Assembly (NCBI GenBank): GCA_036517115.1
Contig: DATDYB010000010.1
Location: 1-57,701, forward strand
Direction: 5' to 3'
Origin: Minisyncoccota bacterium
Lineage (GTDB): Bacteria > Patescibacteriota > Minisyncoccia > Phycocordibacterales > PALSA-1337
DNA length: 57,701 bases
Shown here: one piece after another, positions 1 to 57,701 of the stretch
Layout: each line of letters starts with the position of its first letter
Position numbering within the stretch: position 1 is the stretch's first letter
The notes under the pieces: generated by a model
Database searches by the model: none
What the model saw: the letters and a program-made list of their open reading frames with translations, nothing else
What the model was told of the DNA's origin: nothing
Made by a program: the position numbers and the translations under genes

Positions 1-332
1 AGACTCTTTTTTACTTTCAAATATTTTTCGATCCGCTGTCGCTCATACAAATTCAAATGCACAAATTCCTTCATAAATTCATTTTACAGGTGTTCGGATT
101 CAAAGGTATATCTCCAAGTCGCCGGAACGGTCGAGGATACGGTTCCCGCGCACCAGCCTATAGAACCCTTAACGAGGTCTATAACTGGTAACAAGTTTCG
201 CTCATTTCTACTTAAAAATGAGCATTCTATTGGGTTTACAATTTATTTTGTGAATCCATTGAGTAAAAGTTCTCTACAAATAACATTATTCATAGCATCG
301 TGCCCCTTATTGTTGCCAGGCGGCAGGCTGCT

Positions 333-470
333 ATGAATAATCTACAAGACACTTCAGTCAGTGAAATTGTTCTAACAGATCCATACGAAGGAGAGGGAAT
401 CGAGGCGGTCACGGTGAACGGAGCAACTCTCATTTTATTCGAAAGAATGTTCAATTTCTCTCTCAACTGA
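333..470 (+). CDS. hypothetical small protein (45 aa)
   Basis: ATG333..TGA470, below the ORF-track cutoff, read by eye (MNNLQDTSVSEIVLTDPYEGEGIEAVTVNGATLILFERMFNFSLN). The ATG lies inside the 3' arm of a perfect 13-bp hairpin (285-297/329-341). Confidence 0.2.
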   Translation: MNNLQDTSVSEIVLTDPYEGEGIEAVTVNGATLILFERMFNFSLN

Positions 471-494
471 ATCTACAACAGGAGTTCTTTTACA

Positions 495-638
495 ATGAAA
501 CCAGAAACCCAACTCAAGGCGATGAAGTCGGTGCGCAAGCACACGATCTTCGTCGGGAAACCCCACAGTTCGCCGAAAGGTGAACGTGGATACAACCGCA
601 AACGCGAAAAACAAAACTGGAGAAAGGAGACCGTATGA
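495..638 (+). CDS. hypothetical small basic protein (47 aa)
   Basis: ATG495 is preceded by AGGAG (480-484). The stop TGA636-638 overlaps ATG635 of the next ORF (ATGA coupling). Read by eye; below the track cutoff. Confidence 0.3.
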   Translation: MKPETQLKAMKSVRKHTIFVGKPHSSPKGERGYNRKREKQNWRKETV

Positions 639-940
639 AAATCTTCATGGATATCGGAGACACGAAATATGTTCGAGAGGCGATCGAGCAGATCTTCACC
701 ACAACGGGTCAACTCGAGTTCGTGTCCAAGGTTCAGGAGGCCGACGCTATCATCGTGTCGGATCCTGAAAAAGTCGAGGTGTACTTGGAACACACTGATA
801 AGCGCGTGGCCCAGTTACTCTGGTGGAAACAAAGACCTTCGACTGCTCCGCAAGGAGATCGGTTCAAAGTTTTTGACGCCCTCGAGGCCAAAAAACTGCC
901 GGGCCTCATTGAGGCAATCAAATTCCTTAAAGGGGAATAA
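635..940 (+). CDS. hypothetical protein (101 aa)
   Basis: ORF-track entry with GGAGA upstream, translationally coupled to the preceding small ORF. No family recognised. Confidence 0.55.
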   Translation: MKIFMDIGDTKYVREAIEQIFTTTGQLEFVSKVQEADAIIVSDPEKVEVYLEHTDKRVAQLLWWKQRPSTAPQGDRFKVFDALEAKKLPGLIEAIKFLKGE

Positions 941-990
941 CGTGTGCCGTATCACACGCAGTCACAACGGTTGATCATACGGGATCAACC

Positions 991-1050
991 ACTGCTCTCC
1001 GGATGAAGTCCGGACTGACGAGTCCTTACGCAGATTCAGGACGAAAGCAG
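991..1050 (+). ncRNA. type III hammerhead ribozyme (HHR-A)
   Basis: Stem III 5' strand ACUGCU 991-996, cleavage-site C997. Stem I is UCCGGA/UCCGGA (998-1003/1009-1014, loop UGAAG). Core CUGACGA 1015-1021; stem II GUCC/GGAC (1022-1025/1039-1042); GAA 1043-1045; stem III 3' strand AGCAG 1046-1050. All invariant core positions are present. Confidence 0.8.
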
Positions 1051-1107
1051 AGTTTTGGAGGTTTCACCTCCAAAAAACTAGGTTCTTTAAAATTCAAAGT
1101 GTTCATT

Positions 1108-1168
1108 GGTTGATTGGTGCAATAAGGTCGTACGCCTTAGGCGGATTGCTTTATTGCATCAATCAACC
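1108..1168 (+). promoter_or_regulatory. long hairpin in the 5' leader of the receiver-like gene
   Basis: An 18-bp stem GGTTGATTGGTGCAATAA (1108-1125) / TTATTGCATCAATCAACC (1151-1168) with one G-U, and a structured 25-nt apex. It ends 19 nt before ATG1187. Confidence 0.5.
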
Positions 1169-1186
1169 ACAAACCAAAAAGGAAAA

Positions 1187-1816
1187 ATGAACACGAAACT
1201 AAACATCCTCGTCGTCGAAGACAAACCGGAAAACATCGCCGCAGCTAAAAAAATGCTTGCGGATCACAACCTCACCGTTGTCTCAGGGTTCGATGACGCG
1301 CTCACCGCGCTCAAACGAAACGGTTACGCGCGTAGGAAAGTGGAAGCGCCGGAGAAATTCGACGTGGTCCTCACCGACTGCCTGTATCCCAAAGGCGGCA
1401 CTGCTTGTATGGGACCCCGAGGGGAAGCAGTCGTTAACTGCCAAGGCGAAATGCCCTACGGCCCCATGGTGGTGTTTCACGCTATCGAAGCTGGAGTACC
1501 GCACATCGGGCTCATTACCCAAGGCAACCACCATGACGATCCGTTCGTCTTTGCGCTCGACAGCCTCAGAGGCTTCAAGAGTGAGAAGGTGAGTGTCGTC
1601 GTCACCAATGAGTGCGGCGAGTGTCTACACAAGGATACTCTCGAGGTTGTGGAGTACGACCACCCTAACGGCGAAAAGTTCTACGCATTGGAGAAAGAAG
1701 GAAAACTTCTTCGGGTGAAGAACTGGAAAGAGCTTCTCGACCGTACGTTGGGAACCCACGAGGTTACTGAGGACGGGAAGTGGCGCGAAGAACGCCGCGC
1801 ACAAGTCCAGATCTAA
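1187..1816 (+). CDS. receiver (CheY-like) domain protein, atypical, no output domain
   Basis: MNTKLNILVVEDKPEN...FDVVLTDCLYP resembles a REC N-terminus with acidic pocket and phospho-acceptor Asp context; the rest is divergent. ATG1187 with AAAGGA upstream was chosen over the track start 1106, which lies inside the hairpin. Confidence 0.55.
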   Translation: MNTKLNILVVEDKPENIAAAKKMLADHNLTVVSGFDDALTALKRNGYARRKVEAPEKFDVVLTDCLYPKGGTACMGPRGEAVVNCQGEMPYGPMVVFHAIEAGVPHIGLITQGNHHDDPFVFALDSLRGFKSEKVSVVVTNECGECLHKDTLEVVEYDHPNGEKFYALEKEGKLLRVKNWKELLDRTLGTHEVTEDGKWREERRAQVQI

Positions 1817-1855
1817 CTCTGGAGAGGTAGGGCGACTACCATCAATTGTCGCGAC

Positions 1856-1881
1856 CCGCAAACATTCGTTTGCGGTTTTTT
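1856..1881 (+). terminator. rho-independent terminator
   Basis: CCGCAAAC-ATTC-GTTTGCGG followed by TTTTTT. Confidence 0.8.
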
Positions 1882-1961
1882 ATTAGTAAATTCACACCTG
1901 TTAATATCTGTCTTTGTTTTTTTAGTATACTAACCTCATCGTTATTTAATTAATTTAAACC

Positions 1962-2510
1962 ATGGAAGAAAAGAAAGAGGAGAAAAAAGACGACTTTACA
2001 ATTTTTGATGATAACGGAGCACTAGTTAAGTTTCTCTCCGGCATTCTAGATAAAGGGAGTGCTCTTGTTCATCACGCCGACAGCCAAACTAACATTCTGA
2101 TGGGAATCAGTTCTGCTATTTTTATTTTCTCACTTTCAAGTTCACTGCAACGAGGTCATATGGAAATTCCTTTTCTCATCCTCATTCTTTTCAGCGCCTT
2201 TTCGTCATTAGCAGGTCTTTACGCCATTCATCCTCCACGTTTCATGCGAAAGAAGCAACAAGAGGAGAGCGTTATGTATAACAAAAAGATCTCTGATTTT
2301 ACCTCTTCCGACGACTATTTCAAGGTTCTCTGGAGCGTCATGTTAAACCGAACTGAAGTTGTCCGGCAGTACTCGATGGAAATCTATAATTTATATAAAT
2401 ATAACTACGGACCTAAACGAAAACTCTTTAAATTGGCGAGAAATCTTTTAATCGCGGGTCTGGTCTGCAGCCTTCTTTCATTTTTATTTATTACGTCCAA
2501 AACTTTTTAG
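1962..2510 (+). CDS. three-TM membrane protein, possibly DUF5706 / Pycsar-effector-like family
   Basis: Acidic N-terminus, then HHADSQTNILMGISSAIFIF and two further hydrophobic helices. The family assignment is from memory of the motif only. Confidence 0.55.
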   Translation: MEEKKEEKKDDFTIFDDNGALVKFLSGILDKGSALVHHADSQTNILMGISSAIFIFSLSSSLQRGHMEIPFLILILFSAFSSLAGLYAIHPPRFMRKKQQEESVMYNKKISDFTSSDDYFKVLWSVMLNRTEVVRQYSMEIYNLYKYNYGPKRKLFKLARNLLIAGLVCSLLSFLFITSKTF

Positions 2511-2527
2511 TTTATTTCGACAAGCGA

Positions 2528-2741
2528 GGTGAGGAAGCGGAGCTTCCGCAAGACTTTGAGCGTTCCGTCTGCGGAATGCGAGAAGTGTACCGTTCCTGTA
2601 AGGAAATCGCGGACGCTTTCCGATGCGGACATGAAATCCGAGTCGATGTCGAATCAAAAGGTGAGAAGCGAATACTTGGAGCTTCGCAAGACTCTGAGCG
2701 TTCTTTCGGAAGAATGCGAAGAGTGTACTGAACCTGTAAGG
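2528..2741 (+). repeat. tandem pair of ~80-nt structured repeat units (family 2, orientation a)
   Basis: Units 2528-2603 and 2660-2741 share GGTGAG-AAGCG..GGAGCTTC(C)GCAAGACT..hairpin..GTGTAC-N-CCTGTAAGG. They are the reverse complement of the units at 18464-18662. Confidence 0.7.
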
Positions 2742-2804
2742 TTGCATACCCCGCGACCCTGTCGCGGAATTTGGGTCCAGGGCTTGCTTTAGGGTAAATA
2801 CCTT

Positions 2805-3545
2805 TTATAGCTTTCCGTACAGTAACTTAAATATTTTCTTCTGAAAGTCAGCGAATTTTTCGTTTTCAATAACGAAACTTGTCTCAGTATTGAGGTCAAC
2901 AACCGCCACCTTGTGTCCGTAAATGAGCTGGATGATATTCTGATCGAATAAATCAAACTCTGAGGGTATAACTTTTGTCTTTTGGTTAAAATCGGGCTCG
3001 ACGTCCGCTTCTGTAGCTTTACTGCGTATCACATATCGTTCTAGATTTTTATTGTCTCTTTTTTCTCTATAATCTTTCGGTAAATATTTATTGGTTCTAG
3101 CCCGATCTTTCGATGAGGAATACCGGTAAAAAGCATCCCCTTTCTTGAGAGAGTCGACGATGTCTGAATACACCGATGAAATACCATTCCTTCCTTCGAG
3201 GAACTTTATGATGGGCTTATCTTTAGGTGCACGATAGAGATCTTCGAGGTCGGGTAGTGTTTCCTCAATATCTATACTCATTTCGCGCAATAACCCCCTA
3301 ATTTTCTCGGGATGTTCGGCAATATACTGTTTTCTCTTACCTTTTATGGTGATTGTTATAAGTTTGCGTTCTAGCAACAAGCCAAGCGCTTTGTAGACAA
3401 TTGGCCTGAACGTGCCTATATCTTTGGCTATATCGGAGATTGAAAGGGAAGTGCCTCGTTCTAAAAGATGGAGATACACTATTGTTTCAGGGTGGGTGAG
3501 CCCCAACTTCGTAAACAATTCCTTTATTTTATCAATTTTATCCAT
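2805..3545 (-). CDS. TrmB-family (winged-helix) transcriptional regulator
   Basis: The N-terminal wHTH (LGLTHPETIVYLHLLERGTSLSISDIAKDIGTFRPIVYKALGLLLERKLI) is typical of the TrmB family. Confidence 0.8.
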   Translation of the reverse strand: MDKIDKIKELFTKLGLTHPETIVYLHLLERGTSLSISDIAKDIGTFRPIVYKALGLLLERKLITITIKGKRKQYIAEHPEKIRGLLREMSIDIEETLPDLEDLYRAPKDKPIIKFLEGRNGISSVYSDIVDSLKKGDAFYRYSSSKDRARTNKYLPKDYREKRDNKNLERYVIRSKATEADVEPDFNQKTKVIPSEFDLFDQNIIQLIYGHKVAVVDLNTETSFVIENEKFADFQKKIFKLLYGKL

Positions 3546-3708
3546 ATTTGTATTAAATTAATTACACTTTTAGTTACTGAAAATACCCTTTTATAAAGCC
3601 ATAAATTTTATTAGTGCCCTTACTTACGTACATATTGTACTCCATACTATTACAATTTGTCAACTCTTCTGGTAGTCTTATGGGTAGAGGCTCTTCACAA
3701 CAAACAAT

Positions 3709-3717
3709 CCCCCCCCC
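3709..3717. repeat. C9 homopolymer tract
   Basis: Nine consecutive C residues end 16 nt upstream of ATG3734. The tract lies at the junction of two overlapping open frames (3614.. and 3657..). Confidence 0.9.
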
Positions 3718-3733
3718 AACAGAAAGGAAAAGT

Positions 3734-3916
3734 ATGCCAGATCGCGACAATAACAACGAACGCACTAGCGAATCCAGTTACCAGCAGCAACGAGATGCAT
3801 ACGATGACCGCTGGAGGTCATGGTTGCGCGGAAGCAGCACCGGTATGGACATCGACGGGCGGTGTATCAACCCCCGCGACAGCAGTTGCGATAGCAACGA
3901 ACGCGAGGAGTGCTAA
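3734..3916 (+). CDS. small charged Cys-containing protein (60 aa)
   Basis: ATG3734 has a good RBS (AAAGGAAAAGT). The RNY-like codon pattern favours this frame. The longer GTG/TTG-initiated versions in the track are not supported. Confidence 0.4.
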   Translation: MPDRDNNNERTSESSYQQQRDAYDDRWRSWLRGSSTGMDIDGRCINPRDSSCDSNEREEC

Positions 3917-3951
3917 ATGACTTACAGTTTGAGGGTCTGACCAAAACCCTC

Positions 3952-4033
3952 TCTGTCTCGAGATGTGTATCTCGACTGATGATTCCAGTCTTCGCTAAAG
4001 CTACGGCTTGGCAAGGCAAAAGGATGAAACAGA
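3952..4033 (+). ncRNA. type III hammerhead ribozyme (HHR-B) with enlarged stem II
   Basis: Stem III UCUGU 3952-3956 / ACAGA 4029-4033, cleavage-site C3957 (GUC). Stem I is UCGAGAU/AUCUCGA (3958-3964/3969-3975). Core CUGAUGA 3976-3982. Stem II is UUCC...GGAU (3983-3986/4022-4025) with a ~35-nt insert. GAA 4026-4028. Positions 10.1/11.1 form a U-U pair. Confidence 0.7.
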
Positions 4034-4112
4034 AGTTCTATGACACAACAACAAAAAGAAAGGTAATGCTATAAACATCAATTCATTAACTAACCTGTTA
4101 GAAGAAAATGGC

Positions 4113-4622
4113 GTGTCCACCAAAACATGGGGGACTGGAAAAGCGAAAACAATCCACCACCTACTCTCCGAAATTCAAGAGGGTGAAACTGTTCTGGAAG
4201 AGACGGAAAAAGGACTGGTCCGGAAAACCTCATTCCTCACCATCCATGTTTTATACAAGGATGAACGGGGAACGTTCAAACTCTTCGAGGAAAAACAAGT
4301 GTTCACGGACGGTAGAACACGAACACGAGATCAATCATGGAGCGTGGCAGAGAAGATGAAGGCCACCGACGTGAATATCCAGGCAGCCGCATTAAGAGCC
4401 CTTGAAGAAGAGTTAGGAATTATGACAGGAGTGAAATTTTTGGGTGAGATAACAACCACCGACGAACTCCGAGAATCACCATCATATCCCGGACTCACCG
4501 CGCAGTTCAAGATGTTCAACCTTACGGTGCACATCGACTATCATGAGTATCGGCCTGATGGTTACACGGAAGTACAGGAAGATAAATCAACGTACTTCAA
4601 ATGGAAGCATGTGGAACCTTAA
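4113..4622 (+). CDS. NUDIX-family hydrolase-like protein
   Basis: Partial Nudix box ...AALRALEEELGI... in a 169-aa protein. Start is GTG4113. Confidence 0.6.
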   Translation: MSTKTWGTGKAKTIHHLLSEIQEGETVLEETEKGLVRKTSFLTIHVLYKDERGTFKLFEEKQVFTDGRTRTRDQSWSVAEKMKATDVNIQAAALRALEEELGIMTGVKFLGEITTTDELRESPSYPGLTAQFKMFNLTVHIDYHEYRPDGYTEVQEDKSTYFKWKHVEP

Positions 4623-4667
4623 TCTGTTCCCATCGCTAAAAGGTTTGCTCGTTCCCTCAAAACGAGC

Positions 4668-4718
4668 TCTGTATCGAGATGCAGGTCTCGACTGATGATT
4701 CCAAAAGGATGAAACAGA
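4668..4718 (+). ncRNA. type III hammerhead ribozyme (HHR-C), minimal
   Basis: Stem III UCUGU 4668-4672 / ACAGA 4714-4718, cleavage-site A4673 (GUA). Stem I is UCGAGAU/GUCUCGA (4674-4680/4685-4691). Core CUGAUGA 4692-4698. Stem II is UUCC-AAAA-GGAU 4699-4710. GAA 4711-4713. Confidence 0.75.
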
Positions 4719-4781
4719 AATACTTTTTACACAACAAACAAACCCGACATCAAATAGATATCATCCACAACAAAGATTGCT

Positions 4782-5180
4782 ATGAAATACACTGATTACG
4801 ATCTCCGATTATGTGCAGGTGAAGAGTGGCTTCCCTCTAGTGAAGATACGCGTATGAGTTGGCGCAAGGCGATGGAGAAAACGTTACAAGATCCGAACCT
4901 ACGACTACCCCATTACTCTGATTTAATCCACGCTGAAGAAATGGCTCGGAAAAAACCGGAACTTCGTGAAAAATTTGGTGAATTGCAGAAAGGTTGGCCA
5001 TACTGGAGCGCCAACTCTGAAAATCATGATCCAAATTCAATGTATGCCTGCATTGTGACAGAGGATCATCTGCATTATAAATCACATACTCAAAAATACC
5101 TGGGGTACATGGTGAGATTCATTCGACAAACGAATCCAAAGAGCGTGGATAAATCACACAATAACGTAACAGAAGTATAA
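4782..5180 (+). CDS. DUF1566 (Lcl C-terminal)-like protein
   Basis: The pattern ...LRLPHYSDL...YWSANS...MYACIV...GYMVRFIRQ matches the remembered WRLP...YWSS...VR.VR signature. Confidence 0.5.
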   Translation: MKYTDYDLRLCAGEEWLPSSEDTRMSWRKAMEKTLQDPNLRLPHYSDLIHAEEMARKKPELREKFGELQKGWPYWSANSENHDPNSMYACIVTEDHLHYKSHTQKYLGYMVRFIRQTNPKSVDKSHNNVTEV

Positions 5181-5198
5181 GCTCAAAAATTTCAATTA

Positions 5199-5228
5199 CC
5201 TCTACAATAAATTGTAGGGGTTATTTTT
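5199..5228 (+). terminator. rho-independent terminator
   Basis: CCTCTACAAT-AA-ATTGTAGGGG followed by TTATTTTT. Confidence 0.8.
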
Positions 5229-5250
5229 AAGTCCAAAGCATTGGTGCTTT

Positions 5251-5658
5251 TTACAACAATTTCTTTTTTGCCAATTCTTCGGCGAGGAGTTGCGGCGAAA
5301 CGATCTTTACTCCATGAACGATCGTACCCCACAGTTTACCGAAATCTCTTTCATCGCCAGTGAGCAAATGGGTGGCCTGACCTGCGATCGCTCCGCCGAG
5401 GATGGGAATATCTTTCGAAGCGATCGTTATTTCAATAGTGGTGGTAAGCGATGAAACGATCTCACACTTTTTTACCAATGATTCTAAAGAGGGGACCGCT
5501 TTTGAGGCTTTCAAACGGAGGTTCCGATACGCCTCCTCTATCGCATATACATTAGTGAGACAAGTACCTTGATCCAAAAGAACACCTACGAACATCCGCA
5601 TTCTACTATGCGGCAAGGCGGCGCTAAAGAGAATGTTTGCGTCCAGAAATACCCTCAT
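5251..5658 (-). CDS. vapC: PIN-domain toxin (VapC-like)
   Basis: MRVFLDANILFSA... and ...LLTGDERDF carry the PIN acidic residues. It overlaps the upstream antitoxin ORF by 4 nt. Confidence 0.8.
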   Translation of the reverse strand: MRVFLDANILFSAALPHSRMRMFVGVLLDQGTCLTNVYAIEEAYRNLRLKASKAVPSLESLVKKCEIVSSLTTTIEITIASKDIPILGGAIAGQATHLLTGDERDFGKLWGTIVHGVKIVSPQLLAEELAKKKLL

Positions 5659-5888
5659 TTATTTTTTGGAAAATACTTTTTGAGCGAATCTTCGTTGTTT
5701 TTCTTAAATTCATTAAGTCGTTCATCTGTGTACATTTCAATAGGAAACGTGGCCCCACCTCGAAGGAGGATCCCTTCACTGGTTTCTTCCGCCAATACCT
5801 GACCTTCGCCTTGTATACCCAAGCGCTTCCTAAGCTCTTTAGGGAGGGTGAGAGTTCCTCGATCGTTTATATTTATTACTTTTGTCAT
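5655..5888 (-). CDS. vapB: AbrB/MazE/SpoVT-type antitoxin
   Basis: INDRGTLTLPKELRKRLGI is an AbrB-type swapped-hairpin motif. 77 aa, upstream of and overlapping the PIN gene. Confidence 0.8.
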   Translation of the reverse strand: MTKVININDRGTLTLPKELRKRLGIQGEGQVLAEETSEGILLRGGATFPIEMYTDERLNEFKKNNEDSLKKYFPKNK

Positions 5889-5933
5889 ATATTCAGTATT
5901 TCATACTTTCAGTAAAAATGCAACGTGCCTCCT

Positions 5934-6731
5934 CTAAATACTAATATCTATGGAAACAGGGCAATGGTCAGATCCCATCACATCTGCAAGAATTTCCGCT
6001 TTTTTTACTTTATTCTTTAGGGAGTTAGAAACTAATACATAATCTATCCTCCAGCCGACGTTCCGAGCGCGAGCATTGGACCAGTTGGACCACCAGCTGT
6101 AATGACCGTTGCCTTTGGTAAATATTCGAAAGGTATCAATGAAACCGGCATCGATAAAGGCTTGAAAGCCCAAGCGTTCTTCTTCGGTAAAACCTTTCAA
6201 ACCTTCGTTGGCATCCGGTCGAGCCAAGTCATCGGGGGTATGGGCAACGTTAAGATCGCCACAGAAAACAACGGGTTTCTTCTTTTCTAATTCCTTACAA
6301 TAGGCAAGAAAAGCAGGATCCCATTGCTTGTACCGAAGGGGAATACGGCTCAAGTCGTCCTTAGCATTGGGAGTGTAGACCGTCACTACGAAAAATTTTT
6401 CATATTCCGCTGCAATAACCCGACCTTCTGTCAGAGGATCGCCATATTTGTCCGCGCAGAGCCAAAATTTATTAACAATTTTCTCCGGTAAGCCATTTAA
6501 CACAGCCAGAGGCTTTGTCTTTGTAAAAATAGCCGTGCCGGAATAGCCTTTTTTTGTCGCTGAGTTCCAATATTCTTCGTACTGAGGCAAATCCACTTCG
6601 GACTGGTGTTGCTCGGCCTTGGTTTCCTGTAAACATAAAATATCCGGCGAATATTTCTCCACAAAAGGAAGGAAGAGGCCTTTTTTATGCACCGCGCGGA
6701 TGCCGTTTACATTCCAAGAGATGATGTTCAT
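5934..6731 (-). CDS. xth: exodeoxyribonuclease III
   Basis: MNIISWNVNGIRA..., CLQETK, ...GDLNVAH...SDHCPV are EEP/ExoIII motifs. Start moved to the internal Met at 6731. Confidence 0.92.
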   Translation of the reverse strand: MNIISWNVNGIRAVHKKGLFLPFVEKYSPDILCLQETKAEQHQSEVDLPQYEEYWNSATKKGYSGTAIFTKTKPLAVLNGLPEKIVNKFWLCADKYGDPLTEGRVIAAEYEKFFVVTVYTPNAKDDLSRIPLRYKQWDPAFLAYCKELEKKKPVVFCGDLNVAHTPDDLARPDANEGLKGFTEEERLGFQAFIDAGFIDTFRIFTKGNGHYSWWSNWSNARARNVGWRIDYVLVSNSLKNKVKKAEILADVMGSDHCPVSIDISI

Positions 6732-6790
6732 AAAAATAACTATAGCATCCAGTTTGTTTTCATAAAAATTGAGCATATAATGTAAGTATT

Positions 6791-7357
6791 ATGACACTAC
6801 AATACATTTCAGAGCGGGTTAAAAAGAATACTGAGAACGTGACGGGTCTTCACAACGAAATTTGGGGGGACTTTGCGCATATCAAAGGCAACGTTGCTCA
6901 TATTTACGGCGACGTAAGTATGCACAAACTCAAAGGTGATGTCTCGAACATTAAAGGTGATATTACCGGCGTATTTGGAAATGTAAGCAATATCCTCGGC
7001 GATGTATCACATATCCGAGGAGATCTTACTCTTATAAAAGGAAACGTAACGAACATCACCGGCGATTTGACCGGCATACTTGGCGACGTTTCCAATCTAC
7101 GCGGTTCAGTTACTGATATTCGCGGGGATGTGAGTAATATCCGGGGGGATGTAAGTGATTTGATTGGAAATGTTTCTCTTTTAAAGGGTGAGGTGTCTAA
7201 TATTGAGGGAAATGTGACGGATTTACGCGGTGATACAAGCAATATTTCCGGAAATGTCACTAATATCGAAGGTGATGTGAGTAATCTCAAGGGGAATGTG
7301 ACAGGAATTGAAGGTGACGCAAACGGACTCTCTGGAGCAGTAAAAGAAGTAGTGTAG
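6791..7357 (+). CDS. heptapeptide-repeat protein (G-[DN]-V-[ST]-[ND]-[IL]-x, 23 units)
   Basis: 23 consecutive units, 22 of them exactly 7 aa (GDVSNIK GDITGVF GNVSNIL GDVSHIR ...). No signal peptide. The repeats differ strongly at synonymous sites. Confidence 0.75.
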   Translation: MTLQYISERVKKNTENVTGLHNEIWGDFAHIKGNVAHIYGDVSMHKLKGDVSNIKGDITGVFGNVSNILGDVSHIRGDLTLIKGNVTNITGDLTGILGDVSNLRGSVTDIRGDVSNIRGDVSDLIGNVSLLKGEVSNIEGNVTDLRGDTSNISGNVTNIEGDVSNLKGNVTGIEGDANGLSGAVKEVV

Positions 7358-7408
7358 TGGCTATATGGCCTTGCAAAAAATAATCTTTTGTGCTATGCTA
7401 CTGGCACA

Positions 7409-7678
7409 ATGATTTCAAAGACGAAAAAGCAGAAAATAATCAAAGAAATCGGTATTCACGACAAGGATACTGGTTCTTCTGAAGTTCAGATTGGTATTTT
7501 GAGCAAACGTATTGACGAACTCGCTTCTCATTTGAAAAAACATCAAAAAGATAACCATTCTCGACGAGGACTCCTCGGCATGGTTGCAGCGCGACAGGCT
7601 CATTTGAAATATCTTCAAAAAAAGAATCCTAAGCGATACGGCGCTATTACCAAAAAGCTCGAGCTCAAGAAAAAATAA
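7409..7678 (+). CDS. rpsO: 30S ribosomal protein S15
   Basis: ...TGSSEVQIGILSKRIDELASHLKKHQKDNHSRRGLLGMVAARQAHLKYL... is a typical S15 sequence. The internal ATG7409 is used as start. Confidence 0.93.
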   Translation: MISKTKKQKIIKEIGIHDKDTGSSEVQIGILSKRIDELASHLKKHQKDNHSRRGLLGMVAARQAHLKYLQKKNPKRYGAITKKLELKKK

Positions 7679-7869
7679 CTAGGAAAATTAGCCTCACTTG
7701 CAATGCATGATTTTTGCACTACAAAAATCATGTCGCAAGATTTTTCGTAACGTAGTTATGAAAAAATTGCGACCAGCTCGGAGCTCTTGTTTTTTGATAT
7801 ACTAGTTGGAGAGATCATTGTATTTTATTAAGTAATTCATTTTTATAATTTTCGGACGTTTGCGCTTTC

Positions 7870-7904
7870 ATTCGTAGCCATTCGCATATTCGCACGCATT
7901 CGCA
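7870..7904. promoter_or_regulatory. four direct ATTCG(C/T)A repeats upstream of the NYN gene
   Basis: ATTCGTA at 7870, ATTCGCA at 7880, 7888 and 7898, spaced 8-10 nt apart and ending 14 nt before ATG7918. Confidence 0.4.
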
Positions 7905-7917
7905 GATTAGTATTTAT

Positions 7918-8514
7918 ATGTCAGTCATTAAACACAAGGAACAAAGAGTTGGTATTTTTATCGATGCGCAAAATTTGTATCATAGCGCCAAAAATTTATA
8001 TGGCGCACGGGTTAATTTCGGCCAAATCGTTAAAGACGCAGTAGCGGGCAGAGCGCTTATCCGCGCCGTTGCCTACGTCATCACCACCGAATCAGGCGAC
8101 GAAAAAGCCTTTTTCGAAGCACTCGGAAAAATGGGTATTGAGACTAAGACAAAAGATTTACAAATCTTCTCAAGCGGCAGTAAAAAAGCCGACTGGGACG
8201 TCGGTCTCGCCGTAGACGCCATCAAGATGGCTCCGAAGCTCGATACGGTCATCATCGTATCAGGGGACGGCGATTTCATTCCCCTCGTCGAATATCTAAA
8301 AATAAATGAGGGATGTCAGGTAGAGGCTATCGCCTTTGGAAAATCAGCATCAGGCAAGCTCAAAGAAGCGGCCGATGACTTCATCGACCTCGACCACAAC
8401 CCACGTAAATATCTTCTAGGCCATTTTGGTGGAGGGAGAAAACCTCGACACCACGCTTCGGAGCGAAGACAGGCGACTCAAGAAAAAGTTGCTGAGGTTA
8501 CGGAGGTGGAATAG
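7918..8514 (+). CDS. NYN (LabA/DUF88) domain protein
   Basis: RVGIFIDAQNLYHSA...DWDVGLAVDAI...VIIVSGDGDFIPLV are NYN/PIN-like motifs. Confidence 0.85.
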   Translation: MSVIKHKEQRVGIFIDAQNLYHSAKNLYGARVNFGQIVKDAVAGRALIRAVAYVITTESGDEKAFFEALGKMGIETKTKDLQIFSSGSKKADWDVGLAVDAIKMAPKLDTVIIVSGDGDFIPLVEYLKINEGCQVEAIAFGKSASGKLKEAADDFIDLDHNPRKYLLGHFGGGRKPRHHASERRQATQEKVAEVTEVE

Positions 8515-8560
8515 AGAATGTAAAAACTGTCCTACATCCGCAACGCGGATCGGACGAACA

Positions 8561-8590
8561 AAACCACTGGCTCTCGCCAGTGGTTTTGTT
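8561..8590 (+). terminator. rho-independent terminator
   Basis: AAACCACTGGC-TCTC-GCCAGTGGTTT followed by TGTTG. Confidence 0.7.
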
Positions 8591-8610
8591 GTAGTCAGCG
8601 TTTTTTTACA

Positions 8611-8636
8611 AGAAAAAACCACCTGTAAACAGGTGG
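8611..8636 (-). terminator. rho-independent terminator of the convergent gene
   Basis: On the minus strand, CCACCTG-TTTA-CAGGTGG followed by TTTTTTC. Confidence 0.7.
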
Positions 8637-8661
8637 CTGGAATTGGAAAGAGAACTTAGAA

Positions 8662-9063
8662 CTAAGGTTGCTCTCTCCATGCGTGATACGGGATAAAACC
8701 TGGATTACGCTCCATGAGCTTCACCAAGTCGATGCAATCCAGTGCGCGAGGATGATCGTCGACCCTCCCATGCACACATGGCGGTGGCGGTGCGGTAGTC
8801 ATGTGATGGACCCGTTCTTCAAGCAATATCTCTGTTTGCAGCTTCCGGTAAAGCTCTAGAGATTTGCTTGCTCTCCGCTCACGTTCCAACTCTTCGGGAG
8901 AGAGCGGGATGGGTTTGGTGGAATGGGCTCGGAGCGTATTCAGTACGGGGGGCACATACGGGAGGGTCACCCCCGCTTTAACCCTCCGCACGAACGTCGC
9001 GGCTTGTTGTGGGTTATCCCAACAATATGGCGGGAGAACGATGTCGTCGAGTATGAGTGGCAT
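8662..9063 (-). CDS. hypothetical protein (133 aa)
   Basis: Intact ORF with its own terminator. No family recognised. Confidence 0.55.
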   Translation of the reverse strand: MPLILDDIVLPPYCWDNPQQAATFVRRVKAGVTLPYVPPVLNTLRAHSTKPIPLSPEELERERRASKSLELYRKLQTEILLEERVHHMTTAPPPPCVHGRVDDHPRALDCIDLVKLMERNPGFIPYHAWREQP

Positions 9064-9126
9064 AGTATTTCTGTATTTCTACCCTTATTTATACCATATC
9101 TTGTTGTAAAAGTAAACAAGAGGCAA

Positions 9127-9425
9127 GAAAAATAGAGCAGAGGCGAGGCCCTACTCTATACGACCCACATGCGGAGCCAGACCCCCGAGACAGGGAATTC
9201 AGCCTGCGTATTTCTACAGCGACATAGCAGCACCGCTTTATCCAATACGCATTCGAAACGATCTTCCTCGCAAAATCGCAAGCACCTTAGTCTATTTGAC
9301 GGCTACAGCTTCGTACACTACCGTGTACCACACTGCCTTTGCTCCGAGAGAATGTATGGTTGCGGTACCAATCTCAGTATTCCTACCTGCACAATCAGGC
9401 CTCTTTCGAGCTTCATGTGGAGTCT
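9127..9425 (-). ncRNA. candidate ~300-nt structured RNA, possibly a reduced RNase P RNA
   Basis: Minus-strand promoter TTGACT (9460-9455), 17 nt, TACTAT (9437-9432). A 5'/3' closing helix GACUCCACAUG (9424-9414) / CAUGUGGGUC (9171-9162). Intrinsic terminator (9-bp stem 9159-9133, then U-run). Collinear motifs GAAAGAGGCCUG, CGGAGCAAAGGC, CAAAUAG and GUAGAAAUACGCAGGCUGAA recall RNase P CR-I/IV. No credible ORF. Confidence 0.4.
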
Positions 9426-9499
9426 AAATGGATAGTACCCTGTACCGCACAACAAGTCAACAATGCCAAGTCGAACTAGTTTTGTTACACTTCTAGCAA

Positions 9500-11368
9500 A
9501 TGCTAAAAAAAGAATACTCAATTGAGATCGGCGGGAAAATGTTGACAGCGGAATTTAATAACTTAGCGGAACGCGCACACGGATCGGTACTTGTGAAATA
9601 TGGCAACACCACGATCCTCGCTACTGCCGTGATGTCGACAAAGTCCAAGGAAAGTGGAGATTTTTTCCCGCTCACCGTTGACTTCGAGGAAAAATTTTAT
9701 GCAACAGGAAGAATCCTAGGTTCCCGCTTCGTACGAAGGGAGGGGAAGCCGTCCGACGAAGCGGTGCTTTCCGGCCGTATCGTCGACCGAACCATTCGCC
9801 CGCTCTTTGACCAGTGGATCCGACACGAGACGCAAGTCATCATCACCGTGCTCTCAATTGATGAAGAGGATCCTGATGTGCTGGGGGTTATCGGCGCTTC
9901 GCTCGCTCTCGGCGTGTCCAACATTCCCTGGAATGGACCGGTTGGAGCAATCCGTATTGGAAAAATAAAAGGGCAGAATGATTTTATCTTAAATCCCACC
10001 TACGCGTGGCGAGATACTCCCGATCTGGAATTTGAACTCGTAGCCTGCGGTCAACACGGGACTATCAACATGGTTGAACTCGGAGGCAACGAGACGGTTG
10101 AATCGACGGTCAGCAAAGCTCTTGTGCTCGCAGCAGAGGAAATTTCAAAGCTTCAAAAATTCCAGGAGACTATTATTAAGGAGATCGGCGTTCCTAAACG
10201 CTCTATACCACAACAAGTCATATCAAAAGAAGCAACAACACTTTTTGAAAAAGAAATCGCACCAAAAATGGATGAATACGTTTTCACCGGTATTCCAGGC
10301 GACTCAAAGATTTACGAGCTTAAAGATTTGTGGCTTGCGGTGTTCGAAAAAGCTTTGCCGGAAGAACACCGAGCGCTCGCGGAAAACTTTTTTGAAGAAA
10401 AAGTAAACGCTCTTATTCACCACGAAGCGGTTCTCTCGGGCAGACGTCCCGATGGCCGCGGCACCGACGACATCCGTCCGCTCTATGCGCAGGCCGGCGG
10501 CGTTTCCTCAATCCTTCACGGTTCAGGTATTTTCTTCCGTGGACAAACTCACATCCTCTCCGTCCTTACACTTGGTGGACCGCAGGATGTACAGCTTATC
10601 GAAGGAGTGGGGGAGGAAGAAAAGAAACGTTTCATGCACCATTACAACTTTCCTCCCTTTTCAACCGGAGAAACAGGGAGAACAGGGGCGAATCGTCGCA
10701 TGATCGGCCACGGCGCACTGGCAGAAAAAGCGCTTGCCCCTATGATCCCTTCACAGGAAACTTTCCCATACACTATCCGACTTGTTTCGGAGGCGCTGTC
10801 CTCCAACGGATCGACTTCTATGGCCTCCATTTGTGGCGGCACTTTGGCACTTATGGACGGTGGTGTACCGATCAAAAAACCTGTGGCAGGAATTTCTTCC
10901 GGTGTAATGATCGTTGACGAAAAAAATTACAAGGTACTTACCGACATTCAAGGACCAGAAGATCATTTTGGTGATATGGACTTCAAAGTAGCTGGAACAC
11001 GTGACGGTATCACCGCCATCCAAATGGATGTAAAAGTGAAGGGTATCCCTGTTTCGATTCTTACAGAAGCATTTGGGAAAGCGAAGATTGCTCGTCTCGC
11101 CATTCTTGATGTTATCGAATCAGCGATTAAAGAACCACGGAAAAGTCTCTCTTCTCATGCACCAAAAATCATCAGCATGACCGTCAAACAGGATCATATC
11201 GGACTCGTTATCGGACCAGGAGGGAAAACGATTAAAACCATCATTGAAAAAACAGCCGTTCTAGGCATCGACATTAACGACAATGGCATCATCCTCATCA
11301 CCGGCAAGAACGGTAGTGCAGAGAAGGCAGAAGCCATTATCAAGACTATGGTAGGGAACAGAGACTGA
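9500..11368 (+). CDS. pnp: polyribonucleotide nucleotidyltransferase (PNPase), ends after the KH domain
   Basis: Two RNase PH-like domains (GRILGSRF.., RRPDGR, HHYNFPPFSTGE, GHGALAE, NGSTSMA) and a KH domain (IGLVIGPGGKTIKTI). No S1 domain precedes the stop. Confidence 0.93.
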   Translation: MLKKEYSIEIGGKMLTAEFNNLAERAHGSVLVKYGNTTILATAVMSTKSKESGDFFPLTVDFEEKFYATGRILGSRFVRREGKPSDEAVLSGRIVDRTIRPLFDQWIRHETQVIITVLSIDEEDPDVLGVIGASLALGVSNIPWNGPVGAIRIGKIKGQNDFILNPTYAWRDTPDLEFELVACGQHGTINMVELGGNETVESTVSKALVLAAEEISKLQKFQETIIKEIGVPKRSIPQQVISKEATTLFEKEIAPKMDEYVFTGIPGDSKIYELKDLWLAVFEKALPEEHRALAENFFEEKVNALIHHEAVLSGRRPDGRGTDDIRPLYAQAGGVSSILHGSGIFFRGQTHILSVLTLGGPQDVQLIEGVGEEEKKRFMHHYNFPPFSTGETGRTGANRRMIGHGALAEKALAPMIPSQETFPYTIRLVSEALSSNGSTSMASICGGTLALMDGGVPIKKPVAGISSGVMIVDEKNYKVLTDIQGPEDHFGDMDFKVAGTRDGITAIQMDVKVKGIPVSILTEAFGKAKIARLAILDVIESAIKEPRKSLSSHAPKIISMTVKQDHIGLVIGPGGKTIKTIIEKTAVLGIDINDNGIILITGKNGSAEKAEAIIKTMVGNRD

Positions 11369-11410
11369 CAAAAATTGAATAGTTTTCTGGTACAATAGTA
11401 TTAATTGAAA

Positions 11411-11481
11411 ATGACAATTCCGATTGTCATCCCCGCGGATGCGGGGATCCAGAACTGGATTCCCGTTTTCACGGGAATGAC
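11411..11481 (+). repeat. multi-hairpin palindromic (REP-like) element, intergenic copy
   Basis: ATGACAAT-tccg-ATTGTCAT, CCCCGC-ggat-GCGGGG, ATCCAG-aa-CTGGAT, TCCCGT-tttc-ACGGGA, then ATGAC. Homologous to the element inside mutM (56416-56490). Confidence 0.8.
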
Positions 11482-11516
11482 AGCAAACTACCATCTTACA
11501 TTTTTAGTTTTTAAGT

Positions 11517-12830
11517 ATGCCCCCTGAAAAAGAAAATCACCCTCTCATACCCCCCAATCTACCCACAGGTATTCCACCGCTTACCTTTAAAACTCCTGTT
11601 TTCCCCGTTACTCCTCCCGTGCCAATCGCAGGAAAAACACAAACCGCGCCTGTTTTCGTGACGGGTGCGCCAAAAGTTTCTACTGCCATTCCGCAGCACC
11701 AAGAAGTGCCGCCCCCCGCACCGAAGAAAATTATCAATATTCTCGAAAAACCGGAATACGCTCAACAACCGATTACCCCCGTAATCCCAGCACCAACACC
11801 AAAAACAGTCGCCGCTTCCATTCCCGCACCTGTTATTAAAAATCCTGAACCGACCCCGCGTCCTGTTGTGGAATCACTGGTACAGCCACCGACAAAAGTA
11901 CCTGCAGCAGAACCTACACCAGAACCAATAGCACCAAATCCCTTTGTATATTTGCGACCACTCCGAACTTTTGAAGGAGATGTTGCTGACGCTGTAAAGA
12001 ATAAAAATGCGTCGGTAGTGAAAATTGCGGTAGCTGAAAGCGTGAAAAAACAGAAATCCCAAGAAACACTGGAGCCGCCAACTCCTGTGTTCAAAAACCT
12101 TGCTATTTTCCTAATGAGTTTGCTTATGGTGGGGGGTGGAGGATATCTCGTCTACACCTTCTACTACGTACCCAAGACAGTAGCTCCGGCAACAAGAGAA
12201 TTTGCTGTAGAAAGTCTGGTCGTTCCTGATACACAAAAAGAATTTCCGGTAAGTGCCGCCAATGCCGGCACCATAGGACAAGCTATTCTAGATACAAAGA
12301 CTGGAATGAACAAAACGTTACACGCAGTGACAGAACTGTATTTCACACAAACACAAAATAGTGTGAAGTCACTCATCGAAAGCTCTATTTTCGTAAATCT
12401 CTTGAGCCCGAATATCCCCTCTCCTTTTGTACGCAGCCTAAGTCCGCGTTTCATGTTTGGTTTTCATGAATTTAACGGCACACATCCATTTCTTATTCTC
12501 AAAACCACCTTTTATCAAAGCGCCTTTGCCGGCATGCTCAAATGGGAGGAGACTGTAGCAGACGATCTTAACACACTCTTCATCAGGCCTTCGCTTATTG
12601 CCAATACGGAAGCTGGCAAGCCTTCTACCACCGCCGATTTCTTGCGACGATCGAAACCTTTTGTTGATGTGGTGATTAAGAATAAAGACGTTCGCATGCT
12701 GACTGACGAGTATGAACATCCGATACTGCTCTACACCTTTGCCGATAAAGATACCATTATCCTCACCACTAATGAGTTTACGCTTAAGGAGATCCTTGAT
12801 CGAATGACCAATAGGAGGTTTGTACGGTAG
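11517..12830 (+). CDS. Pro-rich membrane-anchored hypothetical protein
   Basis: Pro/Thr/Val-rich N-terminal ~190 aa, one TM (IFLMSLLMVGGGGYLVYTFYYV), then a globular C-terminal domain. Confidence 0.7.
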   Translation: MPPEKENHPLIPPNLPTGIPPLTFKTPVFPVTPPVPIAGKTQTAPVFVTGAPKVSTAIPQHQEVPPPAPKKIINILEKPEYAQQPITPVIPAPTPKTVAASIPAPVIKNPEPTPRPVVESLVQPPTKVPAAEPTPEPIAPNPFVYLRPLRTFEGDVADAVKNKNASVVKIAVAESVKKQKSQETLEPPTPVFKNLAIFLMSLLMVGGGGYLVYTFYYVPKTVAPATREFAVESLVVPDTQKEFPVSAANAGTIGQAILDTKTGMNKTLHAVTELYFTQTQNSVKSLIESSIFVNLLSPNIPSPFVRSLSPRFMFGFHEFNGTHPFLILKTTFYQSAFAGMLKWEETVADDLNTLFIRPSLIANTEAGKPSTTADFLRRSKPFVDVVIKNKDVRMLTDEYEHPILLYTFADKDTIILTTNEFTLKEILDRMTNRRFVR

Positions 12831-12840
12831 AATTTGCTCA

Positions 12841-13019
12841 CCATCGAAAATTTTCAACCCCGAGACGCTTACCTTCACCACTCATACTCACTTTTCTTTA
12901 CGGAAAATGGACAACTCCCTCTGGTCGGTCCTTCGTCAAACCTCAGGACTGAATCCATTTTCCTAAAAAGTTCGGTGAGTGGCAGAAGGTGAGCTATTTA
13001 GGTTGAAAATTTTCGATGG
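12841..13019 (+). repeat. nested-hairpin element copy A (~179 nt)
   Basis: Outer arms CCATCGAAAATTTTCAACC / GGTTGAAAATTTTCGATGG. Conserved CCCGAGACGC, ACTCACTTTTCTTTACGGAAAATGGA...TCCATTTTCCTAAAAAG and CTATTTAGG. Confidence 0.85.
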
Positions 13020-13084
13020 ATTCGCCTGACGAAAAATTAGTTCTTAATTTTGCCTTTTAATCTTCGAATTGTTATCATTGTCTC

Positions 13085-13444
13085 ATGTCAATCGATACCA
13101 CAAAATACAAAACATTACTGGAAGCGGAATTAAAAACAGTAGAAGGAGAGCTCAAGACGGTAGGAAGAAGGAACCCTGCCAATCCCAACGATTGGCAGGC
13201 GACGCCGAACAAGGGAGATATTGACGAAGCGGACGATAATATCACCGCAGATAAGATTGAAAATTTTGAGGGAAACAGCGCCATTTTAAAACAACTAGAG
13301 ACAAGGTACAACGAAGTAAAAGCCGCCCTTGAGCGAATCGTCAGCGGAACCTACGGACCCTGTGAAGTTTGTAAAAGACCTATCGAAGAAAAACGCCTTG
13401 AAGCCAACCCAGCAGCAACGACATGCATAATGGATATGAAATAG
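13085..13444 (+). CDS. DksA/TraR-type zinc-finger protein (degenerate finger)
   Basis: Coiled-coil N-terminus and C-terminal GPCEVCKRPIEEKRLEANPAATTC. The fourth Cys of the C4 finger is absent. Confidence 0.65.
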   Translation: MSIDTTKYKTLLEAELKTVEGELKTVGRRNPANPNDWQATPNKGDIDEADDNITADKIENFEGNSAILKQLETRYNEVKAALERIVSGTYGPCEVCKRPIEEKRLEANPAATTCIMDMK

Positions 13445-13455
13445 TCGCTAACAAG

Positions 13456-13481
13456 ACACCACGCAGGTGTTTTTGTTTTTT
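13456..13481 (+). terminator. weak rho-independent terminator
   Basis: ACACC-ACGCA-GGTGT followed by TTTTTGTTTTTT. Confidence 0.5.
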
Positions 13482-13505
13482 GCTCTGCTGTAATAAGATA
13501 TAGCA

Positions 13506-15068
13506 ATGTCATTCGCCAAAGTCTCAAGTGCACAAACATCGCTTCTCAAAGCACACATCGTAGGTGTTGAAGTTGACCTCTCTAATGGTCTGCATGCTTT
13601 TTCTGTTGTCGGCCTTCCGGACAAAGCAGTTGCAGAATCAAAAGATCGCGTGTCGGCGGCGATCAAAAATACCGGCTTTAAATCGCCGAAAAAAAAGAAT
13701 CAGAAAGTGGTGGTAGCCCTCGCTCCCGCCGATATCAAGAAAGAAGGGCCTAGTTTCGACCTCGCCATTGCTCTCGCCTATCTTCTCGCCGCGAAGGAGA
13801 TATTTTTTAATCCGAAAGGTAAACTTTTCTTAGGAGAACTCTCCCTCGACGGAGAACTGCGCCCTGTGCCCGGAGTCTTGCCGCTTGTCGAGGAAGCGCG
13901 CAAGAGGGGATTTGCAGAAGTGTACGTGCCTACCGAAAATGTCCGCGAAGCGGCGCTCATAGGGAACATCGACGTCTTTGCAGTAAATACACTCAAGGAA
14001 ATCCTCGGCCACCTCAACACCAAAACGATCGACGAGAATAAACATATTCAAAAGGTTATCCTTGAGCCAGTACCTGCAACAGACATCGTCCCAAGTGTGT
14101 ATAGCAGTTCTGTAGACTTCGGTGATATCAAGGGGCAAAACGATGCAAAGCGTGGACTTCTCATTGCTGCCGCGGGCGGACACAACGTCGCACTATATGG
14201 CCCACCTGGCACCGGCAAAACCATGCTCGCCAAAGCGTTCGCGAGTATCTTGCCTCCGCTTTCATTTGACGAAATACTTGAGGTCACCTCCATCCATTCG
14301 GTGGCAGGGCTTCTTAAAGAAGATTTAGTAACCGAGCCTCCTATCCGTAGTCCGCATCACACTTCATCGTATGTGTCGCTCGTGGGCGGTGGCAGTATCC
14401 CAAAACCGGGGGAGATCACTCTGGCGCACCGGGGTGTGCTTTTTCTCGACGAGTTTCCAGAGTTTGATAAGCGGGTGATCGAAACCCTCCGCCAACCGCT
14501 TGAGGATAGGGTGGTGTCCGTCACCCGCGCCCGCGGGTCAGCGAAATTTCCCGCCCATTTCATACTTATTGCTGCTATGAACCCATGCCCGTGTGGCAAT
14601 CACGGTAGCAAAGGAAAAGAATGCATCTGTAGTCCGATCAATATTCAACGTTATGAGCGAAAACTCTCAGGACCCATTGTTGACCGTATTGATATGTGGA
14701 TCGAAGTGCCACCTATTTCCCACGCTCTCTTAAGCGACACAGAGAACGACAAACCTGAAAGCGACGAGATCCGAAAACAGGTAATGAACATTCGCCACAC
14801 CCAAGGTCTACGCTTTAAGAAACACGGCATCGACATTAAAACCAACAGCGAGATACGAGGCAAAGATGTTTTAAACCTCGCCAACCTTACTCCAAAAGCA
14901 AAGGAGGTGTTAAACTTCTCCGCACAAAAGCACGATCTCTCAGCCCGCGCGTATCACAGAGTCGTCCGTCTTGCCCGCACCATTGCAGATATTGAAAAAA
15001 GCGAACCTGTAACAGACGGCCATATTCTCGAAGCTCTGCAGTATCGCCCAAAGAAAAAGGACTTGTAG
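13506..15068 (+). CDS. comM: YifB/ComM family Mg-chelatase-like AAA+ ATPase
   Basis: Lon-protease-like N-domain (VGLPDKAVAESKDRV), Walker A GPPGTGKTMLA, and GVLFLDEFPEF. Confidence 0.92.
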   Translation: MSFAKVSSAQTSLLKAHIVGVEVDLSNGLHAFSVVGLPDKAVAESKDRVSAAIKNTGFKSPKKKNQKVVVALAPADIKKEGPSFDLAIALAYLLAAKEIFFNPKGKLFLGELSLDGELRPVPGVLPLVEEARKRGFAEVYVPTENVREAALIGNIDVFAVNTLKEILGHLNTKTIDENKHIQKVILEPVPATDIVPSVYSSSVDFGDIKGQNDAKRGLLIAAAGGHNVALYGPPGTGKTMLAKAFASILPPLSFDEILEVTSIHSVAGLLKEDLVTEPPIRSPHHTSSYVSLVGGGSIPKPGEITLAHRGVLFLDEFPEFDKRVIETLRQPLEDRVVSVTRARGSAKFPAHFILIAAMNPCPCGNHGSKGKECICSPINIQRYERKLSGPIVDRIDMWIEVPPISHALLSDTENDKPESDEIRKQVMNIRHTQGLRFKKHGIDIKTNSEIRGKDVLNLANLTPKAKEVLNFSAQKHDLSARAYHRVVRLARTIADIEKSEPVTDGHILEALQYRPKKKDL

Positions 15069-15074
15069 TTACAA

Positions 15075-15098
15075 AAAATCGCATTCATTGCGATTTTT
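15075..15098. terminator. bidirectional terminator hairpin between convergent genes
   Basis: AAAATCGCA-TTCAT-TGCGATTTT, flanked by A-run and T-run. Confidence 0.7.
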
Positions 15099-15121
15099 AT
15101 ACTTTATACCTACTACTCTAT

Positions 15122-16150
15122 TTAGAATGGGTTTTTTGCTCCACGAATCTCGAAGTGCACATGTGAGCCGGTTGATTTACCTGTTGAACCCATGAGAGCG
15201 ATGGTTTGACCTTGCTTCACCATCTGTCCCACAGTCACCAAGTTAGCCTTGGTGTGAGCGTAGAGAGTTTGGGTACCATTACCATGAGAAATAACGACAT
15301 AGTTACCGTAGCCAGTATTCCAGCCACCCGTCTTGGCAATAATGACGGTTCCACCTGCAGCGGCGTAAATCGGTGTACCAAGGGAGGCAGCAAGATCCAC
15401 ACCATTGTATCCGTGAATGCCTTGTGACTTATGTCCACCAACGACAGGACGCATGTAATATCCAGAATATGTGGGAAGTCCTTTGCGACCTGGTACGGTA
15501 GGTGTCTTAACTTGTTCGATCTCTCCGTCTGGAATAGTGACATCTTCACCAACAACGAGCACAGCTCCCCGCACAAGTCCGTTGTATTCGATGATCTCTC
15601 CAATGTCAGCTTTATATTTAGCAGCAAGCGACTCAATAGTGTCGCCCTTCTTGATCGTATGACGAACACCTGAAACAGGAAGGATGATGAGGGTTTGTCC
15701 TACCAACAGTCTCTTATCTGACTTCACTTCGTTCGCCCACATGATGGTATTAACGCTCACCCCGAACATTTGAGCAATGCCTCCGAGTGTATCACCTTCG
15801 CGCACTACGTAAATAGAAATGGTATCACTGTGATGATCTTCGATATCCGCAAGAGTCCCTGAGGGACCAGTTTCCGGGAGTAGGGCGCTACCGACAATGG
15901 TAATCTCACCACCTCCTTTTGAAGGATTAGGGTCTGGGTTAACCGCGGCCTGCAATAAAGCCATGGTCTGAGAATTTGGGATATTTTCCTCTATCACCAC
16001 CTTACTTTTCCCAAAGATGTCTGAAACAAAGGAAAAAACCCCAGCGTGAGCTTCAAAAGGAAGGCTCACGACGGTTATTAGCATAAAGAGCTTTATGGTT
16101 AAAAGCCCGAGAAATATTGACCATTTAAATTGCTTTGAATGAGTTTGCAA
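15122..16150 (-). CDS. LysM-domain M23 metallopeptidase
   Basis: N-terminal TM, two LysM repeats (YVVREGDTLGGIAQMF.., HTIKKGDTIESLAAKY..), and M23 motifs (HGYNGVDLAA, GSTGKSTGSHVHFE). Confidence 0.92.
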   Translation of the reverse strand: MQTHSKQFKWSIFLGLLTIKLFMLITVVSLPFEAHAGVFSFVSDIFGKSKVVIEENIPNSQTMALLQAAVNPDPNPSKGGGEITIVGSALLPETGPSGTLADIEDHHSDTISIYVVREGDTLGGIAQMFGVSVNTIMWANEVKSDKRLLVGQTLIILPVSGVRHTIKKGDTIESLAAKYKADIGEIIEYNGLVRGAVLVVGEDVTIPDGEIEQVKTPTVPGRKGLPTYSGYYMRPVVGGHKSQGIHGYNGVDLAASLGTPIYAAAGGTVIIAKTGGWNTGYGNYVVISHGNGTQTLYAHTKANLVTVGQMVKQGQTIALMGSTGKSTGSHVHFEIRGAKNPF

Positions 16151-16431
16151 ATTAGGTGTGAAATTATCAAGCGTTCCGTAAAAAAAGGGCCCAACAGAGC
16201 CATTTTCAAGCTTTCATTTTCTGTATACGCTCTCAATCATAGCCCCCCACCCCTAAAAGTCAACGAAGGTAATCCACAGCTCGTTATTGTAGAGTTACAA
16301 AACCCTTATCCAATCACAGTATTTGACATATTTACAATATTCATTTTGAATACTTTTTCCCCTGGTCCGACAAAATATCCATATTTAAGGCCATTTTTCG
16401 CATATCCACTCGCCCGTGATACTATTCACTG

Positions 16432-18411
16432 GTGAAGCCATACTTAGAAGAACTGAACCTAGAGCAACGAAAAGCAGTACTCCAAACCCAAGGACCAGTA
16501 CTTATCGTCGCTGGAGCCGGGGCAGGGAAGACTAAAACCATCACCCACCGCATCCTTCACCTCATCAAGGAAGGGGTACATCCCAATGAAATTCTTGCCA
16601 TTACCTTCACCAACAAAGCAGCGAAAGAAATGAGAGAGAGGGTGTACGAACTTCTAACAGGAGATAGGGGATTAAATCTTCCAGTGTCTGCGTTCCCTCC
16701 CGCGAGCCACCACCTACAAGCTTCAAGCTTCCCCTTCATGAGCACCTTTCACTCCCTTGGCGTACACATCATCAAGGAAAACGCGGAACATGTGGGCGTC
16801 CCGCGCCATTTCAGTATTTTCGACAAAGCCGACGGCAAGCGAGCAGTTAAGGAGGCGATGGAGCGTGCAGATGTTGATCCCAAACAATTTGATCCGGGAA
16901 AAATCCAGAATGCCATCTCACGACAAAAAGGAAACATGGTTTCAGAAAGCCGCTTTAACGCGGGAGGGGGGAGAGACTATTTTGCGGATATCGTTGGAGA
17001 GGTGTGGACGAGGTACGAAGAAATATTAAAAAAAGAAAAAGCCCTCGACTTCGACGACTTACTTTTGAAAACTGCTGAGCTTCTACAAAGCAATAAAGAA
17101 GTGCGCGAACGATATCAGAAACAGTGGCGATACATTCACATCGACGAATATCAAGACACGAACAAAGTACAGTACATGATCGCCAAGCTCCTTGCAGAAG
17201 AGCATAGAAATATCTGCGTAGTGGGAGACGCCGACCAAATGATCTACAGCTGGCGAGGTGCGGACATCACGAATATTCTTAACTTTGAAAAAGATTATCC
17301 TGAAGCAGTCGTTATCCTGCTTGAAGAAAATTATCGATCAACTCAGACCATCCTCACCGCCGCTAACCGTATTATAGAAAAAAACGTAATGCGCAAAGAG
17401 AAACGTCTTTTCACAAAAAATCCCGAAGGTGAAAAATTGGGCCTGAACATTCTCCATAATGAAACCGAGGAGGCTCGGACGATTACCGAAAAAGCAAAAG
17501 AGCTCATCGAGTCAGGCTCGGAACCTCGTGAGATCGCGGTATTGTACCGCGCCAACTTTCAATCACGTGTACTTGAAGAAGCCTTTATTCTAAAAGAAGT
17601 TCCGTACCAAATTTTAGGCACGCGTTTCTTCGACCGCAAGGAAGTTAAAGACTTACTTTCGTTCCTCCGCGCCGCCCTCAACCCTGAAAGTCTGGGGGAT
17701 CTAAAACGAATCATCAACATCCCCGCTCGAGGCATTGGTAAAGTATCACTGTTAAAAATATTTGCGGGAAAAGAACATGAACTACCGGTGGCTATGCGAG
17801 AAAAAATGATCAAATTTAGGGCCCTACTTGGCCGCATCAGAGAAGTTGCCTTGAAAGAGAAGCCGTCTGTTACCATTAAATTCATCATGAAGGAGAGCGG
17901 CATCGAACCTACCTGGAGGGACGGGTCCGAAGAGGAGCAGGAGCGACTGGAGAACGTGCGTGAGCTCGTTACGCTCGCTTCTAAATACGACATCACGGAA
18001 GGCGAGGAGGGAGTGGAAAAGCTTTTAAGTGACGCGGCTCTTGCCACGGATCAGGATGAGCTTATGAAAGACAAGAACGCAGTCAAACTCATGACAGTGC
18101 ACTCGTCGAAAGGCCTCGAATTCGACCAGGTCTTTATCCCCGGGCTTGAAGCGGATTTGTTTCCTCACAAACGTTTTAACGAAGATGAGATTAACGATAG
18201 CGAAGCTGAGGAAGAGCGGCGGTTGTTTTACGTCGCGCTTACCAGAGCACGAAAAAATGTATTCCTTTCGTATGCCATCGTACGTACCATTTTCGGTGCG
18301 CAGAAGGTCAACGCACCATCAGAATTTTTGAACGAACTTGATAAGGATCTTGTGGAGGGGGAGGAGTATGAGGCACCGAGGGGAGTCAAGGCGATCTTTA
18401 TCGACTTCTAA
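16432..18411 (+). CDS. pcrA: UvrD/PcrA-family ATP-dependent DNA helicase
   Basis: GAGAGKTKT, DEYQDTN, VGDADQMIYSWRGA, LEENYRST, TVHSSKGLEF and YVALTRARK are SF1 motifs. GTG start. Confidence 0.93.
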   Translation: MKPYLEELNLEQRKAVLQTQGPVLIVAGAGAGKTKTITHRILHLIKEGVHPNEILAITFTNKAAKEMRERVYELLTGDRGLNLPVSAFPPASHHLQASSFPFMSTFHSLGVHIIKENAEHVGVPRHFSIFDKADGKRAVKEAMERADVDPKQFDPGKIQNAISRQKGNMVSESRFNAGGGRDYFADIVGEVWTRYEEILKKEKALDFDDLLLKTAELLQSNKEVRERYQKQWRYIHIDEYQDTNKVQYMIAKLLAEEHRNICVVGDADQMIYSWRGADITNILNFEKDYPEAVVILLEENYRSTQTILTAANRIIEKNVMRKEKRLFTKNPEGEKLGLNILHNETEEARTITEKAKELIESGSEPREIAVLYRANFQSRVLEEAFILKEVPYQILGTRFFDRKEVKDLLSFLRAALNPESLGDLKRIINIPARGIGKVSLLKIFAGKEHELPVAMREKMIKFRALLGRIREVALKEKPSVTIKFIMKESGIEPTWRDGSEEEQERLENVRELVTLASKYDITEGEEGVEKLLSDAALATDQDELMKDKNAVKLMTVHSSKGLEFDQVFIPGLEADLFPHKRFNEDEINDSEAEEERRLFYVALTRARKNVFLSYAIVRTIFGAQKVNAPSEFLNELDKDLVEGEEYEAPRGVKAIFIDF

Positions 18412-18463
18412 TATAAAAAATTTAAAATGAACCCATCTACTTTGTTGCCGACTCCGCTTGCTC

Positions 18464-18662
18464 CCTTACAGGGACTGTCCACTCATTGGGATTTCAGAAA
18501 ATCCTCAATGAGTCTTGCGGAAGCTCCAAGCATTCGCTTCCTCACATGCACAGTACTATTCGTACAGTTTGGTCGCAATTCCTTACAGGAACTGTACACC
18601 TTTTGGATACTTCAGAAAGTATCACAAAAGGTCTTGCGGTGCTTCCAGTGGTCACACCTCAC
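18464..18662 (+). repeat. tandem pair of ~82-nt structured repeat units (family 2, orientation b)
   Basis: Units 18464-18545 and 18581-18662: CCTTACAGG-N-ACTGT-N-CAC, a variable hairpin (loop TCAGAAA), then GTCTTGCGG... They are the reverse complement of the units at 2528-2741. Confidence 0.7.
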
Positions 18663-18706
18663 TCGCCGGCGCCTCGTATCTGGATCCATTTAAAAATTTT
18701 TATACT

Positions 18707-19498
18707 ATGAATTTAATTCCAAAAAAGTCGTTAGGGCAAAATTTTCTCACTTCACAAGGTGCTTTGAATATGATTGTCGAGGCGGCCGATCTTCATCCAC
18801 ACAACATTATTCTCGAAGTAGGCCCCGGAAAGGGCGCTCTCACAGAGAAACTCTTGGTTCGGGACGTGAAAGTTATTACTGTAGAAAAAGATGACCGACT
18901 CATTCCTTTTTTAAAAGAACGTTTCTCTGAGGAAATTCGGGAGGAGAAACTTATACTCGTTCACCAAGACATTTTAAACTTCGATCCCGCCTCATACGGA
19001 CTGACAACGGGGAGCTACAAAATTGTCGCTAACATTCCGTACTACATCACCGGAGCGTTTATACGAAGATTTCTGGAAACACCAGCGCAACCCGGCCACA
19101 TGGTGATTTTGGTGCAAAAAGAGGTGGCGCAGCGCATTATCGCAAAGGACGGAAAGGAGAGCCTCTTTTCAATAAGCGTAAAAGCTTTCGGCATGCCTAA
19201 ATATATAGAAACTGTTAAAGCGGGGAGTTTCAGTCCGGCACCAAATGTTGATTCTGCCATTCTTTCTATAAGCCACATTTCTAAGGATTTCTTTAAAAAC
19301 TGCGAAGCGGAGGCTTTTTTTAAGGTGATTCATGCGGGATTTGCCCATAAACGCAAGCAACTAGGGGGTAACCTTACAGCCCTTGCACCCAAAGAAAAAG
19401 TGGCTTCCGTGTTGGAACAGCTTGGAATTTCCCCAAAAACTCGCGCGGAAGACCTTACGCTTGAGCAGTGGAAACAAATAGCTCAACACCTCCACTAA
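18707..19498 (+). CDS. rsmA: 16S rRNA (adenine1518/1519-N6)-dimethyltransferase
   Basis: KKSLGQNFL, EVGPGKGALT and NIPYYIT motifs. ATG18707 is used; the track start 18515 runs through the repeat units. Confidence 0.92.
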   Translation: MNLIPKKSLGQNFLTSQGALNMIVEAADLHPHNIILEVGPGKGALTEKLLVRDVKVITVEKDDRLIPFLKERFSEEIREEKLILVHQDILNFDPASYGLTTGSYKIVANIPYYITGAFIRRFLETPAQPGHMVILVQKEVAQRIIAKDGKESLFSISVKAFGMPKYIETVKAGSFSPAPNVDSAILSISHISKDFFKNCEAEAFFKVIHAGFAHKRKQLGGNLTALAPKEKVASVLEQLGISPKTRAEDLTLEQWKQIAQHLH

Positions 19499-19504
19499 AA
19501 ACTC

Positions 19505-19687
19505 ACTACTTCACAATTTTTCAACCCCGAGACGCCTATCTTCGCAAAGCTACAGTGTTTTTCTTGACGGAAAATGGACAACTCCCTCCGGTCGGCCCTT
19601 CGGAGACTCAGGACTGAATCCATTTTCCTAAAAAACTCCCTGCTTTGCAGAATTTAGGCTATTTAGGTTAAAAAATTGTGAAGTAGT
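19505..19687 (+). repeat. nested-hairpin element copy B
   Basis: Outer arms ACTACTTCACAATTTTTCAACC / GGTTAAAAAATTGTGAAGTAGT. Same conserved core as copy A. Confidence 0.85.
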
Positions 19688-19738
19688 TCGTCCTCCTCGA
19701 CCAAGCGATCCAGGATCCAGTTTGTCGTTGGAGCGAGC

Positions 19739-19912
19739 CCATCAAAAAATTTCCACCTAAACAGTGAGCATTCTGCAAAGTAACGAGCTTTTTAGGAAAA
19801 TTGGGTTGTGTGAGCTTCTCCATTCTGATGGAGGGCGAGTTCCCAATTTTCCGTAAAGAAAAGTGAGTGTACTTTGTGAAGGCGAGCGTTCGGGGGTGGA
19901 AATTTTTGATGG
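19739..19912 (-). repeat. nested-hairpin element copy C (inverted relative to B)
   Basis: The reverse complement reads CCATCAAAAATTTCCACC-CCCGAACGC...ACTCACTTTTCTTTACGGAAAATTGGG...CCCAATTTTCCTAAAAAG...GGTGGAAATTTTTTGATGG. Confidence 0.85.
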
Positions 19913-19994
19913 ACGAGCGCACTTTATCAACAGTTTTTAAACAGCTTATCCTGATATAATTGACATCAGAATTCTGTAAAAATTCCGTAAAATC

Positions 19995-20978
19995 TTGGCT
20001 AGAATCAGCGCAAAAAGAGTTGCCATCATCGCAACCTCAATTATCGTACTTGGAGGTATTTTTATGCTGGCAACATATCAAAAACCTGCCGATAAAGTAC
20101 TTTCCTTCACCCAAACAACTCAAAGTGAGACTGAAAAGGCGTTCAAAACGCTCACAGAGAAAGATGCTGACGGTGATACCCTCAAAGATTGGGAGGAAGC
20201 GCTCTGGAAAACAGACATCAACGACCCTGACACCGACAAGGACGGTGCGCCTGACGGGGAAGAGGTAACTCTCGGGAGAAATCCAACCGTTAAAGGCCCG
20301 AACGATAAGCTCCTCGATCACCCCCTCGGAAGCACCACAATATTTAAAAATGATGTGAGCCTTAGCGCCACCGACCGATTCGCTCGCGACGTATTCACTC
20401 GTTACATGTCCCTTAAACAAGCCGGGGTGCCTGTGGGAACCGACGAGCAGGTCAACATTGCCAATTCGATCGCGGAGGAATACGACAGCTCGATCGAATT
20501 CAAGCGCTACAAAACCACGGATATTAAAATCGGAGTGAGTGATACTGCAGAAACGATCAAACAGTATGGAAATATTTTGGGTCACATCATCACCACCTAT
20601 GCGGTGAGCTCCCGAAACGAGGGAATCATCCTTAAAGATGCTTTAGAAAATGATAACCCTGATACTTTAAAGGAGCTTGATCCCATCATCAAGGGATACG
20701 AACAATATCTCAGTCAATTCCTGCTCGTGCAGGTACCTCCTTCTGCTTTGTCGTTGCACCTGAAACTTCTGAACACCCTGAGTGAGCTCATTGGTACGGT
20801 GAAGGGTATGAAGCTCGTCTTCACCGATTCATTGCAGTCTCTTATCAGTCTCAAGGGTTATCAGGGCATAGCCCTTAATCTCTATAACGATCTCTTGGAT
20901 CTGCAGAAATATTTTCTTAGTAAAAAAATCGACTACGTGATGGGTGAAGCGGGGTATGTGTTTATGCGACAACAATGA
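19995..20978 (+). CDS. membrane-anchored protein with thrombospondin-type-3-like Asp-rich repeats
   Basis: N-terminal TM (VAIIATSIIVLGGIFMLA) and DADGDTLKDWEE..DINDPDTDKDGAPDGEE. TTG start from the track, so the start is uncertain. First gene of the T4SS-like operon. Confidence 0.6.
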   Translation: MARISAKRVAIIATSIIVLGGIFMLATYQKPADKVLSFTQTTQSETEKAFKTLTEKDADGDTLKDWEEALWKTDINDPDTDKDGAPDGEEVTLGRNPTVKGPNDKLLDHPLGSTTIFKNDVSLSATDRFARDVFTRYMSLKQAGVPVGTDEQVNIANSIAEEYDSSIEFKRYKTTDIKIGVSDTAETIKQYGNILGHIITTYAVSSRNEGIILKDALENDNPDTLKELDPIIKGYEQYLSQFLLVQVPPSALSLHLKLLNTLSELIGTVKGMKLVFTDSLQSLISLKGYQGIALNLYNDLLDLQKYFLSKKIDYVMGEAGYVFMRQQ

Positions 20979-22600
20979 AACATTATTACTACAAAAAAGT
21001 AATAGCATTATTTTTGGTACTCTCTTTTATCTTACCTTCAGTCGCAATGTTACGTACTCAAAAAGCTGAGGCAATATTCGGGGTGGGAGATGTCGTCTTC
21101 GACATAACCAACACCTTTCAGAACGCCATGACCGCCGTAAGCACTGCGGCATCAAGCATTTCAGCTTATTTCTTACAATACAAAGAAGGGGTGCTTGATC
21201 CAATAGCTTACTTCATCGCCAAAGCAATCATTCGTCAGCTCACTGCAAGTATTGTGGACTGGATCAACTCAGGTTTTGAAGGCAACCCATCCTTCATTTC
21301 CGACCCAGGCGGTTTCTTTGTCGACCTCGCAGATCAGGAAATCGGGCGCTTTATCGAGGGAAATTCGGATTTGAATTTTCTTTGCCAGCCATTCAGTATC
21401 GACATCCGACTTGCTCTAGCGCTTCGGTATTCACCGTTCAAGCGAAAAATTACCTGTACACTCTCAGGTGCCTTTAAAAATGCGAAAGGGGCAGTGGATG
21501 GATTTACTGGTGGGAATTTCGCACAAGGCGGATGGCAGGGGTGGATCTCACTTACCGAAGAGCCGCAGAATAACTACATCGGAGCATACATTGAGTCTAG
21601 GAATGAGCTCGAGGTGCGCATTGGCAACAAGCAGCTGACGAAAACCAAAGAAGCGTCCTGGAACAACGGCTTCCTTTCTTGGGAAAAGTGCAGTGGCAAA
21701 GATACTCAAGCCGCCCAAGTATTGCGAGATGATATCAAACGCTACAACGACGGTACGAGCCAATACGAACACGAGCTTATCGTTGCTAAAGACGAACTTA
21801 AAAAAGTTGAGAAATCTGGTTGCGAGACACAGACTCCCGGCAAGGTCATCTCGGACGGACTTTCAAACACTCTCGGCAGCCCTTTGCGCCAGCTTGAGCT
21901 CGCCGACGAGTTTAACGAAATCATCAACGCGCTCCTCGTGCAGATGTTGAAACAAGTGCTTGGACCAGGAGATGGACTCCGGGGCACCAGTGGCAAAGGC
22001 GCAGGAGACACGAGCTCAATTCTTTATCGTCTTGAAAACGAGAAGACGGCGGAAGAAACAGCGGCGCTCGAGAAAATAAAGATTGAGGCACTCAAGGGTA
22101 TTGTTAAGTCGATTGATGAGGAAACGAGGTACAAAACTAATCTAGACAACACACTAAACACATTTATTGGATCTAAAACCCTGCTTGAGTCCGTCAAAGC
22201 TTGCTACCAGACGAAACTTACCCGACCAACAACCACCCTCACGGTAAACCAAATTTCATTTGCCAACGGCCGCATCGCTGATACGGATCGGGTCATTGCT
22301 GAAAAAATCACCCCTCGAGCATCACCACTTCTTGGTAGAATCGAAGCGCTGCAAAGCCTCTTGGTCACACTAATAACGATTGAGACCAACGTTAAGACTG
22401 GAACAACCGTAAACGAAGTGGTGGTGGACGGTACCAGCGCTTACGAAAAGTTAATCTCTGAGAAGAAACTCCACACCATTGTTGAAATCGAAACGGCCGG
22501 TGCTGAAAAAGACGACATCGTGAAAGAGATGGATAAACTTAACAATGAGACCAATCTCAAAATGAAGGAATGTCAACTCTTTCCAGCAAACGGCGTATAA
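20975..22600 (+). CDS. large exported hypothetical protein of the T4SS-like operon
   Basis: N-terminal TM/signal (VIALFLVLSFILPSVAML). ATGA overlap with the preceding gene. Confidence 0.7.
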   Translation: MKHYYYKKVIALFLVLSFILPSVAMLRTQKAEAIFGVGDVVFDITNTFQNAMTAVSTAASSISAYFLQYKEGVLDPIAYFIAKAIIRQLTASIVDWINSGFEGNPSFISDPGGFFVDLADQEIGRFIEGNSDLNFLCQPFSIDIRLALALRYSPFKRKITCTLSGAFKNAKGAVDGFTGGNFAQGGWQGWISLTEEPQNNYIGAYIESRNELEVRIGNKQLTKTKEASWNNGFLSWEKCSGKDTQAAQVLRDDIKRYNDGTSQYEHELIVAKDELKKVEKSGCETQTPGKVISDGLSNTLGSPLRQLELADEFNEIINALLVQMLKQVLGPGDGLRGTSGKGAGDTSSILYRLENEKTAEETAALEKIKIEALKGIVKSIDEETRYKTNLDNTLNTFIGSKTLLESVKACYQTKLTRPTTTLTVNQISFANGRIADTDRVIAEKITPRASPLLGRIEALQSLLVTLITIETNVKTGTTVNEVVVDGTSAYEKLISEKKLHTIVEIETAGAEKDDIVKEMDKLNNETNLKMKECQLFPANGV

Positions 22601-22602
22601 CC

Positions 22603-24531
22603 ATGAAAAAAATCATCCCTGGCATTATCATAGTGATCCTCCTCCTTACACTCTCGTACGGATGCTTTGGTACGCACGCGGCTGATGCACAAGTTATCGG
22701 CTGGTTCGAGAACAAAGCTATTGAGGGCATCGGCACCTGGGCGGGTAACACCGTACTTGGACTTATGAGCAAGGCGATATTCCTTACCGGCATGCTCCTG
22801 AACGCCTCGATCGCCCAGACGATGAATATCTCCGGGCTGGTCGCCAGCATCCCGTCGATCGAGCTCGCATGGAGAACCATACGCGACGTGGCCAGCATGT
22901 TCTTCATCTTCATTCTTCTCTACGCCGCCATCTGTAATATCCTCGACGTGGGCCACATCAAAAAGAACATTTTACCGGCCATCATCATCGCAGGACTTCT
23001 GATGAACTTCAGCATGTTCTTCACCAAAGTCATTATCGACGCTTCCAATGTTGTATCACTTGGATTCTACAAAGCGATTATCGCACCAGGCATTGAGGCT
23101 GCGAACAATAATAAAGACACATCGACGATCAAGGGAAGTATCACCGCCCTAAGCCTTATGGACGGCGGCCTTTCCCAGATCTTTATGCAGGCGCTCCGGA
23201 TTCAAACCGTGTTTGATCCGAAAACAGGAGAAGGCGGGGCCGACCTCGGAGGCGATCAATACAACAAGCTCACCCCGAAAAACGTTATCGCGAGCACGGT
23301 GATGGGCTCGATCGTGATGCTCATGGCTGCCTTTGTCTTCCTGGCCGCAGCATGCATGTTCGTCGTACGCACAGTGGTGCTCGTCCTCCTTATCACCCTT
23401 TCACCGCTCGCGTTTCTCGGCAACGTCCTGCCGCAAACAGGGGGCTTTTCGAGCAAATGGTGGAGCACGCTTACCGACCAAGCTATCTTCGCGCCCGCCT
23501 ATCTCATGCTCACCTACATAGCCATGAAAGTGGTGACCGACCCGGCGTTTAACAGAGCGATTAATGGCAACAGCGCTGACGCCACCTTTGCCAACGCATT
23601 CATGGGCGCCGGTCATGTAGGCGTCATCCTCAATTACGCCATTGTTATCGCCCTCCTCTTTGCCACTACCATTATTTCAAAACAATTTTCAGGGGATGCT
23701 GGCAAGTACGGTCTCAAAGCAGCTGAAATGGCGAAGGGCTGGACGACCAATAAACTTAAGGCTGCGGGAGCGGGAGCGTGGAAAAACACAGGTGGTCAAA
23801 TTGCTAGTAGAGTAGCGTCGAGCGAATGGTTAAAAGATAGAGCAGCTCTCAACCCTATTCTTGGAGGCGCTGCGTTGAAGGCAATGCGTGGGGTTGCAGG
23901 AGGCTATGATGAGCGTGTAAAAGATAAAGCAAAGAAACAAGAACAATTTGCTCAATCTCTCGGATATGATCGACCTCGTGTTCAAGCAATGGAGGCTCAA
24001 CTCAGAACAATGCGACAAAATCAGGCAGCCCATCGGGCTGCAGGCAACACGGCGTTGGCAAATATTATGAATGCCCCAATAGCTACCCTGGAAAGGCAGA
24101 TGGAATCAACAAAGAGGGTGCGCCAAGATACATACGCTCAAGGAATTACTCCGTACCAAACAACAACATTATGGTCAAGCGTTGGTAGAGGTAACCAAAT
24201 TGCATCTGCAAAAATTGAGATTGAATCAGTTAAAGATCAGTTGAGAATGGAAACCGCCGATCTTAACGACGCCCGAAGCAGAGTGCAGAATGGAAACAAC
24301 ACCATTCGCTCAACTAACGACGCGATAACAAAACTTCAAAATATTATAAGTACCCAAGGTGGAGGTGCGACAGCTGTCCAGGCTACCACATTAACGAACC
24401 TTCAAACACGGTTAGCACAAGAACAAACCAGGTTAAATACGGCTCAGGCTGACGAAGTTACACACCTCACCAATGTTAATAATTATCAACAACGAGTAAC
24501 ACAGTTGGAGAACACGGCTCATCCATATTAA
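22603..24531 (+). CDS. polytopic membrane protein, VirB6/TrbL-like, with Q/N/T-rich coiled-coil tail
   Basis: At least seven hydrophobic helices followed by a ~200-aa low-complexity C-terminus. Its position next to PrgI/VirB4 genes supports the call. ATG22603 follows the upstream stop by 2 nt. Confidence 0.6.
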   Translation: MKKIIPGIIIVILLLTLSYGCFGTHAADAQVIGWFENKAIEGIGTWAGNTVLGLMSKAIFLTGMLLNASIAQTMNISGLVASIPSIELAWRTIRDVASMFFIFILLYAAICNILDVGHIKKNILPAIIIAGLLMNFSMFFTKVIIDASNVVSLGFYKAIIAPGIEAANNNKDTSTIKGSITALSLMDGGLSQIFMQALRIQTVFDPKTGEGGADLGGDQYNKLTPKNVIASTVMGSIVMLMAAFVFLAAACMFVVRTVVLVLLITLSPLAFLGNVLPQTGGFSSKWWSTLTDQAIFAPAYLMLTYIAMKVVTDPAFNRAINGNSADATFANAFMGAGHVGVILNYAIVIALLFATTIISKQFSGDAGKYGLKAAEMAKGWTTNKLKAAGAGAWKNTGGQIASRVASSEWLKDRAALNPILGGAALKAMRGVAGGYDERVKDKAKKQEQFAQSLGYDRPRVQAMEAQLRTMRQNQAAHRAAGNTALANIMNAPIATLERQMESTKRVRQDTYAQGITPYQTTTLWSSVGRGNQIASAKIEIESVKDQLRMETADLNDARSRVQNGNNTIRSTNDAITKLQNIISTQGGGATAVQATTLTNLQTRLAQEQTRLNTAQADEVTHLTNVNNYQQRVTQLENTAHPY

Positions 24532-24538
24532 TACTTAT

Positions 24539-25243
24539 ATGAATCCTGACCAAAAAACCCTGGAAGAAAAATTTAAAAAGAGTCCTTTTGACACTCAAAA
24601 AGTGCTCACCTCATTAGAGGTGGCGAATAAAGTAGCGAAGATTGGAGAAGATAATGGACTAATGCTGGATAAACAATCGGATTTATTTGATGAGATTTCA
24701 TTTGTTTTACTCGGCTTAACTCACCCCAATGAGTTCATTCCACACCTAAGAAAACGACTGGGTGTTTCAGACGATGTGGTGAATAAAATTGCTGACGAAA
24801 TCAATGAACAAGTCTTCAAAGAAATCCGTGAATCGCTCAAGAAAATTCACGATAATCCTTCCTCTCTCGAGTCACATCAAGAAGCGACACCCCAAAGCAG
24901 GGAAGAGATACTGAGTGACATTGAGAATCCTGTTCCTTCGAGTGAACATAGCCGGGAAGAAACCACAAATCCACTACCGCAAGAAAATGTGCCGGTGCAA
25001 CCAACTACTCCAATGAAGGGTCCTAGAATTGAAAAACTCATTCCTGTTACCAAGGTATTCGAAGAGGACAAACCAACAACGAGCGTCCCAACCGAAACAA
25101 CCCCAGCTCCGGCAGAATTAAGTATTGCCGATGCGAAACTGAACAACCCGGTCGGCGCGCCGCGGGTGGTTGAGATACGAAAAATCCAAAACAAAGAAGA
25201 AAAGAGAGAATACAAAGCAGATCCTTATCGAGAGTCTGTGTAA
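24539..25243 (+). CDS. hypothetical protein with Pro/Thr-rich C-terminal half
   Basis: Intact ORF inside the operon. No family recognised. Confidence 0.6.
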   Translation: MNPDQKTLEEKFKKSPFDTQKVLTSLEVANKVAKIGEDNGLMLDKQSDLFDEISFVLLGLTHPNEFIPHLRKRLGVSDDVVNKIADEINEQVFKEIRESLKKIHDNPSSLESHQEATPQSREEILSDIENPVPSSEHSREETTNPLPQENVPVQPTTPMKGPRIEKLIPVTKVFEEDKPTTSVPTETTPAPAELSIADAKLNNPVGAPRVVEIRKIQNKEEKREYKADPYRESV

Positions 25244-25267
25244 CAGAGTGATATACTTTTAGAAATC

Positions 25268-25702
25268 ATGAAATTCCAGGTACCACAATTTATCGAGGTT
25301 GAAGACAAGATCTTTGGACCGCTGACCCTGAAGCAGTTCATTTACCTGGCTGGTGCAGCGGGATTCTCTTTTATCATCTATAAAATCGCACCATTCTTTA
25401 TTGGGGTAGTGCTTGTTGTGCCCATCCTGCTCTTCGGGGTAGCGCTTGCCTTTTACAAAATAAACAACAAGCCGTTTATTTTCGTAGTTGAGGCTGCCGT
25501 CAAATATTTCTTCAGTGCTAAATTGTACATTTGGAGAAAAGAGAACCGCCAAATTACACCCACTACGGGAGCGGAAGGGGAGAAAGAGTCGATGCTCTAC
25601 TTACCGAAACTCTCTAATAGTAAGCTCCGTGACCTTACCTGGAGCCTGGATATTAAAGAGGGCGTGAATCCTGGCACGGCAGAAATGAAAAATCGAGTAT
25701 AA
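25268..25702 (+). CDS. PrgI-family (VirB3-like) small membrane protein
   Basis: MKFQVPQFIEVEDKIFGPLTLKQFIYL followed by two TM helices, the signature N-terminus of PrgI-family proteins. Confidence 0.75.
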   Translation: MKFQVPQFIEVEDKIFGPLTLKQFIYLAGAAGFSFIIYKIAPFFIGVVLVVPILLFGVALAFYKINNKPFIFVVEAAVKYFFSAKLYIWRKENRQITPTTGAEGEKESMLYLPKLSNSKLRDLTWSLDIKEGVNPGTAEMKNRV

Positions 25703-25710
25703 TTACAATC

Positions 25711-26358
25711 ATGGCGATCACACCTACCAACAAAACTACTCAGGACTTTGTTCCCATAAAAGAAATCCGCGACGGCGTGGTTATTCTTAAAGACGGATCG
25801 ATGCGCTCGATCATTTTGGCATCATCACTCAACTTTGCCCTTAAGTCGCAAGATGAACAAACGTCAATCATTCTCCAGTTCCAGAATTTTCTTAACTCTC
25901 TCGATTTCAGCGTACAAATCTTCATCCAATCAAAAAAGCTCGATATTCGGCCATACATAGCCATTCTCGAAGACCGCTATAAGGAACAAGTAGGGGAGCT
26001 CATGAAAATCCAGACCCGGGAATACATCGAATTCATCAAGACCTTCACTGAAAACTCCAATATCATGTCAAAGAGTTTCTTTGTGGTTATACCTTTCACC
26101 CCTTCAGTGATCCAGGGTAAAGGAGACTTAGTAGGGAAAGTGTTTGGGAAGAAAACCGACAAAAAGAAAGAAGCTGAAGTGAAAATAGAAGACTTCGAGG
26201 AAAACAAAAGCCAACTAGAGCAGCGTATGTCGGTAGTTGAGCAGGGACTGGTGCGTTGCGGTATCAGAGTGGCGCAGCTTGGAACAGAAGAGATTGTGGA
26301 GTTATTCTATAAAATCTTCAATCCGGGAGATTTGGAGAAACCGATGCAGGTTAATTAA
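25711..26358 (+). CDS. VirB4 N-terminal-domain-like protein (no ATPase domain)
   Basis: TTQDFVPIKEIRDGVVILKDGSMRSIILASSLNFALKSQDEQ... resembles the N-domain of Gram-positive-type VirB4/TraE proteins. 215 aa. Confidence 0.5.
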   Translation: MAITPTNKTTQDFVPIKEIRDGVVILKDGSMRSIILASSLNFALKSQDEQTSIILQFQNFLNSLDFSVQIFIQSKKLDIRPYIAILEDRYKEQVGELMKIQTREYIEFIKTFTENSNIMSKSFFVVIPFTPSVIQGKGDLVGKVFGKKTDKKKEAEVKIEDFEENKSQLEQRMSVVEQGLVRCGIRVAQLGTEEIVELFYKIFNPGDLEKPMQVN

Positions 26359-26365
26359 TTATCAT

Positions 26366-28174
26366 ATGAGTATTTTTGGAAAATTATTTGGCAAAGGCGA
26401 AAAGCAGCCCGAAATAACCTCAATTTTGCCACAGGAGATTTATGAAGCGGGTATTCTTGAGCTCAAAGATGTTATCGCACCTTCTGCATTAAAAGTATCA
26501 CCACGGGAGCTCAACTTGGGAGAGAAGATCGCCCGAACCTTTTTTGTCATTTCATATCCACGCTATCTGTCAGAGAGCTGGTTCGCACCCATCATCAACC
26601 TCGACAAGGTATTTAATATTTCTATCTTCGTCCACCCTGTCGAGACGGCGAAAATACTCCGTCATTTTCAAAAAAAGGTGGCCGAGGTACAAAGCCAGAT
26701 CAACATCAGGGAGGAGAAGGGCCTGGTGCGGGACCCTATGCTTGATACTGCCTACCAAGACCTCGAAAGCTTGCGCGACAATCTCATGCAAGCCCAGGAA
26801 AAAATCTTCGATGTGGGAGTATACATCACTATTTATGGCGATAACGACAGCGAGCTTGATAAAATCGAGTCTGAAATTAAATCCATCCTTGAATCAAAAT
26901 TAGTGTACCTAAAGCCGGCCCTGTTTCAACAGGAGCAAGGCTATCGTAGCGCGCTACCTATTGCTTCCGATGAACTGGGGGTGCACTCAAAGCTTAATTC
27001 ATCACCACTATCAAGCCTTTTTCCGTTCGTATCGTTTGACCTTACCTCGGACAAAGGAATTCTCTACGGCATCAACCGGCACAATTCAAGTCTCGTACTC
27101 TTTGACCGATTTTTGCTCGAAAACTACAATTCAGTGACGTTTGCTAAAGCTGGATCAGGAAAATCATACGCCACCAAGCTCGAAATTCTCCGCACGCTCA
27201 TGTTCGATACAGAAGTGATCGTTATCGACCCGGAACGTGAGTATGAGTACATGGCTGAAGCAACAGGAGGCAAGTATTTCAATATTTCCCTTAACTCTGA
27301 ACACCACATCAACCCCTTCGACCTCCCAACTCCACGGGAAGGTGAGTCTGGCTCGGATATTCTCCGATCAAACATCATTAACCTCGTGGGTCTTTTCCGC
27401 ATCATGCTCGGAGGGCTCACCCAGGAAGAAGACGCGATCATCGACCGTGCTATTACCGAAACATACGCACTCAAAGACATCACTCCCGATTCCGATTTCA
27501 CCACCGCCGAGCCACCGCTCATGTCCGACTTTGAGCTGGTGCTTGCCGGCATGGAAGGAGGGGAGTCACTTGTACAGCGTCTTACTAAATACACTAAAGG
27601 AACATGGGCTGGGTTCATTAACCGACCTACCAATGTAGACATCAACAAAAAGTTCGTGGTATTTTCGCTTCGAGATATGGAAGATGAGCTGAAACCAGTC
27701 GCTATGTACATCGTCACCCACTACATATGGAACGCAATCCGAAAAAACCTAAAGAAACGACTTCTTGTTATCGATGAGGCGTGGTGGATGATGAAGTCTG
27801 AAGACACCGCTTCATTCCTCTTAGGGTTGGCGAAACGAGGCCGAAAATATTATTTGGGACTGGCGACCATTACCCAGGACGTTGACGATTTCCTTAAATC
27901 TCCTTACGGATTGCCGATTATCACCAACTCATCGATCCAGGTGCTTCTTAAACAATCCCCGTCGTCAATCGACATTATTCAAAAAACCTTCAACCTCACC
28001 GATGAAGAAAAATATCTGCTCCTTGAGTCAGACATCGGAGAGGGAATATTCTTCGTGGGCATGAAGCACGTGGCCATCAAAATCATTGCTTCATACACCG
28101 AAGATCAGATTATTACCACCAATCCATCTCAAATTTTGGAAATTAAGAAAGCCAAGCAGGAACTTGCAGGCTAA
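26366..28174 (+). CDS. virB4: VirB4/TraC-family T4SS ATPase
   Basis: Own N-domain (ILELKDVIAPSALKVSPRELNLGEKIARTFFVISYPRYL), Walker A AKAGSGKSYATK, Walker B LLVIDEAWWMM, and ITQDVDDF. ATG26366. Confidence 0.88.
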   Translation: MSIFGKLFGKGEKQPEITSILPQEIYEAGILELKDVIAPSALKVSPRELNLGEKIARTFFVISYPRYLSESWFAPIINLDKVFNISIFVHPVETAKILRHFQKKVAEVQSQINIREEKGLVRDPMLDTAYQDLESLRDNLMQAQEKIFDVGVYITIYGDNDSELDKIESEIKSILESKLVYLKPALFQQEQGYRSALPIASDELGVHSKLNSSPLSSLFPFVSFDLTSDKGILYGINRHNSSLVLFDRFLLENYNSVTFAKAGSGKSYATKLEILRTLMFDTEVIVIDPEREYEYMAEATGGKYFNISLNSEHHINPFDLPTPREGESGSDILRSNIINLVGLFRIMLGGLTQEEDAIIDRAITETYALKDITPDSDFTTAEPPLMSDFELVLAGMEGGESLVQRLTKYTKGTWAGFINRPTNVDINKKFVVFSLRDMEDELKPVAMYIVTHYIWNAIRKNLKKRLLVIDEAWWMMKSEDTASFLLGLAKRGRKYYLGLATITQDVDDFLKSPYGLPIITNSSIQVLLKQSPSSIDIIQKTFNLTDEEKYLLLESDIGEGIFFVGMKHVAIKIIASYTEDQIITTNPSQILEIKKAKQELAG

Positions 28175-28180
28175 ATTATT

Positions 28181-28591
28181 ATGAAAATGGGCAAAACGGA
28201 ATGGCACTTTCTTATCGGTGCGGCGGTCACGGTGGACCTCATGCAAGCTATGCTTGATTTCTTCGGCATTGGCCTCGTCATTAATCGTTTTATTGATATT
28301 GTTGTAGGCATGGCGTTACCCTTCTACCTTTCCATCCGCGGAGTAAAAATGACCGGTAGGCGTGTCGGAAGCATCATCGGCGCCTTTATTCTAGAGGAAA
28401 TACCTGGCATCGATGCATTACCTTTGTGGACAGCCGACGTACTATATATATACGCCACAGTTAGAGCGGAAGAAAAGGGAGAAGAAGTCAAAAAAGCAAC
28501 TTTAGACAAAATCAAATCGATCAAAAAACCGAATTTTGATCACAAAAGAGAGGATAACACCCTCAATCTTAGAGAGTCGGAAGTGGAGTAG
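28181..28591 (+). CDS. small three-TM membrane protein
   Basis: Hydrophobic helices and operon context. Confidence 0.6.
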   Translation: MKMGKTEWHFLIGAAVTVDLMQAMLDFFGIGLVINRFIDIVVGMALPFYLSIRGVKMTGRRVGSIIGAFILEEIPGIDALPLWTADVLYIYATVRAEEKGEEVKKATLDKIKSIKKPNFDHKREDNTLNLRESEVE

Positions 28592-28595
28592 TAAA

Positions 28596-28706
28596 AGCGC
28601 TCCGCAATCGGGCAAAAAAGAGACCGGATAATTTTTCTGGTGAAAAATTTCCTAGGACTCCGCGCCGCCGCGCTACGTAGTCTCTTTTTTGCCCGATTGC
28701 TGCGCT
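28596..28706. repeat. long hairpin (27-29-bp imperfect arms) enclosing a motif shared with the tRNA-Lys locus
   Basis: Arms AGCGCTCCGCAATCGGGCAAAAAAGAGAC (28596-28624) / GTCTCTTTTTTGCCCGATTGCTGCGCT (28680-28706). The loop motif GGATAATTTTTCTGGTGAAAAATTTCC..CCGCGCCGCCGCGCT recurs at 52529-52580. Confidence 0.75.
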
Positions 28707-28803
28707 CTACGACTGAGCTGCTGCAGGGGTTCGAGAAAAGTTTGTTGCTTCGCGCGCTTTATTAACACTTTCTCCACAGCATAGTGTGGTAAAATAGCCA
28801 TTA

Positions 28804-29829
28804 ATGCTAACACTATTCTTTAAATCTACAACGATAGTGTTCCTCTTTGCGGCAATGATTGGGATTGCCCATGCACAGTTTCAAATCCCCAACTCTGCCG
28901 CCGATGTGGCAATCTCCATAAGTCCCTCAAGCCCACGACCTAACCAAGAAGTTACTATTTCTTTACATTCAAGCGCGATTGACCTCAATAACGCCACAAT
29001 ATCTTGGTATCTTAGCGGCAAGCTTTTAAAGCAGGGAATTGGACAGAAAACCACAACGGTTACCACTTCTTCGACTGGGGGTGCCGCTCTTGTTGAAGCA
29101 GTGATGCGCACCAAAGAAGGCGTCACCGTACGCAAACAAATTTCCATCAAGCCAGCTGAAGTGGACCTGATATGGGAAGCGAACACCTACACACCGCCTT
29201 TGTACCGAGGCAAGGCCCTCTTCACCCCGCAAGCAAGTGTACACATTGTCGCTATTCCTCATCTCACCAACCAAAGCGGACAGAAAATCGATCCTGCCAC
29301 CCTTACATATACCTGGAAGCAGGACTCTAGAATCTTGGGCACGGAATCGGGTCGAGGCAAAAGTAGTCTATCTGTCCGAGGCACTATGCTACTCAAACCT
29401 TTAGTGGTGAGTGTAGAGGTAACGAGCCCCGACAGCACTCTTTCTGCTGCGGATAGTATTGAGCTCGATGCCTTGAATCCTACAGTCTCTGTCTACACCG
29501 ACAATCCTTTGTACGGAATCTTGTATAATAGAGCACTCCGGGACACCTTCAGGCTTGAAGGCAACGAGTCGAGACTCATTGCCGTTCCGTTTAATTTTTC
29601 TGGAAAAAGTCGAAACGCTTCCAACCTTTCCTATAACTGGAGCGTGAACGGGGAAGATGCTTCGTACGATCCAGCAGACCCGAGCACCATCACTCTTCGT
29701 CACGAAGGAGAGGGGAGTGGAAACTCCATCGTTTCTGTCTCCGTTGGAAACACGCGAGAGATTATGCAGAAAACATCGGGCCGATTCGAAGTATTCTTTG
29801 GAGGTATGACGAAAACTCCATCTTTTTAA
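28804..29829 (+). CDS. secreted hypothetical protein
   Basis: Signal peptide (TIVFLFAAMIGIAHAQ) and a beta-rich sequence. Confidence 0.65.
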   Translation: MLTLFFKSTTIVFLFAAMIGIAHAQFQIPNSAADVAISISPSSPRPNQEVTISLHSSAIDLNNATISWYLSGKLLKQGIGQKTTTVTTSSTGGAALVEAVMRTKEGVTVRKQISIKPAEVDLIWEANTYTPPLYRGKALFTPQASVHIVAIPHLTNQSGQKIDPATLTYTWKQDSRILGTESGRGKSSLSVRGTMLLKPLVVSVEVTSPDSTLSAADSIELDALNPTVSVYTDNPLYGILYNRALRDTFRLEGNESRLIAVPFNFSGKSRNASNLSYNWSVNGEDASYDPADPSTITLRHEGEGSGNSIVSVSVGNTREIMQKTSGRFEVFFGGMTKTPSF

Positions 29830-29833
29830 TTAT

Positions 29834-30934
29834 ATGAAGTATACTCCACACATTATTATCGCTACCATCCTTTCCTTTGTTGCACGGTACGCTAACGCTC
29901 AAGAAGCTCCTTTTATTGGAAGAGGTCTTGATTCTGGAGCGTACAACTTACTCACACCCTTACCGGGCCTCGGCCCGAAAGTGACGGAACTGTCCGACTA
30001 TCTCCAGGCAATGTTCAACATTGGCCTCGGCTTGGCCGCAGTCTTCGCTGTGGTCATGATCGTGTATGGCGGCTTTGAATATATCTGGTCCGCCACCCCT
30101 TTTGGTAAGAGTACTGGAAAACAGAAAATCCAAGAGGCGCTCATCGGCCTCGCTATGGCCTTTGGAGCAGTACTCATTCTTCAGACCATTGACCCGAACT
30201 TAACAAAATTTAGTTTGAAAATTGACCCACTCCGAGTCAACATCAAGCCAGCAGCAACAAGAAACGACCAGATCGACCAGCTATATATTAGGCTCGGACA
30301 AGAAGCAAAAGTAGAGCGACAAGCATATGATGAGTTTGTAAAGCAGGCAAACGCAAAAAAAGCTGAGGCCGAGCAGCTACGAACGACCGGACAAACTCCA
30401 GAAGAGCGGGCAGCAAATGAAGAAAGAGCGAAACAGATCGACAGAGAGGTTGTTGCCATTGAAAAAGCCGCTCGAGAAAAATACATAAAGAGCTTATACG
30501 AGACTAACATCAAAAGTAGTTACCAAGTTGCCATCAACGAAAACACCCCCGAAGGATCGGCTAGAGCAAGAGATAATATGCTTAGACAATACCGCATTCT
30601 GACTGATGAGTTAAGGGCGACCAACGCCGATCCTGAATTGATACAAAATCTTCAACTGGAAACAAATTTTAGGATCTACGCTCTAGATACCAAGATTGAA
30701 GCGGATAAAATTGGATCTATCGGCACCGCTTTCCTTAACTCAACAGGTGGTACTTTTAGAGGGGAGATCGCTAAACTGAAAGAGATTGATAAAAAAGTGG
30801 ACACTCGATACGCGTCAGCAAAAGTTAGAAACCCTGAGTCTGCTGAACAGATTAAAAACGACACCAAAGGCATCATTCAAGCTAATATTAACCTTATAAA
30901 AACACGGTGTGGTAAATTCTGTGAAAACGAATGA
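29834..30934 (+). CDS. T4SS-pilin-like (VirB2/TrbC-like) domain fused to a long coiled-coil
   Basis: Signal, then NLLTPLPGL...YLQAMFNIGLGLAAVFAVVMIVYGGFEYIWS...ALIGLAMAFGAVLILQTI (two-TM pilin-like module), then ~230 aa of charged helical sequence. Confidence 0.55.
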   Translation: MKYTPHIIIATILSFVARYANAQEAPFIGRGLDSGAYNLLTPLPGLGPKVTELSDYLQAMFNIGLGLAAVFAVVMIVYGGFEYIWSATPFGKSTGKQKIQEALIGLAMAFGAVLILQTIDPNLTKFSLKIDPLRVNIKPAATRNDQIDQLYIRLGQEAKVERQAYDEFVKQANAKKAEAEQLRTTGQTPEERAANEERAKQIDREVVAIEKAAREKYIKSLYETNIKSSYQVAINENTPEGSARARDNMLRQYRILTDELRATNADPELIQNLQLETNFRIYALDTKIEADKIGSIGTAFLNSTGGTFRGEIAKLKEIDKKVDTRYASAKVRNPESAEQIKNDTKGIIQANINLIKTRCGKFCENE

Positions 30935-32190
30935 TTATGCAAAAACGTTCTTTTATCATCACAATAATAGTACTAATAATCGTTGTGGGTGGTATTGCCG
31001 GCTTCTTTTATCTGTATATCAACAAAGGTGTTCCTGAAGCTGGTACAGGCGCGAACGCCACTGACCGTAATTTATTTCCTTTCGGCACCGGTGTAGCAAA
31101 GCCTTCACAAAACGGAACCATCACCGCCACATCGTCCGGTGTGACTGTTGCGACAACCAACATTGCCTTTTCATCATCACTCCGCCAGCTAAGCCTCGTG
31201 CCGGTGGCTGGGGCGACAGCATTTTTAACTGGAAGTACAACCATCATCCGCTACATGGAGCGCGGCACCGGCCATATCTATGAACAAGAAGGTGAATCAC
31301 TAACTCAGACCAGAATCTCCAACAAAACGATTCCAAAGGTATACAACACCTTCTGGGGTAATAACGGCAACAGCATGATACTCCGATTTGTTGATGGTGA
31401 TATTATAAAAACATACGCTGCAGAGCTCTCAACACCTAAGACAGGCATCGTTGACCCCAAAGCTAAAGAAGTAAGCGGATCCTTTCTTATACAAAATATT
31501 AAAGATGTAGCACTCTCACCTCTAAAAGGCCGGATGTTGTATTTCACCACTGACGGCAGTGAAAGTGTGGGAGTAGTTGCTCCGCTCACTGGCAGGGGAC
31601 CTGCGACGGTGTTTACTTCTCCATTTAGGGAATGGCAGATCGATTGGCCAAAAGAGAACTTCATCACACTCACCACCAAACCTTCTGGCCTCTACCAAGG
31701 CGTTGCCTATACTCTTAACCCTGACACAAAAACGCTGACTAAGCTTATTGATCGTATTTTTGGACTCACGATTAAAGCAAATTCCACTGGAACCATGTTC
31801 TTGTATTCGAACTCTGATCGCCAAAGAGAGAGTCTAAGTCTGAATCTCTTCCGGTTGGGGAGCGGCGAGCAGAGCGAGCTTTTAATCAGAACTCTCCCTG
31901 AAAAATGTGTATGGTCGGTAAAGGAGGCTACTGTTGTGTACTGCGCCGCTCCTTCAGCTGTTTCTCCAGCCCTCTACCCAGACGCCTGGTATCAAGGAAA
32001 TGTCGCATTCTCTGACCACATCTGGAAGTTCGACACGACGACAGAAACATTAAGCAGAATGGCGGATTTACAGACTCTGACTAACCTAGACATTGACGCC
32101 ACTGATCTCACCCTCTCTCCAAAGGAAGACTATCTTCTATTTACCAATAAAAATGATCTGACGTTGTGGATGTTGAAACTTACTAAATAG
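30931..32190 (+). CDS. membrane-anchored hypothetical protein (beta-propeller-like)
   Basis: N-terminal TM and ATGA overlap with the upstream gene. Last gene of the operon. Confidence 0.65.
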   Translation: MIMQKRSFIITIIVLIIVVGGIAGFFYLYINKGVPEAGTGANATDRNLFPFGTGVAKPSQNGTITATSSGVTVATTNIAFSSSLRQLSLVPVAGATAFLTGSTTIIRYMERGTGHIYEQEGESLTQTRISNKTIPKVYNTFWGNNGNSMILRFVDGDIIKTYAAELSTPKTGIVDPKAKEVSGSFLIQNIKDVALSPLKGRMLYFTTDGSESVGVVAPLTGRGPATVFTSPFREWQIDWPKENFITLTTKPSGLYQGVAYTLNPDTKTLTKLIDRIFGLTIKANSTGTMFLYSNSDRQRESLSLNLFRLGSGEQSELLIRTLPEKCVWSVKEATVVYCAAPSAVSPALYPDAWYQGNVAFSDHIWKFDTTTETLSRMADLQTLTNLDIDATDLTLSPKEDYLLFTNKNDLTLWMLKLTK

Positions 32191-32908
32191 TTTTGTTGTT
32201 TTTAAGAGTTTTTCTTATATATAGTTCCTGACCGATGGCAAAAAGGTTGCTCACCGTCCAATATAGGGCGATTACTGAAGAGATTCCATATGAGATGAAG
32301 AATACTACTACGGGCAACATATACCGCATTTGGAGACTCATGGTGCGAGCGAGATCGTCTTTGAATGTAGGGTTCTCGGTTTTCTTGGGAACGATAGGCA
32401 TTGAATACCTGATTTGAAAATACTGAGTGGCCCCAGCAAGCAATGAAAGAATGATGCTCTTTTTTGCGATATCAACGAGGCCGATAAATTTCATATTTAT
32501 GAAATCTGGTATCGCTACAAATGAGTACAGGAGTTCTCCGTGCACGGAAGGCAACCCCCCGTTATAAAAAATAGAATAAAGAGCGAAAATGATCGGCAAC
32601 TGAATGAGAATAAGGAAAAAACCAGAGAATGGGTTGATACCTTTTTCCTTATAGAGAGCCATAATGGCCCGAGCTTGCTCTTGTTTGTCAGTATACTTTT
32701 GTTTAACCGCATTGAGTTCCGGCTCGATACGCTTCATCTCAAGCTGGGTCTTAACTGACCGGTAGGAGAGAGGAAAGAGGATAAGTTTAACAAGGATGGT
32801 AAAAATAATAACCGCCACCCCTGCATCAGCCCAGGGAATGACATCCATTAAAAAGATGAGGCCATTATAGAGCGGATCGTAAATTAACGTATGGTACATA
32901 GAGATCAT
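32183..32908 (-). CDS. yidC: YidC/Oxa1-family membrane insertase (short form)
   Basis: ...ILVKLILFPLS..SVKTQLEMKRIEPELNAVKQKY.D.QE..RAIMALYKEKGINPFSG... conserved YidC core. Confidence 0.9.
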   Translation of the reverse strand: MISMYHTLIYDPLYNGLIFLMDVIPWADAGVAVIIFTILVKLILFPLSYRSVKTQLEMKRIEPELNAVKQKYTDKQEQARAIMALYKEKGINPFSGFFLILIQLPIIFALYSIFYNGGLPSVHGELLYSFVAIPDFINMKFIGLVDIAKKSIILSLLAGATQYFQIRYSMPIVPKKTENPTFKDDLARTMSLQMRYMLPVVVFFISYGISSVIALYWTVSNLFAIGQELYIRKTLKNNKTI

Positions 32909-32923
32909 TGTATCGGGAGAATA

Positions 32924-33259
32924 CTACGAAAGCAATCGGGCTTTTTTAAACAACACTTCTAATTCGTGAGTGAGCGCAGTGAAAGACAGTGCTTCCACAC
33001 CTTTCTTGAGAGTGAGGGCAACATAGGGCGACTGGATAAGGCGGGGAGAGAGGTCACGGAGCACATGGGACACTCTTCGTTTTAGAACATTACGGACCAC
33101 CGCTTTTAAAGAAACTTTCTTGGGTACTACCACCGCAAACCGGAGGGACTTCTGCCCTGAGAGGACTTTCATTGAAAATAAAGGGGATTCAACCCTCAAG
33201 CCCGTCTGAAGGACTTTTTTTAAATTAGGAGTACCTATTCTTTGTTGTTTAGACAACAT
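32924..33259 (-). CDS. rnpA: ribonuclease P protein component
   Basis: Basic ~110-aa protein (FAVVVPKKVSLKAVVRNVLKRRV) in the canonical rpmH-rnpA-yidC order. The internal Met at 33259 avoids the rpmH terminator hairpin. Confidence 0.85.
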   Translation of the reverse strand: MLSKQQRIGTPNLKKVLQTGLRVESPLFSMKVLSGQKSLRFAVVVPKKVSLKAVVRNVLKRRVSHVLRDLSPRLIQSPYVALTLKKGVEALSFTALTHELEVLFKKARLLS

Positions 33260-33265
33260 ATAATG

Positions 33266-33290
33266 CGAAAACCCCCTCACAGAGAGGGGA
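33266..33290 (-). terminator. hairpin/attenuator between rpmH and rnpA
   Basis: On the minus strand, CCCCTC-TCTGT-GAGGGG followed by GTTTTCG. Confidence 0.6.
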
Positions 33291-33294
33291 TTTA

Positions 33295-33429
33295 TTATAC
33301 CGTCAGTCGCTTTCGGCCTTTTTGTCGTCGGCGTGCAACTGTTTTCTTGCCTCCGGCGCTACGCTTTCGTTTAAGGAAACCGTGCGTTCGAGATCGTTTT
33401 CTTTTTTTAGGTTTGTAGGTGAAGCTCAT
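33295..33429 (-). CDS. rpmH: 50S ribosomal protein L34
   Basis: Translated by eye as MSFTYKPKKRKRSRTHGFLKRKRSAGGKKTVARRRQKGRKRLTV (44 aa), below the track cutoff. Confidence 0.93.
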   Translation of the reverse strand: MSFTYKPKKRKRSRTHGFLKRKRSAGGKKTVARRRQKGRKRLTV

Positions 33430-33437
33430 GGTTGGTA

Positions 33438-33466
33438 AGTGTAAAGTTAAAAGTGAAAAATGTAAA
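33438..33466 (-). promoter_or_regulatory. conserved promoter cassette (TTTACA-17-TACACT) abutting the rpmH ATG
   Basis: The -35 is at 33466-33461 and the -10 at 33443-33438, with 8 nt to the ATG. The spacer sequence is shared with the cassettes at 49326 and 56782. Confidence 0.55.
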
Positions 33467-33635
33467 GTTAAAAAAATATTTCTGTGTTATAGGTTTCCAG
33501 TGCAGGTTTTAAGTTTTCCACAGGCTGTTCACACATTATAAACATATTCGTATGTTTTACACAAGTTCTATAAAATTTTAATCGGTATATACTATAAATT
33601 AATTACTCTCTTTAATTTTAACTAATACGTTTCAC

Positions 33636-34988
33636 ATGACTGATTACAATAAACTGTGGGAAAACATTCTTGCGGAAATAGAACTCACCGTTTCAAAAGC
33701 GAACTTCAGTACATGGTTTAAAGACACCTATATCCTCCGAGAAGAAGAGGGGACAGTGTACCTTGGTGTACCCAACGCATTTGCCAAGGACTGGCTACAG
33801 AGCAAGTATCATAACGCTATTTTAAAATCTTTAAGGACCCTTTCTGAACATATTCGAGCGCTCGAATACACCATATGCAAGGATGATGGCCGTCGAAGGG
33901 ACACCGAACACAACAGAAGCCAGATTCCTTCAATGAACAGGGAGCTGCCTTTGAGTGATTACTATATAAATAAGGAGGACAATCTCAATCCAAAATACAC
34001 TTTCGATTCATTCATCGTCGGCGGATTCAACGAGCTCGCACATGCCGCCGCACAAGCGGTGGTCAAAAAGCCGGGAGGTATCTATAATCCGTTTTTTATC
34101 TACGGCCACACCGGCCACGGGAAAACACACCTTATCCAAGCAATCGGCAATCAAATAAAAACCCTTCACCCCGGCAAAAAGGTCTACTATATGCCCTCAG
34201 AAAAGTTCGCAGTAGACTTCATCAACTCTGTACAGACCCAGAAAGTCAATCAATTTAAGGAGAAATACAGAAAATATGACTGTTTAATTATGGACGACAT
34301 ACAATTTTTCTCAAATACAGAGAAAACACAGGAAGAACTCTTCCATTTGTTCAATAATTTCTACGATAGTAATAAACAAATCGTATTTTCATCCGATAAA
34401 CACCCTAATTACATTCCTAACCTAGAAGAACGTCTGAAATCCCGCTTTGGTGCTGGTATGATCGTTGATATCCCTGCTCCAGACCAGGAGTCCCGAGGAC
34501 AAATTATCAAAGCAAAGGCGGAACAGAACAATTTTACACTCTCTCAGGAGACAGTGGATTACCTAGCTTCATCAGTAGATAGTAATATTCGTGAACTTGA
34601 AGGGGTGATAAATTCGATCATTTGCCAATCCCAACTCAAGGGCAAGGAACTCTCCGTCCTAGAGATCAAAAATCTCATTAAAAATAGTGTAAAACCTAAA
34701 AAATCAGTGTCAGTTAAAGATGTTATTAAAACCATCGCTAATTTCTACAATATCGAAGAAGATAGTATCTACGACAAAACAAGAAGAAAGGAGGTAGTGA
34801 AGCCACGGCAATTGATCATGTATATTCTTCGGGAAGACTTCAATATCTCGTATCCATCTATTGGTGATAAATTAGGAGGGAGAGACCACACCACCGTCAT
34901 ACACTCATGCGGTAAAATTAAAGATGAGCTTCGAGTCAACAACGTTCTTGTTCAAGAACTGTCACAAATCCGTGGAATGATTTGTTAA
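33636..34988 (+). CDS. dnaA: chromosomal replication initiator DnaA
   Basis: LNPKYTFDSFIVG, Walker A GHTGHGKTHL, IMDDIQF, and C-terminal DNA-binding domain (..RQLIMYILRE...SYPSIGDKLGGRDHTTVIHS). Confidence 0.96.
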   Translation: MTDYNKLWENILAEIELTVSKANFSTWFKDTYILREEEGTVYLGVPNAFAKDWLQSKYHNAILKSLRTLSEHIRALEYTICKDDGRRRDTEHNRSQIPSMNRELPLSDYYINKEDNLNPKYTFDSFIVGGFNELAHAAAQAVVKKPGGIYNPFFIYGHTGHGKTHLIQAIGNQIKTLHPGKKVYYMPSEKFAVDFINSVQTQKVNQFKEKYRKYDCLIMDDIQFFSNTEKTQEELFHLFNNFYDSNKQIVFSSDKHPNYIPNLEERLKSRFGAGMIVDIPAPDQESRGQIIKAKAEQNNFTLSQETVDYLASSVDSNIRELEGVINSIICQSQLKGKELSVLEIKNLIKNSVKPKKSVSVKDVIKTIANFYNIEEDSIYDKTRRKEVVKPRQLIMYILREDFNISYPSIGDKLGGRDHTTVIHSCGKIKDELRVNNVLVQELSQIRGMIC

Positions 34989-35222
34989 TCACCTGTTGAT
35001 AAGTATGTACACATCGTGTTGTTAAATGGGTAAAAAATGTATACAAATTACCGATCAATATGATATTCTGAAATTACTCAATCACATATTCGTTATTACC
35101 CACACAATCACGCATAAAAATAAAGCTATACTACGTTACAGCATAAAGGTATTATTAAGTTATCAACATATCCACAGCCCTAATAGTAGTAATAGATTTA
35201 TATTATAAATTAATTAACAGAT
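34989..35222. other. candidate oriC segment (DnaA-box cluster)
   Basis: Near-consensus TTATCCACA boxes: TGTTGATAA 34994-35002 (rc TTATCAACA), TTACCCACA 35096-35104, TTATCAACA 35160-35168, ATATCCACA 35168-35176. AT-rich surroundings. One more box, TTTTCCACA, lies at 33514-33522 upstream of dnaA. Confidence 0.65.
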
Positions 35223-36323
35223 ATGAAAGCAGAATGCATAACAACGAAATTTCAGAATGCTATATCAAAAGCAGAAAGAGTGACTGGAAAGAATCTAACA
35301 TTACCGATTCTTGGATATGTGTTAATTGAAGCGAAAAGTAACACTATTACTTTCAAATCAACAAATCTTGATATTGGGGTTGAAATAACTATTCCTGCAA
35401 AAGTTGAAATACCGGGTACTATAGCAGTTCCAGGAAGTATCTTAAATAATTTCATTAGTAATTTATCTGATGAGAAAAATATAAAATTAGAGATTGTTGA
35501 TGGAAATCTTTCAGTCTCCTCACAATTCAGTGCTACAGTCATAAAATCTATCCCTCACGATGATTTCCCTATTATTCCGAAAGTTGATAAAGATAAAACG
35601 TTTTCGATCCATGCTCTCGATTTTATCAAGGGACTTCGATCGGTATGGTACAGTTCAGCAACTTCTTCGATGAAACCAGAATTATCGAGCGTGTATATCT
35701 ATCCTGATGATGAAGGTATGGTGTTTGTTGCTACTGATTCGTTCCGTCTTGCGGAAAAAAGAGTAAAGGTAAAAAAAGCCCCGGTTTTTAATCATATTCT
35801 CATACCTTTTAAGAATATTCCTGAAATTATAAAAGTGTTGGAAGATGTAGAAGGGGAGATTGAAGTTAGTTTAGGGAAAACTCAATTATCCTTGATTTCT
35901 AATGGGGTATATTTAGTTTCAAGAATTATTGATGGAATGTTTCCCGATTATAAGCAAATTATTCCAAAAGAATCTAAAACAGAAGTTATTACTTTGAAAC
36001 AAGACCTTATTAATTCACTTAAAATTTCAAACATCTTCTCTGATAAATTTCATCAGATCAATATTAAAGCCGATCCTAAAGAAAGAGTTTTTGAACTTAA
36101 GACTAAAAATAACGAAGTAGGGGAGAATGTTAATCGCCTACAGGCAGCATTGAATGGCGAAAGTGTGGATATAAATTTTAACTACAAGTATATTATCGAT
36201 TGTTTTCAATCAATTGATGCAGATAGTGTTTCACTCAACTTTAATGGTCTAAACCGGCCAATGATCATTCGTGGGGTTACTGATAAGACCTTTATGTATC
36301 TAGTGATGCCGATGAATCGGTAA
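35223..36323 (+). CDS. dnaN: DNA polymerase III beta sliding clamp
   Basis: 366 aa immediately after dnaA. Clamp-like three-domain repeat pattern with C-terminal ...MPMNR. Confidence 0.92.
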   Translation: MKAECITTKFQNAISKAERVTGKNLTLPILGYVLIEAKSNTITFKSTNLDIGVEITIPAKVEIPGTIAVPGSILNNFISNLSDEKNIKLEIVDGNLSVSSQFSATVIKSIPHDDFPIIPKVDKDKTFSIHALDFIKGLRSVWYSSATSSMKPELSSVYIYPDDEGMVFVATDSFRLAEKRVKVKKAPVFNHILIPFKNIPEIIKVLEDVEGEIEVSLGKTQLSLISNGVYLVSRIIDGMFPDYKQIIPKESKTEVITLKQDLINSLKISNIFSDKFHQINIKADPKERVFELKTKNNEVGENVNRLQAALNGESVDINFNYKYIIDCFQSIDADSVSLNFNGLNRPMIIRGVTDKTFMYLVMPMNR

Positions 36324-36326
36324 TGT

Positions 36327-36578
36327 ATGTTTAATATCAGTTCGTATCTTGAGAAATTTAAGTCGATAGGGATGCAGGATGTACTGCTTAAGGAAAAGAC
36401 CACTATACTCATTAAAGAACGTTTCGGAATCACGCTTGCTAAGAAAGATATTGCGTATAAAAACGGCATAATGACTTTAAAAGTTCCTCCTATCCTTAAA
36501 ACTGAAATCTTTATGAAAAAACAAGAGTTTTTGAAACTCTTGTCATCTCCCGATAGTATTCTTACCGATATTCGGTAA
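36327..36578 (+). CDS. DUF721 (DciA-like) small protein
   Basis: The pattern ...ILIKERFGITLAKKDIAYKNGIMTLKVPPILKTEIFMKKQEFLKLL fits DUF721, and the position after dnaN is typical. Confidence 0.45.
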   Translation: MFNISSYLEKFKSIGMQDVLLKEKTTILIKERFGITLAKKDIAYKNGIMTLKVPPILKTEIFMKKQEFLKLLSSPDSILTDIR

Positions 36579-36585
36579 TACTATT

Positions 36586-39078
36586 CTATTCTAATTTAAG
36601 TCGAACCGTCCCTTCTGTTATTTTCTGTGCTGTATCAGTTACAATCGCCCGTAACTTATTATCTTCATTTATTTTCTCATAAGGTCTTGGGGTGAACGAA
36701 AAGGTGTTTCCGGTAGACGAGCCCACAAACTTCTCGTTGAGATATATATCCATTTTAGAAAGTGGATCAACACCCGAATAGTTGATAGTTACTATCAATT
36801 TTTCGTTTCTGTTGTATCGAACATTTGGGTTAGGGGAAATGAAACTGATTCTGGAGGTGTTTGCAGTGGTATTAATAGCGCTCGCCTCTACAGGGACTAC
36901 CGCGGCCCCCTCATCAGGTATGCTAGCGTTTAGAGCCCAATTGCGTACACTCCACTCCCAGAGAGGGAATTGAGGGTCATTAGCAGGGTTCGATGGAGCT
37001 TCTCCTTGTGGGTCATCTTTATCTACCCAATAAAGAATTGAATGAACACCACGTACGACTCGTTCCTCTCTAAATTCTGGTGGTGTGTTCTCAGTCGCCT
37101 GTGCTCCTGTAAGTTTATCCACGATATATGTTGTACCTCCCGTCCAAACTCCCCGAAGAATCGGTTTGATAGCAGGGTCGACAGGTTCAGGGTCGGAAAA
37201 GCGCTCTTCTGGAAGATTTTTTAATACTTCAGTGATGAAGGTGTTCCATGTTGGCGCAACCACTAGTCCCGCCACTTTCTTCTCGATAGAGGAGTTGTCG
37301 TTGTTGCCGGCCCATGCGCCCACTACAATCTGAGGTGTGTAGCCAAGTATCCAAGTGTCCCGATAGTCGTTAGTGGTTCCTGTTTTTGCTGCTACTTGTC
37401 GTCCAGGAACATTTAATTTTGAGTTTACGCCGAATACAGGCGCCCGTGCGGCATTGTCAGAGAGAATGCTCGAAATAATTCGAGCAGTGTTTTCTGGTAA
37501 GATTCTTTTAGGATTACTTTCATATTGTTCGATGATATTTCCTTTGTTGTCTTCGATTTTAAGAATAGGTGTTGAGGGGTTGCGGATACCGTCGTTGGCG
37601 AATACGCCGTAGGCACTCGTCATTTCAAGTAGTGAAACGTCGGCACCCCCAAGCACTAGAGAAAGCCCATATCTGCTCGCATCACCTAAGCTCTCTACCC
37701 CCATATCTTTAGCGGTGTTGAGCGACTCCTGGACACCGGTAAGATACAAAAGTTTAACTGCGGGAATGTTGATTGACTGTGCAAGAGCGTTACGAAGTGT
37801 CATTGGTCCTCTTGTTTTGTCGTCGTAGTTTCCTGGTGAGTAGCAGCCGTCTTCACTGGTCATGTTTTCTGCTCCACAACTCGGAACGAATTGCGTTTTG
37901 AGGTCAAAGAGAACTGTATCTTGAGTGTATCCTTTATTAAAGGCGGTGGCATACACAAACGGCTTAAATGATGAGCCTGGTTGTCGGAAAGCGGTGGCGA
38001 CATTGAAGTTACCTTCAATACTCTTATCAAAATAATCACGGGAACCAACCATAACAAGAACCTGGCCAGTTTTAGGGTCGATGGCGGTTAACGCGGCGTT
38101 GGTGGCGTGATTCTCAACTGCGTTACGGAGCGCATCTTTCTTTACTATTTCCTCCGCTTTTTGCTGTAAAGCATAATCGAGAGTGGTGGTGACTTTAAGC
38201 CCCCCTTCTTCTACCATAGACTCGCCATACTTTTCCATAAGGTAGTCTCGGACATAGAATACGAAATGAGGCGCGCGGATGCCTTTATCATCCGCAACTT
38301 GGAAACTGATCTCCTCGCCTTGTGCCTTTGTGAATTCACTATCGGTAATGAATTCATTTTCCAACATTTTTTTAAGTACAAGATTGTGGCGATCAGTCAG
38401 CTCTTTTTTATGTTTGCCGTAGGGTGAGTAGTAGGTAGGTGCCCGGAGCATTGCGGCAAGGTACGCAGACTCAGCCAAGCTAATGTCTTTAGCACTTTTA
38501 CCAAAATAGGAACGAGAGGCCTCTTCGATGCCGTACACACTGCCGCCAAAAGGCATTTCGTTGAGGTAGAGCGAAAGAATCTGTTCTTTTGAGAGAGAAC
38601 GTTCAAGTTTAAGAGCAAGTACCCACTCCTTGAGTTTACGGGTAAGAGTTTTATCACCAGTGAGAATGGTGTTCTTTACTACCTGCTGCGTGATGGTAGA
38701 GCCGCCTTGTGAATACTCACCAGCTTTTAGGTTTGCAATAACAGCACGAAGAATTGCCTTGGGTTTGATGCCAAGATGGTCGTAAAATTCAGGGTCTTCT
38801 ATGGCGACTGTTGCGTTTTTTGCGTTACGAGAGATATCTTCAAATGGGACAACGGTGCGCTTGGTATTTTCATGGATATCATAGAGAAGGATGCCATTTC
38901 GGTCTAAAATTTTAGTTGACTGAAGCACTCTACGTTTATCAAATGAGCCTAGATCAGGGATTTTGAGGGTGGAGAGCCACACAATGAAGAGGCCGGAGAA
39001 GGCGATTCCGAGGGCGATACATAGGACAATAATGTTCTGAAGTGCCCTGTTGCGGGCGAGAAACCGATGCTTTTTCAT
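36586..39078 (-). CDS. bifunctional penicillin-binding protein 1A (glycosyltransferase/transpeptidase)
   Basis: EDPEFYDHLGI, GGSTITQQVVKN and RKLKEW (GT51 domain). SSFKPFVY, SIN and KTGTTND (transpeptidase domain). Confidence 0.94.
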   Translation of the reverse strand: MKKHRFLARNRALQNIIVLCIALGIAFSGLFIVWLSTLKIPDLGSFDKRRVLQSTKILDRNGILLYDIHENTKRTVVPFEDISRNAKNATVAIEDPEFYDHLGIKPKAILRAVIANLKAGEYSQGGSTITQQVVKNTILTGDKTLTRKLKEWVLALKLERSLSKEQILSLYLNEMPFGGSVYGIEEASRSYFGKSAKDISLAESAYLAAMLRAPTYYSPYGKHKKELTDRHNLVLKKMLENEFITDSEFTKAQGEEISFQVADDKGIRAPHFVFYVRDYLMEKYGESMVEEGGLKVTTTLDYALQQKAEEIVKKDALRNAVENHATNAALTAIDPKTGQVLVMVGSRDYFDKSIEGNFNVATAFRQPGSSFKPFVYATAFNKGYTQDTVLFDLKTQFVPSCGAENMTSEDGCYSPGNYDDKTRGPMTLRNALAQSINIPAVKLLYLTGVQESLNTAKDMGVESLGDASRYGLSLVLGGADVSLLEMTSAYGVFANDGIRNPSTPILKIEDNKGNIIEQYESNPKRILPENTARIISSILSDNAARAPVFGVNSKLNVPGRQVAAKTGTTNDYRDTWILGYTPQIVVGAWAGNNDNSSIEKKVAGLVVAPTWNTFITEVLKNLPEERFSDPEPVDPAIKPILRGVWTGGTTYIVDKLTGAQATENTPPEFREERVVRGVHSILYWVDKDDPQGEAPSNPANDPQFPLWEWSVRNWALNASIPDEGAAVVPVEASAINTTANTSRISFISPNPNVRYNRNEKLIVTINYSGVDPLSKMDIYLNEKFVGSSTGNTFSFTPRPYEKINEDNKLRAIVTDTAQKITEGTVRLKLE

Positions 39079-39109
39079 GTGAGTTTATAGTAGCATAAAA
39101 AAACACTCA

Positions 39110-39285
39110 CACAACACCAAAATTCTTTCCCGAACGCCGTCATTCACAGTACATACTCACTTTTCTTTACGGAAAATTTGGAACTCGCCCTCCATCCGAA
39201 TGTAGAAGCTCACACAACCCAATTTTCCTAAAAAGTTCGTTGTACTGGAGAATAACAGCTATTTATAAAGAATTTTGGTGTTGTG
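39110..39285 (+). repeat. nested-hairpin element copy D
   Basis: Outer arms CACAACACCAAAATTCTTT / AAAGAATTTTGGTGTTGTG. Core closest to copy C. Lies between divergent PBP1A and tyrS. Confidence 0.85.
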
Positions 39286-39329
39286 TTCACTTTCACCTTT
39301 GAGAATTTTTATGTTACATTTAGGGCATT

Positions 39330-40541
39330 ATGTCATGGTTTAAAAGCCAAAAAATAGATACAAGTCCGGAAAAAATTGATGAGCTCCTCACTCGTGGCGT
39401 GACAGAGGTTATTGAGCACGATCATTTACGTCAGCAATTATTGTTGGGTAAGCAGCTTCGGGTGAAACTTGGTATTGACCCGACCAGTCCTAATATTCAC
39501 ATAGGGCGGGCGGTACAGCTTTGGAAACTGCGGGCATTTCAGGAACTCGGTCACCATGTAGTTCTCATTATTGGCGACTTTACAGGAATAATTGGCGATA
39601 CTTCCGATAAGGAATCAGAGCGGCCGATGCTAACCGAGGAACAGATTGCAGAAAATCAAAAAACGTACTTCGAGCAGGCATTTAAAATTTTAGACAAATC
39701 AAAAACTGAAACCGCCTACAACTCCACCTGGCTCGGGAAATTAGGATTTGCCGAGATTGGAAAATTAGCAAATGTGTTCGGTCTACATGAGTTTGAGGCG
39801 AGAGAAAATATTGCCATACGTCTCAAAGCGGGGAGACGTGTGTCTCTACGCGAACTGATGTATCCTCTAATGCAAGGCTACGACAGCATCGTGGTCAAGG
39901 CGGATGTAGAGCTTGGTGGGACCGACCAGCGTTTCAACCTGCTCGCAGGGCGCACTATGCAGCCGGTGTATGGCCAGAAACCGCAAGATATTGTCATGAC
40001 TGTACTTATGGAAGGTACTGATGGCCGTAAAATGTCATCTTCGTGGGGGAACGTTATCAATATTCACGATGAACCTAATGATATGTTCGGTAAAGTGATG
40101 TCGGTGCGGGATGATCTTATTGTGAAATATTTTTTGTTAGCAACTCGGTTAGACCAAAAAGAAATTCAAAAAATCGAAAAAGAATTAAAGACCACTAATC
40201 CACGCGACATAAAAATTCGATTGGCACGAGAAATTGTGACGCTCTATCATGGAAAGGAAGCGGCCGAGCGGTCAGCAGCAAATTTTGAGAACACCTTTAA
40301 AAAAGGTGGAGTACCAGAAGATATTAAAGAAATTGCTGTGCCAAAAGATACTCCACTGGTTGATGTTCTGCTTCAGACTGGTCTGGTAGAATCGAAATCT
40401 GATTTTAGACGCTTGGTGGGAGAAGGGGCGGTGACGGTTCATGGAACGGAGGTTAAAATTACCGACCCGAATATTAAAATAACCGAAGCAGTCACCATAA
40501 AAATAGGTAAGAGGAGATTTATTAAAATCACTGTGAACTAA
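39330..40541 (+). CDS. tyrS: tyrosine--tRNA ligase
   Basis: HIGH-type motif (SPNIHIGRAV), KMSSS motif, and a C-terminal S4-like domain. Confidence 0.94.
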   Translation: MSWFKSQKIDTSPEKIDELLTRGVTEVIEHDHLRQQLLLGKQLRVKLGIDPTSPNIHIGRAVQLWKLRAFQELGHHVVLIIGDFTGIIGDTSDKESERPMLTEEQIAENQKTYFEQAFKILDKSKTETAYNSTWLGKLGFAEIGKLANVFGLHEFEARENIAIRLKAGRRVSLRELMYPLMQGYDSIVVKADVELGGTDQRFNLLAGRTMQPVYGQKPQDIVMTVLMEGTDGRKMSSSWGNVINIHDEPNDMFGKVMSVRDDLIVKYFLLATRLDQKEIQKIEKELKTTNPRDIKIRLAREIVTLYHGKEAAERSAANFENTFKKGGVPEDIKEIAVPKDTPLVDVLLQTGLVESKSDFRRLVGEGAVTVHGTEVKITDPNIKITEAVTIKIGKRRFIKITVN

Positions 40542-40546
40542 CAAAA

Positions 40547-40590
40547 AACCCGCTTGGCCGACCGGAAGGTTTGGGCAAGCGGGTTTTTTG
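40547..40590. terminator. bidirectional terminator
   Basis: AACCCGCTTG...CAAGCGGGTT flanked by A6 and T6. Sits between convergent tyrS and the acidic small ORF. Confidence 0.8.
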
Positions 40591-40824
40591 TTAGTTCCAT
40601 CCTTCTGCTTCAAACATTTCGGTCTCGTCATCATCAAGCGATTCATCGATTGTATCTGGAGTAACCACTTCTTCCTCTTCGATTTCTCCTTCATCTACTC
40701 GCATAAAGGGTATTAAACCCTTTGTTTCGTCTTCACTCGGACGCTGTGTGAAATCAGAATTTCCCACGCGCTCCTCGCTAGCCGAAATAAAATTCCCTCT
40801 TTTTGTGTTCATGATTTCATCCAA
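40591..40824 (-). CDS. small highly acidic hypothetical protein
   Basis: 77-aa ORF with a D/E-rich C-terminus and a terminator immediately downstream. Confidence 0.45.
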   Translation of the reverse strand: MDEIMNTKRGNFISASEERVGNSDFTQRPSEDETKGLIPFMRVDEGEIEEEEVVTPDTIDESLDDDETEMFEAEGWN

Positions 40825-40935
40825 AATATTTGATAATTCATTTAAAAACTTCCTCGGTGAACTCCATCTTTCATAGTTGTAGCAAATCTAAAATTTTTTG
40901 CAAACATTCCTATTCTTTTGTTGTGGAAAAGTCGC

Positions 40936-41436
40936 TCATAACAACAATTTCTTTTCTTGTTGGTGATGGAAATTTGAGGCTAGACAGGTGATACCGCAGG
41001 CGATAGCGTCGTATTCATCATCGAACTCAATTTCTTTATTGATCTTGATCAGTTTCGGGATCATCGCCATCATTTGTTGTTTATCACTTTTGCCGTAGCT
41101 CGTAACCGCTATTTTTATTTGAAGTGGTGTGTATTCAAAAATTTTCAAATTGTGCGAGGCGGCCGTATAGAGGATGACCCCTCGCGCTTCCGCCACACGC
41201 ATAGCGGTTTTTTGGTTGTTGGTGAAGAAAAGAGTTTCGATTGAAAGAGAGTCGGGCTCAAATTCGTGAATAACTTCAATGAGTCGATTGCCGATATTAC
41301 GGAGTCTCTCAGGGTGGGGGAGTTTGGCTGAAGTCCGAAAGCATTCGGAGTGAACCAGCACATCCTTTTTGTTTTGTTTCTCTACTATAGCGATACCAAG
41401 TCGTTCATATCCAGGGTCAATTGCGAGTACTCTCAT
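40936..41436 (-). CDS. ruvC: crossover junction endodeoxyribonuclease RuvC
   Basis: MRVLAIDPGYERLGIAIVE..., ...SIETLFF.., ...DEYDAIACGI are the catalytic acidic motifs. Confidence 0.93.
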   Translation of the reverse strand: MRVLAIDPGYERLGIAIVEKQNKKDVLVHSECFRTSAKLPHPERLRNIGNRLIEVIHEFEPDSLSIETLFFTNNQKTAMRVAEARGVILYTAASHNLKIFEYTPLQIKIAVTSYGKSDKQQMMAMIPKLIKINKEIEFDDEYDAIACGITCLASNFHHQQEKKLLL

Positions 41437-41438
41437 GA

Positions 41439-41966
41439 CTATTCTGCATTAGTGAAGACTTCTTGCACCTCATCGTTATCCTCAAGGTCTCCAATGAGGG
41501 CTTCGAGTTTTGATCCATCTTCCGCATTTAAAGGAATCGTCGTTTGCGGCTGCCATCCCTCACGGGTTTTTTGGAATGCCCACGCGGCGCTTCCAATACC
41601 CGCCAACTCACATCCATGTTTCGCGAGAATAGCTTTTACTTCTTGAGCCGCTTTGTTGCGATTGTCAGTCAATGCTTCGATGATAATCGCAGCTCCTCCC
41701 GGTCCATATGATTCATATGTTACCGCATCCATAACAGCGCTGGTGTCGGTTGCACGTTTGATTGCTCGGTCGATAGTGTCGTTAGGCATGTTATTCTCTC
41801 GAGCTTTTTCAACCGCTGCTCGAAGACCAGGTGCGGTGAGATCACCGTTTGCTTTCTTGGCCTCAACGGCAATCATGCGCCCCATCTTGGTGAAAATCTT
41901 ACTCTTCTGCGCATCCGTTTTCGCCTTAATATGCTTTATTTTTGAATATTTATTATGTCCGGACAT
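41439..41966 (-). CDS. yebC: YebC/PmpR-family protein, short form
   Basis: MSGHNKYSKIKHIKAKTDAQKSKIFTK..YESYGPGGAAIIIEALTDNRNK..DEVQEVFTNAE. About 60 aa of the usual middle domain are missing. Confidence 0.85.
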   Translation of the reverse strand: MSGHNKYSKIKHIKAKTDAQKSKIFTKMGRMIAVEAKKANGDLTAPGLRAAVEKARENNMPNDTIDRAIKRATDTSAVMDAVTYESYGPGGAAIIIEALTDNRNKAAQEVKAILAKHGCELAGIGSAAWAFQKTREGWQPQTTIPLNAEDGSKLEALIGDLEDNDEVQEVFTNAE

Positions 41967-41998
41967 ATAAGGAAGTTTAAAATTAAAAGTGTAAAGTT

Positions 41999-43021
41999 TT
42001 ACAAAAGTTTTTCTTGTAGATTTGCCGGTACTGAAATACCGAGGTGGGTATAGCCATGATGCGTGACGACGCGACCACGGGACGTGCGCTCGATGAAGCC
42101 TACTTGGAGAAGGTAGGGTTCATTGAACTCTTCGATGGTGCCTTCTTCCTCAGAGAGGGATGCGGCAAGGGTGTTCAAGCCTACTGGGCCGCCGCTGAAC
42201 TTTTTAATCACCGTTTCAAGAATATTACGATCAGAGAGCGTCAGACCTTTATGATCAACACCGAGAAGAGAAAGTGCCTCGTGTACGATCGTTTCCGTTA
42301 GTTGGGTTTTTTTAACTTGCGCGAAGTCGCGACAGCGCTTTAAAAAATAGTTGGCAGTGCGGGGGGTAAAGCGACTTCGTTTGGCGATTTCAGTTGCAGC
42401 CGCTTCGTCAATCGTTACACCGAGGATCGCGGCGGAACGTTTGATAATCTCTCGGATTTCGTTTTCTGTATAGAACTGGAGTCTGAAAATGCCACCTGAA
42501 AATCGGGATTGTAGCGGAGAGGAAAGGAGGGAAATCCTCGTTGTTGCGGCAATCAGAGTGAATGCCGGCAATTCAAGCTGAATCGTTCTTGCTGACGGAC
42601 CTTTTCCGATGATGATATCGAGTGAGCCTGACTCCATGGCAGGGTAGAGTACTTCTTCGATGGTTTTGTTGAGACGATGGATCTCATCAATAAAAAGAAT
42701 ATCTCCAGGGGAAAGGTTGGTGAGGATCGAAGCAAGATCACCCACCTTTTCAATGGCCGGTCCTGAAGTGATTTTGATTTGGGCACCTGTCTCTTTGGCG
42801 ATGAGGTGGGCGAGGGTGGTTTTACCTAGACCTGGTGGACCGTAGAAAAGAATATGTTCAGGGGGATGGTTGCGTTCCTTCGCGGCTGTCAGAAGAATGT
42901 GAAGATTATTTTTTATTCCCTCCTGGCCGATATAATCGTTCCATTTGGATGGACGCAGTGTGTAATCAAGGTATTTTTCCTCATTTTGCGCGGTCTCTTT
43001 TTTTACTACACCTGATTCCAT
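41999..43021 (-). CDS. ruvB: Holliday junction branch migration helicase RuvB
   Basis: LRPSKWNDYIGQE, GPPGLGKTTLA, FIDEIHRL, and a winged-helix C-terminus. Confidence 0.95.
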   Translation of the reverse strand: MESGVVKKETAQNEEKYLDYTLRPSKWNDYIGQEGIKNNLHILLTAAKERNHPPEHILFYGPPGLGKTTLAHLIAKETGAQIKITSGPAIEKVGDLASILTNLSPGDILFIDEIHRLNKTIEEVLYPAMESGSLDIIIGKGPSARTIQLELPAFTLIAATTRISLLSSPLQSRFSGGIFRLQFYTENEIREIIKRSAAILGVTIDEAAATEIAKRSRFTPRTANYFLKRCRDFAQVKKTQLTETIVHEALSLLGVDHKGLTLSDRNILETVIKKFSGGPVGLNTLAASLSEEEGTIEEFNEPYLLQVGFIERTSRGRVVTHHGYTHLGISVPANLQEKLL

Positions 43022-43100
43022 TGTTCTTCATTATACCGGATTGGTAAGAAATTGCTGATCTACTGTCATATATTAAAACTGCGCGTTAATAGCGCAAGGG

Positions 43101-43129
43101 TTGACACTAAATACCTTTCGTGCTACACT
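43101..43129 (+). promoter_or_regulatory. sigma70-like promoter TTGACA-17-TACACT
   Basis: TTGACA 43101-43106, 17-nt spacer, TACACT 43124-43129. No ORF downstream. Confidence 0.6.
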
Positions 43130-43136
43130 CCTTTTA

Positions 43137-43325
43137 CGTTCATTGATTCGTTTCCAGCCTATAAATCTCTAAGCAATTGGTCCTCTTACGAGGTCTACTG
43201 ACATTTCCCATAGGACGCCCTGGTTTGAAGCTTCGGCTTCATTACTGTGGCTATCCTCCGAGACCTGTTTAACTTTTAATTCCGTATTGAAAGTATTGCT
43301 TAGAGATTTATGGGTTGGTTTTTTT
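43137..43325 (+). ncRNA. candidate ~190-nt ncRNA (6S-like architecture)
   Basis: Own promoter. A 24-bp closing helix CCAGCCTATAAATCTCTAAGCAAT (43154-43177) / ATTGCTTAGAGATTTATGGGTTGG (43295-43318) followed by T7. Apical UGAAGC-UUCG-GCUUCA hairpin and a poorly paired middle. No ORF. Confidence 0.4.
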
Positions 43326-43390
43326 ATACTTCTTTAAATATAGTACTCTTCAAAAAAAAGAAAGCAAAAGAAAACCACACCACGACATCT

Positions 43391-45064
43391 TTATACTTCG
43401 TTTTCAAGATCAATTACTCGGCCTAGCTCAGGGAGGGACGTCACTCCATTCAGTACTTTTATAATCCCATCTTGGCGCATGGTGTAGATACCCTGCGGTA
43501 TCGCGGCCTTAGCAAGCTCACGATCACTTGGGTTCATTTCGATAACTTCCTCAACAGCCTTATCTTTAAGAATCGCTTCGTAAATACCAATTCTACCTTT
43601 ATAGCCGGTGTGGTTACACGCATCGCACCCAGCAGCTTCCCATAATTGTATTGAGGTAGGCACTTCAGATCGATCATGGATTGTTCCTAAAATAGACGCT
43701 ACCTTCTGTTGCTCTTCCGGGGTGGGGGACTTCTCTTTTTTACATGCAGCACAGAGCTTTCGTACTAGTCGCTGCGCGAGGGTGATGTTGATGGCGGAAG
43801 TGATAATTTTCGAATTAACCCCAAGGTCAATAAGTCGAGGAAACGCACCTGCAGCGGAGTTGGTGTGTAGTGTGGAGAATACGAGATGCCCAGTAAGCGA
43901 AGAGTTAATGGCGATACCAGCAGTCTCGCTGTCGCGGATTTCACCCACCATGATGACATCAGGGTCCTGCCTGAGCGCGCTCCGTAGTCCTTCAAGGAAG
44001 GTATATCCTTTTTCATTTGTTTGTGTTTGAACAATGCCAGGTAAATGGTATTCGATAGGGTCTTCGATGGTGATAATTTTAATATCAGGACTGTGAATCT
44101 TTTTTAAAAAGGCGTAGAGGGTGGTTGTTTTACCCGAGCCGGTTGGACCAGTGGTGAGGATCATGCCGTTTGGTTTTCGGATTTCATGTTCAAGAATTCC
44201 AAGCAATTTCTTTTGAATACCAAGCTCCTCCATAGGAACAGCAATTGCTTTTGGGTTAAGGATTCGAAGGACGATTGATTCGTTGTAAGCACCCGGTAGG
44301 ATGGATGTTCGGATTTCAATATCAGCGGCCTCTATTTTCACACTAAAGCGCCCATCTTGCGCATCTTTTTTAATATTAAGTTTTAGACCGGATAAGAGTT
44401 TGATACGGGAAAGAAGCAGAAGATAGGTTTCGATATCAAAGGTGATGACATCAATGAGTACGCCGTCCAGACGATAGCGTAGTCGGACGTATGATTCTTC
44501 AGGTTCGATGTGTACATCAGAAGCGTCAGTTGCGAGTGCGCCCGCCACCACAATTTCAAGAATTCTCGAAATTCTCGCGGATTTTTTGAGCGCGAGCACT
44601 TCTTTAATGAGGACTATAACATCTGGAAGAGCGCGGACTTTTTTAATTACCTCAACAATCTCTTGGTTTGAAATCTCGAGCGACCCGGCTTTGGTCTCAA
44701 ATGTATACGAAAGTTCTTTGTACCCCTTCTGTGCACGCTCGAGACTTGTGGTTGAGGCAAGGTAGAGGGTGGGAGTATAACCCTTAGACTCAAGATTTTT
44801 TACAATAACCTTAACCTGCTCATCCTCAGGATTTCGGACCGCGATTTTAAGTTTTCGGTCTACAAGGTCAAAGGCTGCAATTTTATTATCTCTGGAGGTT
44901 TGTTCATCAATGAGACGGAGGGCGTCGCCGTCGATAGAGGTGTTTGAAAGATCGATATATTCCAAGCCAAATTTTTGGGAAAGTGCTTGCATCACCTCTT
45001 CCTCTTCTTTCCTGAGTAATTCGGCCACCTTTTGCTTTTGTTTATCTTCGTCGAAGCTGATCAT
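43391..45064 (-). CDS. pilB: GspE/PilB-family type II/IV secretion ATPase
   Basis: N-terminal T2SSE_N-like domain, Walker A GPTGSGKTTT, Asp box, Walker B VIMVGEIRD, His box, and a tetracysteine cluster (CAACKK...CDAC). Confidence 0.93.
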   Translation of the reverse strand: MISFDEDKQKQKVAELLRKEEEEVMQALSQKFGLEYIDLSNTSIDGDALRLIDEQTSRDNKIAAFDLVDRKLKIAVRNPEDEQVKVIVKNLESKGYTPTLYLASTTSLERAQKGYKELSYTFETKAGSLEISNQEIVEVIKKVRALPDVIVLIKEVLALKKSARISRILEIVVAGALATDASDVHIEPEESYVRLRYRLDGVLIDVITFDIETYLLLLSRIKLLSGLKLNIKKDAQDGRFSVKIEAADIEIRTSILPGAYNESIVLRILNPKAIAVPMEELGIQKKLLGILEHEIRKPNGMILTTGPTGSGKTTTLYAFLKKIHSPDIKIITIEDPIEYHLPGIVQTQTNEKGYTFLEGLRSALRQDPDVIMVGEIRDSETAGIAINSSLTGHLVFSTLHTNSAAGAFPRLIDLGVNSKIITSAINITLAQRLVRKLCAACKKEKSPTPEEQQKVASILGTIHDRSEVPTSIQLWEAAGCDACNHTGYKGRIGIYEAILKDKAVEEVIEMNPSDRELAKAAIPQGIYTMRQDGIIKVLNGVTSLPELGRVIDLENEV

Positions 45065-45147
45065 AAAAAAGTATTATATATAACGTATAAAGTATACGGG
45101 ATAAAGGGGAAAGGATAAAGCGTTGGGGGGATAGATAAGAATGTGCA

Positions 45148-45176
45148 TTGACTTTATATAGTGTATATGCTATAAT
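45148..45176 (+). promoter_or_regulatory. sigma70-like promoter TTGACT-17-TATAAT
   Basis: TTGACT 45148-45153, 17-nt spacer, TATAAT 45171-45176. Upstream of the 45234 gene. Confidence 0.65.
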
Positions 45177-45233
45177 GCATGCCAGTATAGAACACAACAA
45201 TTCAACCACAGAACTATAGAAAGAAAGTTTGTA

Positions 45234-45701
45234 ATGAAAAAGTTATTTGCAATTCTGTTTTTCCTCTTCATCCTGTTCGCGCTCTCAGGGCTCGCTCAAA
45301 GTCCGGTGTATTGGGATTCGACACCCTATGGAACGCCGACGTACCAAAAGACCGAGTCGTATTCAAAATACGAGATGCAGGTTAAACCGCCGCTCACTAA
45401 TCTTCAACGTCACTTCGGCGTCGGGGCAAGTAGTATCCAGACGGGGTACAAACGGGAGTATCTCAACATTGAAACCGGGGGATACTCCAAGACCGTGTCG
45501 AAGAGCAAGGACACCTACGCTTACGAGCAGTGGAATTCCCAAAAGGGAAAACCAGAGCTTGTGGTGGTGAAAACTGAATCGGGATATAAGAATGAGGAAA
45601 AGCGTCCCGCGCTAAACCCTCAGCCAATCCCTCAAACGGTCGGTTCGGTGAAGGTCACCACCTGGACAACGAAATCACCCCTTTCGTGGTTTAAAAAATG
45701 A
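45234..45701 (+). CDS. small secreted hypothetical protein
   Basis: Signal peptide MKKLFAILFFLFILFALSGLAQS. Promoter and terminator flank the gene. Confidence 0.7.
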   Translation: MKKLFAILFFLFILFALSGLAQSPVYWDSTPYGTPTYQKTESYSKYEMQVKPPLTNLQRHFGVGASSIQTGYKREYLNIETGGYSKTVSKSKDTYAYEQWNSQKGKPELVVVKTESGYKNEEKRPALNPQPIPQTVGSVKVTTWTTKSPLSWFKK

Positions 45702-45730
45702 TTTGATGAGCCCCTTTTCGGGCAACATGG

Positions 45731-45766
45731 CGGCAAGACATTGGAATGTCTTGCCGCTTTTTCTTT
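45731..45766 (+). terminator. rho-independent terminator
   Basis: CGGCAAGACAT-TGGA-ATGTCTTGCCG followed by CTTTTTCTTTTT. Confidence 0.8.
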
Positions 45767-45786
45767 TTATATAAACAAGGTACTCT

Positions 45787-46224
45787 ATGGCTATGGAAAA
45801 AATCGTCAAAAGTATTCCAGAGCTTGAGGCGTTTGCTCAAAGTTTTATAAATTCTTTCGTTCCTCGCAAAGAGGGGGCGACATTAGTTTGTTTGAAAGGG
45901 GACTTGGGTGCCGGCAAAACCGCTTTCACTAAGGCGGCAGGAAAGGCACTCGGAGTTATGGAACATATCACCAGCCCCACTTTTGTATTGATGAAAAGAT
46001 TCATGATTCATGAATCAGGATTCAGGAATTTGATCCATATTGACGCATATAGATTAGAAAAAGGAGAACAACTAAAAAAACTTGGGTGGGAACAACTACT
46101 ATCTGATCCAGGAAACCTCATTCTGCTTGAGTGGCCTGAAAGAGTGTTCGACATCCTTCCTCCCGACGCACTAACGCTCAATTTTGAATTCATCGACGAA
46201 CAAACCCGAAAAATTTATTACTAA
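45787..46224 (+). CDS. tsaE: tRNA t6A37 biosynthesis ATPase TsaE
   Basis: GDLGAGKTAFTK P-loop, ITSPTFVLM, and HIDAYRL. Confidence 0.88.
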   Translation: MAMEKIVKSIPELEAFAQSFINSFVPRKEGATLVCLKGDLGAGKTAFTKAAGKALGVMEHITSPTFVLMKRFMIHESGFRNLIHIDAYRLEKGEQLKKLGWEQLLSDPGNLILLEWPERVFDILPPDALTLNFEFIDEQTRKIYY

Positions 46225-46310
46225 AGTATTCTAATTTGTGTGTCATGTAACTTTGACTTTGTTGAGCTGGATTGATACTGTCTGTGTAGAACAATATCAA
46301 GGATCCTGAA

Positions 46311-46703
46311 ATGAATACTGATACTAGTAATAAGCTTGAAGACTTGGATAATCACGAGTTCAAAGAATTCTATTGTGAGAGCATCCACTTACAAGACTGC
46401 TTATCCGCAACCTTCTGTTTTTTTAAAAGGGAGGATGAAATGTTTGGAGAAGGTTTTACTTTGCGGGAAATTTTGAACGAATTCTCTCGCCGTTACCCTG
46501 ATAAGCTTCTTATTGAAGTACAAGAAGTTGAAGTTCAAACCGATCCACGTATCAATGTGTATAATATCGCTTTGACTCGACAAGGAGGGAGTTGGCAGGA
46601 AACATTCGGTTCTCCTGATCTTGCGAACAAATTCCTACGCGGAGTGACGGCAGGAGCAAGTCTCTTTGCCAACACTCTACTTTCAGTCCCACATGTTGGG
46701 TAA
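46311..46703 (+). CDS. hypothetical protein (130 aa)
   Basis: Intact ORF followed by a terminator at 46713-46740. Confidence 0.55.
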   Translation: MNTDTSNKLEDLDNHEFKEFYCESIHLQDCLSATFCFFKREDEMFGEGFTLREILNEFSRRYPDKLLIEVQEVEVQTDPRINVYNIALTRQGGSWQETFGSPDLANKFLRGVTAGASLFANTLLSVPHVG

Positions 46704-46712
46704 TCCAACTAC

Positions 46713-46740
46713 AGCCGACCATGATAGTCGGCTTTTTTCT
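46713..46740 (+). terminator. rho-independent terminator
   Basis: AGCCGAC-CATGATA-GTCGGCT followed by TTTTTC. Confidence 0.8.
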
Positions 46741-46767
46741 TTTACACAGAGTGCTAGAATTACCCCA

Positions 46768-49191
46768 ATGGCTAAAAAAGACGTAAAACTGAAACGACTC
46801 GTGCTCCTCGACGTGCACGCTATCTTGCATCGCGCCTACCACGCCTTGCCCGACTTTGCGTCGAGTAAAGGCGAGCCGACCGGCGCTCTCTATGGCCTTT
46901 GCACCATGCTTATTAAAATTATCCAAGAACTTAAGCCCAACTACATCGCGGCCTGTTTTGACCTGCCGGGAAAAACATACCGCCATGAAGTGTACGACGC
47001 CTACAAAGCAGGGAGGGCCAAGACCGACGATGCTCTGGTGGCTCAGATCATCCGTTCCCGTGACGTTTTTAAAGCATTCAATATTCCCGGCTACGAGAAG
47101 GAAGGTTTTGAAGCGGACGATATGCTGGGCACCATTGTAGAGCAAGTAAAAAGGAAAAATGAAAAAGTAAAAGATGGAGAAGGAGAACTCCAGATCGTTA
47201 TCGCCTCGGGGGATATGGATACACTTCAGCTTGTTGATGGTAAAAAGGTAATGGTATACACCCTCAAAAAGGGTATTAACGACACCATTCTCTACGACGA
47301 AGAAGGAGTGATGGCACGCTTTGGATTTGTACCTAAGCTTCTACCTGACTACAAGGGTCTACGTGGAGATCCTTCCGATAACATCATCGGTATCAAAGGT
47401 ATCGGCGACAAAACAGCATCACTCTTGATCCAGAACTTCGGCTCTATTGAAGATATCTACAAAAAACTCAAAAAAGACGAGGAAAGTTTTGAAAAAGCTG
47501 GGGTGAAAGAACGCATCGTCGGTCTTTTAAAAGATAACGAGGAAGAAGCACGATTTTCAAAAATGCTCGCCGAAATTCGTCGTGACGCACCCATTGAATT
47601 CTCGTTGCCGGATAAGGAGTGGCGAGACGGTCTGGAAATTGACCCTATCATGAATCTTTTTAGCGAGCTTGATTTCCGTACTCTCGGGGCAAGGGTTCGG
47701 GATGCTTTCCATTTTCAACCGTCACTCCTTGCTGGTACAGAGGCCTCGACGGAACAAGGTGACAATATGGCAGACCAGACCATCGACCCGAAAGAGCTGA
47801 AGGAGACCTCACTTGCTCTTTGGGTGTTGAACTCAAACATCGCTCATCCGGGTATTGATGAAATTTTACAATTCGCGCAGACAAAGGATTTTAAAAAAGC
47901 ACGGGAAACTATTCTCTCCGAAGTGGAAAAGCAAGGGTTGAAGAAAGTGCTCGTGGATATCGAGCTGCCGCTTATCCCCGTCGTCGAGAGGATGCAGGAA
48001 GTAGGCGTAAAAATAGACAAGGACTATCTCAAGAAGCTTTCTCTCGACTATCACAAAGAGCTCTCAAAATTCGAGGCAGAGATTTGGAAGATGGCAGGGG
48101 AGGAGTTCAATATCAATTCACCGAAACAGCTCGGCACCATCCTGTTCGATAAAATGGGGCTGACCGCAAAGAATTTGAAAAAAACAGAAGGAGGTGCTCG
48201 GTCAACTCGGGAATCAGAGCTCTTGAAAATGACCGACAGTCACCCGATTATTAAGAAAATTCTCGAGCACCGAGAACTTCAAAAATTGCTTTCAACCTAC
48301 ATTGACACTATTCCCGAGCTTCTAGATAAAAATAACCGTCTGCACACCACACTGCTTCAGGCCGGTTCGACTACTGGAAGGATGTCCTCGAACAACCCTA
48401 ACCTCCAAAACATTCCAATCAAAACAGAGCTTGGTAGAAATATCAGAAAAGCATTCATTGCGGAAGAAGGATGGACACTGCTCGCGCTCGACTACTCACA
48501 GATCGAGCTCCGTATCGCTGCGTTTCTTTCAGAGGACAAGCGGATGATCGAAATTTTCAGGAAGGGGGAAGATATCCACACCTCCGTTGCCGCATATGTT
48601 TTTAAAGTTCCGTCTGAAAAAGTGGATAGGGAAATGCGACGAAAAGCGAAGGTCATTAACTTCGGTATCATTTACGGTATGGGTATCAATTCGCTCCGAG
48701 CGAATTTGGGAACCACACGGGCGGAGGCGCAGCATTTCTACGATGAATATTTCTCGAATTTTAAGACACTGGCGGAATATCTTGAAAAGGTTCGTAGCAC
48801 TACGGCTAAAACCGGCTACACCGAAACATTTTTCGGTCGTAGACGTTTCTTTGAGGGTATTAATTCGAGGATTCCATACATCAGGGCCGCCGCTGAACGC
48901 ATGGCTATTAACGCGCCCATACAAGGGACCGGTGCCGACATCATCAAGCTCGCCATGGTGAGTGTTTTCCGCTATCTGGAAGAAAAGAAGCTTGATAAAA
49001 AAGTGCGACCGCTTCTCCAGGTACACGATGAATTGCTATACGAAGTGAAGAAAGATGCGGTGAAGGATATTGCTCAAGAGATTAAAAAAAACATGGAGGA
49101 GGTCATTGATTCGAAAAAAACATATGGCGTAGTGTGTATAGCAGAAGCGAAGGCGGGTCCAAACTGGGACGAGATGGAAAAACTTGCGTGA
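46768..49191 (+). CDS. polA: DNA polymerase I
   Basis: 5'-nuclease domain (LLDVHAILHRAYHAL, GFEADD), motif A (LLALDYSQIELR), motif B (RRKAKVINFGIIYG), motif C (QVHDEL). The central domain lacks obvious 3'-5' exonuclease acidic motifs. ATG46768 lies after the upstream terminator. Confidence 0.94.
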   Translation: MAKKDVKLKRLVLLDVHAILHRAYHALPDFASSKGEPTGALYGLCTMLIKIIQELKPNYIAACFDLPGKTYRHEVYDAYKAGRAKTDDALVAQIIRSRDVFKAFNIPGYEKEGFEADDMLGTIVEQVKRKNEKVKDGEGELQIVIASGDMDTLQLVDGKKVMVYTLKKGINDTILYDEEGVMARFGFVPKLLPDYKGLRGDPSDNIIGIKGIGDKTASLLIQNFGSIEDIYKKLKKDEESFEKAGVKERIVGLLKDNEEEARFSKMLAEIRRDAPIEFSLPDKEWRDGLEIDPIMNLFSELDFRTLGARVRDAFHFQPSLLAGTEASTEQGDNMADQTIDPKELKETSLALWVLNSNIAHPGIDEILQFAQTKDFKKARETILSEVEKQGLKKVLVDIELPLIPVVERMQEVGVKIDKDYLKKLSLDYHKELSKFEAEIWKMAGEEFNINSPKQLGTILFDKMGLTAKNLKKTEGGARSTRESELLKMTDSHPIIKKILEHRELQKLLSTYIDTIPELLDKNNRLHTTLLQAGSTTGRMSSNNPNLQNIPIKTELGRNIRKAFIAEEGWTLLALDYSQIELRIAAFLSEDKRMIEIFRKGEDIHTSVAAYVFKVPSEKVDREMRRKAKVINFGIIYGMGINSLRANLGTTRAEAQHFYDEYFSNFKTLAEYLEKVRSTTAKTGYTETFFGRRRFFEGINSRIPYIRAAAERMAINAPIQGTGADIIKLAMVSVFRYLEEKKLDKKVRPLLQVHDELLYEVKKDAVKDIAQEIKKNMEEVIDSKKTYGVVCIAEAKAGPNWDEMEKLA

Positions 49192-49278
49192 CAGTTGATT
49201 TTGTATATAATAACTGAACGTTCACAAGTGAGCACTTGAATCGTTGTGGACGTCACGCTGACCATCCTTAGTGGTGGT

Positions 49279-49308
49279 ACCCGGCTCCTGTTGAGCCGGG
49301 TTTTTTTG
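49279..49308 (+). terminator. rho-independent terminator
   Basis: ACCCGGCTC-CTGTT-GAGCCGGGT followed by TTTTTT. Confidence 0.85.
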
Positions 49309-49325
49309 TTGTCTTTTTCTGTCGC

Positions 49326-49354
49326 TTTACACTTTTCACTTTAAACTTTACACT
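49326..49354 (+). promoter_or_regulatory. conserved promoter cassette (TTTACA-17-TACACT) abutting the holA ATG
   Basis: The -35 is at 49326-49331, the spacer CTTTTCACTTTAAACTT, and the -10 at 49349-49354, with 7 nt to ATG49362. Confidence 0.55.
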
Positions 49355-49361
49355 CTTAAGT

Positions 49362-50081
49362 ATGTTCTACTTTCTCCACGGTTCTGACACTGACAAAGCA
49401 ATTGCCAAAGCAGATGACATGGTCGCGGCGTTATTGAAGAAAAAGCCCGACGCAGCTTTTTTTAAAATGACCGACGAAAATTGGAGTGAAGCCGCGCTTG
49501 CTGAATATATGGGCGGGCAAGGACTTTTTTCACAAAAATATATCGTGCTCTTAAGCGGCGTTTTCGGCAATAAAGAATATAAAGAAGTGTTGGTTAAAAA
49601 ACTTAAGGAATTAAAAGAATCTGAAAACATATTCATAATGCGCGAGGGGGTGGTAGACAAGACATCACTCACCAAAATCGAGAAACAGGCGGAAAAAGTT
49701 CAGCAGTTCGAATTAAAGGAAGAGTCAGCTAAAGAGGTGAAGTTTAACGTTTTTTCACTCACTGATGCCCTGGGTCGTCGAGATCGGAAAAGTCTGTGGA
49801 CGTTATTTCTGAAAGCACAAAAGGCGGGAGTGGAAGCAGAAAATATTCATGGCACATTATTCTGGCAAGTGAAAAGTCTGATTGTGGCGAGAGAAACAAA
49901 AGACGCCAAACAAGCGGGTATGCATCCTTTCGCTTTCTCCAAAGCCCAAGGTTTTTCAAAAAATTTTAAAAAAGAGGAGCTTTTAAAACTTTCAGGTGAT
50001 CTCGTCTCCATATACCACGAAGCACATCGAGGAATGTATGATTTAAATATCGCACTTGAGCGGTTCGTGCTCACCATCTAA
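49362..50081 (+). CDS. holA: DNA polymerase III delta subunit-like (short)
   Basis: The N-terminal pattern YFLHGSD...LFSQKYIVLL is typical of HolA. 239 aa, shorter than usual. Confidence 0.5.
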   Translation: MFYFLHGSDTDKAIAKADDMVAALLKKKPDAAFFKMTDENWSEAALAEYMGGQGLFSQKYIVLLSGVFGNKEYKEVLVKKLKELKESENIFIMREGVVDKTSLTKIEKQAEKVQQFELKEESAKEVKFNVFSLTDALGRRDRKSLWTLFLKAQKAGVEAENIHGTLFWQVKSLIVARETKDAKQAGMHPFAFSKAQGFSKNFKKEELLKLSGDLVSIYHEAHRGMYDLNIALERFVLTI

Positions 50082-50090
50082 TTAATAATT

Positions 50091-50117
50091 AAAAAAGCAG
50101 ACCAGTGATGGTCTGCT
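50091..50117. terminator. terminator hairpin between convergent holA and pyrC
   Basis: A6 then AGCAGACC-AGTGAT-GGTCTGCT. The U-run is on the minus strand. Confidence 0.7.
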
Positions 50118-50126
50118 ACGTTATAG

Positions 50127-51245
50127 CTACTCAATACGCATCGCTGTCCACGCCGGACGCGACCTATAGGGGAAGGGAGTGACGCTGCCGGAATCAAACT
50201 CGATTCTTTCAAGCGGCTCTTGTTCTTTTCTCGTGAGGCGGATCACGCCGTGAGGTACTGTAATACGATAGAATTGTGGGATCACTTCGCACAAGAATTG
50301 TCGAGCAATCCTCCGCCCCTCGGCTGTTGCGATCATTCCTCTACGGTCAAACATTTCTATGTATTGTTCAATACTACTGTTGGCGGTGTACGCTCCTGGT
50401 TTTCCGCAAGGTATGAACTTAAAGCGATCATCGTGAAGCGCCGCGTCAGTGCCGGCTCCAAAGAGTCCTTCACCACCCACCATAGCGTCTTCCACTGCTT
50501 GCCGATGGATTTCTCTTTTGAGAATCGGTTTGCACCACGCCTCAGGGTGAAAACCGCCCTTGAAAAGCGCATTGCGATTCGCTTTTGCATGCTGGATAGT
50601 GACCGTTCCACGTGCGTTCTTGCGATTGGCGCGAACTAAGTCGCAAAGTTCTTTGGTGGAAATATGTTCGGCTACCCATTTAAGGTCAGGGAATTCTCTG
50701 ATGATTTTGTGTTGATAGCGATCGATGAAGATAACTTCTCGGTCAAATTCATCAACGTTCTCGTCCGGCACCTCCATGTGTTCAAGTAACGGCACCCCTA
50801 AGGTCTGCAATACATCAAATGCAGGATAGACATTTCGAATGTGGACCACAGCATTGTGAGAGTTGGTGGTTCCTCCCTCTTTCTTCTCCGTAGTGAGCAT
50901 GAGTTTAGCTGCGCCGAAAACTCCTTCGAGAATTCCTTGTGCCAAATCTTTGGGGTCAGTACGGTCAGTAAGATAGCAGGTGATAACAGGGAGGAATTGC
51001 CAGTTTGTTCCGTTCCTCTCGTTGAAAAGTTTTACTCTTCTTTCGATTTCTGATTTATACCAACGTCCTCGAGCAGTGGTGGTGACTGGTTCGAGAAGAT
51101 TGGTCATTCCTGTTGCGCCACAGAATCGACGAATGGTATGTTCAAGGATCAAATCCATCTGACTGCCAGGTTCTCTGAAGTGAAGATGTCCATCGTAGGA
51201 GGATGTAACATCCATTTCGTCAGGGTTTATCGTTTCCGTATCCAT
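50127..51245 (-). CDS. pyrC: dihydroorotase (E. coli-type homodimeric class)
   Basis: By eye it is collinear with E. coli PyrC: DGHLHFRE (DWHLHLRD), MTNLLEPVTT (MPNLAPPVTT), ITCYLTD..DP.DL..G..EGVF.AAKL, HISTK, KPILKRE.HRQA. Confidence 0.88.
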   Translation of the reverse strand: MDTETINPDEMDVTSSYDGHLHFREPGSQMDLILEHTIRRFCGATGMTNLLEPVTTTARGRWYKSEIERRVKLFNERNGTNWQFLPVITCYLTDRTDPKDLAQGILEGVFGAAKLMLTTEKKEGGTTNSHNAVVHIRNVYPAFDVLQTLGVPLLEHMEVPDENVDEFDREVIFIDRYQHKIIREFPDLKWVAEHISTKELCDLVRANRKNARGTVTIQHAKANRNALFKGGFHPEAWCKPILKREIHRQAVEDAMVGGEGLFGAGTDAALHDDRFKFIPCGKPGAYTANSSIEQYIEMFDRRGMIATAEGRRIARQFLCEVIPQFYRITVPHGVIRLTRKEQEPLERIEFDSGSVTPFPYRSRPAWTAMRIE

Positions 51246-51311
51246 TAGTTAATTTCCTTTTGTTGAAGTTCTGTTCTCGGGCCATCCTAACGAATTTAAA
51301 GAAAAGGTGCA

Positions 51312-51341
51312 AGAAAAAGCGCTTACCGTGAGGTAAGCGCT
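51312..51341 (-). terminator. rho-independent terminator after the pyrD-like gene
   Basis: On the minus strand, AGCGCTTACC-TCAC-GGTAAGCGCT followed by TTTTCTT. Confidence 0.8.
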
Positions 51342-51348
51342 GAAACAA

Positions 51349-52362
51349 CTATTTTTGAGCCCAATGTTGCTCCGAAGGGACAAGTGTGCGGATCCTTCCT
51401 AGTAATTCACCTTGGGAAGGATACCACTTATTGACCATATGGATCGTCCTTTTAACTTCGCTCGGAGCGAGCATGGCCATTGAAGCCAGATATACAGCGT
51501 CGGCTCCTGCTTCGAACACACTCACAGCATTTTCGAAGTTAAGGATGCCCCCACCGCCGAGAATAGGCTTAGTTACACCAGCGGCTCTAGTTTTCTTGAT
51601 CCAATCGATGAGTCGCGGTAACAAAGGTTTCCCTGAGACTCCGCCTTTTTTACCTTTACCAAGGCGTTTTTCGACCGGGGATTCGAGTGTTCCGAAATAG
51701 AGCATCTTTTCCTCGTCGGTAAGGTCATCCCATTTGATGGTGTTGAGGGCGCATAGCGCAGCGCAGGCCTCGTGACTTGTGATTGACGTTGCTCTCGTGG
51801 CAGAGCAGTCTGGTCCAACTTTGACCATGGTGGGTCTCTCCAATTCCTGTAAAACCGAAAGGATTCGAAAGATCAGGTTGGTATCGTCAGCATGAGTCGC
51901 GTTGGGGCAGGAGTCATTCCATTGAATGACGTAATCCGCCAAAAACTTTTCTTTCTTAAGAAGCATTACGGCTTGTTTTGCTTCGGCGAGCACCTGCTCG
52001 GGGTCACTTGCCGTGGATGCCAAAGAAATTGAGAATGGCTCTGTGCGTGATTGCCACTTGCCTTGCTTAAGATAGAAGGGAAGACCGAAGTTCGAGAGGC
52101 CAACGGCATTCAAGGCTGCACCTGTATTCCTGCGTACTTCAATGCATTTCGGTATCCATTCCTTGGGCGTGGTTCCATCTTCCTTGAGAGGCATGTTGCC
52201 TTCTATTGCCGGCACCGTCACTGTTTTTGCAACAAAGACGGAGTGGTCGAAGTTAAGGCCAATCAGCCTGCCAAGTTTGTGGTACCACCAACCGTTGCCG
52301 AAAATATTGGTAGCGCCGGACCCTTGCCAAGCATTAGGGAATCGAATTCCTCCAAGTATCAT
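51349..52362 (-). CDS. dihydroorotate dehydrogenase-like TIM-barrel flavoenzyme (class-1-like SCPN motif), divergent
   Basis: NAVGLSNFG, WNDSCPNA, GGVSGKPL, and ILGGGGI...AGADAVYL are DHODH/DHPD-family motifs. Confidence 0.65.
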   Translation of the reverse strand: MILGGIRFPNAWQGSGATNIFGNGWWYHKLGRLIGLNFDHSVFVAKTVTVPAIEGNMPLKEDGTTPKEWIPKCIEVRRNTGAALNAVGLSNFGLPFYLKQGKWQSRTEPFSISLASTASDPEQVLAEAKQAVMLLKKEKFLADYVIQWNDSCPNATHADDTNLIFRILSVLQELERPTMVKVGPDCSATRATSITSHEACAALCALNTIKWDDLTDEEKMLYFGTLESPVEKRLGKGKKGGVSGKPLLPRLIDWIKKTRAAGVTKPILGGGGILNFENAVSVFEAGADAVYLASMAMLAPSEVKRTIHMVNKWYPSQGELLGRIRTLVPSEQHWAQK

Positions 52363-52450
52363 ATATTTCCTTTTTGTTGAAGTTCTTATTGTCTGCCCGT
52401 ATTTTTAGCACAGAGGGAAGGAAAGGGCAATAAAGGGACTTTTCGGTGTG

Positions 52451-52471
52451 GGTTGTGTGCCAGTAGGAATC
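52451..52471. repeat. partial direct copy of the tRNA-Lys 3' end
   Basis: GGTTGTGTGCCAGTAGGAATC versus GGTTGTGCGCCCAGTAGGAATC at 52607-52628 (1 mismatch, 1 indel). Confidence 0.75.
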
Positions 52472-52611
52472 TCGGCTTACAGCCACAGTACACCTTTCGT
52501 ATCGTGCTCATGTTTGGGATTGTGGTCAGGAATAATTTTTTGTCAAAAATTTCCCCGACCCGGCCTCGCGCCGCCGCGCTCCGGCTCGCACAACCTTCCT
52601 GTTGTCGGTTG

Positions 52612-52684
52612 TGCGCCCAGTAGGAATCGAACCTACGACCTTCTCCTTAAAAGGGAGCCGCTCTACCGACTGAGCTATGGGCGC
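52612..52684 (-). tRNA. tRNA-Lys (anticodon UUU)
   Basis: Folded by eye. Acceptor GCGCCCA/UGGGCGC, D-arm GCUC-AGUCGGUA-GAGC, anticodon loop CUUUUAA, T-arm GUAGG-UUCGAUU-CCUAC, discriminator A. CCA is not encoded. Confidence 0.93.
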
Positions 52685-52731
52685 ATTTGTAACTTACAGA
52701 ATATATCAGAAAATCACTAAAAGTCTAGATT

Positions 52732-53082
52732 TTACAGTGGCAAATCGAAAGCGAAGGCACCGGCGCCCGAGAGAAGGAGGGAGAGGGATAGTACAAAGAG
52801 AATAAGGTAATAGTTAACACCATCTGTTAAGAATGATCGGTGTTTGACCTTTTCGAAAAGTTCGTATCCAAAGACGAGTACCAGCACTAACGCGGCCACC
52901 TGTGTGTATAGTCCAAGGATAAGGAGGATGCCGCCCACTATATGAAGATAGCCTACAATATCTTTTCGGGAATGCTTAACCTTTTTCTTCCCAATAGTAA
53001 TGGTAACAATGCCGAGTATAAGGCGGATAAGAAAGGGTGCCATAAGGCCGAACGCTAAAAAGTCAGGGAAGGGGTTTAACAT
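52732..53082 (-). CDS. DoxX-like small membrane protein
   Basis: Four hydrophobic helices in 116 aa, ending ...SGAGAFAFD as in DoxX. Confidence 0.55.
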   Translation of the reverse strand: MLNPFPDFLAFGLMAPFLIRLILGIVTITIGKKKVKHSRKDIVGYLHIVGGILLILGLYTQVAALVLVLVFGYELFEKVKHRSFLTDGVNYYLILFVLSLSLLLSGAGAFAFDLPL

Positions 53083-53110
53083 ATGCTATAGAATAGCATA
53101 AAGTGATAGA

Positions 53111-53596
53111 ATGCGGGAAATGAACAAGAAAACTGTGTTTGTACTGTTACACAACATCCGCAGCGTGCACAACGTCGGTTCGATGTTTAGAACAGCTGAT
53201 GCTTTGGGTGTGTCAAAGATATTTCTCTCGGGCTTTACTCCAGCACCGGTAGACCGATTCGGTAACCCACGTAAAGATTTTATTAAAGTTTCGTTGGGTG
53301 CGGAAAAAACTGTGCCGTGGGAATATCATAAAACTCCAAACGCAATCATTGAGCGTTTTAAGAAAGAAAGGATACAGATTATCGCTGTTGAGCAAGACGC
53401 TCGATCGATCGATTATCGAACAGTGTCGTTCAAATCCCCGGCAGCATTTTTAGTGGGAAATGAGGTGAGAGGACTTTCAAAAAATCTTCTTAATAAGGCT
53501 GATGTGATTGCGGAAATTCCAATGAGTGGCAGAAAAGAGTCACTTAATGTATCTGTATCGTTTGCGGTTGCTGTGTTTAGGATCCTTGATCGATAG
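53111..53596 (+). CDS. SpoU/TrmH-family RNA 2'-O-methyltransferase
   Basis: NVGSMFRTADALGV, LVGNEVRGLS, and IPMSGRKESLNVSVSFAVAVF are SPOUT motifs. Confidence 0.88.
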   Translation: MREMNKKTVFVLLHNIRSVHNVGSMFRTADALGVSKIFLSGFTPAPVDRFGNPRKDFIKVSLGAEKTVPWEYHKTPNAIIERFKKERIQIIAVEQDARSIDYRTVSFKSPAAFLVGNEVRGLSKNLLNKADVIAEIPMSGRKESLNVSVSFAVAVFRILDR

Positions 53597-54283
53597 CATG
53601 CTAGCAAACCAACCGCGTATTCTTTCTATAACATAGAGCCCCACCACAACCCCGGTGATATCAAGGCACATGCCAACCCGCGAGAGGAAACCTTTGAGAA
53701 GTCCGTACTTCCTTTCTTTGATCGTCTGTGACCAGCCTTCTATGACGCAGGATGACGCCTGATAGCCATTCCTTTTTGCAAAATAATTGAGGGCGATTTC
53801 TATCTCAAATCTAGATTTGTAGTATTCTGGAACGGAGTACCATACTTCTTTCCGCATCACGCGCTGACCACTTAAGACTGGTCCGACTCTCGTAAAAAAT
53901 TTTATGATCGCAGACTTTCGCTCCATCAATCCCGCGTGCATATCGTATGTGTTTAATAACACTGGTGCCACAATCTTTTCTACGATCTCTGGAGACATTC
54001 CTGTAATATCAGCGTCGATGAATAACACAAGGTCGTTTCGCGCACTACCCACTCCTTTATTCATGGCATATCCTTTGCCTCTATTTTCGGGAAGAGTGAT
54101 GACCTTTGCTCCCGCGAGCCCAGCGAGTTTTCCTGTATTGTCCGTCGAGCCGTCATCAACGACGATGATTTCATCGACATAAGGACTCTGCTTAATTGCT
54201 TCTACCAGACCCTGTATAGTCGAAGACTCGTTTTTGGCGGGAATGATTACTGAAATTTTTTTGCGATTATTTTCTTCAACCAT
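53540..54283 (-). CDS. family 2 glycosyltransferase
   Basis: ISVIIPAKNE, VVDDGSTDNT and FIDADI motifs with a C-terminal TM. The 3' end overlaps the convergent trmH-like gene by 57 nt. Confidence 0.88.
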   Translation of the reverse strand: MVEENNRKKISVIIPAKNESSTIQGLVEAIKQSPYVDEIIVVDDGSTDNTGKLAGLAGAKVITLPENRGKGYAMNKGVGSARNDLVLFIDADITGMSPEIVEKIVAPVLLNTYDMHAGLMERKSAIIKFFTRVGPVLSGQRVMRKEVWYSVPEYYKSRFEIEIALNYFAKRNGYQASSCVIEGWSQTIKERKYGLLKGFLSRVGMCLDITGVVVGLYVIERIRGWFASMLSIKDPKHSNRKRYRYIK

Positions 54284-54813
54284 AGTCGAACAAAGATAAT
54301 GATAATAGCAAACACTAAAAAAATAATCGGTACTCGGTATGCGAGCGTCTCGAATGTATCGAGTGTCTCATGGACAGCAAGGCCGATGGTGAAAAGTAGC
54401 ACTATGTACCCTATGGTTCCAAGCACGTTTGCCGCGACATACGCTCGCCACGAGAAGCGGTGCATACCTGAAAGAATTTGGACGGCGGTGCGCGTGCCGT
54501 ACACAAACTTTGAGTAGAACACTACTTTAAAACTATGTTTCTCGAAAAATGAACGCATAGAAACCAGTATGGAGTCTTTCCGTTCAATAAAACCACTCAC
54601 AAAAGTATTTTTAGGGAGCATCCATCCGAGGCCGTACCACAGCATGTCTGAAAAAAGAGTGGCGCTCGTGGCCACGAGCGCTGTCAGAGCTACCGACATT
54701 TCACCTCGTAGTGTTAGAAATATCGCGGTGACAAGTACGACGTCGCCGCCTACGGTCATGCCGATGAATAACGAGATATATTTATGCGCAACGATCCATG
54801 TGAATATCCCCAT
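54247..54813 (-). CDS. DedA/VTT-domain membrane protein
   Basis: Polytopic membrane protein; ..LFSDMLWYGLGW.. is DedA-like. Overlaps the downstream GT2 start by 37 nt. Confidence 0.6.
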   Translation of the reverse strand: MGIFTWIVAHKYISLFIGMTVGGDVVLVTAIFLTLRGEMSVALTALVATSATLFSDMLWYGLGWMLPKNTFVSGFIERKDSILVSMRSFFEKHSFKVVFYSKFVYGTRTAVQILSGMHRFSWRAYVAANVLGTIGYIVLLFTIGLAVHETLDTFETLAYRVPIIFLVFAIIIIFVRLWLKKIIAKKFQ

Positions 54814-54864
54814 GATTTCATAGTATCGTCATGCTCTACATTTAGCAATTGAATCCGACTCAGT

Positions 54865-55710
54865 TTAATATTTGATTGCGTCGATGATGTTACCGTTCGT
54901 GTCGAGAAGTTTAATGATCTCTTTGCTGTCGTTCCATAGCTCGCGGTCGGCTCCCAGGTATATTCTCCATTCGGGAGAGAAGAAGTCAGGGTCAAAATGG
55001 TGGACATTGACACAACCATTGTAGGTTAGGACGTTTAAAAGATTAGTACGACACTCTCGCGAAAGATTGGTGGGTAAGGAGACTGGCACAGCACAGGCGG
55101 ATAGGGAACGTACGTAGGTGCTGCACGCAGCGTCCAGACGCGCTCCGCTTCGGCTCAGAGTTTCTTGGGGTGAGGGGCACGCTTGAGGGAGGGAGGGGGT
55201 GAAAAGCTGAAGGGAGCCTAAGTATGCCGAGCATTTATTAACTTTGAAAGAAATACCGATAGGTGACCGACCGGAAACAACGATCGCTTCTTCGTTTGGC
55301 GCTATAACGATATTTTCGAGCGGGGACACCTCTCCTGCGTAAGGCAATAGCGCCCCTTGTCCGATTTTTGTAGTGAGGACATTTCTTCCACTACCTAATG
55401 AGAGCCCGGTGAGGGTGAGCATTGTTGTATTGGTCGATGCTGCTTTGATGGAAATATGTTCACGTTGCTGTTCATTGTCGCGCGCTCCTTCAATCCTTGT
55501 TAAAAACAACATGTTTTTGTAGGGGGAATTTTTGGCGCCAAAAGATACTCCACCCTTCAGCTCTTCGCGGGGAGTAAAGGGGATTCCGCTGTCATGAGCG
55601 AACCTCTTCGCTCCTCCCGCCCATGCCCACAAAAGAGCAAGACCAAGAATGATCATGAAAAATTTTGTAGGAGTGAGTTCAAAACCCGCAGGTTTTTCGA
55701 TGTCAGCCAT
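54865..55710 (-). CDS. membrane-anchored Cys-containing hypothetical protein (possible lamin-tail-like beta domain)
   Basis: N-terminal TM (FFMIILGLALLWAWAGG), a beta-rich middle, and 8 Cys in the C-terminal half. Confidence 0.6.
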   Translation of the reverse strand: MADIEKPAGFELTPTKFFMIILGLALLWAWAGGAKRFAHDSGIPFTPREELKGGVSFGAKNSPYKNMLFLTRIEGARDNEQQREHISIKAASTNTTMLTLTGLSLGSGRNVLTTKIGQGALLPYAGEVSPLENIVIAPNEEAIVVSGRSPIGISFKVNKCSAYLGSLQLFTPSLPQACPSPQETLSRSGARLDAACSTYVRSLSACAVPVSLPTNLSRECRTNLLNVLTYNGCVNVHHFDPDFFSPEWRIYLGADRELWNDSKEIIKLLDTNGNIIDAIKY

Positions 55711-55800
55711 ACGCTATAGTATAGCAATAATTAATAACCAAGATACAAGCTCCAAACAACAACGAAGCTTCTTTGGTTATTGTTTCTTGATTATTGGTTA

Positions 55801-56775
55801 TTACTTCTGGTGCGTATCACAAAAATGTGCGCTACGACCACCCACGATCATCCTGCGAATAGTACCCATACAGCCTTTTTTCTCGCAGTGCTTTCCTGTT
55901 TTACGATACGCGTGGTGTTTCGTCTGAAATTTTCCGGGCTCTCCATAAGGGTTGCGGTAGTCGGACATTGAATCTCCTTGAAAATCAATGCCTTTTTTAA
56001 GTACGGTTTTTGCGGCAACAAAAAGCTTCTTCATTTCAATCTCTTTGATGTTACGTACAGGACGCAACGGGTGAATTCCCGCGATCCAAAGTGCTTCATC
56101 GGAATAAATATTACCGATACCGGCAATGAGGGACTGATCCATAAGTACTTGTTTGATTTTCCCATTCAGTCTTTTCTTTAATTGAAAATTGAAAACTGTA
56201 AATTGAAAATTCTTCTCCAGAGGTTCCGGCCCCAAGTGTGCGAGATCAGTGCTCAAGGAGAGGGTATCGGTGGGGAGGTAACACACCTTCGCAAACTTCC
56301 GCATGTCTGAGAACGCCAAATGTTTACCGTTTGATAGGGTAAACACCAATCTAATAAATCGGTTGAACGGATCCTTCAGTGGCCCATCTTCAATCGCTTC
56401 CCATTCTTCTCTTCTGTCATTTCCATGAAAACGGAAATCCAGTCTGTCTGCTCTGGATCCCCGCCGCGGGGATGACGGGGCATTTGCTCTTCCATATTTC
56501 CCATAGAGCAAATGTCCCGTCATTTTCATGTGAATAAGGACAGTGATATTGCCGGAGAGATTCACAAGCACGTTCTTTCCACGCCTCGTCACGTCTTTGA
56601 TCTTCTTTCCAGTTACCACTTTTTTAAATTCCCCAAAGTATTTGAGATTCTTGATATTACTTTTACCATTATGAAAAACACTGTTGTACCCGGACCACAC
56701 ATCACGAATAACAAGTCCTTTGATGAGCTTGTCTAATATCGTCGCTGTTGTGTGTACTTCAGGGAGTTCGGGCAT
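55801..56775 (-). CDS. mutM: formamidopyrimidine-DNA glycosylase with in-frame palindromic-element insertion
   Basis: MPELPEV N-terminus, RRGKNVL, H2TH region (MDQSLIAGIGNIYSDEALW), and a C-terminal zinc finger (CEKKGC...HFCDTHQ). The extra segment RANAPSSPRRGSRADRLDFRFHGND is encoded by 56416-56490. Confidence 0.9.
   Translation of the reverse strand: MPELPEVHTTATILDKLIKGLVIRDVWSGYNSVFHNGKSNIKNLKYFGEFKKVVTGKKIKDVTRRGKNVLVNLSGNITVLIHMKMTGHLLYGKYGRANAPSSPRRGSRADRLDFRFHGNDRREEWEAIEDGPLKDPFNRFIRLVFTLSNGKHLAFSDMRKFAKVCYLPTDTLSLSTDLAHLGPEPLEKNFQFTVFNFQLKKRLNGKIKQVLMDQSLIAGIGNIYSDEALWIAGIHPLRPVRNIKEIEMKKLFVAAKTVLKKGIDFQGDSMSDYRNPYGEPGKFQTKHHAYRKTGKHCEKKGCMGTIRRMIVGGRSAHFCDTHQK
56416..56523 (-). 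repeat. multi-hairpin palindromic element inside mutM plus flank-derived 19-bp hairpin
   Basis: Core GTCAT..TTCCATGAAAACGGAA-ATCCAG..CTGGAT-CCCCGCCGCGGGG-ATGAC (56416-56476). Arms ATGACGGGGCATTTGCTCT (56472-56490) / AGAGCAAATGTCCCGTCAT (56505-56523) match 18 of 19. The latter arm encodes the conserved MTGHLL. Confidence 0.8.
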
Positions 56776-56781
56776 GAGGAA

Positions 56782-56810
56782 AGCGTAAAGCTAAAAGCGA
56801 AAAATGTAAA
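56782..56810 (-). promoter_or_regulatory. conserved promoter cassette (TTTACA-17-TACGCT) abutting the mutM ATG
   Basis: The -35 is at 56810-56805 and the -10 at 56787-56782, with 6 nt to the ATG at 56775. Confidence 0.5.
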
Positions 56811-56825
56811 ATAGCAAAAATATTT

Positions 56826-57209
56826 TCACATTCCTACACTATTTCTTTCAAGCCATGATGCTGTTTCTTCGATCGAGACTTTTTTCGTTGCAATTTTTAA
56901 TACAAAATCAACCATCTCTCGGTTAGAGACTTTGAGTGAGTACCCGTTTAAGTATAAAAAACGTGCAGCCGAAGCAATGCCGGTGCGTTTGTTTCCGTCC
57001 ACGAAGACATGGTAATTGACGATTGCTTCAAATAAAATCGCCGCTTTTAGGAATAGTCCTTTGTATAAATCTTTACCTGCAAAACTAGACTGTGATTTGA
57101 GTGCGGCGGATTTCAGTAATCCAATATCTCTAATACCGTGAGTACCCGTAGTCGCGTCAATAATTCGAGCGTGGATTATGAGAATATCTTTTGGGTCGAG
57201 ATACTTCAT
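56826..57209 (-). CDS. doc: Doc (death-on-curing) Fic-family toxin
   Basis: The Fic motif HVFVDGNKRTG in a 127-aa protein, paired with an upstream antitoxin. Confidence 0.9.
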   Translation of the reverse strand: MKYLDPKDILIIHARIIDATTGTHGIRDIGLLKSAALKSQSSFAGKDLYKGLFLKAAILFEAIVNYHVFVDGNKRTGIASAARFLYLNGYSLKVSNREMVDFVLKIATKKVSIEETASWLERNSVGM

Positions 57210-57218
57210 CTTAATTTA

Positions 57219-57461
57219 TTATTTATCCGCGAGTTCTTCAAGGGCAGGGCGGTATTCGTTAATGAATTTGTCAGTCCAACCGAGGAGTTCTTTGTCTACA
57301 ACGGTTGACTCAGACTTCTTTATTTTCTTGATGATCTTTATCTCAAAAGGAGAAGAAATTGTTTCTATTTCATCTTCCATCCCAATCATCGCGATCTCAC
57401 GGTCTTTTTTTGTGAGCGTTACTCCCACAGAAGATCCTATTTTTATGAGTTTTTGAGCCAT
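57219..57461 (-). CDS. AbrB/SpoVT-type antitoxin (Phd-equivalent)
   Basis: KIGSSVGVTLTKK is an AbrB-type motif. 80 aa, ending 9 nt upstream of doc. Confidence 0.8.
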   Translation of the reverse strand: MAQKLIKIGSSVGVTLTKKDREIAMIGMEDEIETISSPFEIKIIKKIKKSESTVVDKELLGWTDKFINEYRPALEELADK

Positions 57462-57514
57462 ATTTTTGTTATTTATTATAATACTATTATAATGTTTTAA
57501 AGGTTTCGCACAAC

Positions 57515-57544
57515 TTGACTTTTATATATAAACCATGGTATAAT
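57515..57544 (+). promoter_or_regulatory. strong sigma70-like promoter with extended -10
   Basis: TTGACT 57515-57520, 18-nt spacer ending TGG, TATAAT 57539-57544. Confidence 0.65.
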
Positions 57545-57550
57545 AGTAAC

Positions 57551-57648
57551 CAGTAAAGTACCCTACACGGAGCCCCGAATCCGAACACCTGAGTTAAACT
57601 AATAATTTCTTTTTCATCATACCACGCACCCGTGGTTTGTTTTGTTTC
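57551..57648 (+). ncRNA. candidate ~95-nt sRNA or terminated leader
   Basis: The promoter above, then an intrinsic terminator ACCACG-CACC-CGTGGT (57621-57636) followed by TTGTTTTGTTT. It contains ACCAGT..GAATCCGAACACCTG, which is shared in inverted orientation with 90-205. Confidence 0.3.
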
Positions 57649-57701
57649 TGGAGCTCACGTGCGAATGCCTCACGAGGAGTTTTGAAGCGGAGACACTCCA
57701 T

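Follow-up and report, generated by a model that had tools for sequence, protein, structure and literature searches.

Introduction

Rickettsia palindromic elements (RPEs), roughly 100-150 bp in length and specific to Rickettsia, are short palindromic repeats that reportedly lie in frame in essential genes while leaving the protein intact, and that are said to add a surface peptide to the host protein. The REP/BIME/REPIN sequences, which are extragenic by definition, carry a GTAG head and are mobilised by RAYT transposases of the IS200/IS605-like Y1 type. In the classical quasi-palindrome template switch (the Ripley model, E. coli), a few bases are changed within an existing quasi-palindrome.

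The closest described system is that of the Neisseria Transformation Sequence (NTS), CGTCATTCCCGCGMAVGCGGGAATCYRG, which contains the older dRS3 repeat (PMC11893778). The same study (PMC11893778; Nat Commun 2025;16:2388) defined a degenerate Ssn-related motif (SRM), with the consensus HGTCWYN(0-2)YYVSBRHN(0-5)WNVSBRGN(0-2)RNCYNB. Small GIY-YIG Ssn nucleases bind and cut NTS/SRM as single-stranded DNA, and the SsnA of N. meningitidis cleaves single-stranded DNA a few nucleotides upstream of the repeat (PMC11893778). An IS-like NTS-ssnA-NTS layout was also noted, 2% of the NTS of N. meningitidis were found inside genes, and Rickettsia is among the SRM-rich genera (PMC11893778).

The DNA analysed here, referred to below as the window, is a 57,701-nucleotide (57.7-kb) stretch from an uncultivated Minisyncoccota bacterium of the Patescibacteria, an inhabitant of groundwater. 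A first-pass annotation, made from the sequence alone, had drawn attention to a palindromic element situated in frame within its mutM gene and fused to an inverted copy of the adjacent codons. The identity of that element, its history within the gene and the origin of the inverted copy are considered in what follows.

Results

An in-frame insert in mutM

The mutM (fpg) gene occupies positions 55801..56775 of the minus strand. It is intact, as had been noted in the first-pass annotation, and encodes a protein of 324 aa with both Pfam domains (Fapy_DNA_glyco and H2TH); the orthologue alignment shows no variation in the PELPEV catalytic N-terminus or in the zinc-finger residues at the C-terminus. 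The 25 extra residues described in that annotation were also confirmed, in that an in-frame, stop-free insert of 75 nt (56416..56490, minus strand) encodes RANAPSSPRRGSRADRLDFRFHGND, corresponding to residues ~96-120 and beginning 8 residues past the invariant HMKMTGH motif. The edges of the insert are uncertain by 3 nt, as AGA is present at both junctions. The preservation of the reading frame is likewise as originally described, the length of the insert being a multiple of three and no stop codon being present.

Read along the minus strand from 56490 to 56416, the insert has the structure AGAGCAAATGCCCC GTCAT CCCCGCGGCGGGG ATCCAG AGCAGACAGA CTGGAT TTCCGTTTTCATGGAA ATGAC. Its first segment, AGAGCAAATGCCCCGTCAT (56472..56490), repeats the native MTGHLL codons in inverted orientation, and the last 5 nt of this segment are also the GTCAT head of the first of two repeat units. 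Unit 1, GTCAT CCCCGCGGCGGGG ATCCAG (56453..56476), is degenerate, with a loop reduced by 3 nt, and is followed by a spacer, AGCAGACAGA (56443..56452), and by unit 2 in the inverse orientation, CTGGAT TTCCGTTTTCATGGAA ATGAC (56416..56442), which bears three private GC to AT transitions. All of these features are given on the minus strand.

A second copy of the element, designated copy A, is situated at 11425..11482. This is a canonical doublet matching the SRM consensus, with units at 11425-11452 (plus strand) and 11455-11482 (minus strand) separated by a 2-nt spacer, and the ORF context shows it to be intergenic, between pnp and the next gene. When the core of the mutM element, from GTCAT to ATGAC, was aligned to positions 11426-11481 (unit 1 being aligned to 11426-11452), 50 of 56 positions were identical; relative to copy A, the mutM element lacks 3 nt of the first loop, has 8 additional nt in the spacer and carries 3 substitutions. 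The first-pass annotation was therefore correct in stating that the insert shares an element with a second site in the window. These are the only two copies in the 57.7 kb, a third copy not having been found there, and all four of their units carry the oriented, non-palindromic flanks GTCAT (5′) and ATCCAG (3′).

Short-read assemblers can misjoin at repeats, and it might be argued that the insert represents a chimera formed during assembly of a hairpin-rich region, a concern that had been raised from the outset. The identical 324-aa MutM is, however, encoded on 13 contigs, and the three places shown represent three independently assembled ENA samples. The DNA sequences of two of these (L002 and L003) are identical throughout the insert, and the frame is preserved with no stop codon. 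Because identical sequence was recovered from independently assembled samples, the insert is not an assembly artefact, and a chimeric origin is considered to have almost no likelihood. Copy A is present on 10 contigs with identical PNPase, the four places shown being four samples. No empty-site allele was observed among the contigs with identical MutM or PNPase, so that the mutM insert and copy A are both fixed in this set.

The element belongs to the NTS/SRM repeats

The SRM consensus has exactly 2 matches in the window, as against 0.13 in 100 shuffles, and both are the units of copy A. The two mutM units fail the consensus as written, unit 1 solely through its shortened loop; the 3-nt loop deletion and the three transitions are the sole differences between the mutM units and those of copy A. 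Judging from its sequence, the mutM element is a decaying inverted doublet of 27-nt NTS/SRM units (GTCAT-hairpin-ATCCAG) of the Neisseria dRS3 family. An element of this kind is already described and very widespread, and is not of a new kind, its unit being that of the NTS/SRM hairpin repeats recognised by Ssn nucleases.

The breadth of its distribution is apparent from a scan of genomes, one per species, with the pattern CCCCGCG..GCGGGGATCCAG, which yielded at least 120 loci. The matches listed derive from the Alpha-, Beta- and Gammaproteobacteria, Planctomycetes, Cloacimonadota and Omnitrophota, as well as from Bdellovibrionales, Magnetococcales, Gemmatimonas and Patescibacteria. GTCAT is located directly 5′ of the hairpin in nearly all of these listed matches, and most of them have an inverted partner, CTGGAT-hairpin-ATGAC, 4-70 nt downstream. 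The flanks GTCAT (5′) and ATCYRG (3′) also hold in ~140 copies from other genomes. Further copies were obtained when metagenomes were scanned with the second unit, and the unit is found in hundreds of loci in unrelated phyla. A search of the window against Rfam at gathering thresholds returned one tRNA only, with no RNA family covering the element, and scans for promoters and terminators around copy A gave nothing.

Genes resembling ssn directly adjoin the repeats at several of the fetched loci (L020, L088, L199, L209 and, in Ca. Taylorbacteria, L254), and in four small GIY-YIG genes an SRM is situated right after the stop codon. Homologues of one of these genes are plentiful in the Patescibacteria, those of Candidatus Taylorbacteria from the Rifle aquifer among them. 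The Taylorbacteria ssn-like gene is immediately preceded by an SRM doublet, with a degenerate SRM-like sequence downstream, and it lies within a 6-kb stretch holding three doublets; Taylorbacteria/Paceibacteria are the closest named relatives of the window's MutM and PNPase. Within the 57.7-kb window, no ssn gene was detected, either with a GIY-YIG motif regex or by tblastn with two Ssn proteins.

Assignment of the element to the MITEs was also considered, as the units act as inverted termini, but was rejected in view of the target-site duplication that such an assignment calls for. The sequence AAATGAC, which is the sole direct repeat and is found at 56517-56523 and at 56416-56422 (minus strand), was rejected as a duplication of this type because it encloses ~31 nt of conserved native codons, and no consistent target-site duplication was found in the other element copies.

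The insert lies in a tolerant loop of MutM

Loop length, defined as the stretch from MTGH to FNRF, was determined for 120 MutM orthologues. The values for the Patescibacteria extend from 19 to 77 residues, the modal length being 32, and the window protein has 56. An AlphaFold2 model based on 46 sequences has a mean pLDDT of 91; confidence falls, to 46-50, only at residues 101-120, which lie between strands 94-96 and 125-127. The alignment with solved Fpg structures is interrupted between query residues 88 and ~138. The insert is thus modelled as a disordered loop of low pLDDT inside a confident fold, a surface loop being what the first-pass annotation had proposed to look for. These data show that the doublet landed in a loop of MutM that is hypervariable and structurally tolerant.

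The insert was predicted in the first-pass annotation to be specific to its lineage, and this is what was found: the element is absent from the closest syntenic orthologue, that of the sister lineage L004, whose MutM has 83% aa identity in the alignment. Had the 25 residues been present in orthologues that do not have the element, an insertion would be difficult to defend; they are absent from L004 and from the modal 32-residue loop. L004 possesses a different 33-nt segment at the same codon junction (TATGRAAGA, then GAAGAATGGGA); at the core of this segment is AAAGTTAAAAATGAAAA, from an A-rich repeat family with 6 matches in the window versus 0.1 expected. Among the inserts of more distant orthologues, 3/5 form hairpins beyond those of shuffled sequences (L245, z = -3.0; L247, z = -2.75; L248, z = -2.4), and the L245 insert, which is from a sample shared with the window, terminates in the SRM-like tail ATTCATGCGAATGAC. 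Unrelated repeat or hairpin DNA has therefore entered the MutM loop repeatedly among related lineages. In-frame SRM copies were also observed in other genes on low-GC contigs, namely those for an isoleucyl-tRNA synthetase (L144), a Type ISP restriction enzyme (L194), a MotA/ExbB protein and a DUF2162 transporter (both L218), and a WecG glycosyltransferase (L244).

The variability of this region, in both length and sequence, throughout the MutM family might be taken to mean that the 25 residues are an ordinary, anciently variable loop, that their likeness to the repeat is a matter of coincidence or convergence, and that nothing mobile was ever inserted. Such an account would need to accommodate the 50 of 56 nt shared with copy A, 45 kb away, among them both hairpins and the oriented flanks, along with the occurrence of the unit at hundreds of loci in unrelated phyla and its absence from the closest orthologue. 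We regard it as barely credible.

An inverted copy of native codons adjoins the element

Positions 56472-56490 are the reverse complement of ATGACGGGACATTTGCTCT (56505-56523) at 18/19 positions, with an intervening loop of 14 nt (56491..56504, minus strand) that comprises the native codons (Y)GKYG. The presence, next to the element, of a 19-nt inverted copy of the native MTGHLL codons is in this way confirmed. The native arm (56505..56523, minus strand) reads ATG ACG GGA CAT TTG CTC T (M T G H L L) and forms part of the HMKMTGH motif; in the alignment of 46 MutM orthologues, M85, T86, G87 and H88 do not vary, and at least 90% of the sequences keep L89 and L90. Hairpins with arms of at least 19 nt, at most 1 mismatch and a loop of at most 30 nt occur at only 3 loci in the 57.7 kb, and by our own calculation, for this length and composition, such a hairpin would be expected by chance at ~3e-4. 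As single-stranded DNA, the fold-back region has a predicted energy of -30.3 kcal/mol (z = -6.35). The sequence GCAAATGYCCCGTCAT, in the sense of the inverted copy, was found in no other fetched locus. The inverted segment is real and was templated on mutM. At the glycine position it has GGG, the codon of 4/5 orthologues, against GGA in the present native arm; an older sequence therefore probably served as the template, the native arm having since acquired one substitution.

It was proposed in the first-pass annotation that hairpin-primed or template-switch insertion regularly creates an inverted duplicate of the flank along with the element, so that a fold-back would sign every insertion. Several observations would be in keeping with this. 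At each of the two copies in the window, the GTCAT head forms the end of the 3′ arm of a hairpin, with a stem of 8 nt at copy A and of 19 nt in mutM. Instability is a general feature of the 5′ flank of SRM units, direct partial duplications (flank plus GTCATYCCCGC, at least 12 nt) being found 5′ of 7.2% of units, compared with 0.8% of control GTCAT sites, and SsnA cuts within this 5′ flank (PMC11893778). Against this stands the catalogue of the other copies: among 321 other SRM units at 240 other loci, none has a fold-back of at least 10 nt ending at GTCAT, and only 2 (0.6%) have one of 8 nt, both of which are explained by the neighbouring inverted unit.

The two further fold-backs that had been cited in support of such a rule fare differently from the one in mutM. 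The feature named at 28596-28706 corresponds to an inverted repeat with 29-nt arms (28596..28708) that lies between two ORFs, has no GTCAT or ATCCAG motifs and contains no copy of coding sequence; it is unrelated to the SRM element and is not a third instance. At copy A, a hairpin is indeed present at 11411..11430 (plus strand; ATGACAAT tccg ATTGTCAT), abutting the head of the element, but its stem is of 8 bp only and its origin from the flank cannot be shown. In the nearest pnp relative, L253, only gaaATGagc is found between the -10-like box and the downstream gene; on this basis the ATGA at the copy A hairpin may be native, the regions being too diverged for proof.

The fold-back is accordingly a local event and not a general signature of insertion, and a rule under which it accompanies each insertion is judged improbable. 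A rule specific to this lineage could apply, the window offering two copies only. The 5′ partial duplications fit a general fragility of the SRM 5′ flank. As for the template switch that had been suggested, it is the best explanation for the mutM locus and is unsupported as a general mechanism of insertion.

The mutM copy is decaying

In unit 1, the loop is 3 nt shorter and the reading frame is kept. Unit 2 differs from copy A by three changes, every one of them a GC to AT transition. When 130 metagenomic copies were compared, 123 were found to have C/C/G at these three positions, as does copy A, and the T/T/A combination was seen in the mutM copy only. These comparisons show that after insertion the doublet lost 3 nt, gained three transitions and fell outside the SRM consensus. 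Two of the substitutions keep a base pair and the third breaks one. Compensatory selection on unit 2 was considered and rejected in favour of AT-biased decay, all of the changes being GC to AT and unique among the 130 copies.

A hairpin of this stability (the z score of -6.35 given above), in which 2/3 of the unit 2 substitutions retain pairing, might nonetheless be kept for a function, either as an mRNA or DNA structure regulating mutM or as a preferred site of Ssn cleavage that would turn the gene into a programmed fragile site. The three substitutions, however, are all in the direction seen in neutral decay, and one of them disrupts a pair; the loop of unit 1 is partly lost, the native arm has since diverged from its copy, and the structure is shared by no relative. 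Because the copy is decaying, the evidence argues against a maintained hairpin function, for which we see very little probability. The mutM locus is a single decaying copy with no sign of new function.

Discussion

The course of events that we favour, and consider reasonably probable although by no means assured, is that an SRM doublet entered the tolerant loop of MutM in frame and then decayed, and that the inverted copy arose by a local template switch. The persistence of the insert would be explained by its length, a multiple of three, and its stop-free frame, which would leave MutM whole. The 19-nt inverted copy would be a by-product of the site chosen and not a part of the mobile unit. 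When the C residues that usually precede it are included, the SRM head, CCCCGTCAT (CCGTCAT), is the exact complement of ATGACGGGG (ATGACGG), which represents the invariant Met-Thr-Gly codons 33 nt upstream of the head, and the junctions also provide AGAG/CTCT microhomology. A nascent strand ending in AGAG could have paired with CTCT by folding back and been extended along the native arm, after which it would have rejoined its original template via the GTCAT microhomology. This would be a process of the quasi-palindrome, or hairpin-primed, template-switching type, and it may have taken place during insertion or later, as a quasi-palindrome 'correction'. The free 3′ end that it calls for might have come from Ssn cleavage a few nt 5′ of the head or from replication stalling at the hairpins. 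Either order of insertion and fold-back would be compatible with the present sequences, no empty-site allele having been found and L004 having another insert.

In common with the classical quasi-palindrome switch, this scheme would have an imperfect inverted repeat extended or perfected by the copying of one arm from the other; applied to mutM, the model would invert 14 nt between the microhomologies AGAG/CTCT and GTCAT/ATGAC. It differs from the classical case in that at least 14 nt would be newly templated and fused to a mobile repeat, as deduced from a single sequence.

The likeness to NTS/SRM includes the oriented head (C)GTCAT, a GC-rich stem of 5-7 bp, a short loop and the tail ATCCAG, as well as the inverted pairs with variable spacers and the ssn genes flanked by repeats at related loci. 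The mutM copy is distinguished by being intragenic, in frame and degenerate, by its flank-templated inverted copy, and by its host, a member of the Patescibacteria (CPR), a group absent from the published survey (PMC11893778). With REP/BIME/REPIN sequences the element shares oriented palindromic units that have a conserved non-palindromic head, their arrangement in inverted doublets or arrays, and recognition as single-stranded hairpins. The SRM head, however, is GTCAT in every copy and not GTAG, and the gene that adjoins the repeats encodes a GIY-YIG nuclease, which forms no covalent intermediate, and not a Y1 transposase.

The parallel with RPEs drawn in the first-pass annotation is fair as a description of behaviour, and it is by behaviour alone that the two are likened: the mutM insert is in frame and the fold of the host protein is preserved (model pLDDT of 91). 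A link between RPEs and SRM is possible, given that Rickettsia is among the SRM-rich genera (PMC11893778).

A broader interpretation would be that SRM/NTS repeats spread, and remodel their surroundings, by nuclease-triggered copy-choice, of which the mutM fold-back and the partial tandem duplications, frequent in many phyla, would be the footprints and in-frame colonisation of loops a regular outcome. A 3′ end released by Ssn cutting just 5′ of the head would re-prime on nearby or ectopic microhomology, and the MutM loop would be a hotspot for in-frame colonisation in the Patescibacteria. We put this forward as a speculation that is unlikely to be correct.

The favoured reading of the mutM locus, as an in-frame doublet that decayed in place, is of interest in several respects. 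It places the Ssn/NTS hairpin-repeat system in the CPR/Patescibacteria, and it shows that in-frame positions within housekeeping genes are open to repeats that had been described as intergenic in nearly all cases. The MutM loop offers a natural test bed for the tolerance of proteins towards repeat or hairpin insertions. Finally, footprints such as the fold-back and the 5′ partial duplications can be checked at little cost, and they may bear on how SRM repeats multiply.

PNPase truncation and the adjacent SRM doublet

At 622 aa, the PNPase encoded in the window (9500-11368, + strand) is devoid of the C-terminal S1 domain. That domain is present in nearly all of the PNPase orthologues listed (about 705 aa), and is retained in the closest relative (L253, 81% identity). 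The intergenic doublet of Ssn-related motif (SRM) hairpins designated copy A (11411-11482) is situated 3′ of the truncated gene. Because that gene stops 43 nt before the doublet, the doublet lies at or near the scar of the PNPase deletion.

An A-rich repeat family and the genes upstream of mutM

Intergenic DNA of the window also contains a recurrent A-rich repeat with the core AAAGTTAAAAGTGAAAA, for which six matches were obtained as compared with 0.1 expected. Copies were identified at 33434-33481, 41963-42010, 49316-49354 (- strand) and 56778-56825, and one of these copies immediately precedes the start of mutM. The sister lineage L004 has an in-frame insertion of a close variant of the repeat in its own mutM, at the same codon that holds the SRM insert in the window. 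A similar peptide, RKVKSEKQ, interrupts the PNPase of the relative.

A gene of the Fic/Doc family (PF02661; 56826-57209, - strand) is situated directly upstream of mutM, and is itself preceded by an ORF of 80 aa (57219-57461, - strand). The two look like a toxin-antitoxin pair, and both are conserved in L004.

Other repeats and hairpins in the window

A separate family of repeats, approximately 160-180 nt in length, 72-82% identical and present in both orientations, was observed at 12847-13025, 19505-19687, 19732-19907 and 39109-39291. This family, which corresponds to families D1, D5 and D7 and pairs I1-I4, looks like a MITE-type element. The inverted repeat at 28596-28708 (29-nt arms with 90% complementarity, separated by 55 nt) occupies the spacer between the ORFs at 28181-28591 and 28804-29829, and is unrelated to the SRM repeats. 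The window has two other strong hairpins in all. The first, at 1107-1169, is a near-palindrome with 31-nt arms at the very start of the ORF 1106-1816. The second, at 40535-40597, has 25-nt arms (96% complementary) and bears GGGTTTTTT, a sequence like that of an intrinsic terminator.

SRM units in other genomes

SRM units or doublets were situated in frame within long ORFs in L144, L194, L218 (two genes), L244, L171 and L056, loci from other genomes and metagenomes. Pfam analysis confirmed that five of these ORFs are real genes, viz. those for IleRS, a Type ISP restriction enzyme, MotA/ExbB, DUF2162 and WecG.

In Ca. Taylorbacteria GCA_001822555.1, and in the same contig from other samples (L254-L257), an SRM doublet is found directly upstream of a gene for a 94-aa GIY-YIG protein resembling the single-strand nuclease Ssn. 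A type IV secretion-like cluster (PrgI, TraC-like and TraG P-loop) surrounds this gene, and three SRM doublets are present in the 6-kb stretch around it.

In some contigs, several SRM variants are packed in dense BIME/NIME-like arrays, and other hairpins are nested in the loops of some units (L134, L203, L223; L147, L225-L227). In many cases, a doublet is embedded centrally in a more extended palindromic element, the outer arms of which are conserved (TGATGGTCTCGTAAAAAGTC ... GACTTTTTACGA..CCATCA), as in L136, L143, L161, L201, L235, L237 and others. SRM pairs can therefore form the core of larger MITE-like units.

Many SRM units are immediately preceded, on the 5′ side, by one or two truncated tandem copies, consisting of approximately 9 nt of flank plus GTCATYCCCGC, the latter comprising only the SRM head and left stem arm (L040, L113, L116, L121, L184, L192, L206, L254 and others). 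Such copies of at least 12 nt were associated with 7.2% of SRM units, as against 0.8% of control GTCAT sites, and they may represent the footprint of repeat cutting or copying.
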